Counted from the first letter of the stretch, positions 1-64,000 are shown. The stretch is 64,000 bases of DNA from Nitrospirota bacterium (GCA_963701855.1 CAVPBK010000012.1:43083-107082), one strand, 5' to 3'. Notes: generated by a model not told the origin, from the letters alone. Numbers and translations: made by a program.

Positions 1-30
1 GCGATGGTAATGGCGAATTGAGAAGGGCAT
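1..30 (-). CDS. 5' end of a gene running off the window (MPFSIRHYHR..., PilZ-protein-type leader)
   Basis: ATG at 30 downstream of the repeated promoter module; same MPFSIR leader as genes starting at 7890 and 1889. Confidence 0.55.
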   Translation of the reverse strand, partial: MPFSIRHYHR

Positions 31-50
31 AGGGCCTCGCAGGGAAGCGC

Positions 51-80
51 ATTCTAGTCGGATGTCGGCGTGAGGAGCAA
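51..80 (-). promoter_or_regulatory. sigma70-like promoter, repeated module copy 1 (TTGCTC-N18-TAGAAT)
   Basis: reverse complement of 51-80; 20 nt upstream of ATG; homologous context to 7 other copies. Confidence 0.6.
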
Positions 81-195
81 GCGAGGGCACTAGGGGATTT
101 CACAGTGCCGTAAATATCTGCGCAACCTTAACATTTAGCTCATCCCACGGTTCCCTATATGGCTGTTATTGAAACTGTCAGCAAGGAGGATGTAA

Positions 196-453
196 ATGGC
201 TGTTGCTGCCCCGTTTATTCCGACAAGTCATGAGATGCCCTCAGCCTCGTGGAGGGGGACGACGTTACTCCCCTGTTGTTGTGTGTGCGGACTCGTTCGA
301 GATGAGACCAGACCCGCACATCATTCTCAGCGTTGGGTCATGCAGGGGACGTATCGAAATTTACATGGCGTGGAGCCGTCCAATTGCCTTTTGACTCATA
401 CCTACTGTCCAGAATGTTTATTACAAGCCCAGCATGGAATCAGGGCAGCCTAG
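196..453 (+). CDS. small Cys-rich putative Zn-binding protein (stand-alone LPxCxxC...RD...W...HxxCPEC module)
   Basis: strong RBS AAGGAGG; motif resembles the C-terminal tail of many PAS/response-regulator proteins. Confidence 0.6.
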   Translation: MAVAAPFIPTSHEMPSASWRGTTLLPCCCVCGLVRDETRPAHHSQRWVMQGTYRNLHGVEPSNCLLTHTYCPECLLQAQHGIRAA

Positions 454-736
454 GGGCTTGCCCAGTGATTGAAAAGGAGGTAAGGAAGAATGAACACAGA
501 GAAGAAAGAGGAGTATGTCCAGCCAGTGCTCGTGAGGCACGAGTAGCTGCGGGATATTACTGCAAAGGCTTCTGGCGTTCATCTCTCAGCGTTTAGCTTA
601 GGCCATTCCTATGGCCATACCATACCATCACCATCACCATGACAGATAAGCCACTGGGAGGGTGGTCGATTCATGAGAGTCGGCTACCCACGTTTCTCCC
701 GATGCGCGAGGGCACGGGGGCCTCGCAGGGAGGCCT

Positions 737-766
737 ATTCTGGAAGGGAAGCGAAGGAAGGCCCAA
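737..766 (-). promoter_or_regulatory. repeated promoter module copy 2 (TTGGGC-N18-CAGAAT), upstream of a decayed ORF
   Basis: shares cctcgcagggag...attct.gaaggg..gcgaa...caaggg context with other copies. Confidence 0.5.
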
Positions 767-967
767 GGGCGATCCGCGAGAGAATGGACGTAGTTGATCA
801 ACGGTCGAGAACTCGTGACTTCCTCCACTTCCACGGTTCCACGGCGGCAACGGCTGGGGATCAGCTCTCTTATGTTTTCGGATCACCACTATTTTTGGTA
901 AGTCCGCGCATCTCTTGAAGAATAGCCACGCCCCCCATTCCACTCCATCCTGCGCTACTATTATACG

Positions 968-1354
968 ATGGCTCAGTGGACACAACAGACCAGGGAAGAT
1001 AGTCCGGGGTTTAATACGAGGTTTACTATTGACTGTGTGCTTCCGCTCGCTAGCACCCAGCTTCAAGCGGACGGGTGCGTGCTCGAAAATATAGAGGATG
1101 GACATAAGCTCATCACCCCTGAGTACCTGAGAGCAGGGGATCTTGTGAAAATCCAATTATGGTTGGAAGGTGAGGAGGCCTTTGTAGACATCCCGCTGGC
1201 GGTAGTCAGTAAGGTTCAGGCCCCTTGGATCACGGTAGGTGTGATCCGGGTGAGCCCACCTGACCAGTTAAGATTGAAACAATTTATCCAGACCCCAGCA
1301 GCCATACACATTAAAAAACCTGCTCTCATCGACCAACTTCTCATTCGGGCATAG
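968..1354 (+). CDS. PilZ-like domain protein
   Basis: G.V.NI, GD.V.I.LWL, I..AVV.W-like and RL..FI pattern typical of PilZ folds. Confidence 0.6.
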   Translation: MAQWTQQTREDSPGFNTRFTIDCVLPLASTQLQADGCVLENIEDGHKLITPEYLRAGDLVKIQLWLEGEEAFVDIPLAVVSKVQAPWITVGVIRVSPPDQLRLKQFIQTPAAIHIKKPALIDQLLIRA

Positions 1355-1404
1355 TTCGTCGATTGTTGTGGGGGGGTGGAATGAGCCGGCCCGTCACGCG
1401 CCGC

Positions 1405-1889
1405 TCACCTACGCCCCTTTCGCCACTCCCACGGCGGCAGGGGATACGGGTCGGCCCACAGGCCTCGCCACGCTTCCGTGCCTCAGTCTCCAACTGTTCC
1501 AGCGCGACATTCCTCGGCACATACTTCCGATACCACCAGCACCATCCGTCTTTGACCAACGTGTGATTCATGTTGGTGCCATCAGGCAGGATCACATCGG
1601 CAAGGGTGCGCTTGTACTTGTCGTAGCCGTGCGTCTGGATTGTGACTTCTTTGCCAAAGGCGAGGTCAGAGGCGGCCTGCTTTGCACGATGGCCGAAGGC
1701 TTGGCCTTTCTCAGGGCAGTCGATGCCACTGAGGCGGACACGCTCAGCATGGTGGCCATTCAGTACTTCGATGATGTCGTCATCGAGGACGGAGACAACG
1801 GGGCCGGTGAAGTCAGCGAAGGCCAGTGCAGGAAGAAGCGACAAGAATGTCGCGAATATGAGAGATGGCCGTATTGAGAAGGGTGTCAT
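1405..1889 (-). pseudogene. thermonuclease (SNase) family protein, frameshifted near C-terminus
   Basis: RLSGIDCPE, GQAFG, DKYKRTLA, GWCWWY motifs; DGDT changed to DDDI; GLWADP..PPWEWR continues in another frame. Confidence 0.8.
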
Positions 1890-2394
1890 CGCTGTCTTTC
1901 GGCGGAACGCTCCAAACCGTGCCATGTCCATCGGGCACATAGCTAGCTGAAAACCGCACATCTCCCTCCTCCCTCTTAGACGCGGCAACCTTGGTCAGTC
2001 ACGGGCTGACCCCCCGACTCGCCATGATCCATCAAGGGTTATCGGCACTTCTCCTCCGTTGCTCCGCCACATGCCCGCCAAGGAATCCCCTAATTTCAAC
2101 GGACTGCGACCAACGGATTGAAGTGAACGAGGACGGCATGCTCTGTGCCTTACGACGATGCTGTAGGCACAATTCACGTGAGCAGTTTGAGGATTGTGCA
2201 TATTTTTTTGAAAGGAGACACACCATGACGATGATCGATGCGGTGTTGTTCAATGGTTCGCAGTATATCGTGTCGCTTGGACTCTTGGCCCTGGCGTGGG
2301 CAACGTTGCAGAGCAAAAATACATGAACGCAGAGTTCGGCGGCGCGCACTGTTTGTAGCGTGAACGGTATTCACCACTAACCCAAGGAGGTCCC

Positions 2395-2685
2395 ATGATA
2401 TCCATTCCCCAAGTTGGCAGCATCCTGTGTGGCATGGCGTTACTCTTGACTGCGTCCTACGCGGTCGCGCAAGCGCCGAATGACCCGACGCACAACCGGA
2501 CCATCAAGGGCGACGTAGCGCGCATCGACTATGCGTACTATGTCGTCAAGGAGCAGGACGGCCGGGAAGTGCGCGTGCATGCAGATAAGACGACGCAGAT
2601 GATGGGACAGCTCAAGCAGGGCGATCGTGTTGAAGCGGAAGTCACCGCTGAGAACCACATCCTGCGGATGCGTCCACTCCCCTGA
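2395..2685 (+). CDS. secreted small OB-fold-like protein
   Basis: RBS AAGGAGG, signal peptide, TIKGDV..ID / GREVRVH.DKTT / GDRVEAEV. Confidence 0.7.
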   Translation: MISIPQVGSILCGMALLLTASYAVAQAPNDPTHNRTIKGDVARIDYAYYVVKEQDGREVRVHADKTTQMMGQLKQGDRVEAEVTAENHILRMRPLP

Positions 2686-2831
2686 GTCAATCTCTCATGG
2701 CCGCGGAAGGATGTGTTTTTGAGCTAGCGCATCCTTCCGCGGCCATGGTCGACCTTGATGATCTTTTCCGAATAGGCGTGACCAATTCCCCACTCACTCG
2801 GTCTGCGCTTACAACAACCAAGGAGGTTGCC

Positions 2832-3203
2832 ATGTTATCTATGCTGAAAGCCATCGGTGCTCTGTCTTGTGGTTTCGTGCTGTGCGTGAGTTTGCCCAAC
2901 ACCACACAGGCCATCAACAATCTGGCGCAAGAATTGGAACAACAAGAAGCTGACGAGCAAGCCGACAGGCTATCCGGTGCGGTGAAACAAGAGAAGGAAA
3001 CACCGACGGGCGCCATCACAGTTCGAGGTGAAGTGTTACGCATTAAACGCAATAACTATTTGATCAGGAAATTTACTGGTGACGTAGAACACTTGCATCT
3101 CGACGACAACACTCAAAAGACCGAGACTATTCGCCAAGGGGATCGGATTGTGGCGAAGGTGGACGATCAGAGGCATGTGTTGCTGATTGGACCGATTCAA
3201 TAA
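2832..3203 (+). CDS. secreted small OB-fold-like protein, paralog of 2395..2685
   Basis: RBS AAGGAGG, signal peptide, TVRGEVLRI / LHLDDNT / GDRIVAKV. Confidence 0.7.
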   Translation: MLSMLKAIGALSCGFVLCVSLPNTTQAINNLAQELEQQEADEQADRLSGAVKQEKETPTGAITVRGEVLRIKRNNYLIRKFTGDVEHLHLDDNTQKTETIRQGDRIVAKVDDQRHVLLIGPIQ

Positions 3204-3204
3204 A

Positions 3205-3710
3205 CCGTTCCACTGCCGGTGCTGCTGCGAGAGACCCACGGGGGGGTTAGGCGAGGGATCAGCCCAGAGACCTTGCTTGGCCTCCCGTGTGTTCGTCTTT
3301 AGCTTCTCCAGTTCCGTATCGAGCGGCGCATACTTCCGATACCACCAGCACCAGCCGTCTTTGACCAGCATGTGATTGACGTTGGTACCATCCAGCAGGA
3401 GCACATCGGCTAGGGTGCGCTTGTACTTGTCGTAACCGTGCGTCTGAAGGGTCACGTCTTGGCCAAATGCGAGTGCTGAGGCCGACTGTTTGGCTTTTTG
3501 ACCAAAGGCTTGGCCTTTCTCAGGGCAGTCGATGCCGCTGAGGCGGAAGCGTTCAGCATGGTGGCCGTTTAGCACTTCGATGGTGTCGCCGTCGAGAACA
3601 CTGACGACAGGGCCAGTGAAGTCGGCGAAAGCGACGGTTGGCGGTAACAGTATCAGCGAGAGAACAACAACTAGGCGCAACTGGCGTGGCATAGACAGGC
3701 CTTCCAGCAT
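3205..3710 (-). pseudogene. thermonuclease family protein, C-terminal frameshift in a C run
   Basis: DGDT, RLSGIDCPE, DKYKRTLA, GLWADP then loss of the PPW frame at ~3240. Confidence 0.8.
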
Positions 3711-3813
3711 GGGGAATCGATAGCTCAGGCTGATCCCCTGGGCCTGCTCCCGCTGAGCAAGAGGATGAACCGGCTTGCCGAGCGCCTCTCCCTCACCGGG
3801 TTAGGTTGGGTGG

Positions 3814-4269
3814 TTATCCGAGTTTGTTAAGCTCGTCATCATGCTTTTTTAATAGGACTTCTGTTTGACGCATTCTCTCTTTACTGTCGCGATCACAGTG
3901 ATCGAAATGTGCCCTGGCCTTGTCCCAATCTGAGCGGCTTACTACCTTGCGTTGTGGTATCCCTTTGTCATGGTAGTCAATCACAAAGACGCTGCCGTTC
4001 TCGGAGCACTTCTCCATGTCCTCAAGTTTCATATGCGTCCCAGCTATCCATGTCTCTTGAGTATAGCCGGTCTCAGGATTCAGTATGTGCGCGGTGACGG
4101 ATTGATTACCTGACTTCACCACTTTAAATACTCCTTCCTCCCCCTTTTGCATCTTCTCCCGCCACGCCTTCGTGACGACCACATCCTTCATGATGCCGTT
4201 TTCTTGTTCAATCTGAATGGTCATCTTTTCGCCAAACATCGCATCAAATAATCCTGTACTAAACTTCAT
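3814..4269 (-). CDS. hypothetical protein (AT-richer cargo)
   Basis: 151-aa ORF with RBS-like GGGGGTGAG. Confidence 0.55.
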   Translation of the reverse strand: MKFSTGLFDAMFGEKMTIQIEQENGIMKDVVVTKAWREKMQKGEEGVFKVVKSGNQSVTAHILNPETGYTQETWIAGTHMKLEDMEKCSENGSVFVIDYHDKGIPQRKVVSRSDWDKARAHFDHCDRDSKERMRQTEVLLKKHDDELNKLG

Positions 4270-4468
4270 CTCACCCCCATTGGTTACACGCAATCTCCCA
4301 CATGTTGGAGACGGTGGCTTCTTCTATGGACATGATCTCGTGTTTGGGGAGTTGTCGTTCATGGCGTAAACTCGTGTTTTCTGTTTCACCACAGTCTGGA
4401 CCTTGATCGTGTCGTAGGTGGCCTCCCGCACTGATGATACTCCTCTTGATCATCATGAACATTGACCG

Positions 4469-4852
4469 CTATCTCTCAGGACTATCCCGACAAGCTTTCC
4501 GCAAGGCCTGGTAGAGGGCCCGGTGGACCATGAGGAGATGTCGCTCGCTCGGTCTGGCATCCAGCTCTGCCTTGAGTATGTCCCGTATCTGATCGGAAGT
4601 CATTCCTGCAACGCAGGGGTTGATCCAGAACAAGCCTGGCGTCTTCAGTGTGGCAGCGAGATCTAACCCATCCGCGACACCCATGGCATACGTGGCTTGC
4701 TCGGTTTTATTTAGCCCCAACCAATCATTGCCACTCATGAACCCTTTGGGCACATGTGCTTCATCAAGGCCCATCTCGGCTGTGGAAGAGAGAGCAGTGC
4801 CGAGTAGTAATCCGAGAACCAATGGCGCTAGCCCAAGAATGTATTTCAACAT
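4469..4852 (-). CDS. secreted protein, Rap1a/Tai immunity-like
   Basis: signal peptide; SGND...Y..GVADG...C...T..Q......P..RH...AL...C pattern. Confidence 0.45.
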   Translation of the reverse strand: MLKYILGLAPLVLGLLLGTALSSTAEMGLDEAHVPKGFMSGNDWLGLNKTEQATYAMGVADGLDLAATLKTPGLFWINPCVAGMTSDQIRDILKAELDARPSERHLLMVHRALYQALRKACRDSPER

Positions 4853-4963
4853 ATGCCCTCCTCGGAAGACGCGGTCTCATGAGCAGTGATGCATGCTCGT
4901 CTCTTTGGTGTCATCCGTCACAAGAGCTGGCTTACCGAAAATAGAGGTCTCGCAGGGAGGCAT

Positions 4964-4992
4964 ATTGTAGGAAGGGGACGATCAAACCGCAA
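4964..4992 (-). promoter_or_regulatory. repeated promoter module copy 3 (TTGCGG-N17-TACAAT)
   Basis: reverse complement of 4964-4992 with adjacent ctcgcagggagg leader. Confidence 0.6.
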
Positions 4993-5115
4993 GGCGGGGC
5001 GTGGGGAATTGGTGGTATTGATTGGAGGAACTTTTCTGGATGGCAGGTTACTTTTCAGGTCTGGATAAACCTCTTACTGACAACTATGTGCCGATCGATT
5101 TCTTGTTGCGTCCAC

Positions 5116-5622
5116 TCAACGGTTCAGTTTCCGCCACTCCCACGGCGGCACGGGTTGCGGATCAGCCCACAAGCCTTTCCTCGCTTGGCGTGCCTCCGCC
5201 TCTAGCTTCTCTAGGACTGTATCCCCTGGCTCATACTTGCGATACCACCAGCAACAACCGTCTTTGACAAGCGTCTGGTTGACGTTCGATCCATCGGACA
5301 GAAGCACATCGGCCAGAGTGCGCTTGTACTTGTCATAGCCGTGCGTCTGGAGCGTGACGTCTTTCCCAAAGACTAAGGCTGACGCAGCCTGCTTGGCCTG
5401 CTTGCCGAACGCTTGGCCTTTCTTCGGGCAATCGATGCCGCTGAGGCGGATACGCTCAGTATGGTGGCCGTTCAGGACTTCGATCGTGTCGCGGTCAATT
5501 ACCCCGACGACTCTTCCGGTGAAGTCGGCAGCAAGGCCCAGAACCGGACACAGCAGAACGATGTAAATGAACCAAAGAATTACTGCGGCTAAGAACAAAG
5601 TGGAGGGCGGTAAGAACCTCAC
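5116..5622 (-). CDS. thermonuclease family protein (DGDT altered to DRDT)
   Basis: RLSGIDCP, DKYKRTLA, GLWADPQPVPPWEWR. Confidence 0.85.
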   Translation of the reverse strand: MRFLPPSTLFLAAVILWFIYIVLLCPVLGLAADFTGRVVGVIDRDTIEVLNGHHTERIRLSGIDCPKKGQAFGKQAKQAASALVFGKDVTLQTHGYDKYKRTLADVLLSDGSNVNQTLVKDGCCWWYRKYEPGDTVLEKLEAEARQARKGLWADPQPVPPWEWRKLNR

Positions 5623-5676
5623 AAATATTCTTCCTATGGGACCATGGCACAGCCATGGCAGCCTCCTGGCTGCCTC

Positions 5677-6075
5677 CTATGGACGAAACGACTTTGTCTG
5701 ACGTTTTCGATCGCGGACGACGAGTGAGGGGAGCCCCTCGTTGTCCACCGAGAGGACCAACCGTGTTTTGCCATCCACATCACGCACCTCTACTCCGGTG
5801 TCCTTGGAGATCCCGACCCGCACCCGCGCAGTATCAAACTCATCGCGCATGGTGAGGACCGGCTGCCCTTCGTCGTTGAAGGAAAGGGCGGCTCGCGTGT
5901 GCCCCTGTTGATCAATGAGGCGGAACTCCTTGGCACTGACGACGGCGGGCACCTCCCCTGCCGGTTCTTGCGCCGTGACAAGGCCTCCCCCGACCAGAAA
6001 GATGGCGACAATTCCGCCAAGCAGTCCAGATAGCATACTGACCGTGATGAGCACCCCTGTCTGTGGTCTGTCCAT
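5677..6075 (-). CDS. membrane-anchored hypothetical protein
   Basis: RBS AAGGAG, N-terminal TM helix, repeated L.D..G..R..L units. Confidence 0.7.
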   Translation of the reverse strand: MDRPQTGVLITVSMLSGLLGGIVAIFLVGGGLVTAQEPAGEVPAVVSAKEFRLIDQQGHTRAALSFNDEGQPVLTMRDEFDTARVRVGISKDTGVEVRDVDGKTRLVLSVDNEGLPSLVVRDRKRQTKSFRP

Positions 6076-6292
6076 GAGTCTTCTCCTTATTGTTACGTGG
6101 TCTTCGTTGGCAGCGTTCCTCCTGGCACGTCTCTCAAGATGAACACATGAGGGAACTCACGCCACAGCTAGGTTGGCTATGAGGCGCTGCGTTCACGCTA
6201 AATTCTGTCATGCTATCAGCTTACGAGGGTAGGAGCGAAAGGAAACGCCTGGGCTATTTCTGTCCAATCCTCACAAAGGAAGGGAGGTTCCA

Positions 6293-6637
6293 TCAACAGA
6301 GTTGCACCGTGGCAACCGTCGTGTCGTCGTTGACATATACATAGAAGCAACCACGGCTCGCCGTGTGCGGAGACTGCTGCACGAACAAGACGGACCATTC
6401 TCTGGCGTGCGAGTCAAAAATCACGCTGGTGATGTCGTAGTCATAGAGCTTCTGCTGGATCACCTTCCGGGCTGCCGTTTTGGCGAGGGTGAGCACCTCA
6501 GGCTGGGTCAACTGCGAGGAACTCTTGCCGGGAGAGGCATCAGGGCCTGAGGGCTGGGTAGAGCGCACAACCGTCGGTGCAAGACCTGCAAGACACAGGA
6601 CAAGACCGACAGCTCTGAGAACTGTCGTGGCTCTCAT
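6293..6637 (-). CDS. secreted hypothetical protein
   Basis: signal peptide; co-oriented downstream of the ComEA-like gene. Confidence 0.6.
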   Translation of the reverse strand: MRATTVLRAVGLVLCLAGLAPTVVRSTQPSGPDASPGKSSSQLTQPEVLTLAKTAARKVIQQKLYDYDITSVIFDSHAREWSVLFVQQSPHTASRGCFYVYVNDDTTVATVQLC

Positions 6638-6673
6638 GTGATAACGCTCCGCGTGTGATCTGGCGTTCCACGC

Positions 6674-6973
6674 CTACTTCTGCTTCGCCACAATCTTGTA
6701 TTTGATCCCCTCATACGTGGCTCGTGGAAGAATCTTCTTCTGCACCAACTCATCTTTCCGTGCATACGGTCGGCCCTTAATGATCTTTTCAGAGTACGCA
6801 TCGCTAATACCGGGGAGCGCCTTGAGTTGGTCGGCGGTGGCCGTGTTGAGGTCGAGGAGATCGTCTTTCTCAGCCGCAGCGAGGACAGGGCCGGGACTGA
6901 GCGGGACAGACACAATGAGTCCCGTGATGGCAAACAGAAAGAATGCGCCGATGAACACACGTAGACCAGTCAT
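6674..6973 (-). CDS. ComEA-like helix-hairpin-helix DNA-binding protein
   Basis: LDLNTAT..QLKALPGI..AYSEKIIKGRPY..KDELV. Confidence 0.85.
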   Translation of the reverse strand: MTGLRVFIGAFFLFAITGLIVSVPLSPGPVLAAAEKDDLLDLNTATADQLKALPGISDAYSEKIIKGRPYARKDELVQKKILPRATYEGIKYKIVAKQK

Positions 6974-7350
6974 GATGCTGTCTCCTTCATTGGTGTGAGA
7001 TCGTTCCTCACTTGTCGAACCTGGACCTCGATCTTCCGTGCAAGCGCCTGCCCCTGCCGACTGAGCGACAAACGCACGGCACGACTATCCGTGACCGAAC
7101 GACGCTTCCTGACCCAGCGTTTCCCCGCGAGGTCCTTCGCTACCACACTCAACGTCGGGAGTGTCACGAGGAGCGCGGTTGCGGCATCCGTCAGCTTGGC
7201 ATCCATGTGCCGTTGCAGATAGAGGAGCACGCCCGCTTGGAGCGGTGTCACGCGGATCGAGTCCAATCGTCGTCTGAACTAGCCGTGCAACTGCAACACC
7301 AGTTCCAGGAGTGTCAGCGCCTCATGGCCATTGTGCATGACGCCTCGCAT
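6970..7350 (-). pseudogene. MarR family regulator with in-frame TAG at codon 24
   Basis: MRGVMHNGHEALTLLELVLQLHG*FRRRLDSIRVTPLQAGVL...DSRAVRLSLS..G; stop at 7279-7281. Confidence 0.75.
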
Positions 7351-7425
7351 AGTTAGTGCCTCGTCCCCTTCGCTACCCGCTGCCCCACCTCAATAAGCCG
7401 CCTCAACCATTTGAGCACTACGCGA

Positions 7426-7890
7426 TCACTTCTTGCCACATGCAAGTTTCCATTCCCGTTTACCAAGAGTTTCTGGTGCAATTGGTATCCACTGGCCTTC
7501 CGCTAAGCTTGACGAAACCACCTTACCTTTTCCCATGTTGCCAGCCATCTCGAAAATTGAATTCGTCCGAACGCGCTCTCCTTTGCAGTCGTACTCACTT
7601 CGCATCTTCGTAGAAAAAACAGCGTCGCGTCCCGTGGTTATAGGAGTCTTGTAGTCATACAAGAGCCATATCTTCACCAGATTTCCGTTGCGACGAATGG
7701 TGTCTGGATCGAAGTGCACCGTCATCCCGTCGGCTTCGGTAAGCCTCACCCATTCCGCATTCGCTGGAACAGTATTCAGCAGTAGGAGAGTTGTCATTGC
7801 CCAGAAGCTCAAAAAGAAGAGTGGCCCCGCGTTGTTCGTAACGGCGCAGTGCGCAGGAAAGCGACGGTGTGGGCGAATCGAGAAGGGCAT
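7426..7890 (-). CDS. surface-adhesin E-like secreted protein with a PilZ-type N-terminal leader
   Basis: AEWV...DPDTIRR.G.LVK.W.L.D...EYDC...GNMG.G...W.PIAP...WKLACGKK. Confidence 0.75.
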   Translation of the reverse strand: MPFSIRPHRRFPAHCAVTNNAGPLFFLSFWAMTTLLLLNTVPANAEWVRLTEADGMTVHFDPDTIRRNGNLVKIWLLYDYKTPITTGRDAVFSTKMRSEYDCKGERVRTNSIFEMAGNMGKGKVVSSSLAEGQWIPIAPETLGKREWKLACGKK

Positions 7891-7912
7891 AGAGGCCTCG
7901 CAGGGAGAGGGT

Positions 7913-7942
7913 AGTGTAGGAGGGAAACGAACTATGGTGCAA
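7913..7942 (-). promoter_or_regulatory. repeated promoter module copy 4 (TTGCAC-N18-TACACT)
   Basis: reverse complement of 7913-7942, 22 nt upstream of ATG 7890. Confidence 0.6.
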
Positions 7943-7961
7943 GGGCCGATGCGATTGGTTA

Positions 7962-8210
7962 CTAGCGTCCTGGTCCAGTTGATGGCGGGATCGGGCCACG
8001 CCACGAGGCTTTGAGCATCGCCACTGGTTGGTCTTTGTCAGGCCACCAGACGGTCAGTTCCCCATTGGTCTCCCGCACTTGCACCATGATGTCCCGAGAT
8101 GGTGGGTCACGCCGAAACCAGTAGCAGCCAGGTTGAGTGGGCGGCTCTGGGCTCCATTGGATATCCGTCGCTATTGGAGAGGGCTTACTGACCTTCGCCG
8201 TTGAATCCAT
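7962..8210 (-). CDS. hypothetical protein (PTxPGxYWF...ELTVWWP family)
   Basis: paralogous segment at 15262-15460. Confidence 0.6.
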   Translation of the reverse strand: MDSTAKVSKPSPIATDIQWSPEPPTQPGCYWFRRDPPSRDIMVQVRETNGELTVWWPDKDQPVAMLKASWRGPIPPSTGPGR

Positions 8211-9309
8211 GCAGTGCCTCGAAAAAGCGGGTCTGACTGTACGACAGAATGCCGGGCTCTGCGGCTAGGGCAATCCCTCCAATCTCAAAAGGGAGGAATG
8301 GCCCGAGTTTCAGATTTCATAGCCACTTCATGTGCCTGTCTCTATGTCATTCACGTCCTGACTCATACGCCTTCCTGCCCACTTCTGTCCCTATATGAGA
8401 CTCTTGTCGGGCGGCAAAGCCTTGCCAGTCAAGGGATTTGACGCCATTCCCACGAATTGCGACGGGCTGTCGGCTCGATGGAAGAGTTAGGGGCACCCGT
8501 CGGTTCTCTCCAATGAGACGTGCACCACGATTGACTACATCCGAGAGTTGCCCATTAGCCAGCCATCGCGGCAGATGTCGCTGACGATAGAGGCGATGTC
8601 TTGAGGAGTTTTGATTATGTGGCTTCGAGAAGCCTCCAAGAGCGGTAATTTGGGATCTGCTTTATCTAGGTCATACATCGAACACTCGTGGTCGGAAATG
8701 AGGATGACCCGGTGTACTAGGCTGCCAGGGGGTATCAGAAGACGGAGGAAGGCCACGTCCACCAACGCAAGGTTCTGAATGGCGTGCAGGGTTGCTTTGG
8801 GCTGGCCCGTTGGGGCTAGTACGACAAAGTCGCCGACGCTTCCGCTCTGTATCAATAGCTCCGTGGGGGAGTGAGGGGATGTTGTTGCTCTGTGTGCGGT
8901 GTACGCACTGTGCACTCTTTCGGAGAGTGCACATTCAGCATCCATCGTGCTGCTCAGTGACTTGTCGTCGTCAACGAGGGTGAGACGTGATGGCGGGCTG
9001 CGAAACGCAATGCCGCCCTTTGCCGTTTGCATCACCTTCCGATACATGCTCTCGTGACCCCCCCCCTAAATTTTAAGTATGCTGCAGCCTACCCGTGCAT
9101 ACGCGCAAGTAAGCCAGAAACTGTGCCCGCCACCGCCTATATACCACCTCACGCCACTCACCGTCACCCCACGCGGCAACAAAAACCCCTTGTAACTATT
9201 GATGATCACAAGGGGCCTTTCATCGCAGGCAGTTGAGGGAGGATGTTTGTCTATACTCGAAAGACGAGTCCGTCCGTGGGGAGGTGTCAAGGCGAGAAAC
9301 TAGCGTGGG

Positions 9310-9515
9310 CGATTGAGCGGTTCGAATGGCGTATTGGGATTATACCGATTCGCCGAGTTCAACGGATTCTGTGGCTTGTATTGGTCGGCGGGATTGAATG
9401 GGTTAGTGGGACTGTAGCGATTCGCTGGATTGACCGGGTTTCCCGGATCATAGCGGTTCGCAGGGTTAAAAGGATTGTCTGGCGCGTAGGTCTGTGCGGG
9501 GTTCAGGGGTTGTCT
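9310..9515 (-). repeat. ~5.5 tandem 36-bp units encoding NPANRYxPxNPF-like 12-aa repeats
   Basis: visible periodicity in ORF 9300..9665. Confidence 0.8.
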
Positions 9516-9522
9516 GGCGTCG

Positions 9523-9708
9523 GCGAAGAAGCGGGCCGAGCCATATACCAAGATTGTGGAAGAGTTACCGCAGATGCGAAGAGAAGCGGTGCAGTTAGTG
9601 CGGCAGGCAGTCGGCGCGGGACGACGCGTATATGCTCTGGTCAACAATCGGGCTGAAGGAAACACGCCTTTGACGGTTGAAGGACTTGTGGGGATGTTAT
9701 TAAAATAA
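9523..9708 (+). pseudogene. 3' fragment of DUF72 family gene
   Basis: AKKRAEPYTKIVEELPQMRREAVQLVRQAVGAGRRVYALVNNRAEGNTPLTVEGLVGMLLK*. Confidence 0.7.
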
Positions 9709-9743
9709 AGGCTCGGTTCCTTTCGGAGCCGAGCCTTTTATTT
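9703..9743. terminator. bidirectional intrinsic terminator-like hairpin
   Basis: AAAGGCTCGGTTCC-TTTC-GGAGCCGAGCCTTTT; degenerate copy at 18117-18154. Confidence 0.75.
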
Positions 9744-9883
9744 CAGATTCCGGCATGGTCGCACTGCATGCACACGAGGAGGCGAGTGTCCCTGCACAGG
9801 GCTTCCATAGCGGTTTCTGACCTAACGCCACACTGACTACACCCCGGTGATCCGCTCGCTCCGCTCAGGACGCACAGTCTCAA

Positions 9884-10270
9884 TCACCGCAGTGCCACCG
9901 TCGCGGCGGTGGGAGTCTTGAGAAGACGCCTTAGGGTGTGTCCCAGGAGATCCAGCGAGGAGCCTTTTACAATGAACTCGCTCACCCCCAGCGCACGAAC
10001 CTGCTGCTCCGTCTCGGGGGTACTGTCCCCCGTTAACATGATCACCGGCTGCTTGAGATCGACACTGCGTATCTGCTTCAAGACCGTGACCCCATCGAGG
10101 TCCGGCATGTTCAGATCAAGCACAATGACATCGGGGTGTGCTTGGCGATACAGCTGTAGGCCCTTGCAACCGTTGTCGGCGAGTATCACATCATATCCCT
10201 GCTGACGGAGTAGCAGGTCGAGCAGCGTTCGAACGTTCGGTGCATCATCAATGACGAGAACCTTCGCCAT
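9884..10270 (-). CDS. single-domain response regulator receiver
   Basis: VLVIDD, IVLDLNMP, IMLTG, FIVK. Confidence 0.9.
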   Translation of the reverse strand: MAKVLVIDDAPNVRTLLDLLLRQQGYDVILADNGCKGLQLYRQAHPDVIVLDLNMPDLDGVTVLKQIRSVDLKQPVIMLTGDSTPETEQQVRALGVSEFIVKGSSLDLLGHTLRRLLKTPTAATVALR

Positions 10271-10300
10271 GGTTACCCTTTCCACAATTTAATACCGGCC

Positions 10301-10564
10301 TCAGCATTCGAGGCTTTGACTCGCGCTTTCCCCATCGGCGACTCGACGTTGGACCGGAGTTACAACCCCTGGACGGAGTGCAATCTGATAGGTCGGGCAA
10401 CCAAGTTGTCGCATCAATACCCCTCCATGCCTCGACATCCGATCCACGGCGGTAAATACCTGACTCCAACTGTAGCTTCGGGATAGGTGCACGACGACAT
10501 CATCTAGGCAACAGGGGCCACCGCTCCGCAACTTTTCAATGATCGACTCTTCTAGGTGCGTCAT
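10301..10564 (-). CDS. small winged-helix-like hypothetical protein
   Basis: RBS GGAGG; paralog at 18256..18507. Confidence 0.65.
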   Translation of the reverse strand: MTHLEESIIEKLRSGGPCCLDDVVVHLSRSYSWSQVFTAVDRMSRHGGVLMRQLGCPTYQIALRPGVVTPVQRRVADGESASQSLEC

Positions 10565-10939
10565 GGGTAGAACCTCCGGGTGAAGTGAGGGGCATGAGAA
10601 AGCATGCGTGCAGACAGAAATGCGGCGCGTCGGAACTAGAATATGGCCTCACCCGCCGCCCTTTAGCGCGGATGATGAACCTGCCCACCTCCTCCATGCT
10701 GTCTTCTTTTATACACTTCTGCGAAAAATCTGAGTGGGTTTCCCACCCCTGCGTTGCTTAGATGAAGATCGGGTTGAATCTGCTGACTGAACAATTTTGA
10801 CCAGATTGCCTTCCTCCTAGCCTGATGCAGTTTCTGCCCCTAGTACCAACTTGGCCTAGCGTTCTCAAGGGGAGCTGGCCATGGGAGTCACACCGATGGC
10901 GACATTTAATCCCCAGACGTTCCTCAAAGAGATCGGCAG

Positions 10940-12245
10940 CGAACGCCATGCTCAAAAAGGCCAGCCTAGGGCATGTGTGCGGCGCCGGTGCTATGGCTAC
11001 GTCGAGATCGTCTCGTCCGTGCTCGATGCCTACGGGCGGCCCAAGCGCGATCACGTAGAACGGAAAATCAACGAGCAACAAGCGGACGTGGTCCGGCAGA
11101 TCTTCCGCCTCTGCGCTGCCGGCAAAGGGATGGTGTCGATCGCCAAGCAACTGAACGATGAGGGTAAGCCGGCCCCACGAAATAGCCAGGGCCGTCAGAT
11201 CTCCTGGAGCCCGTCGTCCGTGCGCAGCGTGCTCTTCCGGCCACTGTACCGCGGCATCGTGACATGGAACCGGACCAAGAAGCGCAATACCTGGGGCATT
11301 CAACAGCAGCGCAAACGCCCGGAGAAGGACTGGCTCAAGATCAGCATGCCGGAGCTTCAAATTGCCTCCGAAGCGGAATGGAGGGCTGCCCATGATCGGC
11401 TGACCGCAACGCGTGCCGTGTACTTACGCGGGACGAAAGGCGAGTTGTGGGGAAGGCCGGCCAGCACGCTCGATTCCAAGTACTTGCTCACAGGGCTGGT
11501 GAAGTGCGGCGCATGCGGAGGAAGTATCTATGTAAAGAGCAGCTCCCGGAAGGGAGAACGTGCGCTTTTCTATGGCTGTATGACCTTTCATCTTCGCGGA
11601 CGGACCGCATGTGCCAATAGTCTTCTGACGCCCATGGATCGGGCTAACGAGGAAGTGCTCCGCGTGCTCGAGCACGATGTGTTGCATCCGAACGTCATTG
11701 CGACGGTGGTGCGGAAGGCCGTGGATAAGTTTCGGACGTCGGAACGGGAATGGAAGGAACGCCGGGAGGCGCTACACAAGCAAATCTCCTCGATCGACAT
11801 TGAGCTCGGGCGGCTCGTGGCAGCCATCTCATCCGGAGGAGACATCCCGGCACTGGTCGCGGCGGTCAAAATAGCGAATGACCGAAGAACAGTGCTGTCG
11901 CAGGATCTGGCGGAGGTCGATAGCCAACAACATTCGGACGCCGATTATGATCAGCTAGAAAAAGAACCGCGGGCACACTTCGAAGCGTCCTGGCAGACGA
12001 TATTAACCAGGTTGTTCAGACTCGCCAGATCCTCCGAAAACTTCTCGGCCCGGACCGCCTCCCCTTCATCCCCATGACGAATGAGCGTGGCTCTCAGTAT
12101 GAATTTAAAGGGACCGCTTCGATTGGGCGGTTAGTGGCTGGCCGTGCAAAGGCCCTGGTGTCCCCAACGGGACCCGTCAAACCAGGGAGCAACTATAGAG
12201 CACGCGCTTAGCTTCAAGCTCGAGCTGTTGGTGGTGGCCACATGA
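10940..12245 (+). pseudogene. large serine recombinase, N-terminally truncated and frameshifted
   Basis: YGY, EQQADVVRQIF, IAKQLN, LYRG recombinase domain; CGACGG...YGC...C zinc ribbon; coiled coil; no catalytic resolvase domain; tail reads through att (VSPTG). Confidence 0.85.
12155..12172. repeat. att site: 18-bp copy of the tRNA-Glu 3' end
   Basis: CTGGTGTCCCCAACGGGA identical to 28450-28467. Confidence 0.9.
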
Positions 12246-12649
12246 GCACCCGTCTAGCCCTCCCCGCCCGCCGCCACCACATCACACAGAAAGTGAAAAT
12301 CGCCGGACAACGGACGCTCTACCTCAGCGTCCATGACGATGAACGGCCGGCAGAAATCTTTCTCAGAGTAAAGGGGTCCGACTGTTCCTCCGAATTGATC
12401 GGTCTCTACGACGTCATCGCCCGCCTAATGAGTTTGGCCCTGCAGTACGGTGCTCCACTTGAGAAGGTCGGGGATCTCCTCGCAGGGGCTAAATTTGCTC
12501 CATGCGGCCCGGTCTCTGGGCACGCTTACCTCAAACAATGTTCGAGTCTCCCGGATCTGATCGGTCGGCATCTCTTGGTGGCGTACTGCGATCGAGAGGA
12601 GTTGGCCCCTGCGCCTCTGTCTCCGGTCGAGAAAGAGTGTCCGAGATGA
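12242..12649 (+). CDS. TSCPD-domain protein (class II ribonucleotide reductase C-terminal-like)
   Basis: LP.RR..IT.KV.IAG..LYL, P.EIF, SLALQYGAPLE, FAPCG, SSLPD. Confidence 0.8.
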   Translation: MSTRLALPARRHHITQKVKIAGQRTLYLSVHDDERPAEIFLRVKGSDCSSELIGLYDVIARLMSLALQYGAPLEKVGDLLAGAKFAPCGPVSGHAYLKQCSSLPDLIGRHLLVAYCDREELAPAPLSPVEKECPR

Positions 12650-12690
12650 TTGGCGCCGACACACATTCTTTGTGAGGGAGAAAGGAGCAT

Positions 12691-12955
12691 CATGACCACC
12701 GTCAGACAACACAAGCGCTCTCGAGATTCTCGATCGACGGTCAACGCCATGCTGGACCAACCACGGCGGAGCCCCGCCTGGAAGCGGCGACGACAAGCCG
12801 CTCGGACGGTCTTCCGTCGATTTCTGAAAGAGGTGGATAGCTGGGAGAAGAATCCCCGCTATTTAGGCATGACGTTCCACGGAATCAAAGACGGCGATCG
12901 CTTGGGAGAGAAGCTGGTCCAGTTCGCTCGAGACGTGGTCGCGGGGCGCCGATGA
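12691..12955 (+). CDS. hypothetical protein
   Basis: RBS AAGGAG before MTTVRQ. Confidence 0.45.
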
Positions 12956-13074
12956 GTAGAGAGAAAAGCAAATCGCGGATGGGTTCAAGGACGCCGGGGC
13001 TCAAACGAAAACATGATGAAGCTGATCCCCCCATCGTATACAGAAATTCGGGTGGCTCCCGCGGTGAGATTCGC

Positions 13075-13503
13075 TTATTTGGGCGAAATGCCTGGTGGGA
13101 ATGGTCCGGTGGCAGCCGGCAGTTGAAGCTGCTGGGCGCAGCGTCCAATGAGGGGCCAGGCTTGCTGCGCGAGCGCCTGCCCATCACGATGGCCTTCTCG
13201 TAGTTCCACTTGGGTGAGCTGAGTCAGAGCGACAAAATGCAACTCAAACCCTACGATCCGTTGAGCCAGGAGCGATTGTCGTGTGACGGTCAGAAAAAAC
13301 TCCTGCTGATCAGGCCCCCCACTGAGGTGCGCCTCATAAGGAGAGTCGATGGCTTCGATCCCACGAAGGACGCAGTAGGAAAGGGCAGGAGCCGGGGCCG
13401 AAAAATTCCCAACCTGAGTCGTGGGCAGCTGACGAACCTCGGCCAGGCTCGCGACGCAGCCTGAGATCAGCAGGGCTAGACACAAGAGTGAGAGACGACG
13501 CAT
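13075..13503 (-). CDS. putative lipoprotein
   Basis: MRRLSLLCLALLISGC lipobox. Confidence 0.65.
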   Translation of the reverse strand: MRRLSLLCLALLISGCVASLAEVRQLPTTQVGNFSAPAPALSYCVLRGIEAIDSPYEAHLSGGPDQQEFFLTVTRQSLLAQRIVGFELHFVALTQLTQVELREGHRDGQALAQQAWPLIGRCAQQLQLPAATGPFPPGISPK

Positions 13504-13718
13504 GCAGGAAATCCTCGCACAGCCCGCGGCCGGGCCCAAGCGTCATTACCGAAACATGACCCCAAGCACGGTGCCGGTCGCGACGATGACACCCCGGGCC
13601 AGCAATGCCTCGAAGAGCGAGCGCATTTCAGCCATGGTCTTTACCCCTTCATGTTGAAGATAGCGCCGATTGGGCATTTCGCAAACCTCGGAGTCACCCT
13701 AGAAGTGAAAGGAACATC

Positions 13719-14240
13719 ATGGGCGGTCTGACTCCGAAACAAGCGCGGTTTGTTCAAGAGTATCTCGTCGATGTGAACTCGACGCAGGCAGCAATTCGAG
13801 CTGGGTACAGCAAAAAGACCGCGCAGGAGCAGTCGTCCAGGTTGTTATCAAATGTTATGGTTTCGGCGGCGGTTGCCAAAGAGCAGCACGCACTGGGGAG
13901 AAGAGGGGAGGCGGAGAAGGTGATCGCGGAGTTGGCGCTAATTGGTTTTGCCAACATGGGGGACTACGTGAATCTCTCTGATCCAGACAAACCAATGGTT
14001 GACCTTTCGAACCTCACCCCAAAGCAAGCATCAGCGATTGCAGCGGTCACGTACGAGAAGCGAGGGATAGAGCGACGTGTGAAGATCAAGCTACACGATA
14101 AGCTCAATGCCTTGGTGACTCTCGGAAAGCATCTTGGGCTATTCAGTGAACGTCACTTACTCGGTGGTCTCGATGGCGGCGAGGTCAAGCAAGTCCATTC
14201 GATGGAAGTGGCGTTCGTCAAACCCCCGAGGTCACTATGA
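13719..14240 (+). CDS. terS: phage terminase small subunit
   Basis: LTPKQARFVQEYLVD.N.TQAAIRAGYS.KTA..Q.SRLL; KLHDK..AL..LGKHLGLF. Confidence 0.92.
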   Translation: MGGLTPKQARFVQEYLVDVNSTQAAIRAGYSKKTAQEQSSRLLSNVMVSAAVAKEQHALGRRGEAEKVIAELALIGFANMGDYVNLSDPDKPMVDLSNLTPKQASAIAAVTYEKRGIERRVKIKLHDKLNALVTLGKHLGLFSERHLLGGLDGGEVKQVHSMEVAFVKPPRSL

Positions 14241-14289
14241 AGGTCAGCTTCCCGACACGTTGGGGGAGGATGCGTAGAGTAGTCGGGAC

Positions 14290-15090
14290 TCACTGAGCCG
14301 GTGAAGAGGCCGGCCATCCCATGGCAAGGTCCGCCACGATCGTCCCAATGACGACTTTGGCCTTCATGCGAAGCGGAATCCGCCTCGCGTCATTGGTGAA
14401 CCATACCCGAATGTTCCCCTGGTTGAGGAAGATACCTTGGAACGGCATCACGACCAACACCCGAATAGTTTCGATCGTACCCCATGCACCCCTGATGGTC
14501 TCAATCTTTTCCACGAGTACGTCTAGCTGATAATTCTTTTTATCATGGTGCACATTCATCGTCAGAGACGACCCTGGGTAGGGCCGTAACTCACTGCGGG
14601 CATAGTAGAGACAGGAAATGGCATCTTGAGTGTGTGGCAGGATCGGTAATGTTTCCGTCGACCCTCCTTTGACCTCTGTGACTGTGCCCTCTTTTTGATG
14701 AAAGCTGTACTCGATGTCTTCTTTCTTTTTTCCTTCTCGTCGCCGAAAGCTCAAGTGTTCTGGGAGCAAGGTCTCGGGATCCACCAGCGACTCCACCCGG
14801 TTATCCACGGGGAAAAATTTCGTGATGGCAGGCCGCGACTGTGCGGTGGTCACCAATTTTAGAAGGGGAGGATTTCCGTCTGTCCCAGCAGTGACTCCCA
14901 TGACTGCCGTCCCGGCCGTGATATTCAGCCAAGTGATCGTGTAGGTGAACTGTTCTCCGATGTGGAAGGGGCGCCCTGAAGGGAGCGGGCTGCTGTCCCC
15001 AGCCCACGAAACCGTCAGATTCATGGAGCTCAGGATCAGGGCTACCAGTACGCGAACCACTCCGATGGGCACACAATAACCGCCACCCAT
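14290..15090 (-). CDS. DUF3108 domain protein
   Basis: PF..GE...Y...W..ITAG.A; QD..S.LYY.R; VWFTND.RRIP.RM. Confidence 0.8.
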   Translation of the reverse strand: MGGGYCVPIGVVRVLVALILSSMNLTVSWAGDSSPLPSGRPFHIGEQFTYTITWLNITAGTAVMGVTAGTDGNPPLLKLVTTAQSRPAITKFFPVDNRVESLVDPETLLPEHLSFRRREGKKKEDIEYSFHQKEGTVTEVKGGSTETLPILPHTQDAISCLYYARSELRPYPGSSLTMNVHHDKKNYQLDVLVEKIETIRGAWGTIETIRVLVVMPFQGIFLNQGNIRVWFTNDARRIPLRMKAKVVIGTIVADLAMGWPASSPAQ

Positions 15091-16053
15091 TCGCGCTATT
15101 ATCCTCGCCAGGGGTTCACTTGAGACCGAAGATGGCGCAGATGAACCATGCCACACATCACTGAATCAATCCGTGCGATGAGCCCAATGCGGTTGGAGGA
15201 GCTGGGAAATCCAAGTCAGTAGAGGGATCCGAACTGCTGTGGCCCTTGATGCGCGGTGTATCTACCTTGGTTCCTGGGCAACTTGATGCACCAGTTGCCA
15301 ATCGCCTTTGAGTTGGGTGACCGCTTTATCACACTGGGGCCACCAGACGGTCAACTCGCCATTTTTCTCGCGGACTTCCACTTTGATCGCCTTGGCCATG
15401 GTCTTCGACTGAAACCAATAGACTCCTGGTCTCGTCGGAAACTCGGTCCCCCGCCAGAAGGAGGCTGTCAAGAAAAGTCTTATGGCCCTCACGAGGCGAG
15501 ATACGACAGCTCCTTCACGATCTTTCAATACCAGCAGTTCCATCATGCCATCTCGATACGAAGGCCCGGTCCTTCTCGGAGCCGGGCCTTCACCGATCAA
15601 AACTCCATCAGAATTCCGATGGCGTTCACGGCTCGTTCACAACGCGTCCGCTGTGGCCGTGTTCCCATCGCGTTTTCTGACATACCACATCGTCCTGGAT
15701 CCGCGAGAAAAGGGCCACTAGGGAACACCCTAGTGATGGGCCGTTTCCAGCCTTATGAGCCATCCGCCCTCCTATATTTTATTTATCTGGTCACCTGGGC
15801 TGCCTGTGCAAGTCCAGGTCTTTGGTGAACCGAGCTGGACTCAAACCAGATACAAGATTCGGTCGTAACAAATGCTCGTATAGCAGAGCGATTGTTCCGC
15901 TCATTCTAACGGCTCCTCTTCCGCCACTCCCACGGCGCTCCTTCAGGTTCATCCACGGGCTGGCTGGTATGAGCTGGTCGCAGGTTCGGAATTTTCAACC
16001 TTCAACAACACCGTAACCCCCCTCGATTGACTCCTACGTGCAAGCCGCCCTCC

Positions 16054-17813
16054 TCATCCAAAGGCCGTGAGATTCCCAGGGGTTTGCCTTATGCGATAGG
16101 CCATCGCATGGTCCGACATCCCACGGAAGTGTTCCATTCCGACGAGAACACAGGTGTGCCCATCTCTGATGGCTGTATCTTGGAAATGGTGCAAATATTC
16201 CATGGTCGTGTGGTCAACGATCTTGCCGGCCAAAATAAGCATATAGTCGGCTTTGGTGCCTTCCGGGACCACGATCTTCTTGAGTTCCGCGTCGAGTTTC
16301 ACCAGATTCATGCAGGTGACTGACGAGAGGTAAATCTTGTAGGGATTCTTCATCTCACCGATAGTGCCCCGTAGTACTGCATTGGCCGCGACGGTCATCA
16401 CCTCACGCGCACCACGGCCGTCCCCGATGCGGATGACCGGATTGCGGAACAATTCCTTGAGTGCGGCCCCCACCCCCTCAACTGGAGAGGCCTTTATGAT
16501 ATCTTTCGCGAGGATGACCATTTTCGTCAGCGTACCGACAATCATCCCCTCCAGCAGGTCTGAGGTCGCTAACGTCACCACCAGATTGACCACGGCAATA
16601 CAAATCTGTTCCTTACCCACCGAGAAGATCCGGATGAAAACTTTGTGCGAGACCAGTTTCCATCCAACCCACATGAGCAGCGCCGCCAAGGCCGTTTTCG
16701 GGATTTGATTGATCAGGGTTGTGGCGTACAACAGGAAGAACAACTGAAAGATCGCATAATAGAAGTTGGCCCAGAGGGTGCGGCCCCCGACGAGCATGTT
16801 GGTCGTACTCTTCATTCCACCGGGAATGATGGTCAACCCCCCCAACATACTGGAGCAGGTGTTGGAGACCCCCATGGCCCGCAAGGTGACATTGGGGTTC
16901 GACTTGCGTTTAAACGGATCGATTTTATCGATAGCTTGGATCGTGGCAAGCGACTCGACCCCGTCGATCAGGGTCAGCGTAACAATGGTGACTAGGTAGC
17001 TCCACCATAATTCTGTTCGTTCCCAGGCCTCCGTCCAATGGGGAAAGACGATCCCATGTTCAAAGACATCGCTGGGGACCTTGATGAGATACTTCTCCTC
17101 GAGTCCGATGAGCCACGCCACCAAGCCGGACAGGCTGATCACGATCAGGGGCACCGGAATGAATTTCGTCCAGGGCTTCTGTATACGGGCGAGCATACTG
17201 GTAATAAAAAAAGGAGGAAGAGGCTCACGGCTCCGATGGCGAAGATCAGCGGTGTCATGTCCATGACCTGTTCGGGAATCAGCGAGATGGCTTTGGGAAT
17301 GGATTTGATGGGTGGCGTGATGTACCCAACAAATGCCGGGACCTGTTTGATGATGATCAGGCTGCCGATCGCCATCAACATGCCTTCGACCACCGAGATG
17401 GGAAAAAACAGCGCGAATCGCCCCGCATGGAAGATGCTTAAGATCACCTGCACGACGCCGACAATGCTGATGGCCACTAGCAAAAGTGGATAGCCCACCT
17501 CCAAATTTCCATTCCCCAACAAGATCATGCCGGCCAAGATCGCCGGCGCCAGGCCGGCGGCCGGCCCGCTGATCGTGAGATAGGCCCCCCCGAGGAAGGG
17601 AAAGATAAAGCCGGCAATGATCGCCGAAATCAGCCCGCAGACAGGAGGCGCACCGGAGGCAATCGCAATACCAAGCGAGAGCGGGATGCCCATCATGGCG
17701 ATTTGCAGACCCGCCATGAGGTCGTACCGCCAATGCTTCAACCCCGCCACCCCGTTTTGGGGTTTCTCCTTTTCTGGAACATCGTGCTGCTCCGGGGTAA
17801 TGTCTTCTGGCAT
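16054..17813 (-). pseudogene. SulP family anion (bicarbonate/sulfate) transporter, one frameshift in the A7 run at 17206-17212
   Basis: DLMAG...IPLSLGIAIASGAPP..GLISAIIAG, ISGPAAGL; ESLAT..AIDKIDP; adding one base joins the two ORFs. Confidence 0.88.
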
Positions 17814-17918
17814 ATATGACCCTAGAATTTCGGCCCTAGGTCCGTGTTCTTTTCACATTCACCGCAGATTCTGGTCACCAGCAAGTCCTTCCTTTTCCTC
17901 TTCGAAGATCATGGCCGG

Positions 17919-17948
17919 ATTGTAGGAGGGAACCGAACGAAGGCGCAA
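17919..17948 (-). promoter_or_regulatory. repeated promoter module copy 5 (TTGCGC-N18-TACAAT)
   Basis: reverse complement of 17919-17948; near-identical to 25675-25704. Confidence 0.65.
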
Positions 17949-17981
17949 GGGCTACCGGCGCTACGTGGGGCACTAGCCATA

Positions 17982-18110
17982 GCGAGAGACGGTGGAGCTC
18001 GTTAGGAAGGGCCATCGCAGAGAATCGGCGAGCCTATGTGTTGGTCAATAATCGTGCGGAAGGTAATGCGCTGTTGACGGTGGAAGGGCTTGTGGGAATG
18101 CTACGCGAGG
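17982..18110 (+). pseudogene. 3' fragment of DUF72 gene (copy 2)
   Basis: AYVLVNNRAEGNALLTVEGLVGMLRE. Confidence 0.7.
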
Positions 18111-18255
18111 ATACCCAAAGGCCCGACCCCCTTTCGGAGCCGAGCCATTTATTTCAGATTCCGCCATGGTCGCACTGCATGCCCATGGAGGCGAGTATGC
18201 CTGCAGAGGGCTTCCATAGCGGTTTCTGATCCAACGGGCGTTCGCTTCTCGCAGA

Positions 18256-18507
18256 CTACCTGCTCAGACTTGATTGCATCTCCTTCGCACTCGGTGCTGA
18301 CATGAATTCTGTTAGCCGCGAGCCGAGTGAGATCTGATAGGTCGAGAAACCGACTTGACGAAGGAACACCCGCCCGTCCCTCGACATGCAATCTACAGCA
18401 CCGAATACCTCTCCCCAACTGAAATTAGGAAGGGCCGAGACGACCTCATCAAAACAGCGTGGATCACTCTGTAGCTTTTCAAGAATCGCTTCTTCTATGG
18501 GTAGCAT
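18256..18507 (-). CDS. small winged-helix-like protein, paralog of 10301..10564
   Basis: IEE.ILEKL, SW.EVF.AVD.MSR.G.V.LRQ.G..TYQI. Confidence 0.65.
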   Translation of the reverse strand: MLPIEEAILEKLQSDPRCFDEVVSALPNFSWGEVFGAVDCMSRDGRVFLRQVGFSTYQISLGSRLTEFMSAPSAKEMQSSLSR

Positions 18508-18624
18508 GGCGTGAGACCTCCGATTGAAGTGAGGTGCGCAGGTTACCGGGCATGCTAACAGGAGAGGGCGATGTGCGGAACTAGGAAATGGCCTACGAAA
18601 CCTGCCAGGAGCCAGAATGTTTCA

Positions 18625-18732
18625 GTACAGCTGGTGCGCCAGGCTGTCGGAGCGCGTATGTCCTGGTCAACAATCGGGCGGATGGCAACGCCGTTGACGG
18701 TGCAAGGCCTTGTGGGGATGTTGCGGGGCGGG
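18625..18732 (+). pseudogene. 3' fragment of DUF72 gene (copy 3)
   Basis: VQLVRQAVG / AYVLVNNRADGN / PLTVQGLVGML across frames. Confidence 0.65.
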
Positions 18733-18749
18733 GATTGTGGAGGGATTGT

Positions 18750-18992
18750 TCATTCACCGCCCATCCCTGGAAACTTGCCTTGAGCCAATTTCTGCATCAT
18801 CTCCATGAGTTGCTGCGTTGCTTCATTGCCTTGGATATTGCGCATCTGTGCTGTGCGCGCCGTCTCTTGATCACAGGCGCTGATATGCACAGCGCGCCCA
18901 CCAATTTTCTCCTCTGTGCGAATGTCTGTCACCACTAATGTCTTCCCATCCACAACGATGAGACTCCCTGTCTTTATTTCCACGTTCTCCAT
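18750..18992 (-). CDS. hypothetical protein
   Basis: RBS AAGGGAG before MENVEIK. Confidence 0.55.
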   Translation of the reverse strand: MENVEIKTGSLIVVDGKTLVVTDIRTEEKIGGRAVHISACDQETARTAQMRNIQGNEATQQLMEMMQKLAQGKFPGMGGE

Positions 18993-19757
18993 GTCTGTAC
19001 TCCCTTTCTGTGATATTGGACATGACGGATAATAAGCAAGACGGGGAATGTGGTTCAAGCGAAGAACGGAAGTTTGGTACCTTTCCCCTCCGTTATCGTT
19101 TCACCTTTCCTCTCAAGGTACTCGTCCTTCCCTCATCTTTTACCATGAGCCGAACGGTAGTGCGCGTGGGGCGCAGAAGCAAATAAAGAAAGGTGGCACA
19201 TGCCATAAGGTAAACACCCAAGCCAAGATGTTCCATAATTCACCCTCCCTTTCGCTAAACAAGCTAACCAACCAACATTAGTCACGCATTAGTAGAAGAT
19301 TAAATGGAACTTATGCATCGGTAGAAGGACGAAGGGACCGCGCCGTTGACGGTGCAGGCGCTCTCTGAAATGCTGCGACGTTAAGTGAAGTTTGCGATTG
19401 CTCAGTGAAGCCTATGGCGCAGATCCTGAAGACGTGGGAGGCGTAAGGCGAAAACGCGAAACGTCGATGAAGGCAGAGGGGGGTTAGGCGGGCGCCAATA
19501 TTTTGTAGTACACAACCCGGCCCTGCTTTCTGCAAGTGAAGCAGATTCCTTCTTCTCCTAAGACCAGTTCATTATTTTGTGAGGGACGGCTGGCATCAAT
19601 AAATGTCAAGTGGGAGCATCTCACAAGTGGAAGCCTTCCACTACCGTAAGTGTTTCACCCTATACCACGCTTCTGGGGAATATCCCACGATCATCGAGAC
19701 CGAGTACATTCCACCTACACAACGCATTCTTCACCACTAACTAACCGGAGGTTCATT

Positions 19758-20006
19758 ATGACCAAGATCGAGACCGACCACATCGATACCGCCATCTATT
19801 CCCTCGCGACAGTCACCGATACGGCGAACGGTGCTGTACGGGAACAACTGATAGGGATTATCCAACAGCTCTCGGATCTCGCCGGAGCACGTACGAATGT
19901 TCGCGTCTGGCTCCACGAATTCAATCCCTCTATCCCAGTCGAAGCACCTACGGCAGTAGCAGACGCCGCCGCACAGGAGTTCGACGAGACGATGGCCGGA
20001 AAGTAG
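19758..20006 (+). CDS. hypothetical protein
   Basis: RBS GGAGG. Confidence 0.55.
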   Translation: MTKIETDHIDTAIYSLATVTDTANGAVREQLIGIIQQLSDLAGARTNVRVWLHEFNPSIPVEAPTAVADAAAQEFDETMAGK

Positions 20007-20202
20007 CGAACATGACACGCGCCGGTTGCTCTGGCCAGGGCTTCCGGCGAAGTTCTTCCCATCACCGCATAGCGCACAACGCAGTTCTCGACAACAACAA
20101 CTCGGTCGGAGAGACGCCCGCAAACCGCGAGGCCGGGGGACTAACTGGTCTTTTCACGTCTCTCCAACTACATCACCACTGAAAATGGGAGCATCTCGGA
20201 AC

Positions 20203-21725
20203 ATGAACGACAAGACATTCGATCAGGTAGAAGCGGAAGAATCCCGCCGACACCATCGGGCTATGAACATCACGCCAAAGGAACACGCAATTCAACGGGC
20301 CATCGCCAAGCGTAACGCGAAGGAGAAACTCGCCGCACCAGTCACCACGGCACCGATCCTCCCGGCTCCTGCACCGACTGTCGATGAAGAATCACACAGT
20401 CAACTTGTACCCGGAAGTCCACTTCGACTTCTACCGAATCCCACACTCGCCCGCTATGCATACCGTCATCGACTTCTACTTCTCCAAGTGGAAGACCTAC
20501 GAAGAGGGACAACGACGGCGGGCACTCAAAGCGGATAGTATCCCGGCGTACCGTCTCATGCTCGGTGTATTGTTGGCCAACCTACAGCACGCGAAGGTCA
20601 CGGGCCGTAAAGGTGGAGTGTACACGTCACGGTCGAAGGCGATCCTAGGACGATCAGAACCTAGATACTGGCCGGTGGAATTCAATGAACGCTTCATTAC
20701 GCTCCTCGACGGTCTCACCGACATGAACGTAATTCTCCAACAGGTTGGTATGTGGCACGGTGATCGAACGATCATCAACGGGACTCGTCACTTGTGGGAT
20801 ACCATGCGACGGCAGCACGCCTTGCATGAATGCGACACCACAGCGAATCGGGTTCGACAAGAGGTCTGTCTTCTGAAGTCTTCCAAGGAGTGGGATGCCG
20901 ACAGCCCCATCGAACCAAATGAGCTGCTAGAGTACGAAGACACCGCACTGACAATCCGCTACCGACAAGAGGTCCGCAGCATCAATGCGTATCTTGAAGG
21001 GGATGCAATCCAGCTCACCCCGGACGGTCGGTTCATCGACCAGCGGGATTGTTTCGTACAGCGGCAATTCATCAACGGTCGGTTCGATCACGGTGGACGC
21101 TTGAAGAACGGATACTGGAACAATGGAGCGATGACGAGCGCCGAACACTTCGCCAGGATCAGACCGAAGGGCGAACGTCCGGTGAAGCTCGACTTCAGGT
21201 CGATCCAGATGCACTTGCTTTACATGACGGCAGGACTTCACGCCCCCACATCGAAGGTTGCCGGGGGTGATCTGTACGCTATCCCCGGTCTCGATCCATC
21301 CTCACGACCAGGGATAAAGAAGATCATCGCTGCCAGTACGTTTCATCCGCATGCACTCAAGCGGTTTCCCAGAAAAGACCGGGAAGCTTCTCTCCTCTCA
21401 CGATCAGGGAAAGGGGTTCAAGTTCGTCTGGTCAAAGATCGTAGAAGCCCACGCTCCCATCGCATCATCTCCTCGGTAACGGCATCGGGTACGGCCTACA
21501 GTTCCAGGAGAGTACCCTGATGGTCACGCTTCTACTTAGAGATGAAGAAACTCAACTATCCCAGTCTCCCGATCCATGACTGTCTTCTCGTCTCTCGCTC
21601 TGACGCCTTTGAGGTCCAGACGGTGATGGAGAATATCAGTGAAGGATTCACTCGATCAGGGGTCATACCTATGGGGAGAGAAGAGAGGGGATAGCTCTCT
21701 GTTCTCTCTTGGGTACGGGGTCTGA
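20203..21725 (+). pseudogene. family-A DNA polymerase / T7-RNAP-like palm protein, multiply frameshifted
   Basis: GGRL, motif A-like VKLDFRSIQ, motif B-like RPGIKK; downstream frames give HAPI, GIGYGLQFQES, LPIHDCLLV (motif C). Confidence 0.65.
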
Positions 21726-21936
21726 TCCAGAGGGGAGCTAGCGTACCCTAGCACGGAGGATAACCTACGCTCCCCTAGACCAGGGTGATAGTAACAGGGT
21801 CGAAATCATGGACTTCCCCAAGAATAACGATGAGTTGAGATTTTGAGCCAGGTTTACTATCACCCCCAGGAGAGCATGCGACCCCCCACCTTGACCGATA
21901 CACTATCACCCCTTGGTGAGCCTGCGACCCCCACCT
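21677..21936. repeat. cluster of inverted and direct repeats (candidate origin)
   Basis: GGGTGATAGTA (21783) inverted at 21855; ACTATCACCCC...GCGACCCCCACCT direct repeat at 21856 and 21902; AGGGGAGC/GCTCCCCT hairpin. Confidence 0.7.
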
Positions 21937-22851
21937 AAACCAGAGGGGCCGGTGATCTTACCGGCTCCCTCGTGCTAGCTGTCGTTACACCAAATACGAA
22001 ACGAAGTAGAAACCCGTTACACAAATCTTGAAACGAATGAGGAGATCCCCCATGCCTAAAACCACAACCGAGCGAGTACAAGCGTTCCGCGCTCGACAAG
22101 CCGTCAAGACCGCACCGGCCAAGACAGCCGGGAAGCGTGTCACCCGCCTCCTTGTTGATCATCCGGAGAAGAGGGCGAAGTTCGATGCCTTTATGATTCA
22201 GATGAATAGGGAGCTGCAGATAGTAAACGCCAAGCCGCAAAGCCGATCACCGCGTAGCAACGTCTACTTCCCAGGGTTCCGCTGCTTCTTCTCGTCTTGG
22301 ATTCTGTCTGATCGAGCGAATGATATACCACGCGAGTACTCTTTAAGCAGCCCACCACACTTAAGCTTAGTATGCATGTGAATATTTCCCACAGGAATTC
22401 CACTCTTAGATTCCAACTCAGCAGAAATATCCTTGGCATCACTCTCTGATATGCCATACGCCGTTGCAAATATTCGACGGTGGCTAAACATCTCTGGGGG
22501 TGTGGAACTTGGCAACAAGAGATCTACATTCAAGTGGTGGAAGGCAAAGCCAAGGAACACAAGCCTGTGTGACGACTTAATCTTCAATCGGATGGATTTC
22601 ACGTCACTCGAAAGCTCATCGGTCACTTCCGTAAACGTCTTAATCTGACTGGCCAGCGCGAGAAGCTGTTCCGGAGGCGGAGTCGCCCCGAACCCAATCG
22701 CATTGGTCTGACCAAGCCAATGGAGTGATCCGACAGTGCCGTAGGGGCGGTAGATTTCAAGCTTCTTAAGCAATGAGGCCGCGTCCGATTCGTGCATAAA
22801 GTAGTAGTTTTGGAGTCCGTAATATAGGTACTGCTCGATGCAGCGATCATA

Positions 22852-23395
22852 AATGAAGCTCCCCGCAGCAAGCTGCGGGGTATCACAGAACTAAAACATC
22901 CGGAGCTGACGAAGATCTTCCTGAGGCTGCCCTTGCCGCTGCACGTACCGTTCGACAGTCTGCCAGTTTGCCCGTTCCCCTACCGTGGCCACGTAGTACC
23001 CATCGGTCCAAAACTCCCCGCCCCACAGTACCCGCTTCACCGCGGGCTTTCGGCGAAAGATCTCCCGCGCCGTGATGCTCTTGAATATCTGCACAATCCG
23101 GCCTGGAGCTACTTTCGGATGTGCACTGCAGAGCAGATGGATATGATTCTTGTCCGTCCCGATCGCCTCCATCTCGATCGGAAACCGTTCCGCGATCTCT
23201 GCCGCCGTCTCCTGGATAATCGTCGTCACCACCTCATCCAACAGCGATTTCCGGTATTTCACGGGAAAAACAATATGGTAGTGGATTTGCCACGCACAGT
23301 GCGCTCCCTTTCTGCCTGCCTCGTCCCTCTGGTCCGCCATACTCCAGAGGGTACCAGAAAAGATTGTCCCCGTAGCAAGCTACGGGGAATCACAA
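22852..23395 (-). mobile_element. IS200/IS605-family element, tnpA only
   Basis: subterminal hairpins CCCCGCAGCAAGCTGCGGGG (22861) and CCCCGTAGCAAGCTACGGGG (23368); no TSD. Confidence 0.92.
22891..23340 (-). CDS. tnpA: Y1 HUH transposase
   Basis: YHIVFPVKYR, DKNHIHLL (HUH), FWTDGYY, YV..Q. Confidence 0.95.
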   Translation of the reverse strand: MADQRDEAGRKGAHCAWQIHYHIVFPVKYRKSLLDEVVTTIIQETAAEIAERFPIEMEAIGTDKNHIHLLCSAHPKVAPGRIVQIFKSITAREIFRRKPAVKRVLWGGEFWTDGYYVATVGERANWQTVERYVQRQGQPQEDLRQLRMF

Positions 23396-23954
23396 GTTGA
23401 AAATCACGAGAACAACCGAACTTAGGCGCTCTTCAAGATCTGAGCGTCTGCAATTTCCAAGAAGGTGGCGAAAGAAATTGTTGAACCATGTGCTCTCAAG
23501 CCGCTCAAAGTTCATCGGACCGTTGACGTGGACCGGCATAAAGAGAGTACTCTTCGACTCTGCTTCAAGAATTGTACGAACAATTGCAAGCTTCCCGCAT
23601 AACTCAATCGCTTTGTCACCGTTATGAATATCCAGGAAGGTGTCAATCGAGCCCGCCTGTGGCATTGCGTCATGGATGCGATAACTCGCCTGATGAAGTA
23701 AGTCTAAGTGGTCTGGACGTGTAGGTTCTTTGGATGCCGCCAATTTAAGTGCGTCCCAAATGTGGCCGTCGCCGCTGACTCTTCGATAGAGTTGTTCAAA
23801 CCGAAGATCGAGAGCCGTAGCTATTAAACTCCTGAGTTCGGAGCCGATGGGCAGGCCTACTTCGTTGCTTGCCCCTGCGCCGATAATGAAGACGGTCTTT
23901 TGAGTCTCTTTAATGGGTGAAGGGTCGCTCATCGGAGCCTCTCCGAGGGAGGCC

Positions 23955-24050
23955 CATTCTAGAAGGGTTACGAACGATGGCGCAAGGGCCGCAGGCGCGG
24001 AAGTCGGAACATCCGAACGGGCGAACTGCGGAGTTCAATGAGGACAGTGA
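23955..24050 (-). repeat. ~95-bp repeat containing promoter copy 6 (TTGCGC-N18-TAGAAT)
   Basis: close copy at 25200-25296. Confidence 0.85.
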
Positions 24051-24066
24051 GGAGTAGGGTAGGCGA

Positions 24067-24471
24067 TTACTTCTTGCCGCACGTAACCTTCAAAATGCTT
24101 TGACCAATAGTTCCAGGTGCAATTGGACTCCACTTACCTTCATCGGAGTTGTTCACAAGCATATCGCCGGTTGCCATATTGTGCGAGAATCTTGTATACG
24201 CAAGTTGACGATAGCTTTCTTCCACGCAGTCCACTTGCACTTGCATACGGTCGGACAAATAGAAGACCGTGGTGTCCCCCGCTCTTTGAGCCAGCTTAAA
24301 GTCGAATAAGAACCACATCTTCACCAGATCCCCTTTTCGTCGGATGGTCTCGGGGTCAGCGTACAACGTATACCCCTTGGCACCATCAGTGTAGCCAATT
24401 TCCACCCACTCCGCGTACGCTGGCCCACCACACAGGAGAATCAGGAGTGTGATGAGGAGTGGTCGTGTCAT
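24067..24471 (-). CDS. surface-adhesin E-like secreted protein
   Basis: AYAEWV...YADPETIRRKGDLVKMW.LFDFK...DC...W.PIAPG...CGKK. Confidence 0.8.
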   Translation of the reverse strand: MTRPLLITLLILLCGGPAYAEWVEIGYTDGAKGYTLYADPETIRRKGDLVKMWFLFDFKLAQRAGDTTVFYLSDRMQVQVDCVEESYRQLAYTRFSHNMATGDMLVNNSDEGKWSPIAPGTIGQSILKVTCGKK

Positions 24472-24515
24472 GCGAATTCCTCGGACTCAAAGTACACGGG
24501 ACAGAGAAATTTCCT

Positions 24516-25166
24516 CTACGGCTTTCTCTTTCTGGCTGGGACTCGCTTCCTAAGTTCTTTAATCTTTGAATCGTGCAGATAGACAGTTTCTATAATGTGT
24601 TCTGTGATATCCACAAGCGTGATCACATCAACAGTTTCTGGCGAGAAATCTCTATGAATCGTGGCATGCCCTGCCTCCAGGATGGTCTCCAATCTCTCGC
24701 GTTGAATTCGTGACACATAGCCAAGCCCTTCGAATTTAGTAAGGTTCTTGACGAAACTTCCTTGGTCCCCTGATTTAGAAATCATGATCCTTTCAATCAG
24801 TGATCTAACCCCCATGGTTGCTAGCCTTCGAAGATCATTTTGAAGAGCTACATATATCTCACCCAGAAGGTCGCCTACAAATTGATCGACGGACGGGCGC
24901 CTCATTGCAGGGGAACTAAACCAATGGGGCCTAGGACGAGAGATAGCTGGTGGGAAGTATGTAATGGTTTCACCTTTATCTCCTGAAAACCACGAGGTAT
25001 GCCGAAGTTTTATGCTATCGCACCCCTGACACTTAAGCATTTCGTACTGGTTCCGGCCTGACAACTCTGAATAATCCTCATGCTCCCACGTTGTCTTTTC
25101 CGAATGAAGAACCTCGTGATTGCGATCTCCGTTGCATAGATTACAGTGCGCTTTTGTTGAACTCAT
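24516..25166 (-). CDS. DUF4145 (HEPN-like) domain protein with N-terminal Zn-binding cysteines
   Basis: CNLC/CQGC; EIY.AL, MG.R..IE, GHATIH; AT-rich. Confidence 0.75.
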   Translation of the reverse strand: MSSTKAHCNLCNGDRNHEVLHSEKTTWEHEDYSELSGRNQYEMLKCQGCDSIKLRHTSWFSGDKGETITYFPPAISRPRPHWFSSPAMRRPSVDQFVGDLLGEIYVALQNDLRRLATMGVRSLIERIMISKSGDQGSFVKNLTKFEGLGYVSRIQRERLETILEAGHATIHRDFSPETVDVITLVDITEHIIETVYLHDSKIKELRKRVPARKRKP

Positions 25167-25199
25167 TAGATTAGCCTATCCGGGAAAGATACCTTGGCC

Positions 25200-25296
25200 C
25201 ATTCTAGAAGGGGTGCGAACGACGGCGCAAGGGTCGCAGGCGCGGAAGTCGGAGCATCCTAACGGGCGAGCTGCGGAGTTCAACGAGGACAGCGAG
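25200..25296 (-). repeat. ~95-bp repeat containing promoter copy 7 (TTGCGC-N18-TAGAAT)
   Basis: copy of 23955-24050. Confidence 0.85.
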
Positions 25297-25421
25297 TAGT
25301 CCGAACCTGTAGGAGCGATGTCACCTGATGTCGTTCCTACTGGATGAAACTAGGGAACTTCCTGGTACCCTCTTGATCCGAACGGTCTACAATTCATGAG
25401 AATGATTTGAAAGAAAGTTAC

Positions 25422-25571
25422 ATGCCTCTAATAAGCTGTCCCAAGTGTGAGAGCGAAGTAAAGCCCATCGAGAGTTGGCGCATTACCGCTGACCTCAAAG
25501 TGGAAGAACCTCCTCAGCCCATGTGGGCCTGCCTCAATCCGACCTGCTTACACAAATGGCCAAAGTCGTAG
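25422..25571 (+). CDS. small zinc-finger protein (49 aa)
   Basis: MPLISCPKC...WACLNPTCLHKW. Confidence 0.5.
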   Translation: MPLISCPKCESEVKPIESWRITADLKVEEPPQPMWACLNPTCLHKWPKS

Positions 25572-25674
25572 ATTGGTTCATGCATCAGCTCGCGGAGAAG
25601 ACCAAGCGTTTCAAGAAGTACAACACTAAGGCGCCAACTCTGAGGCTTCCTGTTTTTCTTCGACATCGGGCGAC

Positions 25675-25704
25675 ATTGTAGGAGGGAACCGAACGAACGC
25701 GCAA
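25675..25704 (-). promoter_or_regulatory. repeated promoter module copy 8 (TTGCGC-N18-TACAAT)
   Basis: reverse complement of 25675-25704. Confidence 0.65.
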
Positions 25705-26156
25705 GGGCCACCGGCGCGGGTCGGCGCACGCATGTCTCGGTGAACAATCAGGCGGAAGGAAACGCGCTTCCGCTCAGTGAGGTTCTTACCGAACCACGGA
25801 AGCCATCGCCGTTAACCGTGCAGAGGGTCAATCTAGAATGAGATGTCGGTGTTTGTTGGGCACTGATTCATCGCAGTCAACGCAGTAGAAGTTGCCCGTG
25901 AAACCGCCGAAGCCACTAGGCTCCAATTTTAGTGTGAGATGCTCACAGAGTGGTTGACCGCCGCGCTGAGACTCCATCATTCGTACCGCAGTAGCTTGAG
26001 CGTTCATCATGATATCCTCCCCATGTTCTACAAGCCCAACTGTTCTAGACAATTCCAGTTGTTTGTACCGTTTATACAATTCGAAAGGGACTGGGGAGAT
26101 CCCTAGTTTAACTGGTCATGTGAATATGCTCAGGTCACCCCTTTGCCCGGTATTGA

Positions 26157-26250
26157 GTTCTCTTCAGAGCGCCAGCACCGTCACAACCTCCTCGTATCTC
26201 AACTTCTCCAATCCATCTCGCAGCAAACTCAGAGGGATGGTCTCCCTGTG
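26157..26250 (-). pseudogene. 3' tail of a homologous tyrosine integrase
   Basis: ~85% identical to 26782-26875; HRETIPLSLLRDGLEKLRYEEVVTVLAL*. Confidence 0.85.
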
Positions 26251-26347
26251 TAGGATTCCGACTACAGGCACAGCACCTAGGCTCGGCTTTCTATTGATTC
26301 CTTTCTAAATTGCTGTTCTAATTGCCTCCCAACCGGAGCATAGGCCG

Positions 26348-26779
26348 ATGCCTCCGTACCCCGAACTTCCCACCACGCGAGTTCTCCTCATTGACGGAAG
26401 CCACAGTCAATGTGTGTACTGGGCAGATCAGTTGAAGCGCTGCTCCCCGCATTATCAGATCGTGGAAGCCTCGGATGGCCAATCAGGGCTGGACCTCTAC
26501 CGCTCTCAGCGGATTGATTGCGTGGTGCTCGAAGTCGCACTGCCCGATGATTCGGGCTTCACGACATTGGTAGAGTTAGTCCCCATCGCCAGCAAGCCGC
26601 AGGTGCCTGTGATTGTGCTCACGCAGATTCCCCATCGAAGCGTCTGGCAGATAGCCCAGGACAATGGGGCGTATGCCTGTTTCCACAAACTCCAGACAAC
26701 GGGCGAGGATTTGGACAGAGCCATTCAGCGTGCGGTGGCGTTTGTTGGGCAGATGCCGAAGGAAGATCGGCCCATCTAA
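26348..26779 (+). CDS. atypical receiver-domain protein (Glu at phosphoacceptor position)
   Basis: VLLIDG, DCVVLEVALPD, VIVLT, ACFHK. Confidence 0.8.
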   Translation: MPPYPELPTTRVLLIDGSHSQCVYWADQLKRCSPHYQIVEASDGQSGLDLYRSQRIDCVVLEVALPDDSGFTTLVELVPIASKPQVPVIVLTQIPHRSVWQIAQDNGAYACFHKLQTTGEDLDRAIQRAVAFVGQMPKEDRPI

Positions 26780-26788
26780 TCGTTCTCT

Positions 26789-28353
26789 TCAGAGTGCCAG
26801 CATCTTCACCACTTCCTCGTACCTCAACTTCTCCAATCCCTCCCGCAACAGACTCAACGGTATGGTCTCTCTGTGAACGTACGTCTGCCCCTGAACATTC
26901 GCCGCAGAGTGTCCGGCGATGATCTCGCAGAGATTTTGAGCGCAGCCAGCTCCTATGAGTTTGCTTATCCCTCCGTGCCGCAAACTATGCAGCACAAGAG
27001 CAGGATCAGTCAGACCGGCTTTCGTAACCAACCGACTGAAGACCTTTCCTACCGCATCACTGAATCCATTCGCTCCGTGCTTCAGCGTTGGGAACAGCCG
27101 TGCATGACCAGACGCCTTGATTTCCTCCACGTACTCCATGAATCCACGCTGGATCAAACTTGAATGGATCGGCACTCGTCTTTTACTCCCTTCGTTCTTC
27201 AGGCTTTGCTCCGCCCCTTCATCGGTGATACTCAGGAACGGGATATCCTCCGCCACGCCAATATCCTTGATTGCGAGTTGCCCCGCTTCCTCCCGCCTGC
27301 AGACTTGGAACAGACAGAGCAGCGGAAGCCAGTAGTTTGCCGCGTTGGTCCTGCGTTGCTGCATGAACGCCTGCGAGCCAAACACGGCCAACAGCTCAGC
27401 ATCAGTAAACGGTCTACGCTTGGTTGCTTGTTTCTTCGCTTGCTGTTTGTTCGGCGCAAGACCACGGACGGGATTAAATCCATCAACGATGAAGCCTTGT
27501 TGCTCTGCCCATTTGAAGAGGCCTGAGAGGGATGACAAGTGTTTGATGCAGGTTGCCAGCGACAGACCGCGAGTCTGAAGCATGTGCTCTTTGTACGTGC
27601 GACAGTCGGCCTTCGTGAGCGACCCGATAGGCCGGTCACCACCTACGACCTCCACGAATCGTTCGAGTTCCGACTTCACTTGTGAGTCAGTACGTGCGGC
27701 CCGCGTGTTTTCTTGGAAGTACAGTTTGACGACCTCAGAGAAGGGTTTGCTTGGTGATGGCTTGGTCGGTGTCAATGGCGGAGCCACGGTAGGACGTGAT
27801 GGTGGACGTTCGAGATAGTTGCCATCCCACCGAGCTTGATCAATGCGGAGCACGTCTTGCTTGGCAACCAACAGACGCCGACAAAGCCTCTTAAACTCAT
27901 CGCTGTCATGTGCCAACAGAGGGAACCCCGCAGCCGTCAATACTGCATCCGCTTCCTTCTCGATAAGCTGATAATCCGAACCCAGTAATGCACACTCGAC
28001 CTCCTGGCGTTGGTCCGCTAGTACTTCGGTCACGTTGTCTCGGTACTCGTCACTGATTGGGGCATTCAGCGCCCGCAATCTTCTGCCTCGTCAAGCTCCG
28101 CAGTCATCCAGCGTGTGACCAGTTCTTCTCGTTGGTCGTTAGTCATGTAGGCTCCCTTGATCTTGAGTGTAAGAAACAGCCGATGAATCCTGGCCGTCCA
28201 TTGAGCGGAACGGATCACGGCCAGCTCACGATCAATCGTCCTGAGAGACCGCCACAGTTGCCTGCGACCCTTGAAATACGGTTGGAGTCTGCCAGGGATG
28301 AAGGCGCGATGGTAGAGAATCTTGTCTTTGAACCGGGGAAATACGGTAGCCAT
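26789..28353 (-). pseudogene. DUF6538-type tyrosine integrase, frameshifted near 28070
   Basis: N-terminal R..IP..L.....R.LWRSLRT.D; catalytic R (CRREE), K (LKN), HSLRH, GH, Y. Confidence 0.88.
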
Positions 28354-28366
28354 AATACCTCCAAAG

Positions 28367-28387
28367 TGGGTAGCTAATGGGTAGCTC
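28367..28387. repeat. tandem TGGGTAGCT repeat, candidate integrase arm sites
   Basis: TGGGTAGCT-AA-TGGGTAGCT between the integrase start and the tRNA. Confidence 0.55.
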
Positions 28388-28450
28388 TACCGATTCTCTG
28401 GAGGTTTGAACGCTGAAACGCCGCTCTGGTGGCTGCGTTGAGGCGTGTTC

Positions 28451-28528
28451 TGGTGTCCCCAACGGGATTTGAACCCGTGTTACTGCCTTGAAAGGGCAAT
28501 GTCCTAGGCCAGGCTAGACGATGGGGAC
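28451..28528 (-). tRNA. tRNA-Glu(TTC)
   Basis: GTCCCCA acceptor stem, CTTTCAA anticodon loop, GGTTCAAATCC T-arm, encoded CCA. Confidence 0.97.
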
Positions 28529-28678
28529 CAAACAGCGTCGACAAAAATGAGCAGGTCTCATACCATACTTCAGGCTCATGTGTCACTAGAAGACGCGGCA
28601 GGTTTCACGGCAGCCTGTCGCGTTTCTTCTTCGGTTTCGGTAGGATAAACTACCTCAAATGTATTAGAGCCTCCAGTC

Positions 28679-29185
28679 ATGACCCAAGGAGTACGACTCA
28701 TGACAAGACCCCAATTCGCATTGCACAGATCACTGCTGCTCGTAGCCTGCTGCCTGATAGGAGCCGGTTGTGCCCACGATACTTACCAAGAGCGGGCAAC
28801 CCTGATTAAGAATCATGCTGACGCATTCTATGACAGTCTGAAAGCTAACCGAGTGGAATCTGCAATCCGGGAAAATGAACAGATTGAAGCAATGGCGAGC
28901 CAGATGGGAGATACCGTCAGGAAGCGGGCCGGACAACAAGGCACCGCAGCGGTTGAACGGGAGTTTGCCTTGATGACCACTGCCAACGAAGCCGCAGCCA
29001 CAAACTGGCTCGCGCTGGGCCAATACTTCACCATCAAGCGCCAATACCCCCAAGCCCGCGCCACCTATCGACGCGTGATCGACACCTATACGAATCCCAC
29101 AGACCGGCCCTACCGAGAACAGGCGCTGCGCGCCTTGAAAGATTTGGACATGCTCAATCCACCCACAACAACGACAAATCCGTGA
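28679..29185 (+). CDS. lipoprotein with TPR-like C-terminus
   Basis: IGAGC lipobox; WLALGQYF...ARATYRRVI. Confidence 0.75.
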   Translation: MTQGVRLMTRPQFALHRSLLLVACCLIGAGCAHDTYQERATLIKNHADAFYDSLKANRVESAIRENEQIEAMASQMGDTVRKRAGQQGTAAVEREFALMTTANEAAATNWLALGQYFTIKRQYPQARATYRRVIDTYTNPTDRPYREQALRALKDLDMLNPPTTTTNP

Positions 29186-29739
29186 ACGTCACCCGTCCCC
29201 TGCGCCGATTCTCTCGAATACTTCTCGGCGGGCTCCTGTTATTCAGCTGGGGATGCGTCCACCGAATTCACGTCACTCCTGCGCCCTCAGCTGTTTCGCC
29301 CGTCGCCATCGCGCACTCGCTACAAGTCATTGTGCCATTTCTCGCAGTGGAAGGGGCCGATCACATGCCGGGCATCCTCTTGCTTGAGTGGCCGGCACAG
29401 GATCTTCGAACTGCCGCGATCAACTATATTCAATCGCATCAGTCATTTGCCTCGGTAAGTGACAAACCGGCCGATCTAACCTTGACCATCAAGGCCTGGC
29501 TGACAATGCGATCCCGCAACCACTACCACTACAATCTGCGCCTGGAGTCAGGCCTGGGTCCTTCGGAGAAACTGCCGACCAAGTCTTATCTGGTGGAAAA
29601 GGAAACGGTGGGATCGAGCGTTCGGTGGGTCACGGCTTCGGATCAGACCCCCATTGCGGAAGCGGTCCAAGCCGCTCTGGACGATCTGCTCTCGCAAATC
29701 GAAGCCGATCATCTTTTATATAGAAATGGCCTGCGCTGA
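29182..29739 (+). CDS. putative lipoprotein
   Basis: FSWGC lipobox; GTGA overlap with upstream gene. Confidence 0.75.
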   Translation: MNVTRPLRRFSRILLGGLLLFSWGCVHRIHVTPAPSAVSPVAIAHSLQVIVPFLAVEGADHMPGILLLEWPAQDLRTAAINYIQSHQSFASVSDKPADLTLTIKAWLTMRSRNHYHYNLRLESGLGPSEKLPTKSYLVEKETVGSSVRWVTASDQTPIAEAVQAALDDLLSQIEADHLLYRNGLR

Positions 29740-29834
29740 AAAAAATGGCAGAGGCCGGGAGGGTACGGAAAAATCAATTCGGCAGAGCAGAGCATCGATG
29801 GCCCGCACGCCTGGGACGAGAGAAATATATCCCC

Positions 29835-30053
29835 GCAGGAATGCTTAAAAAGTCCGTCCAGCACGGTCGCAGCCGATGAAAGCACCGGAGACGTAGCATT
29901 TATCACTCGCCCACCCAAGCTGCCAAGCCAGCTTGTTCTCCGACTGGGCTACGTTGAGGATGCGTTCGAGGCAAGAACGACGCATGGGAAAAGGCGCATC
30001 CCTGCCTCGCCGGGGTCTGGCCGGTGAGAAGAGCGAGTGTTTCAGTATCCTGC
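29835..30053. repeat. MITE/REP-like intergenic element with imperfect terminal inverted repeats
   Basis: GCAGGAATGCTTAAAAA ... TGTTTCAGTATCCTGC; related end CTTTTCAGCATCCTGC at 32116-32131. Confidence 0.6.
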
Positions 30054-30351
30054 TAGGAGGTTCGAGACCGTCGGTCGAAGAGGCGCATCGCAAGACATCC
30101 GGCTGCCACACCTGCCGCAACCATTGCGCCGACTATCCAACCGGAAGAGAAACCTGTCCCTCGCGATTTACGACGTCGAAGGTCCCGACTCAGGTTCGGC
30201 ATATGGGATTCCGGCCCGAGCCATTCATCCTCTGATGAGCGGGCCGAGCCCCTCTTGAAGAGAATGGTTGTCCTTCTTTCACTCATGATTCCCCTACCTC
30301 TCTGCAAGCCTACCCATACCAATCCCACTAAAACAGCCTGAGCGGCAGATC

Positions 30352-31044
30352 CTAGGCAGACCGAGAACTAGTGTAGTTTGCCCAGGTCTCATTCACTTGG
30401 GTAATCGGAGCCGGTTCGTACACATGGCAATCAAGACGTAGCGAACGGTCGCCAAGAGGAACGTTCAGATAATCACAGTGATGCGGACGATCGGCATTGT
30501 CGTGTTGATTGGGGCGAAAGTTGTGACAGGACACACACATCCTCGCGACAGAAATCTCTCCCTGTTCTTGGAGACTACGAATGACCTTTACCAGGGATCT
30601 AAGGAGGGAGACCTGCTCCGGTGCCGAGAGTGCCTCCGTCGCAGTTGCCAGCCGATCTGGCATACGGGAAGTGGGTGCGCAGGACCGATTCCCTTTGGCC
30701 GTCAAATACGCCATCACAACCCGTCCATCGCTCATGTCACGACGCCGTCGAACCAACTGTTTCCGTTCGAGCGTAGCGATGACTTCCGACGCTGTCGGGA
30801 GCCTGACGGCCAACTCGTGCGCTACTGTGGAAACTTGCGCACGCTGCCCGGGCTTGGACCGAAGAAGCGTGAGAACCTGCCGCTGTAAGGGGCCAAGCCC
30901 TGCTCGACCTTCTCGCCGCCACGTCCGGCTTTTCATCGCCAGCCCAATCTTTTCTAGGCCGGCCGCCAGCTGAGTCGTCAACGCAACCGCATCCTGTAAC
31001 CTCGCCGACTTCTTCTTGCTACCGAGCGTGCGCTGTTCAGCCAT
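30352..31044 (-). CDS. MarR family regulator with C-terminal Cys cluster
   Basis: wHTH, LERKQLV.R, DGR...LT..G; RMCVSC...HHC...RLDC. Confidence 0.88.
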   Translation of the reverse strand: MAEQRTLGSKKKSARLQDAVALTTQLAAGLEKIGLAMKSRTWRREGRAGLGPLQRQVLTLLRSKPGQRAQVSTVAHELAVRLPTASEVIATLERKQLVRRRRDMSDGRVVMAYLTAKGNRSCAPTSRMPDRLATATEALSAPEQVSLLRSLVKVIRSLQEQGEISVARMCVSCHNFRPNQHDNADRPHHCDYLNVPLGDRSLRLDCHVYEPAPITQVNETWANYTSSRSA

Positions 31045-31423
31045 GAAGCTCCTCCTTAAATACCAGTATTTCTTAAGTGTAGTGTGCCTACTATCCCCAC
31101 GTCAAGATTCCGGATGGCCCATCGACCAGTACATAACACCAATGAGCGGGCCAGAGAGGGGAGTGATCGTAGGATGCCGACTAGCCCATAAGATGGAAGC
31201 AGAGGGATCGAATAGCACCACCTGAATCCAGGATTTGCCAGAAATATTTCAGCGACGACTCACAACTAACCGCATCCGACAAGAGAACAGTCGCCCTGCC
31301 AAGCGGCCATTCGGTGCCGAAGGCTAGGTTGGGTGTCATCGGCTTGATCGCCTTGCTTCCCGATTGGCCAAACAGTATATCGATCAGGTCAGCGAGAGCA
31401 GGGAACGTGCGCAGATCAGCGGA

Positions 31424-31941
31424 TTAGAACGTCTCATCCAGTAGCGATTGGATCAGCCGTTCCGTTTCCTGATACCCGCCCTCACCGATCCGCACATGGC
31501 AAATCACGCCCTGCTCGTCGATGAGATACATCGAAGGCCAGTAACGATTGCCATAGCGATTCCACGTCGAGAAGTCGTTGTCGATGGGGATGGGAAAGCG
31601 GATGTCGTGTTTTGGATATAATGCTTCACCTTCGCAAAGTCGTGGTCGTAGGAAATCTCCTGCGAATGCAGACCGATGATCACCAATCCCTTATCTGCAT
31701 ACTTCTGATGCCATTGCTTCACGTAGGGTTCGACATTTCTGCAGTTGTAGCAGCCGAAGGTCCAGAACTCGCCCATCACGACTTTGCCCTACAGGTCAGA
31801 CAGATATAAGGGCACGCTGTTCAGCCAGGTCTGGTTCATAATGTCCGGTGCCTTCATACCGAATCCTGCATTGGCCACGAACCAGGTTACGAGCACCCCG
31901 GCCAAAAGCGCACTGATGCCGATCAGAATTCGCTGTACCAT
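31424..31941 (-). pseudogene. redoxin/thioredoxin-like (DipZ C-terminal-like) protein with stop and frameshift
   Basis: WLNS.PL..SDL*GKVV..EFWTFGCYNC; NRYWPSMYLID; GEGGY. Confidence 0.8.
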
Positions 31942-32647
31942 GGTCCTCTCCTTGTTCACGCGCCACTCCCTCCCAACGGTCCTGGGTCTACTTCGCAATC
32001 GTGGTCTCCGGGGGAAAATAGGGCTTTCTGGTTCTTCTGGTTAGTTTCGTTCAACCAAAAACCAGACAGACCAAACGAATCAAACAGACCAAATGGACCA
32101 GACTGGCTGGCGGACCTTTTCAGCATCCTGCGCGGCGTTCTCCTGGCTCGTATAATCACGAAGCCGTCAATTACGAGAGACCGACTGACCGTGGTGAGCT
32201 ACAAACTGCCGACACTGGCGAAGACAATTCATCCGCGAGGGAACGGTTCCTGAACGAGAGCGGAAGAGCCAGCCTCCTCATCAACTGGGGAAGGAAGTGA
32301 ACTGTGGCCATGGTAGGAAAACGTAACCGGACATAGAGCAGCGTGCCCCCTATCAAGCTCCCGTTGGACGGATCGGTACCGAGAAGCCCCAGCTCAGGAG
32401 GCATATCGTGGCAGGATGCGACAGATCACACAGGATCAACTATACGTGAAGAAAAAGCTTGGAAGATTTGTAAGAAGTAGCCAATACGTGCGGTGAATTC
32501 CCTGCGATCGAAGCCATGCGCAAGGGATTGCAAGCGTCTCTTTACATAATATCTTAGTGTGAAGAGAGAACACCGCATCGGATTCTGACTTCCGTGCGGC
32601 AATTACTGTAGAAGACCTCATAAATAGGCTAAAGTCCCTCACCTAAC

Positions 32648-33184
32648 TCACCTCCGATCAATACCTGCCGGAAGAGAGGGGATATAATTGGCATCCACGA
32701 GGTCTTCCCACACTGCGTCATGAGCAGCCTGCATGCCTCTCCCTCGTACGTAGACCATCCTGAGAACGGGTTCTTTCCCGGGCGCTAAACCGGTCATCCG
32801 GCCGACGACAAGCATGTCGCCCCAATGGTGGTGTGCGTTTGGAAAACTCTGATAATCTCCCACAACAACCCAATACCAGCCGCCCTCGGGGTCGTCTGGG
32901 CTGGGCGGAAGTTGAGGCCGGTAATCCTGGTCAAGCGGACGATTCTTCACGTGCAACCAGAGGGCATCGTCTCGTTCTTCCTCCTCCAGGATAACGCCGC
33001 CCATTATGACAAGCCGGTCTCGAAAATCCTGGGATGCCGCGGTCAACTTCGACAGCGTGACGTTCGGCACTGCCTCGCGCAGATATTTTTTTGGCACCGG
33101 ACTGCACCCAACAACGACGCACAGGGCCAGGAACAAGACTGTCCAGCCACACCAAGTCTGCCCGGTTTCAGAGAACCATTGCAT
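32648..33184 (-). CDS. Slp family outer-membrane lipoprotein
   Basis: VVGC lipobox; GGVI, PLD..YRP. Confidence 0.7.
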   Translation of the reverse strand: MQWFSETGQTWCGWTVLFLALCVVVGCSPVPKKYLREAVPNVTLSKLTAASQDFRDRLVIMGGVILEEEERDDALWLHVKNRPLDQDYRPQLPPSPDDPEGGWYWVVVGDYQSFPNAHHHWGDMLVVGRMTGLAPGKEPVLRMVYVRGRGMQAAHDAVWEDLVDANYIPSLPAGIDRR

Positions 33185-33271
33185 GTCTCTATCCTTCCCA
33201 CAGTTGAATACCAGGCCTACACGACGGGATCGCCGCCCAAGCCGAATCCCGTCGATACCCCATCCAGCTCT

Positions 33272-33886
33272 TCAGAGGGCGCCGGCTGCCCTTGCGCTGT
33301 TCATAAACTGTTCGATGCAGTCCTTGATACCCCGCTTGATGAGCAGACCGCTATTCATCCAGTCGACAGACTGCTGAAGGCTGGAGCGGCACACCGAGGC
33401 GAAGCCCACGGCGCCCGTTTGATCGATCTTGAAGGTCGCCAGAACTTCAAATCGTTGCTCGACCTCTCCGATGTAATTGAGAAAGAAATGCTCGATCGTG
33501 CCCGACACGACCCGCGCCTCACCCGGCTGCACATGATAGCCCGAAAAGGCCAGCTCCTGCCTGACCGCATTCGTGAAAAATTCCCCGATATCCTGTGACA
33601 AATACAGAGCTTCGACGTCACGGGAACTCGACTCGAACTTTTTCTGCTTCATCAGCCCGGTCGGATGGCCGGCATAGAGGAACGGCGCGACCTGTATGGT
33701 TCCATTCCCTTTTAACGAGTTAGAGGGCTGATAATCCAGGTACAACACCCGTGGACAGCCGGAACTCAAGCACGCCAGGATGAGCAGCGCAGCCACCGGC
33801 CATCGATGTCGGAGAGCGGACATAGGAATCAGTATTGAACGCGGTACCGGAAAGGTCAAATGGATCGAACGAGCATTCATCAGCAA
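33272..33886 (-). CDS. putative lipoprotein
   Basis: LSSGC lipobox. Confidence 0.7.
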   Translation of the reverse strand: MLMNARSIHLTFPVPRSILIPMSALRHRWPVAALLILACLSSGCPRVLYLDYQPSNSLKGNGTIQVAPFLYAGHPTGLMKQKKFESSSRDVEALYLSQDIGEFFTNAVRQELAFSGYHVQPGEARVVSGTIEHFFLNYIGEVEQRFEVLATFKIDQTGAVGFASVCRSSLQQSVDWMNSGLLIKRGIKDCIEQFMNSARAAGAL

Positions 33887-34216
33887 GAATGCGCCGAAAG
33901 CCTACGGAGAGACGGAGCGTCTGTCAATAGCGAAGACAGCGTGCGAGACGGACTTTGCTCATGCAGGTGATCCATGGTGTGCGGCAAACCGTTGGCGCAG
34001 GTGAAGACGATGCACCGGCGAGGGATAAAGCTTGGAGAGGCTCCTAAGTGCAGAGGAAACGAGACCAATCTGTTTGACATTGCGACGGCTGTGGATACAG
34101 AACGTGAATCGAGAGCCCGTACAAAATTGAAAATATAGATACAACAGAGCGTACGAAGTTGTACGTATAAGTAGTCGCCACAGTACTAAGTCATTGAAAA
34201 TGCGATGCTGTCATGC

Positions 34217-34232
34217 TGGATCGCAATTTGCT
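34217..34232 (+). promoter_or_regulatory. possible sigma54 -24/-12 promoter
   Basis: TGGATC-GCAAT-TTGCT, 46 nt upstream of ATG 34278. Confidence 0.4.
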
Positions 34233-34277
34233 AATCCCTCGTGCAAGTTCATTCACATAACGAGGGAGGACATAATT

Positions 34278-34457
34278 ATGGATTGCCCGAAGTGCAAAGG
34301 ATTGATGATGTTGGAACGATTCTCGGACTTTTTCCTGGCCTTCTATGCGTGGAAATGCATCAACTGCGGAGCAGTCATCGATCGAACGATCGCCGAAAAT
34401 CGAAAAAACAGCCTCGCCGCCAAATCCACGAAGGAAGTTGAACCGGCCACGGTGTAA
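34278..34457 (+). CDS. small zinc-ribbon protein
   Basis: RBS GGAGG; CPKC.GLM..E.F.D...WKCINCG. Confidence 0.8.
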   Translation: MDCPKCKGLMMLERFSDFFLAFYAWKCINCGAVIDRTIAENRKNSLAAKSTKEVEPATV

Positions 34458-34973
34458 CGCACGGGCTGGCAGATATCGGAGTTCCGGTATCGCACGTGAG
34501 GGGCTCGACCATGAGCGGGCCGGAACTCTTGGATACGTTCAAGGCAGTAACTGCCTCTGAACTACATTCTTCAGCCCGCACTCCACAATTGTTCATCGAC
34601 TCTCACAGTCTTTTCTCCCCCTGTACGATACCGCATTGATCTGAACAGACTTTCTACTTAACGAGGTGAGGATCTGAGCGTGACGTCCTGACCGAGACCA
34701 GGAACCCACTCGCCTCGATACCTTCTTGCATGGATTCCCTTTCGCATTTGGAATGGCGCTGGTGCGGCATACCTGGGCGAAGCAAGGGTCCCTATTTCTC
34801 GACGCTCGGCGTTCTACCTTTGTGCATACAACCGGATGGTGTCTCCACCGGTTCCAGCTGTATGATGGGACATTGACGATTTTGATGGAGTGATACAACG
34901 ACGGCAAGGCTCGTTCCCCGCGAACGACCGTCGGCTTGCTTAATACGTCACGCTCAAAAGAAGGAGAATCGCA

Positions 34974-35708
34974 ATGACGGATGAAGACAGGCCTGCGGGG
35001 CGTCTCCTTTCCCGCCGTGAAGTCGTGGCATTTCTTGGCGCCGCCGGGGCGGTCTGGCTGATGGCCGGAAGTCTGAACCCTAGGTGGGCTGTTGCAGGTA
35101 CGCCTGGAGCCTCATGTGTGGTCCGACCAGAGCAAACCGGAGGCCCCTATTTCGTCGACGAACGGTTAAATCGCTCCGACATTCGCTCGGATCCGACCGA
35201 TGGACAATTGAAGTCCGGTACGCCACTGACTCTGACGCTACAGGTCTCGCGCCTCAACGCCGGAGAATGTCAGCCGCTGCCTGGATCCCAAATAGATATC
35301 TGGCATTGCGATGCGCAGGGCATCTACTCGGATGTGCAGGATCCTGGGTTCAACACCATCGGCCAGAAATTTTTACGGGGTTATCAAATCACCGACGCGC
35401 GCGGCGAAACTCGGTTCGTCACTGTGTACCCCGGCTGGTATCCGGGCCGGACGGTACATATTCACTTCAAGATTCGCACCGCACCTATGACTCAGCGAAG
35501 ATTCGAGTTCACGTCGCAATTGTACTTCGACGATGTGCTGACGGATCGCGTCCATGCTACCCCTCCATATGCCGCGAACGGGCCGCGCACCGCGCGAAAT
35601 CAGCATGATTGGATCTTCCGACGTGGCGGGGATCAACTCATGCTGGCTCCGAAGATAACGACAGACGGATATGCGGCGACATTCGCGATCAGCCTACAGC
35701 TTCCTTGA
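34974..35708 (+). CDS. intradiol ring-cleavage dioxygenase family protein (Tat signal)
   Basis: SRRE Tat motif; GPY, DIWHCD..G.YS, FLRG.Q.TD..G, PGWYPGR..HIH. Confidence 0.9.
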   Translation: MTDEDRPAGRLLSRREVVAFLGAAGAVWLMAGSLNPRWAVAGTPGASCVVRPEQTGGPYFVDERLNRSDIRSDPTDGQLKSGTPLTLTLQVSRLNAGECQPLPGSQIDIWHCDAQGIYSDVQDPGFNTIGQKFLRGYQITDARGETRFVTVYPGWYPGRTVHIHFKIRTAPMTQRRFEFTSQLYFDDVLTDRVHATPPYAANGPRTARNQHDWIFRRGGDQLMLAPKITTDGYAATFAISLQLP

Positions 35709-36167
35709 AGAACTCTGCAATACACCGCGTCTCGCTTTCCTCGGCTTATGAGCAGGTGTTATCAATTCACATCGCGGCCGGCCCACCACGATTCGCGGCC
35801 ATGGATCGGCAGGATCACCCGTTAGACTGTCAATCCGTTGCAGTTGAAGGTCCAGGTCGGCCAGGGGTCTGTTAAAAATTCTATGCTGCTCATAACCAGC
35901 GGATGAACGGCGCCCGGATACAGATTCGTTGAGAGTGGAATTGTCTGGCCGTCGATGTCACGCCATTCTTCGAGGTGGTTAACCAGGACAAACCGTTCGC
36001 TTGGTGGCATGCGCGCCGTCAGCAGGAGCTGCATGATACCGGCGTATATTCGCGCCTGCGACCGTGCCGGAGGATCCCCCTCTAGCGTTTGTCTCCAGCC
36101 ACTCAAGACTCAATGCCCAGTCGAGATTCCGGCAGCCTTCGGCTCCAATCCCTCACACCTCACATCC

Positions 36168-38876
36168 TCACTCCCCGCTCTGCTGAATCAGTTTCGCCAC
36201 CAGTCCCGTCCAACCCGTCTGATGACTCGCGCCGATGCCGGCTCCGTTGTCCCCGTGAAAGTATTCGTAGAACAGTATGTTGTTGCGCCAATGCGGATCG
36301 TCCTGCAACCGGTTCATTCTGCCAAACACCGGACGTTTCCCCTGGGCATTCTGAAGAAAGATGTGCGTCAAACGGCGTGAGATTTCGGCCGCCACTTGCC
36401 AGAGCGTGGATTGACGACCCGACCCGGTCGGACACTCCACCCGATATTGATTGCCGAGAAAATAGTGAAACTTTTGCAGCGACTCGATCAGGAGATAGTT
36501 GACCGGGAACCAGATCGGTCCACGCCAATTCGAATTGCCTCCAAACAATCCTGTGCTGGATTCAGCCGGTTCGTAGTCCACACGATGTTCACGGCCCATG
36601 ACCGAGACCACATAGGGATGATCTTTGTGATAGCGCGAGAGCGCGCGAATGCCGTAGGGAGACAGAAACTCTTCTTCATCCAGCATGTACCGCAACACGG
36701 ATTTCAGCCGATCACGACTCACGAGTGAGAGAAATCTCCGCACACCTCCGTCGGCGGACTGCGTTTCCAGATGCTGTGCAAAGTCCGGCTTATTCTCGAT
36801 GAACCACTGCATCCGGTGCTTGAAGCGAGGGAGGCTATCGATGAGCTCCGAGTCGAGCGTTTCCACGGCAAACAGGGGAATAAGCCCCACCATCGAGCGG
36901 ACCTTCATATGTGTGGTTTCCCCATTCGGCAGATGCAGCACGTCGTAGAAAAAACCGTCTTTGCGGTCCCACAACTCGATCTTCTCACCGCCGATGTTGT
37001 TCATGGCGCGGCAGATGTAGACGAAGTGTTCGAAGAATTTGCTGGCTACGTCTTCGTAGGCCCGATTGTCTCGAGCGAGTTCCAGCGCGATCGTCAACAT
37101 GTTGAGGCAATACATGCCCATCCAGCTGGTGGCGTCCGATTGTTCAATGTGGCCACCGGTCGGCAACGGCGCGCTTCTGTCGAAGACTCCGATGTTGTCG
37201 AGACCGAGAAAGCCGCCTTGGAAAATGTTTTTCCCATCGGCATCCTTGCGATTGATCCACCAGGTAAAATTCAGGAGTAATTTATGGAAGACACGTTCCA
37301 AGAATACACGATCGCCGACACCTTTTCGTTTTTTTTCGATCTTGTAGATGCGCCAGGCGGCCCAAGCATGGACCGGCGGATTGACATCGCCGAGGGCCCA
37401 TTCATAGGCGGGAATCTGTCCGTTCGGATGCATGTACCATTCACGCAGCATGAGGACGAGCTGATCCTTGGCAAACGTGGAGTCGACGAGTGCGAGCGGG
37501 ATACAGTGGAACGCAAGATCCCAGGCGGCGTACCAGGGGTACTCCCACTTGTCCGGCATCGAAATGACATCGGCATTATAGAGATGGGTCCAGTCGGAGT
37601 TGCGACCGTGGAGGCGCTCACGCGGCGGTTCCGGCATGCTCGGATCACCTTTGAGCCATCGATTGACGTCGTAGTGATAAAACTGTTTGCTCCAGAGCAG
37701 TCCGGCAAAGGCTTGCCGCTGCACACGGCGCGCATCTTCCGACAGATTGGTCGGCGCAAGGCTATCATAGAACTCATTCGCTTCCTTGAGGCGTGTCGTA
37801 AAGACGGTGTCGAAATCCTGTGTGGCAAACCCTGGGCTCTGCTCTTCGTTGGTTAATCGCAAGCGGATAGTCGTTGTCACGCCGGGCGCGAGCGTGAGTA
37901 TATACTGGGCTGCAGCTTTGGTGCCCAGATGATCCGGATTGACCGCTTCCTTCTCGCCCTGCACGACATAATCGTGAAAACTATCCTTCACATACCGAGC
38001 GCCTTCTTGGTCACCATAGAGACGTCGGGTGTTGGTTTCATTTTCCGTAAAGAGCAGAGTGGGCTCGCCCTCGCAGAGTAGCCGGCGCAGGCCATAGGTC
38101 TCGTGCTGCGTCTCGATGACGCTCATCTGGTTCATCGACTCTCCTTGCTTGAAACGGGGGCGCCGGATGTCCGATCCCCATGACCATGTGTTGCGATACC
38201 AGAGAGTTGGAAGCAGCGTGAGTTCGGCCTGCTCGGGTCCACGATTTACCACTTGGATACGGATGCAGAGATCTTCCGGCGTGGCCTTGGCATACTCCAC
38301 AAAAACATCGAAGTAGCGATTCTCGTCAAACACGCCGCTGTCGAGCAATTCAAACTCGAGATCTTGATGCCCCCGACGGCGATTCTCCTCAACCAGCCGA
38401 GTATAGGGGAATGGTGCTTGCGGGTACTTGTAGAGGTATTTCATGTAGGAATGCGTCGGCGTCGAATCGAGATAGAAGTAGCATTCCTTCACGTCCTCGC
38501 CGTGATTGCCTTCGTTGCCGGTGAGCCCGAAGACTCGTTCTTTCAAAATCGGATCGCGTCCGTTCCACAAAGCCACGGCGAAGCAGATCAGTTGATGGCG
38601 ATCGCAGATGCCAGCGAGGCCGTCCTCGTTCCAGCGATAGGCGCGGGATCTGGCGTGATCATGGGGGAACGCTTCCCAAGGGGTCCCATGTGGACTGTAG
38701 TCCTCACGCACGGTTCCCCACGCCCGTTCGCTCAGATAGGGCCCCCAGCGTTTCCAATGACGCTGACGCTTCGCGTCCTCTTCAAGGCGTTGTTGTTCTG
38801 CCAGAATCGGTGGTTGAGAAGCGGAAGCAGTCTGACGATGAGAGGCCACACGACTCCTTCGGTAGAAACGTTGCAC
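36168..38876 (-). CDS. GH63/MGH1-like glucosidase
   Basis: [63 protein letters not shown]. Confidence 0.93.
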
Positions 38877-38916
38877 AACTAGAGTCGCCCTGCGGCGGAA
38901 AATCTAACAGTAGGCA

Positions 38917-39108
38917 AGCCTGCATTATTCATGACGGTTCGTCGCGAAATCGCGCAGTCGCATTGCGAGACGGGCACGCGGAGCCACGAGGCCCCGAGGC
39001 GTACTTAAACAGTACGTCGAAGGGGCGAGCGGCGAGCCTGCCTGCCAAAAGCTTGTCGCAGCAGCGAGTCCACGATTGCAGCAGAAGCGCTCATTAATAA
39101 TGCAGGCT
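38917..39108. mobile_element. MITE-like element
   Basis: 18-bp terminal inverted repeats AGCCTGCATTATTCATGA / TCATTAATAATGCAGGCT (1 mismatch); no ORF. Confidence 0.7.
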
Positions 39109-39352
39109 AATACTGAGCCCTGGATGTAGTCAAGCAAAGGCGATAGACCGATCAGCCGCCAGTGATGAAGAGAGGCCGCCCATCCTCGCCCCATGCAACG
39201 TTGAAAGTTGGTTACCCAGTCTCGAGCGTGCCGTCTGAAGCGATCACGCTCAGCCCGCTGAGCCGCACACCAAAGATGTTGCCCTTCGGCGAAATATGAC
39301 CGCTCTTACAGAGCTTGGGGAGAAATGAAAATGGAAGAAGGGTATTGAAAAC

Positions 39353-39388
39353 TGGTGCGCCGGCTAGGGTTCGAACCCGTAACCCTCT
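39353..39388 (-). repeat. degenerate tRNA 3'-end (att) remnant
   Basis: TGGTGCGCCGGCTAGGGTTCGAACCC resembles the tRNA-Lys att copies. Confidence 0.5.
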
Positions 39389-39616
39389 TTGACTGATGAT
39401 CGGCAGGCTCAGTAGTACGGGCAATTTCTATTGCATTGCAGCCACGCCAGCCGGCCGAGTGCTGTGGGGACCAGGATGAATGGGCTCTGGTTGAGTGGTT
39501 GGGAAGGAAGATCAAGAATGCCTGGCGAACTGGCGGGGCGGAGCCATGCTGAACTCCGCTAGCCGCCAGAACGTCGGGCGTTGTCAGTCCCAAAGACGCT
39601 GAAAAAACTACTTGCC

Positions 39617-39910
39617 CTACTTAGCACCCTCGACCAATTTCCCGTCCAGCATTACGGCTTGGCCTTCCTGCAGCTGTATCTCTTTCCCGTCCTTCATCAA
39701 CATCTTGCCGTTCATCATGACCCTTGTCCCGTTGGACATGGTCGTCTCGCGATCCATACGGCCAATCTCTTTCCCTTCCGTCACCCTCACCATCTTGCCA
39801 TTCTTCATCATGACGCCATCCTTCTCGACGGCCATTGCAGGGACGGCAAGAAATGACAGGGACAAGCAGAGGCCAACAACTGCGAGTGTGATGTTTCTAT
39901 AATTCACCAT
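39617..39910 (-). CDS. secreted Met-rich protein (DUF6799-like)
   Basis: signal peptide; DGVMMKNGKM, NGT.VMMNG, L.EGQ. Confidence 0.7.
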   Translation of the reverse strand: MVNYRNITLAVVGLCLSLSFLAVPAMAVEKDGVMMKNGKMVRVTEGKEIGRMDRETTMSNGTRVMMNGKMLMKDGKEIQLQEGQAVMLDGKLVEGAK

Positions 39911-40972
39911 GGCTACAAACCTCCATTGATATGAATGAATGATGTGAATGAATTCTCCTTGACAACATTGAACCTGGAGCGGCAAGGAGGACCGCGTCCG
40001 GCTTGGGCGGATATGGGACCGGCCTCATTGCCTGACTGCCACCGTTCGTCAAGGTCGAGGTCGTGCCATCTTCGATGTGGCTGGCTGCGTGAATGTTTTC
40101 GGGGTTGGTGAAGCGATACGTGAGCCGGTGAGTCAGGCGAAAGTGGCTGCTGTAATAGCGAGCACAGATTCACAGCCGAGATTCGAAGAACAGGACCGCA
40201 CATCACAAATTAACCGCCCGCCTTATCCGCAACGGGCAAGCTCATCGCGCGATGCGCGTGAATTTTCCGACGCGTTTCTTTAGCTGCAATGACACATTTA
40301 GATCAGCACATTATTTACTAGTGACCTGGAGGCTGTCAAGTACACAGACTGAGGTGTTATACTATTGCCCAATCAGAAAAGCTAAGGAGCAGACACGATG
40401 TTTGTACAGAGCATGGCCAAGACCGAGATGACCAGGTTTTGGCAGTCTATGTTTGACTACTGCCATGAAGATTACTCCTGCGTGCTTGGATGGGGCATGA
40501 CAGGAATCGTGGTAGTCCTGGTAATCTTAGTCGGTTTGGGTTTAATGATGAAACGCATAAATGATAGAAATAGGGAATAAAAAAAGAGGGCCTAGCATCG
40601 TTTACCGGAAACTTTGCCAGGGTCAGCAGACGGGAACGGCGAACAAACTCACGGACACATTCTCTTGAAGCGATCTCCTAACTTACTGGAGCATTAGCGA
40701 ATAAGAAGTGTTCAGGCGATAGCCAGCCACAGCCCACCAGAATTCTATTGGATTGCTGCCCACGCGATTTCTACCGACATCAGAGTGATCCGAAGACAAT
40801 ACCTACCGCACCATCAATGGATCTGGAACGGTTATCGTCCAGTCCGACGATGCAGAACTCATGATATCACTAAGCTGAAACGACACACGCGACGCAGTAA
40901 AGCCTTCTCTCCCACATCAAAATAACAAGTCCATAGAGCGCGGAAAAGAGACGCAAAAGATGTTGAAAGATG

Positions 40973-41017
40973 TGGTGAGCCGGCTGGGACTCGAACCCAG
41001 GACCCTCGCCCTAATAG
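40973..41017 (-). repeat. att: tRNA-Lys 3' half
   Basis: 37 bp identical to 49840-49876; T-arm and CCA present, no 5' half. Confidence 0.85.
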
Positions 41018-42142
41018 CTCGAAAAGATGGATTCACACAAGGGCTTGGGTTTGTGAAGGTTTCCCCGTTTTCTCTGCTAGCAAGGACTTGAGATAAATCT
41101 AGAGATCCCATTAATTCTGTAGAATGCAAACCGTTGTGGAAATTTTTAGCACAAATTTAGCACGGCGACGTTCTTGCTTGGTGTTTTCGGCCTATCTATG
41201 GGGAGGAGCGCAAGATGTTGCTGGCCTACGCGATAACGTCGCGGCTCGCAAAGGTTGTGTTTGATCAGCTCAAAAAGCGGCGATTCGTTGATGGCAGCCA
41301 GACCCACCAGCTCTGCATTTTGGAATTGCGTGATTTGTTTCACAGGAGTGTCCTTTCGCTGTTCGATTGGTTTGGTCCCTTCACCAACTCGATCTCATCC
41401 ATGCGCCAGGTCTTGCCAAAATACGGCGAGCATTCACTTGATTTCCTGGACTGGTCGGCGAAGGGCCAACAGACCCTTCTTTCTTTGGCACTCCGGGAGC
41501 CTATACTTTTGCCAGAATCTGGTCAATTCATAGGTACGCTCAGGTGTTGTCTTAGCGGGCGGAAATGGTTGTACGACCCTGCCGCCGTGCCCCGCTATAT
41601 TGAATGCACTGCTCCACTTAATTCGTAGACAATTCCCTGAAGATTGCTAATCATCAATTCTACAGAGAATCCATTCTTTTCGAGTCTCCATTTCTAATGA
41701 GACAGCCGGGCGCACTCGATCGTAGCTCTGGTAAGAGACCTCGGACGTCTTCCACTACGATGTGTTTAGAATATTTTCAGTGGGTTTGATATATCCAGCG
41801 GACTGAGCCACCTGTCTATATTTTAAGCGGGGTACAACAGGCTAGCTGAAATTCGAATACCGCTGGTCTCCTGCCCGGAACACCTGCAAATATTGTGGCA
41901 ACCAAACCCTCGAAAATTCAGTCGAGTCTTTTTCAAGAAAGACGATCGGACCTGTCTCCACCGAGTAACAGACTTTCCTTCACCCTATCCTAGGCGGTCT
42001 AGCCAAACTGCAGCGCACCATGCAGATGATAGGCGTTGCAAGAAATTCTGCAATTCATTGACTGATGAGTGTGCTTTGCTACGCTGCCCGGTACGTAACG
42101 CAGTTTGAACGTATTCGTCTAGTGCCCCTATCCAAGATCATC

Positions 42143-43735
42143 ATGCGTCAGCGGCACAGATTGAACAATTGGTACTGCGCACTGTGTCTCTGCGCCATCG
42201 GGTTTGCGCTCGACCATGTCGCGTGGGCGCAGGCGCCGAATGAGACCTATGATTTCAGCATTTCGAAAGGGATCGTGGAGTTTGGTCGCGGACACTATAC
42301 ACAAGCCGCCGATCTGTTCGAACAGGCCCGACAAGCTGCACCGAACGATCCGGAAGCGATCGAATACCTCGGACAGACGCTGTTACGCCTCAAAAAGTAT
42401 CATGAAGCCGAAACCCTCTTTCACGATCTGACAATGAGACAGCCGGCTCGTCCGCAAGCCTGGCTGGGACTGGCCATCTCACAAAGTCACCTCGGGAAAT
42501 ATCGCGAAGCGCTGGCAACGCTTGATCAGGCCCAGAAACTCGATCCAGAGAATCCGCTCGTCTATTTCTACCAGGGAGTCGTCTCGCATGAACTGAAATC
42601 GTTCAGTCAGTCGTCCGCCTTGTTTTCCCGAGCCATGGCTCTCAGCCCTGACCTCACACCGACCGCTCGATATTACACGGGGATGTCGTACTACGAGCGT
42701 GGAATGATTGATCAGGGCCAAAAAGAAATAGAGGCGGCAATTGCCTCGGGCGAACCAGAGTCCGAACTTGCTCGAATCGCTCGTGAGGTTCTGCAGCAAC
42801 GAACCGCGGTTCCTAAGGGCCCCAAACCGTGGGATCTGAATCTGAGCGTCAGCGGCCAGTACGATACCAATGTCGTATTGCTTCCCATCGGAACCCAACC
42901 TCCAGGCGGAACGTCGAGTATTTCGAAGAAGGACGACTTCCGCACTACATTCTACGCCCGCGGCGAATATCGACCGATTCAAACTGCCGGGTGGACGGCA
43001 GGAGTCACGTACGGTTTTTATCAGACTTTGCAACAGACACTGACAGCATTCGACATCCAGGACCATGCGCCCTCGGCATTTGTTCAACATCAAATGGGCC
43101 GAGTGACGGCACGACTCCAATATGCCTTCGACTATGTGCGTGTCGGCCAGGATCCGTTTTTGCTCTCCAATGCCGTGCAACCGATCTTCACGATCGCCGA
43201 GACCAACAGTCTGTTCACCCAGCTACAGTTCCGGTATCAGTACAAAGACTTCCAGGATGATCGCTTTGCTGGAAATTCCTTCAGGGACGGAAAGAACTGG
43301 TTGGCAGGCGTCACACAGTACGCCTACTTCGCCAATGGAACAGGACATGTACGGCTGGGCTATACTTTCGACACCGATAACACCGGCGGAGGAAATCCTT
43401 CGGTGGCGACACCGGGCGTTCAAACAAATGCCGATTGGGACTACCACGCGCATCGTCTATCGGTCGGATTGGGTGTGCCGGACTTCTGGACGTTGAAATC
43501 GAACTTCGCATTCGACTACTACCACATGGATTACGATAACCCGAATTCTTTTTCAGCCGGCGGCACAACGAAGCGTCGCGATAACGTCATGTTCTTCACT
43601 GCCACGATTGGCCGTCCCCTCACCGATTGGCTCTCAATTGCAGCGGAATACAACTACACGAGAGATGAGTCCAACCTCACGGTGTTCAACTACGCCCGCA
43701 ATATTTTCTCGCTCACCCTGAGTAGCCGCTTCTAA
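42143..43735 (+). CDS. TPR + outer-membrane beta-barrel protein
   Basis: signal peptide, TPR repeats, YDTNV, amphipathic strands, terminal Phe. Confidence 0.85.
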   Translation: MRQRHRLNNWYCALCLCAIGFALDHVAWAQAPNETYDFSISKGIVEFGRGHYTQAADLFEQARQAAPNDPEAIEYLGQTLLRLKKYHEAETLFHDLTMRQPARPQAWLGLAISQSHLGKYREALATLDQAQKLDPENPLVYFYQGVVSHELKSFSQSSALFSRAMALSPDLTPTARYYTGMSYYERGMIDQGQKEIEAAIASGEPESELARIAREVLQQRTAVPKGPKPWDLNLSVSGQYDTNVVLLPIGTQPPGGTSSISKKDDFRTTFYARGEYRPIQTAGWTAGVTYGFYQTLQQTLTAFDIQDHAPSAFVQHQMGRVTARLQYAFDYVRVGQDPFLLSNAVQPIFTIAETNSLFTQLQFRYQYKDFQDDRFAGNSFRDGKNWLAGVTQYAYFANGTGHVRLGYTFDTDNTGGGNPSVATPGVQTNADWDYHAHRLSVGLGVPDFWTLKSNFAFDYYHMDYDNPNSFSAGGTTKRRDNVMFFTATIGRPLTDWLSIAAEYNYTRDESNLTVFNYARNIFSLTLSSRF

Positions 43736-44010
43736 GCCCTTCCAACCACCGACTCATTGTTCCATGACGCAAATTGTCGTACTAGGTGACAGAATACGTC
43801 GCTCAACTTATTGATAACGCTACGAAAGAACTAACTCATTCGAACGGGGCCCTCAAAAGTTGGTCTCTGCGATGATCTGTCTTATCAATGGCTTGGCCAG
43901 AGGGCTGATCTCGCTCAAAAACCGCCGGTCTCGGTACATTTCGTGCCCATACGAGGGGCAGAGAAAACTCTTAGGCGACTGTTGTCTCTTGTCTACTGGG
44001 AGGGGAAATA

Positions 44011-45342
44011 ATGACAGCTCGAGGAATACTGTTAAGCCTCTTCGCAATTCCCTTGGCCTTTGGATCGTCCCTTGCTCTGGGGGCGGAGAGAGACCAGGAC
44101 GGAATCGGGTTCTACACGGCAGTGTTGGGTCAAGCCAGTGTCACGCATCCCGGTGAAGATCGAGTCCTTCCAGTCAAGCTCCATGACGAGGTGTTGTTCA
44201 AAGATGTGATTCAGACCCAACACGAATCGCGCACAAAAGCGTTGTTTCAAGATGACAGCATGCTGACTGTGGGAGAAAACAGTCGGGTGGAGATCGACGA
44301 GTACATATTCAACCCGGAAAAGAACGTCCGGCGGGCTGTTGTGAAACTTATGCAAGGCCAAGTGCGGGCCCTGGTGAGCAAAGTGTTTAAAGCGAATGGG
44401 TCAAGATTCGAGATCCATACTCCCTCGGCTGTCGCGGCAGCCCGGGGAACCTATTTCACCGTCTGGGTCGAAAATGGACAGTCGGGCATTATCAACATTG
44501 GTGAGAAGGGACGCGTTGATTTTACGTCGGGTGGAATGACGGTTGCCGTTGATCCCGGATTCTTCTCGATCGCCCTTGAAGGTCACGCTCCATCGGCCCC
44601 TCTGCCGCATCATCTTGGCCTAAAAGGCCATGACCCGATGGGCAATGATCAGTCGGAAGCGACGGTGAAGACCGCCGACAAGAAGACTGCTTCAACGCAC
44701 TTGATATTTCACGATCAAGGTCAGAATGTAATTCGCCCGATCGAGAAGGCCGAACTGACCATGGCATCCTCTCCGGCTGGACTCACTCGGGCATTGACGG
44801 CCGTTGAGCTGACGACACTGCGCGAAGCGCCTCTCGTTGAATTGCCGGCGCAGGTGCTCCAGGCATTGAACCTTGATGCGCGCTTGATGAAGGCGCTGAC
44901 AACCTTGACCAATCGACCCACCGGGTCTCTTGTAGGAAGCAGCGGAGGAACGACGGCTGTGGCGACGGGAACGCTCACGACCGGGACTCTCACTGTTGGA
45001 TCTGTCTCTGTGGGAACGACGTCACCTTCTGGAGGAACTGTTTCCGTGGGGTCTCTTTCCGTGGGGTCCGTTTCTGTTGGATCTACGGTTGTAGCTCCAT
45101 TGACTACCGTCGTCTCAACCGTAGTTGCCCCGGTGACTCCGCTAATTTCATCGGTCGTGGCGCCTGTAGCCCCCCTGATCTCAACTGTTATAGCCCCCGT
45201 GGCACCCATCATCACAACTGTTGTGGCACCGGTGGCTCCAGTCATCGCACCGATCGTGGCTCCGGTGACCCCGGTTGTCACTACGATACTCGCAACTCCG
45301 CCCGCTGTCCTCAACGGCGCATTGAGTCTGCTGAAACACTAG
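44011..45342 (+). CDS. FecR-domain secreted protein with V/P/T-rich repeat tail
   Basis: D.IQT...SR....F.DDS.L.VGENS, FEIHTPSAVAAARGT.F. Confidence 0.88.
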   Translation: MTARGILLSLFAIPLAFGSSLALGAERDQDGIGFYTAVLGQASVTHPGEDRVLPVKLHDEVLFKDVIQTQHESRTKALFQDDSMLTVGENSRVEIDEYIFNPEKNVRRAVVKLMQGQVRALVSKVFKANGSRFEIHTPSAVAAARGTYFTVWVENGQSGIINIGEKGRVDFTSGGMTVAVDPGFFSIALEGHAPSAPLPHHLGLKGHDPMGNDQSEATVKTADKKTASTHLIFHDQGQNVIRPIEKAELTMASSPAGLTRALTAVELTTLREAPLVELPAQVLQALNLDARLMKALTTLTNRPTGSLVGSSGGTTAVATGTLTTGTLTVGSVSVGTTSPSGGTVSVGSLSVGSVSVGSTVVAPLTTVVSTVVAPVTPLISSVVAPVAPLISTVIAPVAPIITTVVAPVAPVIAPIVAPVTPVVTTILATPPAVLNGALSLLKH

Positions 45343-45407
45343 CGTCTTGCGGCGATCGACGAGATGTCTGCGGCCCTTGGCTCAATCGGCCAAGGGCCGC
45401 AGTTGTT

Positions 45408-47663
45408 ATGGTCGGTAATCCCTCTGGAAGGGAGGACGATGCGCACTGTGCAAATTGTCTTGTCCCCCTAATACAACCAGGCACAATGATACCCAATGAA
45501 CGGAACGCCTGCTCCCAATCCTTGAAGGGTAAACAACGTCTCGTGAAATTCTCAGCAGACAACAACCCGGGAGTCGGGTTTCGACTCGGACTCGGCCTGG
45601 GCGTGGCCGTCACGATCGGTTTGGCATTTCTGACGTGGCTGGCCCCCAACATCGTCGTGCGTCTCGACAATACCGCCTTGGATTTTCAATTCCGCCTGCG
45701 GGGCGAACGAAATCCTGGGCAGGAAGTCGTGCTCGTGTTGGTCGACGAGAAAAGCCTCAAAGAGATTGGACGATGGCCCTGGCCTCGCGACAAGCAAGCG
45801 CGTCTCGTCGATCAGATTTACGCAGGCGAGCCGGCTGTGCTTGGCCTCGATATTATCTACGCCGAACCGGAAGAATCCGACGCGATCCGTAATATCAAGT
45901 CATGGTTGGCTGCGGCACAGCAGAAGGAACCGTTATCCAACAAAGTGCTCGGACTGTTGAAAGCCCGCCTCCAAGCCTTAGACACAGATCAGCAATTGGC
46001 CCAGAGCTTGACGCGAGCAGGCGCAGTCGTGCTGGCTATGCCATTTTTCTTGCCGGAGAGCCAGATAACCGGCTCATTGCCCGACACAGCCCGAGCGGTT
46101 CCGGAATACCTACTGAAGAGTGAGTTCATGCTCGTGAAGCAGACGAAGTCTGCTGAAGAGTCTCACCCCTATGAAGCGGCGGCCATGCTTCCCCCACTCG
46201 GCACATTTGCACAACAGGCAACGGGTCTCGGGCATGTCTATCGATTGTCCGACCATGATGGCGTCACCCGTCGCGAGGTGCTCGCCCTGCGCCACGGAGA
46301 TGCCTACTATCCCTCTTTTGCGCTGGAAGTCGCGCGGCTCTATCTCGGCCAGACCAGAGAGCATATGGCGCTCTTGCTTGGAGACGGAGTGCAGGTTGGC
46401 GCGACGCTCGTACCGACGGATCAAAGGCTTCGAATGCTCATTAATTACGCCGGTCGGGATCTGCGATTTCCCTGGGTGTCCGCGACCGATGTGATCCACC
46501 ATCGAATCCCATCAGATCACTTCCGGGGGAAGGCCGTTCTAGTCGGAACGGCTGCGTTGGGAACATACGATCAGCTCAGTACACCCTTCTCCGCCAATTT
46601 TTCTGGTGTCGAGAAGAATGCCACCGTGATCGAAAATATTCTCCACGAACGGTTTCTGACCGCCGGACTCTGGACCGGCCCCGTCGAATTCGGCCTAGTC
46701 CTGTTCTTCGGATTCATGCTGACCTTTATCCTGCCACGAGTGCGTGCCATACATGGAACGTGGCTGGCAGCAGCGACCTGGATTGGATACGCGGGCACTG
46801 TGCAGGCGCTCTTTGTTGTGAAGGGGATTTGCCTGCCCGTCGTGATGCCGACCCTGACCATCGGATCAGTCTTCGTCGTGACCACAGTCCTCAACTATAT
46901 GTTCAAGGAGCGCCAGGCTAGAGACATTCATTCCATGTTTGCCAGTTACGTCAGTCCTCGAATCGTGCAGGAACTGATGAAATCTCCTTCGAAGGCGACG
47001 TTAGGGGGACAGCGTAAAGAACTGACCATGCTGTTTTCCGATTTGGTCGGGTTTACCACGTTCAGTGAACATCGTCCGGCAGAAGACGTGGTCGATCAGC
47101 TGAATGAATATCTCAGCACCATGACCGACGTGATTTTTCGGTGGAACGGGACGTTGGACAAATTCGTCGGGGACGAAATTGTCGTCTTCTGGGGGGCACC
47201 GCTGGACCAGCCGGACCATGCCGAACTGGCCGTACAATGCGCATTGGAGATGCAGGCGCGATTGAAGGACCTGCAGGCCAGGTGGAAGTCGCAAGGAAAA
47301 CCGATCCTCGAGAATGGGATCGGCATCAACACGGGTGTGGCCTTGGTGGGGAATATCGGCGCGGAGGGCAAAAAAATGGATTACACCATGATCGGCGATC
47401 AGGTGAATCTGGCCGCGCGCTTCCAGGGACTGACCAGAATGCTGGACCATCCAATTCTGTTGACCGAGTTCACGGCATCAAAACTCGCATTGGGGTTGGG
47501 TCGCGAAAAGCCGGACGCGCAACGGGATGGACTCGACCACATCCAGCTCCGAAAGCTTCAAGTGGTCACCGTCAAGGGCCGACAAGCCCCGGTGGGAGCC
47601 TACACAGTGGAATGTCAGTCTGAGAGTGCGAAGCATGTGGAACGTGAAGCCACCGCGGGCTGA
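45408..47663 (+). CDS. CHASE2-domain class III adenylate cyclase
   Basis: GRWPWPR, DHDGVTR; FSDLVGFT, LDKFVGD, GIGINTG, DYTMIGDQVNLAAR. Confidence 0.93.
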   Translation: MVGNPSGREDDAHCANCLVPLIQPGTMIPNERNACSQSLKGKQRLVKFSADNNPGVGFRLGLGLGVAVTIGLAFLTWLAPNIVVRLDNTALDFQFRLRGERNPGQEVVLVLVDEKSLKEIGRWPWPRDKQARLVDQIYAGEPAVLGLDIIYAEPEESDAIRNIKSWLAAAQQKEPLSNKVLGLLKARLQALDTDQQLAQSLTRAGAVVLAMPFFLPESQITGSLPDTARAVPEYLLKSEFMLVKQTKSAEESHPYEAAAMLPPLGTFAQQATGLGHVYRLSDHDGVTRREVLALRHGDAYYPSFALEVARLYLGQTREHMALLLGDGVQVGATLVPTDQRLRMLINYAGRDLRFPWVSATDVIHHRIPSDHFRGKAVLVGTAALGTYDQLSTPFSANFSGVEKNATVIENILHERFLTAGLWTGPVEFGLVLFFGFMLTFILPRVRAIHGTWLAAATWIGYAGTVQALFVVKGICLPVVMPTLTIGSVFVVTTVLNYMFKERQARDIHSMFASYVSPRIVQELMKSPSKATLGGQRKELTMLFSDLVGFTTFSEHRPAEDVVDQLNEYLSTMTDVIFRWNGTLDKFVGDEIVVFWGAPLDQPDHAELAVQCALEMQARLKDLQARWKSQGKPILENGIGINTGVALVGNIGAEGKKMDYTMIGDQVNLAARFQGLTRMLDHPILLTEFTASKLALGLGREKPDAQRDGLDHIQLRKLQVVTVKGRQAPVGAYTVECQSESAKHVEREATAG

Positions 47664-47678
47664 AAAGGAGGCCGCGGG

Positions 47679-49172
47679 TCAGGCGATCTTGCAGATCTTC
47701 GAACGAGGCTGAGTAACTTGGTAGACCTTTTGTCTCGTAAAGACATGCACAAGTTCCGAGTCTAGTTTTCCCTCCTTGCTCTGTCCCTCGAGATAGCTGA
47801 GCGCAGTGTCAGAAGAAATAGCCGCTTTGTATGGCCGATCCGACGCTGTTAAGGCATCGTAGATATCGCAAATCGTCATCATGCGCGCCTGTAGCGGAAT
47901 CTGATTGTGCAGCAACCCACGGGGATAGCCACTGCCATCCAACTTTTCATGGTGGCTCCACGCGATCGACGGCACGTTTTTGAGCGATCTCGACCAGGGG
48001 ATTTTTGACAAGAATTCAAACGTGTGAGCAACATGCCGCTCGATCTCTGTTCGTTCGGACTGGGTGAGAGTGCCCTGGAGCACCGATAGCGCGCCGACTT
48101 CCTCCTCCGTGAGAAAAGGACGGGGGCCATCGTAAGACCGGTATTCCAGCTGCGCGATTTCCTTCAACTTCACGACCTCGGCAGAGGATTGCGTAGTCGG
48201 CTGGTTACATTTCAGGATGAACGAAAACATCTCGTCCACCTCTTTCGTCTGCTGGGCCAGGTGTCGATCCAGTTGTGCCAATAACGTCTGCTTTTTCCCT
48301 CCCCTTCTGGTTTCATGCACCTCCAGCTTGCGACGTAACGTATCGGCTTCCAAAGTCCTCTTGATGAAATCGAACCTCGATTTGATGAGCTCCTGCTGGA
48401 GCTGATACAGCTTCCGTGCTTTAAGGAGAATGTGTTCACGAACTCCGACCTTGCCGAAGTCGTGAAGCACGGCGGCATAACGAAGCTCTTTGAGCTGTTC
48501 GACATTGAATCGAACGTCCGCATAGAGGCCGGAATCGCTTTGAGAGACCGCATCAGCCAGTCGGCACGTGAGGATGGCCACGCGTTGGCTATGCCCGCTG
48601 GTAGTGGGATCGCGGCTTTCAATGGCTTGAACACTGGCGGAAATAAACCCTTCGAACAAGTGATGAATTTCCTCGTAGAGATTGGCGTTCTCGATTGCGA
48701 TGCCGACCTGATGACCAAGCGCGACAAAGGTCTGGAGATCGTCCTCGCCGAATGAATCCCCATTCTTGCGGTTGATGGCTTGGAGCACGCCTAGCAGATG
48801 GCCATGAGCCGTGACGGGCACACAGACCATGTTGCGTGTAACGAATCCACTAGCTTGGTCTACTTGACGGAAGAAACGGGTATCATGCTGGACATCGTTC
48901 ACAATAATAGGTTCTCCGGTTCGAGCGACATGTCCTGCAATCCCTTGCCCGCGCCGAAAACGAGCCTCACGAACAGCCTCGCTCTTCTCGCCATGAGCCA
49001 CATCGAAATACAATTCGCCAGCGGTCTCATCCAACAAGAGGAGCGAGCCGGCTTCGGCATTCATCAAGAGCGTGGCCGCTTCGATGGCACGCTTGCGGAT
49101 GGTCGCGTGGTCAAGACTCGAATTCAGCAGAGCGCTGATTTCCTGAAGTTGTCGCAGGGTTGGATCTTTCAT
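47679..49172 (-). CDS. GAF + HD-GYP phosphodiesterase
   Basis: GQGIAG GAF; GHSQRV, LHDFGK, HHEKLDGSGYP, DIYDALT..RPYK. Confidence 0.92.
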   Translation of the reverse strand: MKDPTLRQLQEISALLNSSLDHATIRKRAIEAATLLMNAEAGSLLLLDETAGELYFDVAHGEKSEAVREARFRRGQGIAGHVARTGEPIIVNDVQHDTRFFRQVDQASGFVTRNMVCVPVTAHGHLLGVLQAINRKNGDSFGEDDLQTFVALGHQVGIAIENANLYEEIHHLFEGFISASVQAIESRDPTTSGHSQRVAILTCRLADAVSQSDSGLYADVRFNVEQLKELRYAAVLHDFGKVGVREHILLKARKLYQLQQELIKSRFDFIKRTLEADTLRRKLEVHETRRGGKKQTLLAQLDRHLAQQTKEVDEMFSFILKCNQPTTQSSAEVVKLKEIAQLEYRSYDGPRPFLTEEEVGALSVLQGTLTQSERTEIERHVAHTFEFLSKIPWSRSLKNVPSIAWSHHEKLDGSGYPRGLLHNQIPLQARMMTICDIYDALTASDRPYKAAISSDTALSYLEGQSKEGKLDSELVHVFTRQKVYQVTQPRSKICKIA

Positions 49173-49391
49173 AATCTGGAATCCTGTACGCGACTGTGCG
49201 CAGAGTACTTTCTGGAAACTGTAACACGGGCGGCATGTTTTGCACGGAAAAGTGCTGTTTGGAAGTAAAGGGGAAAGAGTGTGTTGTGCCCGGTTAAAAA
49301 GTAGACGGGTGGCTTATTCAGCTGGATGTATGAAGCCCAATGAAATTATTCAAAACCCATCGTAGCGGAAGACAGCCGAGGGGAGTCCTGA

Positions 49392-49790
49392 TGATGATGC
49401 AGAGTAAGAACGGCACTCACCGCACGATCCCCTTAAATGCAACCGTATACGAGCTGCTCGCGGCCAAGCAAGCGACGACGAAAGCCGCACGCGGCCCCGT
49501 GTTCACAACCCCTCGCGGGAATGAACTTCGCGTACGGTACCTGGCTCGGGAGTTTTGCGAGGCGCGCGATCGGGCAGGCATTCCAGACTTCCGCTTTCAC
49601 GACTTGCGGTACACGCTCACCACACGCTTAGTGCAACGTGGCGTGGATTTGTACAAGGTACAATGTCTGCTCGGTCACAAGACCAGCCAGATGACGCAAC
49701 GCTATGCGCATCATTCGCCGGAGAGTTTGCGAGAGGGTGTGAACGTGTTGGATGGGCCGCACCCGCAGCGAGTTAGCACACGGAGCGATT
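49392..49790 (+). pseudogene. tyrosine integrase C-terminal remnant
   Basis: SKNG..R.IPL, FRFHDLR, LLGH, MTQRYAH. Confidence 0.85.
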
Positions 49791-49839
49791 GTGACCGGTC
49801 TTACGAGAGCAAGAACGCTTGGAAGTGAATGATTGTAAA

Positions 49840-49884
49840 TGGTGAGCCGGCTGGGACTCGAACCCAGGACCCTCGCATTAAAAG
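49840..49884 (-). repeat. att: tRNA-Lys(TTT) 3' half
   Basis: reverse complement CTTTTAATGCGAGGGTCCTGGGTTCGAGTCCCAGCCGGCTCACCA. Confidence 0.85.
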
Positions 49885-50407
49885 AGCTACTCAGACACTT
49901 ACTACTAAAGATGATCGAGTGAGACCAATTGATACGATCCCACTGAAGTCATGCAATATTTCTTTCCTCCACTCCATTACCATTTACGACCTAGACATAT
50001 CTCTGATCGTCACCAAAACCGCTACCGAACCGCAAAAAAACCGCTACCCATGAAAAGGTTCTACTGTGTCGAAGGCGAGGTTTGACTTTGGGCTATCTCC
50101 GCTTCTCCAGCGGTGACACAGATCTCATAGGCATCAATCATGATTCTCAAAACATCTGGAGCCATTCCTGGGTGATATGGAGTGAAACAGAGTCAGCGGA
50201 GGATAGTACTGCTATACAACCGTTTTACGACCGCAACTTATATCTAGTTCGAGTCCTGTCTGCACACAGGGTTCAAAAACCTCTCTCGAACTCAAGACTC
50301 GATAGGTCGATTTTTCCAGGGCTTTGACGTATCCTTCCGACTGTTCCAAAAACGAATCTTTCTGACAAGGAGCGTCAGCCCGTGAAGGAAAACCCGGAGG
50401 AGGAATC

Positions 50408-51531
50408 AATGAAATCACGAGCAAACACCGACTCCTATTCCCCTATCCTCCAGCATTGTGTCGTCAACCTCCTAGGTGCAATCCGCACCGTCGTGAGCAT
50501 TATGCGTAGGGCTAGCGTTCTGCAGTCCTGTCCTTGAGGCATCGGCGCTGCCCCCCGCAGATGAAGTATTGCAGGAGCTGCAGATTTCGGACCGCGACCG
50601 GCAGAGAATCCGGGAGGGCGAAATTGTCACGTGGACGGCCACTGAAGGATCGGATCGGGAGCTGGCCCTCGGCATGGCCTTGTTGGTGAAGACAAAGACT
50701 GAGAATCTTACCGATCTCTTTCGTGAGGCGGCTACGTTTATGAACATCAAGGTGATCACTGGGTTTGGAAGGATTGGGAACATTGGGTTTGGAACGATTG
50801 AGAACGAAGGGTCAGTGGCCGATTTTGCAGGGGTGACGCTGGCTCCAAACGGAGAGAAAGAAGCCCGGCGCTACCTCAAAGGGGAACCGGGCGATGACCT
50901 GAATCTGGACGCCAAGGAGATGGCGGCCTTTCGGGCGCTGAACTCAGCCAGCAAGGACGGGGCGGTGCCGATTCAGAAGGTGGAGGCACTGATACGCGAG
51001 GGGTTGCTGGCGCGCTACCAGGCCTATCACACGAAGGGATTGGCAGGCGTCGCGCCTTACGCACGCAAGAGCGGGCCTCACCTCCTCGCGAGCGACGAGC
51101 TGTCCATTGCTACAAAACAATCGAAGCTCCTTGCGAAGTATCTCCCCTCCGTGTACGACGTACTCATCAAGTATCCGGCCACCACCTTAAGGCAAGGCGA
51201 GGAGCTCGAGGAACAGTTTTTGTGGATTAATAGCGAAGTCTTTGGGCGTCCGACCTTTGCCTTGTCTCACCGCCTACTCTTCCAGGTCGGCGAAGCCTAT
51301 GTCTTCGTGGATCGCCAATACTACGCCAGCCATGACTACAACTGCCTGCAACAAGGGGCGGCGGCGCTCCCAACGGAGGACGGCACGGTCGTCGTCTACC
51401 TCAGTCGTGTGTCGACCGAGCAGGTCGCCGGATTTGGATCCTCGATGAAGCATTCCGCGTCTCGTGTCCTGATGACGCCCTACTTCAAGGACTTGCTTGA
51501 GGCCCTTCGGGCGAAGGCCCAGAAGCAGTAG
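50408..51531 (+). CDS. secreted hypothetical protein, probable frameshift near 50495
   Basis: RBS GGAGGA; long ORF 50569..51531 with a signal-like segment upstream. Confidence 0.6.
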
Positions 51532-51755
51532 CGCGATGCTGAGGATGTTTTAAATCTTGGATTAGCTTAGGACATAAGCCAAAACGGGGTACTTTCTGGA
51601 TAGACCAGGAAGTAAAAATCAGTTCTTTTTGACCCCCCTGAATTCCAGCCTTTATCCTCAAGGAAATCACTATGATCATCGCGAGAGATATCACAAGCTA
51701 TTTGACCCCCCTCAGGAACCATCGGGTGGCAACAGTGAGAGGGGCAGGTTCCCGC

Positions 51756-52742
51756 TCATGAGTCATTTAGCAGGAGGACTTCTTCCATGAGTCGTTCGAG
51801 ATCTTGGCTCATGAGATTGATGTCGGATTCGAGAAGATCCAACATGGCGGCTCGAGCACGAAGGTCTTCAATCTCAGAGGAGCCTCCCTCACCAAAAAAC
51901 AGAGCCGTACGACGCTGCTCCAGCTCCGAACCTGCCTCCCCAAACCGACCGTCTTGACGCCAGCGGATGATGAGGGATTCTCGTAAGGACCGCTGCGCAG
52001 GATCGTCGGGTAACGGACGGGTCAAGTGCCGCCATACTGAAGGAGGAATCAGCGCTGGTTCTTCAGGCGCCATCCACACCTCCTGCAAGAGGTTACGCGC
52101 GTGTCGAAAGTCATAGTGGGTGTCGTCGAAAAAAGCAGACAGGCCGAACCATGTTGCCACACTGCCTCCGAATATCGCAGCGGCGGCTGCGGCCGTTTCT
52201 TGCAATGCGAGTTCCAATGCGCCAGCGACGATGCCGATCATGGCATCACCCACGATGGCGATGAGTGTGTATTGTCGAATGCGTTTGTCACGCACCTCGT
52301 GCAACCCATCCGCAAGCTGATCGGCTCGTTCTTCTTCGCAATCGGCTTCGGCAGCGGCTCTGGCGACATCCAGAAAGGCCAGTAATATGCGATTCGAGAG
52401 CTGTTGCTGCACGTGAAGGCGTTCGATGGTCATGGCCCCACCATGTTGATCCGCCTCTGCCTTCAGAATCGTCAGTTGCGCGAGGAGATCTTTGACGCCG
52501 ATACTGTCGGCGATACTCTGGGATTGCGGAGAAAATCGCCCGGCAAGCACATCAGGATTGACTGGAAGGCGCTCCGAGCCAACAGGCATGCGAGAGAGGT
52601 TTTGGTTGAGAGATCGGTGAACGGGCGAGACAGGTCCGCACCGACGGTCCACAACCTCGGGGTGAAGCAGAGGGGTTGGTCTCGTAGCACACCCGGAGAC
52701 GAGGCCCAACAGGAGTACTGCGATAAGCAGGATGGTGGCCAC
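51756..52742 (-). CDS. putative lipoprotein
   Basis: VSGC lipobox; hydrophobic hairpin mid-protein. Confidence 0.7.
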   Translation of the reverse strand: MATILLIAVLLLGLVSGCATRPTPLLHPEVVDRRCGPVSPVHRSLNQNLSRMPVGSERLPVNPDVLAGRFSPQSQSIADSIGVKDLLAQLTILKAEADQHGGAMTIERLHVQQQLSNRILLAFLDVARAAAEADCEEERADQLADGLHEVRDKRIRQYTLIAIVGDAMIGIVAGALELALQETAAAAAAIFGGSVATWFGLSAFFDDTHYDFRHARNLLQEVWMAPEEPALIPPSVWRHLTRPLPDDPAQRSLRESLIIRWRQDGRFGEAGSELEQRRTALFFGEGGSSEIEDLRARAAMLDLLESDINLMSQDLERLMEEVLLLNDS

Positions 52743-53101
52743 TCAGTATCTTCCTCATGAGTACGCCAGACGAGTTTCGACTGGATGGGTTAGTCTCTTC
52801 GAAACCGCGTGGACTAAGCCTAAACCGTAGCGTGACGATAAGTATGCGTAGAATTAGACCGCGATAAACTAGGGGAAACCCTGGAGGGCAGAACAGTCCA
52901 TCATTGGAATGGTATTCGATCATTTTTCGCATTTTTGAGGAAACCACTTTGGGCTTCGTCGATGGGCTGCTGGGGCTCACTCAGTCGGATTGTGCTAATG
53001 AAATGGACCCAGCCTTCTTCCCACACGAGCCTCACCGGAGGCAAGATGAGTGTTGGTGAGCGCGCCACACACACTCATGGTCAGGAAGAAGGGAGGGGAC
53101 T

Positions 53102-54118
53102 ATGCATATCTCGACATTGGGGATCGATTTGGCAACGCAGGTGTTGCAGTTGCACGGGGTGGATGCGCGAGGGCATGCGGTGCGCAGCCGACGCGTGAAG
53201 CGCAGTCAGGTGATGGAGGCGGTGGCGAGCCTGCCGCCTTGTGTGATCGGGATGGAGGCCTGCGGGAGTGCGCATCACTGGGGGTGAGTGGTTGAACAGC
53301 TCGGGCCTACCGTCAAGCTGATGAGCCCCCAGTACGTCACGCCCTATGTCAAGACCAACAAGCATGCTGCTCGAGACGCAGAAGCGATCTGCGAAGCGGT
53401 CAGTCGGCCCACCAGGCGCGGTGTCTCGATCAAGACCGTGGAACAAGCCGATCTGCAGGCGTTACACCGCACACGATCACTCCTTGTCAAACACCGGACC
53501 GCCGGCATTAATCAGATTCGGGGCCTGTTGGCCGAGTAGGGGTTGGTGATTGCGCAATCCCCGGAGAAGGTCCGGCCTGCCGTCGTCCGGTTTCTGGATG
53601 ATGCGGAGTCGGGATTGACCACGTTTGCCCGAGAGACCTTCGCCGAGTTGTACGCGCAACGGCCGGAGCTCGACTCACGCATCGAGCGGGTGACGCACCG
53701 GGTGGATGGCGTGTACCGGACGCATCCGGTCTGCCGGAAACTGGCGGCGGGGCCGGGGATTGGTCCGTTGACGGCCACGGCACTGCTGGCGACTGTCGGG
53801 CGGCCTCAGGCGTTTCACAACGGCCGGCATCTGGCGGCCTGGTTGGGCCTGGTGCCTCGGCAATATTCCAGTGGCGGTAGGGAGCGGTTAGGCGGGATTT
53901 CGAAACGCGGGAGTCGGTCTGTGCGGACGCTCTTGATTCATGGGGCGCGCGCCGTCGTACAGCGTGCCGAGCGGAGGGTTGATACGCAAGGACGGTGGCT
54001 GTGGGCGCTCAAATGCCGCAAAGGCACCCATGTCGCCGCGGGGGCCTTGGCCAACAAAAACGCCCGGGTAATCTGGGCCTTGTTGGCCCATGATGAGGTG
54101 TATCGACCACCCGCCTAG
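53102..54118 (+). pseudogene. IS110/IS1111 transposase with two in-frame stops
   Basis: GIDLA, MEAC, GIGP, WLGLVP...SSGG, ISKRG; stops at 53285 and 53537. Confidence 0.92.
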
Positions 54119-54400
54119 GTACAGGCAGGGGGCAAACCGGTCTTCGTGAAGAGACACGAGCCGATCAGACAAGGATTCACACCGAGGAGTGCAGCGCGGA
54201 GCATCCGTGATGACATCACAGGGACACCCGGCGCGTTCAGACCCTGGACACATTGTCGGCCCGGACGAGGCCGTTGTGCTCATGAGGAGAACGCGCGCGT
54301 ATGTCATCAAGGCCCGGACACATCGGTTGTCCATCGAGAGGCCGGATATTATAGACGCTGCCCTGCATTGTGGTTCATCGCGTGATACCCGCCGTTGCAC
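54119..54400 (+). ncRNA. putative seekRNA/bridge RNA
   Basis: position typical of IS1111; contains TTGTGCTCAT (54274-54283) equal to the reconstructed target. Confidence 0.7.
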
Positions 54401-54544
54401 CGGAGGCTGGGTCCATATATCATTTTGTGCTCAACTCCACCTCACTCCACCAACGGTGTCCACAATCAGGGGAAGATCAGACCACCTTGGCTGGAGTGGG
54501 CCTGAGTGAGCCTGAGTAGGCTGGAGTAGGGTGGTGACAAGGCT

Positions 54545-54693
54545 TTCCTAAACCGCTGGTCCTACGACTAGGCCTGTTCACCAATCATCTGATTTAAGGA
54601 CAGTGAGAGTTAGTTTTGGCAGGCTGAGATTTCAAGAGCTTGGAGACTTGAATTTTTGCAGGTTTTGTGGACAGCCGACCAGCGGTTTAGGAA
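54545..54693. repeat. 17-bp perfect inverted repeat of a tRNA-Arg(CCT) anticodon-arm-like core
   Basis: TTCCTAAACCGCTGGTC (54545) / GACCAGCGGTTTAGGAA (54677). Confidence 0.8.
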
Positions 54694-54991
54694 CACGAAC
54701 TCGGCAGAAACACCAGGTCAAAGCAGACCACGCTATACAACGGCAGGCCCAATCCTATCAAGGGGTTTGTGGCCTGCTGTTGCTTCCCCTCCCCTCCTGT
54801 GTTATCCCCTCACCGTGACTCTTTTAGGATCGGAGCCGTGACTGGAATCCGGACACGGAAACGAGCGGCTTGTTCACTTTTCAACGGTACAAACTGATTG
54901 TCACCTTTCTCAATGGAGCCCTTATAGCTTTCGCGTCGCGCCACTTGTTCGCGGAGGCCGCATAATCAGAAGGGTGAGAAGGAGGCCCGCG

Positions 54992-56833
54992 ATGGCGTAC
55001 CAGCCCATTGAAAATTACGGCATCATCGGCAACATGCGGACGGCGGCGCTCGTCGGCATGAACGGCTCGATCGATTGGTTCTGTATTCCCTTCTTCGATT
55101 CACCGAGTGTTTTTGCCGCCATTTTGGACGACCAGAAGGGGGGCCGGTTCGAGATCGGCCCTCGCGATGGTGGCATCCGCACAAAACAGTTCTATTGGCC
55201 TGAAACCAACGTGTTGGTCACCCGCTTTCTCTCGCCGGACGGCGTCGGAGAACTCGAAGATTTCATGCCGGCAGGCGTGCCTCGCGAATCGCCCTGGCTG
55301 GATCATTTGATTCGGCGCGTCAGAGTTACGCGAGGGACACTGGCCTTTCAGATGTGCTGCCGTCCGGCGTTTGATTATGCGCGGCTCCCGCATCGGGCGA
55401 CGATTGGAGAACATGGCGCGGTCTTTGAGTCGGCCCTCCTGAGCCTGGAGTTAACGACCGCCGTTCCGCTTTCCTGCGACGGCGAGAGCGTCCACGCGAC
55501 ATTTGCGCTTCAGGAAGGCGAGGAGGCGATTTTCGTCCTGCGCCCCTTGAAGGCCGGAGAGGAGTGCCGTCGGTCCCCCTCCAACACCGAAACGCAGGAG
55601 GTCTTCGAACACACGGTCGATTACTGGCATCGATGGTTGTCGAAGTGCAGCTATACCGGTCGGTGGCGCGAAATGGTGTACCGATCGGCGCTGACGCTAA
55701 AACTGATGACCTTCGAACCGACCGGAGCGATTATCGCCGCGCCGACCTGCAGCCTGCCCGAGTCGATCGGCGGCGGACGGAATTGGGACTATCGCTACAC
55801 CTGGATTCGCGACGCCGCCTTTACGTTGTATGGCTTGTTGAGAATCGGCTTCACGGAGGAAGCCCACGCCTTCATGCAATGGCTGGATGCGCGCGCCGGC
55901 GAGGTCGAGGCCGACGGCACACTGCAGATCGTCTATGGAATCGACGGTCGCCACGATCTCACGGAGCAGACTCTCGATCATCTGGACGGCTATCGCGGCT
56001 CCCGGCCCGTCAGGATCGGCAACGGCGCCTATTCGCAATTACAACTCGATATTTTCGGGGAGCTGCTCGATTCGCTCTATCTGTACAACAAATATGTCAT
56101 GCCCATCGGCTATGACGCCTGGGCGCGCATCCGGCACCGCCTGAATTGGCTGTGTGACAATTGGCAGCGGCAGGACGAAGGCATCTGGGAAGTGCGCGGA
56201 GGCCGGCGTCATTTCGTCTATTCCAAAATGATGTGCTGGGTGGCGCTGGACCGGGGAATTCGCCTGGCTGATAAACGGTCGTTTCCGGCCGATCGCGACC
56301 GATGGCAGAGTATCCGGGATCAGATCTATGAAGAGGTCATGTCCAAGGGATGGAGTCAGAAACGCCAGGCGTTTGTACAGCACTACGACGGCGACTCGCT
56401 CGACGCGTCGAATCTCATCATGCCGATGGTATTTTTTATGTCTCCCAACGATCCGCGCATGTTGAGCACGCTGCATGCCATCAATCGCTCACCGAAGGAA
56501 GGAGGATTGGTCTCCGATGGCCTCGTGTATCGTTACGACAGCGGGACCGGAGAAGACGGGCTCGAAGGGCGAGAAGGCACGTTTACCATGTGTTCGTTTT
56601 GGCTGGTGGAAGCGCTGACTCGGGCGGGACATGTCGATCGCGTGAAGTTGACGGAAGCCCGGCTGTTGTTTGAACGGATGCTGGGCCACGCCAATCATCT
56701 GGGGCTGTATGCCGAGGAGATCGGGGGAAGCGGCGAAGCGCTCGGCAACTTTCCCCAGGCCTTCACCCATATCGCCTTAATCAGTGCCGCGTTCAACTTG
56801 GATCGTGCATTGGACGGCAGGCCGCGTAGCTGA
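54992..56833 (+). CDS. GH15 glycoside hydrolase (glucoamylase/trehalase-like)
   Basis: [41 protein letters not shown]. Confidence 0.94.
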
Positions 56834-56938
56834 CCGGTTGCACAAGCTCACCGTGACTCTTTTAGGATCGGAACCGTGACAGAAACCGGAACGGGGGGTT
56901 CGGTTGGAGCTGGAAGCGGTGCTGAAGCGGTTGAAAAG

Positions 56939-56983
56939 TGGTGCCCCCGATACGAATTGAACGTACGACAAACGGTTTAGGAA
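56939..56983 (-). repeat. att: tRNA-Arg(CCT) 3' half
   Basis: reverse complement TTCCTAAACCGTTTGTCGTACGTTCAATTCGTATCGGGGGCACCA. Confidence 0.75.
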
Positions 56984-57508
56984 TGGCAACATGGCGTTTT
57001 TAAAAAGGCTCGGTGTTTCAAATGGTTTCCCCGTTTTTTATTTGAATACCGAAGCTTAAGGGCTTCCTAGTGTCTCTACTGATTCCATTGGTCGTTATCT
57101 GTTTGAACAACTTTTAACACAAATTTAGCACAAGGTCATGGGGTGAACCCCTCTGGTGAGACACGAAAATTAGCACACTCGTGTTGTTCGGTTGTTCTTT
57201 TTCATACTCTTTGCTCCCTCAGATTCAGCGTCTTCGGCTGGCTGAAAAACTGCAGAGTGGCGGCACCGGATAGAAAACTCTCGCAGCTGGCGTTATCGTA
57301 GGGGTTTGCCGGTCTGCTCATGAAGGAGCTGCACGTACTCGCCCGAGACATACTGCACACCCCGATCCGAGTGATGCACCAAGCCAGGCGTCGGCTGGTG
57401 AGTGACCACTGCTTGGCGCAACGCCCGGATCGGCAACCGGCTGGCAGCGTGTTCTCCAGCGCCCAGCCGCTCCCTGTTTAAATATTAAGTAAGGCACAAC
57501 ACGCGACA

Positions 57509-59437
57509 TTAGGGAGCGTCCGCCTCCATGCCGTTGTTAGGCAGGGCATGCTGCAACTGTGGCGTTCCATGCTGGATAGCCTCCGAGTACACAATAACCT
57601 TGAAGGGGCTGAGCTCTTGGTATTTCTCTTTCTGCTTCAAGAAAGCTATCTTCCTCAGCTCCTGCAACTTGGCACTGGACGGATATTGAGTCAGTGCCCA
57701 TGTCGTTGTACGTGCCGCGAGGGCGTGATCGCCGTTCTCCAGCATGTTTTCAATAGCACTGACCAGCTGTGGTTCTGAACGCTCTAAGTAGTGCGTCAAT
57801 AACAAACCGAACTCTTCCTGACTAAGATGGTCCATGCCTTGGAGGTCGGGCTGCCAGTAGCCGATGTTCTGATCGTATATTCGGTTTATGACATTCTCTC
57901 GCATGACGAGAAAGGGGAAGTGCACCTCGGGATTCTGATGGATGAATGGCGGCATCAGATTTTGATGATGGATCGCCGCTCGGCTCATGCCATTCCGGGT
58001 AGCCTTCAGAGTTTCTTGGTAAAGCCATTCGAGATGGATTTTGAGCTTTGCGAGCATGCCCCCAGTGTTCCAGATCCGCGTGAGCGGCTCATGCCCGTGG
58101 AGCAGGTGCTTAGAGTTTAAGGAGACTACTACATCAATGGCTGCTAAGAGTCCCGGAAGGTCGCCCTCTTCAACGAATGGAGCGCCGAGATACGGCATGA
58201 TGAAATCACCGACGAACAGCGTGTCATGCTCAGGTACATGAATAAAGAGTCCATCGATCGTTTCTCCACCGGGAACTGGAATAAGGGCAAAGCGAGTCCC
58301 TCCTACGGTGATTTCGGTACGCTTGCCGACGGTGATATCGGGCTTGAAATCAGAAATGAAATCATCTTTAAAATCGTCGCCAAAAAAGTAGCGAAATCCT
58401 CGCGTGCCTGGGGCAACGATCTCCAACTCCTGACGATAGTTGTCTCTGGCGTAGAACTTCACCTGCGGACCCAAATCGTGGAAATACCGGTGCCCGCCAA
58501 TATGGTCCCAGTGGCTATGAGTCACAAATACTGTCGTCAATGGGGGGAGGTCAGGGAAGCGATGTCGCAGGAACTCATACGCGGCTTGGGCCGCGTCGGG
58601 CCGGGTGCCAGCGTCGATGGATATCAGCTCCTTGCCGTCCTTTGATACGATGAAGTAATACTCGGTGAACTCAAAACCCGACAGATTAAAGATCTTGCCG
58701 GGAACGATTTCTCGTAATCGCTTGGGATGGAACGTAAAGCCTTTGGTGGCATTGACCGCATACGGCGTAGTCAGTGTGATTGGTTTGTTGAAGCCGTCAT
58801 GGCCGCTCAGGTGCAAATAGGCTTGCGCCTGTTGTTGATCTTTGGCCCGATCGTATAGCACAGCCAGGTAATAGTACGGCTCGCGCAGCCAACCGTCATG
58901 GGGTGCCTTCGCGATGTTGTCCACGCACCATTTGAGATCGGTTAAGGCGGCGTCGGCCTTGTTGAATCGATCGGGGAGCTGCGCATACACAACGCCTATC
59001 ATCCATCGTACGAGAAAGTAGTCGTTCTTGGTGAGCATCCGCGCCTGCTCTAGGATCTCGATCGTCTTATTCACCCAAGCGATTCGACTCAATAGGGGCA
59101 CCTGATCGGCGTAGGAGGCGCGCAGGACGCCCAAGGCGCTCAAATATAACCCTGTTTGCTCGGGAGAAAGCTGCCCTCCGTGCTTTTGTAGGAAGGATTC
59201 GTAGAACGCGATGCCGGCGTGCTGCTGGTTGGCATTCGTGAACTGCTGCATCAAGAAGGCGACGAGCTGAGGCTCAGTAACAGGACCATCCTGATGCAGA
59301 GATTTCAGATATTCCAATTCGGCGTTGTACGTTTGAGATGGAGAAGGGGAAGTGGTTGCACAGCCGCTTCCGAACAGGATAGCCGCAATCAGAGAAATGG
59401 TAGTAATCGTGAGAGCGCATCTATTAGGTCTTAGCAT
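57509..59437 (-). CDS. lipoprotein with TPR-like region and metallo-beta-lactamase fold
   Basis: FGSGC lipobox; THSHWDHIGG, FVGD, LHGH. Confidence 0.88.
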   Translation of the reverse strand: MLRPNRCALTITTISLIAAILFGSGCATTSPSPSQTYNAELEYLKSLHQDGPVTEPQLVAFLMQQFTNANQQHAGIAFYESFLQKHGGQLSPEQTGLYLSALGVLRASYADQVPLLSRIAWVNKTIEILEQARMLTKNDYFLVRWMIGVVYAQLPDRFNKADAALTDLKWCVDNIAKAPHDGWLREPYYYLAVLYDRAKDQQQAQAYLHLSGHDGFNKPITLTTPYAVNATKGFTFHPKRLREIVPGKIFNLSGFEFTEYYFIVSKDGKELISIDAGTRPDAAQAAYEFLRHRFPDLPPLTTVFVTHSHWDHIGGHRYFHDLGPQVKFYARDNYRQELEIVAPGTRGFRYFFGDDFKDDFISDFKPDITVGKRTEITVGGTRFALIPVPGGETIDGLFIHVPEHDTLFVGDFIMPYLGAPFVEEGDLPGLLAAIDVVVSLNSKHLLHGHEPLTRIWNTGGMLAKLKIHLEWLYQETLKATRNGMSRAAIHHQNLMPPFIHQNPEVHFPFLVMRENVINRIYDQNIGYWQPDLQGMDHLSQEEFGLLLTHYLERSEPQLVSAIENMLENGDHALAARTTTWALTQYPSSAKLQELRKIAFLKQKEKYQELSPFKVIVYSEAIQHGTPQLQHALPNNGMEADAP

Positions 59438-59670
59438 TGTGCTTCCTCCTGAATGGCGTTGAAAGGGTGAGCTTCATCGGCCAGGGTCCGGTAATGAAGG
59501 GTGCTCCTCTGGGACGACGTGATACGCTTGTGTGCAGCAATCACGGGATCGACAATGGCCCCACAATTGAGGCAACGCCATCCGGTAAACTCATGATCAC
59601 TCGACCAGAGTCCGTCAAGATCTTCAAACTTCTCATGCACCATCAATCCATCGCAGCGTAGGCACGTCAT
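59431..59670 (-). CDS. small zinc-ribbon protein
   Basis: CLRC.GLM..E.F.D...WRCLNCG; paralog of 34278..34457. Confidence 0.75.
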   Translation of the reverse strand: MTCLRCDGLMVHEKFEDLDGLWSSDHEFTGWRCLNCGAIVDPVIAAHKRITSSQRSTLHYRTLADEAHPFNAIQEEAQC

Positions 59671-59870
59671 GGGGTACCTCCTTGCCCTGACGGGATCTTG
59701 TGTCTGATACGCCGTACCCTTTTCTTCCCACGAGCTGGTAAGTTGAAGGGTTGTTGGGCCGCTTCACGTTGGCCCTGTGGGTCCACGTTACTCATGCCCC
59801 ACATCATCAGCAGAGCCATCCCCACTGTAGTTAGCAAAGAGAAGATTGTCGTAAATGTCATGTGGTCCAT
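59667..59870 (-). CDS. small membrane protein
   Basis: single TM helix; ATGA coupling with downstream gene. Confidence 0.55.
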   Translation of the reverse strand: MDHMTFTTIFSLLTTVGMALLMMWGMSNVDPQGQREAAQQPFNLPARGKKRVRRIRHKIPSGQGGTP

Positions 59871-59993
59871 GCTTGTCCCCTTCCTTTCTTCTCACTCATC
59901 ATTAAGGTTTGCTCCCCATCGAACCTGCTTCTCTGTCGTCGAGTCGTTTCCGTATAGCTGTGAGGCCTTCAGAGTCATGACCAACCAGATCCC

Positions 59994-61451
59994 TCAAGAC
60001 GGCGGGCGACCCACCGAAGGTTCGCCGGACCAGCCGCCGCCAAAGGCCCGATAGAGGGAGACCAAGGCTACGCGCACCGCAGTCTCGGCCTTGGTGCACT
60101 CGTCGCTGGTTGAAAGCCTTGTCCGCTGAGCGTCGAGTACCGACAGGAAGTCCACAGCTCCGCGTTGGTAGAAGGCTTGAGCGTGGGCATGGGATCGTTC
60201 CGCCGCCGTCTCGGCCCGGAGCAACTGATCGCGGCGCTCGAGGGCCGCGGTATGCGCGACGTAGGCATTTTCCGTGTCCTCCAAGGCGAGAAGAAAGGTC
60301 TTTTCATAGTTGGCCGCGACGTGATCGAGCCGCGCATCCGCCGCCGTGATATGAGCTTTTATGCGACCAGCATTGAATATCGGAGCCGTGAGACCCGACC
60401 CAAGCGTATACACGCTTTCTGCCAGGCTCGGAAATCCGCCGACCGCCAGTGCACCGAACCCGCCGCTCGCCGACAGGACGAATTTCGGAAACATATCCGC
60501 TCGCGCCGCACCGAGGCTGGCGGCTGCCGCACTGACCTCGGTCTGTGCAAGCCGCAGATCCGGCCTCTGCTCCAGCAAACTCGAAGGCAGGAGCCTGGGG
60601 ATACTCGGCAGGGTTACAGGCAGCGGCATGGAATGAGTCAACCGCTCTTCCAAGCTCGATGGGGTTTCTCCCAGCAGGACACTGAGTCGATGGATCAAGT
60701 TTTTCACCGTGCTTGTCAGGACTGGCAGCGTACCTACCGTATTGTGCAACAGCGTCTCTTGACGGGCCACATCCATGTCATTCACCAAACCGGCTTTATA
60801 GAACGTTTGCACGGTTCTCAAGCGTTCACGCTGAACCTCAATATTCTCCAGCAGGATGTTGACACGTTGCTGTATCCCGCGCAGCTCTAGATAATTCGTC
60901 GCCACCTGGGCCAGTAATCCTACTTGCACTGCGCGCTGGGTCTCTTCGGTTCCCGCCGATTGCGCGACGGCGGCCTCCGCTCGAAGATGTCTGCTGCCGA
61001 ACACGTCGATTTCCCACCGTGCGGCCAGTCCGCCGCTGACCACATCGGCGGTGGGCATGATCAGTTCGATGCCCTGTGGCCCCGGCACTCCGAAGACTCG
61101 GTCTATACTCTTTTGCCGACCGCCGAATGCGAACAGATCGAGACTGGGGTAGAGCGCCGATTCGGCGACCGTGACCATGGCCTTGGCTTCACGCACGCGC
61201 GCCTTGGCGAGTCTGAGATCGTGGTTGGTGGCCAGCGCGCGGTCGATCAGGTCGTTCAGCATGGGATCGCCGAACCCCTTCCACCATTGGCTGAGATCCT
61301 TGGACGTTGAGACCGGTTGAGCATCTGAGGCGTTCTGCCAGCGTTCCGGAACTATGAGTGGCGGCACGCGGTCGCTGACGCGCGTCGGAGTGCAGCCGTT
61401 CAGCCCCATCAGGACCAGTGACAAAACCATCATTGAATACCAGGCTTTCAT
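59994..61451 (-). CDS. RND efflux outer-membrane lipoprotein (NodT/OprM family)
   Basis: WW..F.DP.L, WEIDVFG, LL.QRPD, LYRAFGGGW. Confidence 0.93.
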   Translation of the reverse strand: MKAWYSMMVLSLVLMGLNGCTPTRVSDRVPPLIVPERWQNASDAQPVSTSKDLSQWWKGFGDPMLNDLIDRALATNHDLRLAKARVREAKAMVTVAESALYPSLDLFAFGGRQKSIDRVFGVPGPQGIELIMPTADVVSGGLAARWEIDVFGSRHLRAEAAVAQSAGTEETQRAVQVGLLAQVATNYLELRGIQQRVNILLENIEVQRERLRTVQTFYKAGLVNDMDVARQETLLHNTVGTLPVLTSTVKNLIHRLSVLLGETPSSLEERLTHSMPLPVTLPSIPRLLPSSLLEQRPDLRLAQTEVSAAAASLGAARADMFPKFVLSASGGFGALAVGGFPSLAESVYTLGSGLTAPIFNAGRIKAHITAADARLDHVAANYEKTFLLALEDTENAYVAHTAALERRDQLLRAETAAERSHAHAQAFYQRGAVDFLSVLDAQRTRLSTSDECTKAETAVRVALVSLYRAFGGGWSGEPSVGRPPS

Positions 61452-64000
61452 GCGACACCTCCCGGAACAGCAACCGGCTGTTCCTCTGGCGTACCGTTAT
61501 GTGTTGGATGAAACGGATGCGCAGTCTCTGGGCCCCTCGCCTGAGGCGCCCGTTCGACTTTGAACCACGCGGCATAGAGGGCCGGGAAAAAGAAGATCGT
61601 GAGCGCGGTGGCTACCGTCAGCCCGCCCATGATGGCGATCGCCTGGGGCCCGAAGAAGTCGTTGCGCGACAGCGGGATCATGGCCAGGATGGCCGCCGCC
61701 GCGGTCAACAGAATGGGCCGGAAACGCCGCACCGTCGATTCCACGATGGCAGACCAGGTGTCGCGTCCGGCCTTTTCGTCCTGTTCGATCTGATCGACGA
61801 GGATCACCGAGTTGCGCATGATCATGCCGGCCAGCGCGATGATGCCGAGCAGGGCCACGAAGCCGAAGGGTGCCCGGAACAGCAGCAGGGCGAAGGCCGC
61901 GCCGATCACGCCCAAGGGCGCCGTGACGAACACCAGGAAGGTCCGGGACAGATTCTGCAACTGCACCATCAGCAGAACGAGCGTCGCGATCACCACCAGC
62001 GGGATCCAAATCAGGATGGACTTCTGGGCAATCCAGGCGTCCTCCTTGGCCGCGCCGGTTTCGATGAAATAGCCGGCCGGCAGTTGTGCTTCGATGGATT
62101 TGAGCTGAGGGATGATTTGCGCCGCCACGTCGGGGGCCAACATTCCGTCGGCCACGTCGGCTCGGACCGAGATCGCCGGAAAGCGGTTGCGGCGCCAGCG
62201 TACGCCGTCCTCGAACACGGTTTCGAACTTGACGAATTGGGCCAGCGGTGCCGATCGACCGGTGGCCGTCCGAACCATGACGTCGGGTAATCCGTCGGCC
62301 GTAACGCGCAGGTTCTTGTGCGCTCGCCACACGATGTCGATGAGCTTGTCGTCCTCGCGGAACTGCCCGACGGCGATGCCCGAATAGTGCGCTTGCAACG
62401 CTTGCGAGAGGGTTAACGTTGAGACGCCGAGTGCGCGCGCCTTCTCCTGGTCGAGCACGAGACGGAACGAAGGGATGCGCTCATGCCAGTCGTCGTTCAC
62501 ATCCACCGTATGGGGATTGGCGCGCACGACCTCGGCCACCTGGTCCGCGAGGCTTCGAAGGAGCGTGGGATCTTCGCCGAACACCCTGAACACCACCGGA
62601 TAATCCATGGGCGGCCCGACATTGAGGCGCATGACCCGTCCGCGCACGTCCGGGAAATCCGTGGCGAAGGCCAGTCGAATTCGGTGCATCACCCGTTCGC
62701 GGGCTCCGTTGTCTTTGGTCATCACCACGAATTCGGCCAAATTGGTATTCGCCAATTGCTGGACGATGAGCAGAAAAAACCGCGGGGTACCACCACCGAG
62801 ATAGGCCGCATAATTCACCACGTCCTCGTCCTTGGCAAGAATTGCCTCCATGCGTTTGGCTGCTGCTTCCGTTTGCGTGAAGGCACTGCCCTCCGGCAAC
62901 CAGAGGTCGATGATGACTTCCGGCCGATTGGACAGCGGAAAAAACTGTTCGGGCACGTGGGCCAGGGTCGCGACGCCGACGCCGAACAACGCCACCGTGC
63001 CGATGATGACGGTCTTGCGATGCTCAACACACGTATCCACCCAGCGGCGCAACCGGTTGTAGAACGGTGTATCGAACAGGTCCTGGCGGAGCGTACCGCC
63101 GTTCGCTCTGACCTTGAGCACCAGAAAGCCCAAGTAGGGCGTGAAGACCACCGCGCCGATCCACGACAGCAACAGCGAAATACCCACCACCTGGAAAATC
63201 GCCACCGTGTATTCACCGGCTGAGGACTTCGCGAGACCGACCGGCAGAAAGCCCGCAATGGTGATTAAGGTTCCAGTCAGCATCGGAAACGCGGTGGCAC
63301 GGTAGGCATGTGTCGCGGCGCGCATCCGATCCCAGCCCTCTTCGAGTTTGCGCGCCATCATCTCGATGGCAATCATCGCATCGTCTACCAGGAGTCCAAG
63401 AGCAAGGATCAAGGCTCCTAGCGAGATACGATGAATCTCTATCCCAAACAGCAGCATGCACAACACCGTGCCGGCCAGAACCAGGGGCACCGTGAGCGCG
63501 ACTACGGAGCCGGTGCGAAAGCCGAGACTCAGAAAGCTGACGAGCAGCACCGCCGCCAAGGCCTCGAAGAAGGTGCGCGTGAATTCGCCGATGGCGGCTT
63601 GACCACCGGTGATTGATCAGCGACCCGTTCCAACTTCGATGCCGACAGGAAGTCCCTCCTCGATTCGGCTCATGGTTACTTCCAGCGTCTTTCCTAATTC
63701 CAGCACGTCGCCGGTTTTGTTCATCGTGACGCCGAGGCCGATACTTTCTTCGCCTGTTGAACCGCATCTTGAATTCTGACGGGTCGATGTAGCCCCGAGT
63801 GACCTTGGGAAATCACCGACGCGCAAGGTTCGGCCCTCGACCCGCACGGCCAGGTTCGCCATGCTCTCCACCGAGTCGAAGGAGCCGGTAAGTCGTAGGG
63901 GGAGATTGCGCTGTGCGGAAATCACTGTTCCGGCCGGTGTCAGGCCGTTTTGCGCCTGCAAGGCCTCGGCAACCACCCAGGCGTCCAGTCCCAGTTCGGC
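61448..64000 (-). CDS. RND efflux permease (AcrB family), runs off window; frameshifts at ~63590-63810
   Basis: LGLLVDDA, GIIALAGMIMRN, RFRPILLT. Confidence 0.9.

Follow-up and report, generated by a model that had tools for sequence, protein, structure and literature searches.

The window analysed here is a stretch of 64,000 nucleotides from a Nitrospirota bacterium (GCA_963701855.1, CAVPBK010000012.1:43083-107082). It harbors a decayed insertion sequence (IS) that sits within a tandem repeat, followed by a long imperfect inverted repeat and by a short fragment resembling tRNA-Arg(CCT). On the other strand of the window, two unoccupied copies of the same repeat are each linked to a tRNA 3′ half. 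The coordinates of these features are collected in Table 1.

Table 1. Features of the IS, its target and the related sites, with positions counted from the first letter of the window
Feature	Position	Strand	Remarks
Target left half, first unit of the TGTGCTCA tandem repeat	52990..52995	+	TTGTGC
IS1111-family insertion sequence, decayed copy	52996..54419	+	1,424 bp
IS left end	52996..53014	+	7-bp extension TAATGAA (52996-53002), then 12-bp sTIR ATGGACCCAGCC (53003-53014)
Transposase pseudogene	53102..54118	+	338 codons; in-frame TGA 53285-53287 and TAG 53537-53539
Non-coding region 3′ of the transposase frame	54119..54419	+	301 bp
Predicted seekRNA/bridge-RNA scaffold	54231..54358	+	consensus folds
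Predicted scaffold stem P1	54231-38 paired with 54289-96
Putative top-strand target guide	54248..54255	+	ACACATTG in the window copy; 6/8 to its own flank
Predicted scaffold hairpin P2	54257-61 paired with 54269-73
Putative bottom-strand target guide (10-mer)	54274..54283	+	TTGTGCTCAT; equals 6 nt left and 4 nt right of the insertion point
Predicted scaffold stem P3	54297-54300 paired with 54355-58
Putative donor guide, second loop 5′ strand	54301..54309	+	ATGTCATCA in the window copy; ATTTCATCA in sisters
Predicted scaffold inner hairpin	54310-54343
Putative donor guide, second loop 3′ strand	54344..54354	+	one additional T in the window copy
IS right end	54395..54419	+	-35 TTGCAC (54395-54400), sTIR GGCTGGGTCCAT (54405-54416), 3-bp ATA (54417-54419)
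Target right half	54420..54433	+	TCA and TTT, followed by the second TGTGCTCA unit
Imperfect long inverted repeat of the class A module, 3′ of the target repeat	54434..54543	+
tRNA-Arg(CCT)-like att core fragment	54544..54561	+	TTTCCTAAACCGCTGGTC, ~18 nt
tRNA 3′ half, att core downstream of the 41146..41164 arm	40973..41017	-
Unoccupied target in second att arm	41146..41164	-	CGTGCTAAATTTGTGCTAA
tRNA-Arg(CCT) 3′ half, att core downstream of the 57114..57132 arm	56939..56983	-
Unoccupied target in att arm	57114..57132	-	TGTGCTAAATTTGTGTTAA

IS1111 elements are described as ending in sTIRs of 11-13 bp with extensions of 7 and 3 bp (PMC11187229). Their transposases are 330-350 aa long, carry a GL-P----S(T)G motif and are followed by a long downstream non-coding region (NCR) (PMC11187229, Siddiquee et al.). 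In the window IS, the two 12-bp sTIRs are perfect complements, and the transposase frame is flanked by 106 bp of non-coding DNA upstream versus 301 bp downstream. The family motif was found in the transposase translation as GLVPRQYSSGG. Pfam models detected on the pieces of the open reading frame were DEDD_Tnp_IS110 (PF01548, E 7.6e-8, on piece 2) and Transposase_20 (PF02371, E 1.3e-25), and the NCBIfam model NF033542, 'IS110 family RNA-guided transposase', gave 368 bits on the intact orthologue L007. The window element belongs to the IS1111 family, within the IS110 superfamily, and this copy is dead.

When the IS was excised in silico, ...GGATTGTGC abutted TCATTTTGTGCTCA... to give an uninterrupted tandem repeat. 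That removal of 52996-54419 restores such a repeat had been proposed in the preliminary description, and the proposal is borne out by paralogous sites: the joined flanks (8+32 nt) agree at 39/40 positions with the uninterrupted site C11:9449 and at 34-37/40 with seven other sites in the window's genome. Because a T follows both junctions, the boundaries of the IS are exact to within one base. Target duplication is absent at this insertion. An orthologous empty site was not found when the 696 bp of left flank were compared with 61 genomes of the genus, and homology with the sole match (G175) ends ~110 bp before the insertion point. A search with 50 nt of joined flanks gave no match, because the left flank is unique.

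The same junctions were observed in related copies from Nitrospiraceae. Left junctions ended in TGTGC in 12/13 copies of a first set and in 12/12 of a second, which makes 21/21 distinct flanks after deduplication. The sole miss of the 13 (L023) is a 75%-identical fragment with a different left flank and stands outside the pattern behind the 21/21 count. Right junctions started with T(C/A)A(A/T/G)TTTGTGCT in 16/17 copies, the exception (L002) having a degenerate version of the motif, and all Nitrospira-type copies were inserted in the same orientation. Copies of this lineage share one target repeat, as had been anticipated, and insertion of the lineage is site- and orientation-specific, without target duplication.

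Six matches to the IS were detected in the window's genome: the window copy, a near-full one at 83% identity and four fragments. The near-full second copy also carries in-frame stops, and a working copy was not seen in this genome, where all matches are truncated or stop-bearing (as read from the two longest frames). Among 151 genomes sampled from the same family, with two matches scored per genome, 12 had an IS match (G000 among them). A scan of species-representative genomes yielded 12 more loci with 84-92% protein identity, titled Nitrospira, Nitrospiraceae or Nitrospirota, and many further loci at 49-59% identity, chiefly from Proteobacteria; the transposases of the nearest proteobacterial relatives found are 53-59% identical. 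Intact 338-aa transposase frames are present in the copies L007 and L018.

The window's genome has ~25 occurrences of the target repeat, TGTGCT(A/C)A-N3-TGTGCT(A/C)A, in two contexts that we call class A and class B. Class B comprises 11-13 unoccupied sites with a fixed layout, two of which are the minus-strand sites of the window. These two had been described earlier as mirror images of the occupied site; they are real, and each combines a tRNA 3′ half with the repeat (40973-41164 and 56939-57132). The order of elements in class B is a GGGG-TTCA-CCCC hairpin, the repeat, ~130 bp of conserved DNA and a tRNA 3′ half starting from the anticodon loop. When compared with the genome's own tRNA genes, these halves include Arg(CCT), Lys(CTT) and Thr(CGT). 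To judge from this layout, class B is the island-side junction of elements integrated in tRNA 3′ halves. A tRNA 3′ half in sense orientation was also found in 7/17 right flanks of the IS copies, where six begin 143-146 bp past the insertion point and one begins 33 bp past it; a 23-nt hit on the opposite strand in L029 was excluded from this count.

The repeat is also found at integrase genes. In 18/22 integrase loci of the genus, its reverse complement lies at the 3′ end of the gene, and in 17 of those 18 it falls within the integrase open frame, mostly read as ...STNLAQ.... The integrase stop codon comes about ten codons past the repeat and is followed by a tRNA 3′ end in reverse complement (20/22 loci, by eye). 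On this integrase side, the repeat is located ~45 bp beyond the tRNA end. Since the repeat is present both ~145 bp upstream of the core and at the integrase 3′ end beside the tRNA, it occupies both att arms, with the same orientation on the two sides of the att core and with units 11 bp apart. The preliminary description had tied the repeats to integrase att sites, and their fixed distance from the tRNA cores and their position beside or inside integrase genes in these 18/22 loci agree with this.

The integrases contain Phage_integrase and Int_N domains. At their N-terminus, Arm-DNA-bind_2 (PF12167) was matched in 4/4 integrases tested, with 20.5-22.1 bits against a cut-off of 22 that one of them reaches. 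The best reading of the repeat is that of a candidate arm-type integrase site, to which its position, its phasing and the borderline domain match suggest that the integrase would bind. The lineage had previously been said to be aimed at arm sites; this is supported by the presence of the repeat in both att arms, while its arm-type function is presumptive. It is a serious possibility, if short of probable, that the IS is RNA-guided but that the TGTGCT(A/C)A repeat is conserved for a reason other than arm binding and offers a harmless landing pad. It could be kept because it encodes the integrase tail, because an excisionase, a regulator or a host factor binds it, or because it contributes to a terminator beside the GGGG-TTCA-CCCC hairpin. 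Conservation for coding would fit the ...STNLAQ... reading of most integrases, but two loci (L122 and L123) keep the repeat DNA in another reading frame, and conservation therefore acts at the level of DNA and not of protein. A second direct repeat, of the ATGGAATCAGTAGAA type, lies in the same arm and is an equally good arm-site candidate, which, together with the borderline match of the arm-binding domain, also favors the landing pad. Against it, the TGTGCT(A/C)A repeat recurs in the non-coding arm with constant spacing to the core, and both arms carry it in one orientation as tandem units 11 bp apart.

At the window site, the repeat belongs to class A, a module made of the repeat, a ~100-bp imperfect inverted repeat and a ~18-nt tRNA-Arg-like core, of which the genome has 12 copies. 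At 54544-55, TTTCCTAAACCG reproduces exactly the anticodon loop and 3′ stem that the genome has in its tRNA-Arg(CCT). The nearby tRNA-Arg core reported before is confirmed by this identity, but not its distance of '~115 bp', for which the values are 112 bp when counted from the repeat's end and 125 bp when counted from the insertion point. ARAGORN called no tRNA gene at this core, which is therefore a fragment. Class A may represent an arm that has decayed or else an independent small element. We find it rather unlikely that the module is itself a small repeat element, MITE-like or mobilised in trans, instead of an island arm; the window insertion would then be comparable to the insertions of family members in REP elements, that is, in dispersed repeats. 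The left flanks of the 12 copies are unrelated, none of the copies adjoins a tRNA gene called by ARAGORN, and C6:408193 is the only one to run on into a full tRNA 3′ half, all of which would suit such an element. However, the module has the repeat and a tRNA-type core in common with bona fide arms, and class A right flanks were found in just 3/17 insertions of the lineage (L001, L028 and L029), most insertions being of the tRNA-linked arm type.

IS1111 transposition is modelled via a circular intermediate, and a promoter at the joined ends is a criterion for the family. As noticed at the outset, joining the right end of the window copy to its left end gives TTGCAC-17-TATAAT, a predicted promoter with its -10 across the joint. 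The same kind of promoter, TTGNNN-16/17-TATAAT, would form at the joined ends of 19/19 full copies, six distant ones included, with TATCAT in one.

The downstream NCR contains a predicted RNA scaffold (Table 1). In a consensus fold of 10 close NCRs, the 10-mer TTGTGCTCAT was unpaired, with an 8-bp stem, GCGCGTTC/GAACGCGC, on one side and a small GGCC hairpin on the other; with 1 compensatory pair in 34, this alignment was too shallow for a structure test. We extended it to 30 sequences by adding relatives at 53-59% protein identity, and compensatory changes were then observed in 17/24 consensus pairs. The fold of the 30 sequences comprises two internal loops enclosed by stems; the guides fall at unpaired positions of these loops, and no other columns of the alignment vary as much as the loop strands. 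An Rfam scan of 52500-57500 with E up to 1 detected no bridge/seek RNA family, the sole match being a chance frameshift element. Durrant et al. predict that IS1111 elements encode two-strand loop RNAs in their right ends (PMC11208160), and in the IS1111 seekRNAs the top-strand match lies 5′ of the bottom-strand match, the two overlapping in the target (PMC11187229).

An exact match of the 10-mer to the 10 nt spanning the insertion point had been reported and is correct. The 10-mer occurs once in the window, where 0.14 occurrences are expected and at least one match was obtained in 12/100 shuffles. A 10-nt identity between NCR and target that spans the junction was reached in 5/2,000 shuffles of the NCR (~0.0025). 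In sister copies, the top-strand guide ACAAAATG matches TCATTTTGT at 8/8 positions. Their 5′ donor guide (ATTTCAT) is the reverse complement of ATGAAAT in the left end, and their 3′ donor guide ATATATAA equals the abutted IS ends ATATA|TAA. The imperfect top-strand and 3′ donor guides of the window copy fit a dead element.

Lineages with other targets were compared in the same manner. The target of L037 is ACTGC|TGTCCCATAAAC, and its loops carry TATGGGACAG, which is the right flank in reverse complement, and then ACTGCTGT, in which the left flank is followed by the initial bases of the right one. In L040, L095, L063 and L038, the first-loop strands likewise match the lineage's own target. Over 21 lineages with distinct targets, a set that leaves out L035 because its left end was assigned wrongly, the mean length of the longest match to the own target was 7.7 nt for the 5′ strand and 6.8 nt for the 3′ strand, versus 3.5 and 3.4 nt for the targets of other lineages. 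The own target was the unique best match in 21/21 lineages, and the observed total was reached by 0/5,000 permutations. Guide order and overlap in this set are the same as in the IS1111 seekRNAs described in PMC11187229. Covariation of the 10-mer with its target, proposed before as a check, holds across these 21 lineages but is weak within the Nitrospira lineage. There, the single variable base of the 10-mer (C/A) agreed with the flank in 8/9 copies of a first set and in 4/8 of a second; this was dropped as evidence, the overall 12/17 not being significant and the copies being related.

RNA guidance, which the preliminary description had put forward, is supported by the unpaired position of the 10-mer in what is probably the target-binding loop, by the scaffold covariation and by loop sequences that track the targets across lineages; the RNA is presumably transcribed and bound by the transposase. 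That the 10-mer matches by coincidence or was captured from a target, the protein alone picking the target, is very improbable: the weak covariation within the lineage (12/17) would agree with it, but the low chance probability of the match (~0.0025), the preference for the own target in every one of the 21 lineages, unmatched by any permutation, the strong covariation of the scaffold and the published experiments that back seekRNA guidance of IS1111 relatives (PMC11187229) all speak against it.

We consider it highly likely that the window contains a decayed RNA-guided IS1111 element in a conserved tandem repeat, a cis-element, of Nitrospira islands that integrate into tRNA genes by means of a tyrosine integrase. 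The anatomy of the element, its site specificity, the covariation of the scaffold and the correspondence of guides and targets are all seen in the copies themselves. In the mechanism that we propose, a ~130-nt RNA from the IS's own downstream NCR would have directed the active element. In its target loop, the 3′ strand, which is the 10-mer (TGTGC|T(C/A)AT), would base-pair over the cut site with the bottom strand, and the 5′ strand with the right flank's top strand; the donor loop would hold the corresponding guide pair for the abutted IS ends. Circularisation would create the promoter across the joined ends, and the DEDD transposase would insert the circle at the target by recombination, with a single orientation and without duplication. 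The target is the first unit of TGTGCT(A/C)A-N3-TGTGCT(A/C)A. The islands themselves integrate in the 3′ halves of several tRNA genes, with the repeat ~145 bp upstream of the core in one arm and, in the other, ~45 bp past the tRNA end, within the last codons of the integrase.

This mechanism is the already published seekRNA/bridge-RNA mechanism. ISEc11 and ISXne4, whose seekRNAs were established by experiment (PMC11187229), resemble the window element in their sTIRs with 7-bp and 3-bp extensions, in their ~339-aa transposase, in an RNA of the downstream NCR with ordered, overlapping matches to the two strands, and in natural reprogramming among relatives. Their target is a short unique sequence, whereas that of the window lineage is repeated in tandem and lies in the att arms of islands; they were studied by experiment, whereas the window element is known from its sequence. 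The bridge RNA of IS621, a member of the IS110 group, likewise has two loops, for target and donor, with staggered pairing to both strands (PMC11208160). In contrast, it is encoded 5′ of the gene, within the left end of the element, and IS621 has very short sTIRs and another order of guides (PMC11208160, PMC11187229). IS4321 and IS5075, of the IS1111 family, also use a conserved cis-site at a mobile element's end, where their position and orientation are fixed, but there the host element is a DDE transposon and the site is the terminal inverted repeat of the Tn21 family.

The target classes given in the literature are a short linear site, integron attC, REP elements and the inverted repeats of the Tn21 family. 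No description of att-arm or integrase-end targeting by IS1111/IS110 elements was found in the open-access literature, in keeping with the earlier remark that the target class was unfamiliar, and the target class of the window lineage is apparently undescribed so far. It would add the att arms of tyrosine-integrase islands to the natural targets of RNA-guided IS1111 elements, beside attC, Tn21 ends and REP. The 21 lineages offer a natural series of reprogrammed guides on one scaffold, which should help in learning the pairing rules of IS1111 guides. The repeat also marks a conserved cis-element, and with it an arm-site candidate open to testing, in an island family that is widespread in Nitrospira, a group difficult for genetics.

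ISKpn4, ISPst6 and ISPa25, of the IS1111 family, are like the window lineage RNA-guided and aimed at a feature of another mobile system's recombination site, and they therefore ride with that element. Their target is integron attC, whereas the window lineage is found in the arms of islands with tRNA-specific tyrosine integrases, the 3′ end of the integrase gene included. That the lineage has specialised in riding on a single family of tRNA islands, with its guide set to integrase arm sites in both arms, is a tentative idea that we regard as possible but on balance doubtful. If true, insertion would shift part of the arm array 1.4 kb away from the core or rewrite the tail of the integrase. The ability of the island to excise would then be altered, the IS would move between hosts with the island, and an RNA-guided interaction would link two mobile elements. 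Locking or hitchhiking, as suggested earlier, would be a putative effect on the islands; relative to the att core, the window IS is on the island side, and excision would take it along. A tblastn search with the L084 integrase detected an integrase in 1/17 right flanks of the IS copies. In L084, the IS lies directly after the integrase stop codon.

Copies of the IS, the decayed IS1111-family insertion sequence, were compared across related genomes. At locus L019 (G143:C240), the left end begins with TCATGAC, as opposed to TAATGAA, and it matches the TCA of its own target and its own loop sequence CTCATGA over 11 nt. This copy suggests that the first three bases of the left end behave as an exchanged core. 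Moreover, the left end and the right flank start with the same nucleotide (T or C) in 20 of the 21 lineages with distinct targets, L053 being the exception. Such identity fits a core nucleotide shared by the two, so that the boundaries of the IS are ambiguous by one base.

Features of the att regions and of the integrases (window coordinates)
Feature	Position	Strand	Remarks
tRNA-Arg-like att core, 17 bp (TTCCTAAACCGCTGGTC)	54545-54561 and 54677-54693		two copies, mutually inverted
class A module, long imperfect inverted repeat	54434-54543		12 copies genome-wide, e.g. C11:9452, C6:408193, C2:8392
C-terminal integrase fragment (Phage_integrase, 162 aa)	49340-49828	+	
different integrase, 429 aa, intact-looking	26789-28078	-	adjoins tRNA-Glu(TTC), 28451-28528 (-)

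The class A inverted repeat, located between the target repeat and the short tRNA-like core, is made of CTCCAGC/CTCACTC-like units. The inverted att-core copies enclose a segment of about 115 bp, which runs in the opposite orientation to the homologous segment that follows two other class A modules of the genome (C2:8392 and C6:489002). This segment may have undergone a past integrase-mediated inversion.

We also observed a second tandem pair of the target repeat (TGTGCTAATTTTCGTGTCTCA; 57140-57180, read on the minus strand) beyond the GGGG-TTCA-CCCC hairpin, and therefore the att arm at this place holds up to four repeat units. This far pair is inverted at L007, one of the related IS-bearing loci.

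The C-terminal integrase fragment is read in the direction of a tRNA 3' end present as its reverse complement (49841-49885), and the fragment retains a degenerate trace of the target repeat (GTTAGCACA...). The stretch 49340-49885 looks like a decayed island end. Genome-wide scans for the TGTGCT repeat gave no copy near the 429-aa integrase. Finally, at the IS-bearing locus L084 (3834-4802, minus strand), the open frame of the integrase adjoining the IS looks, over its N-terminal two thirds, like a reverse-transcriptase segment (...YIPKADGRQRPLGV...) akin to group II intron proteins, suggesting that this integrase was interrupted by another element.
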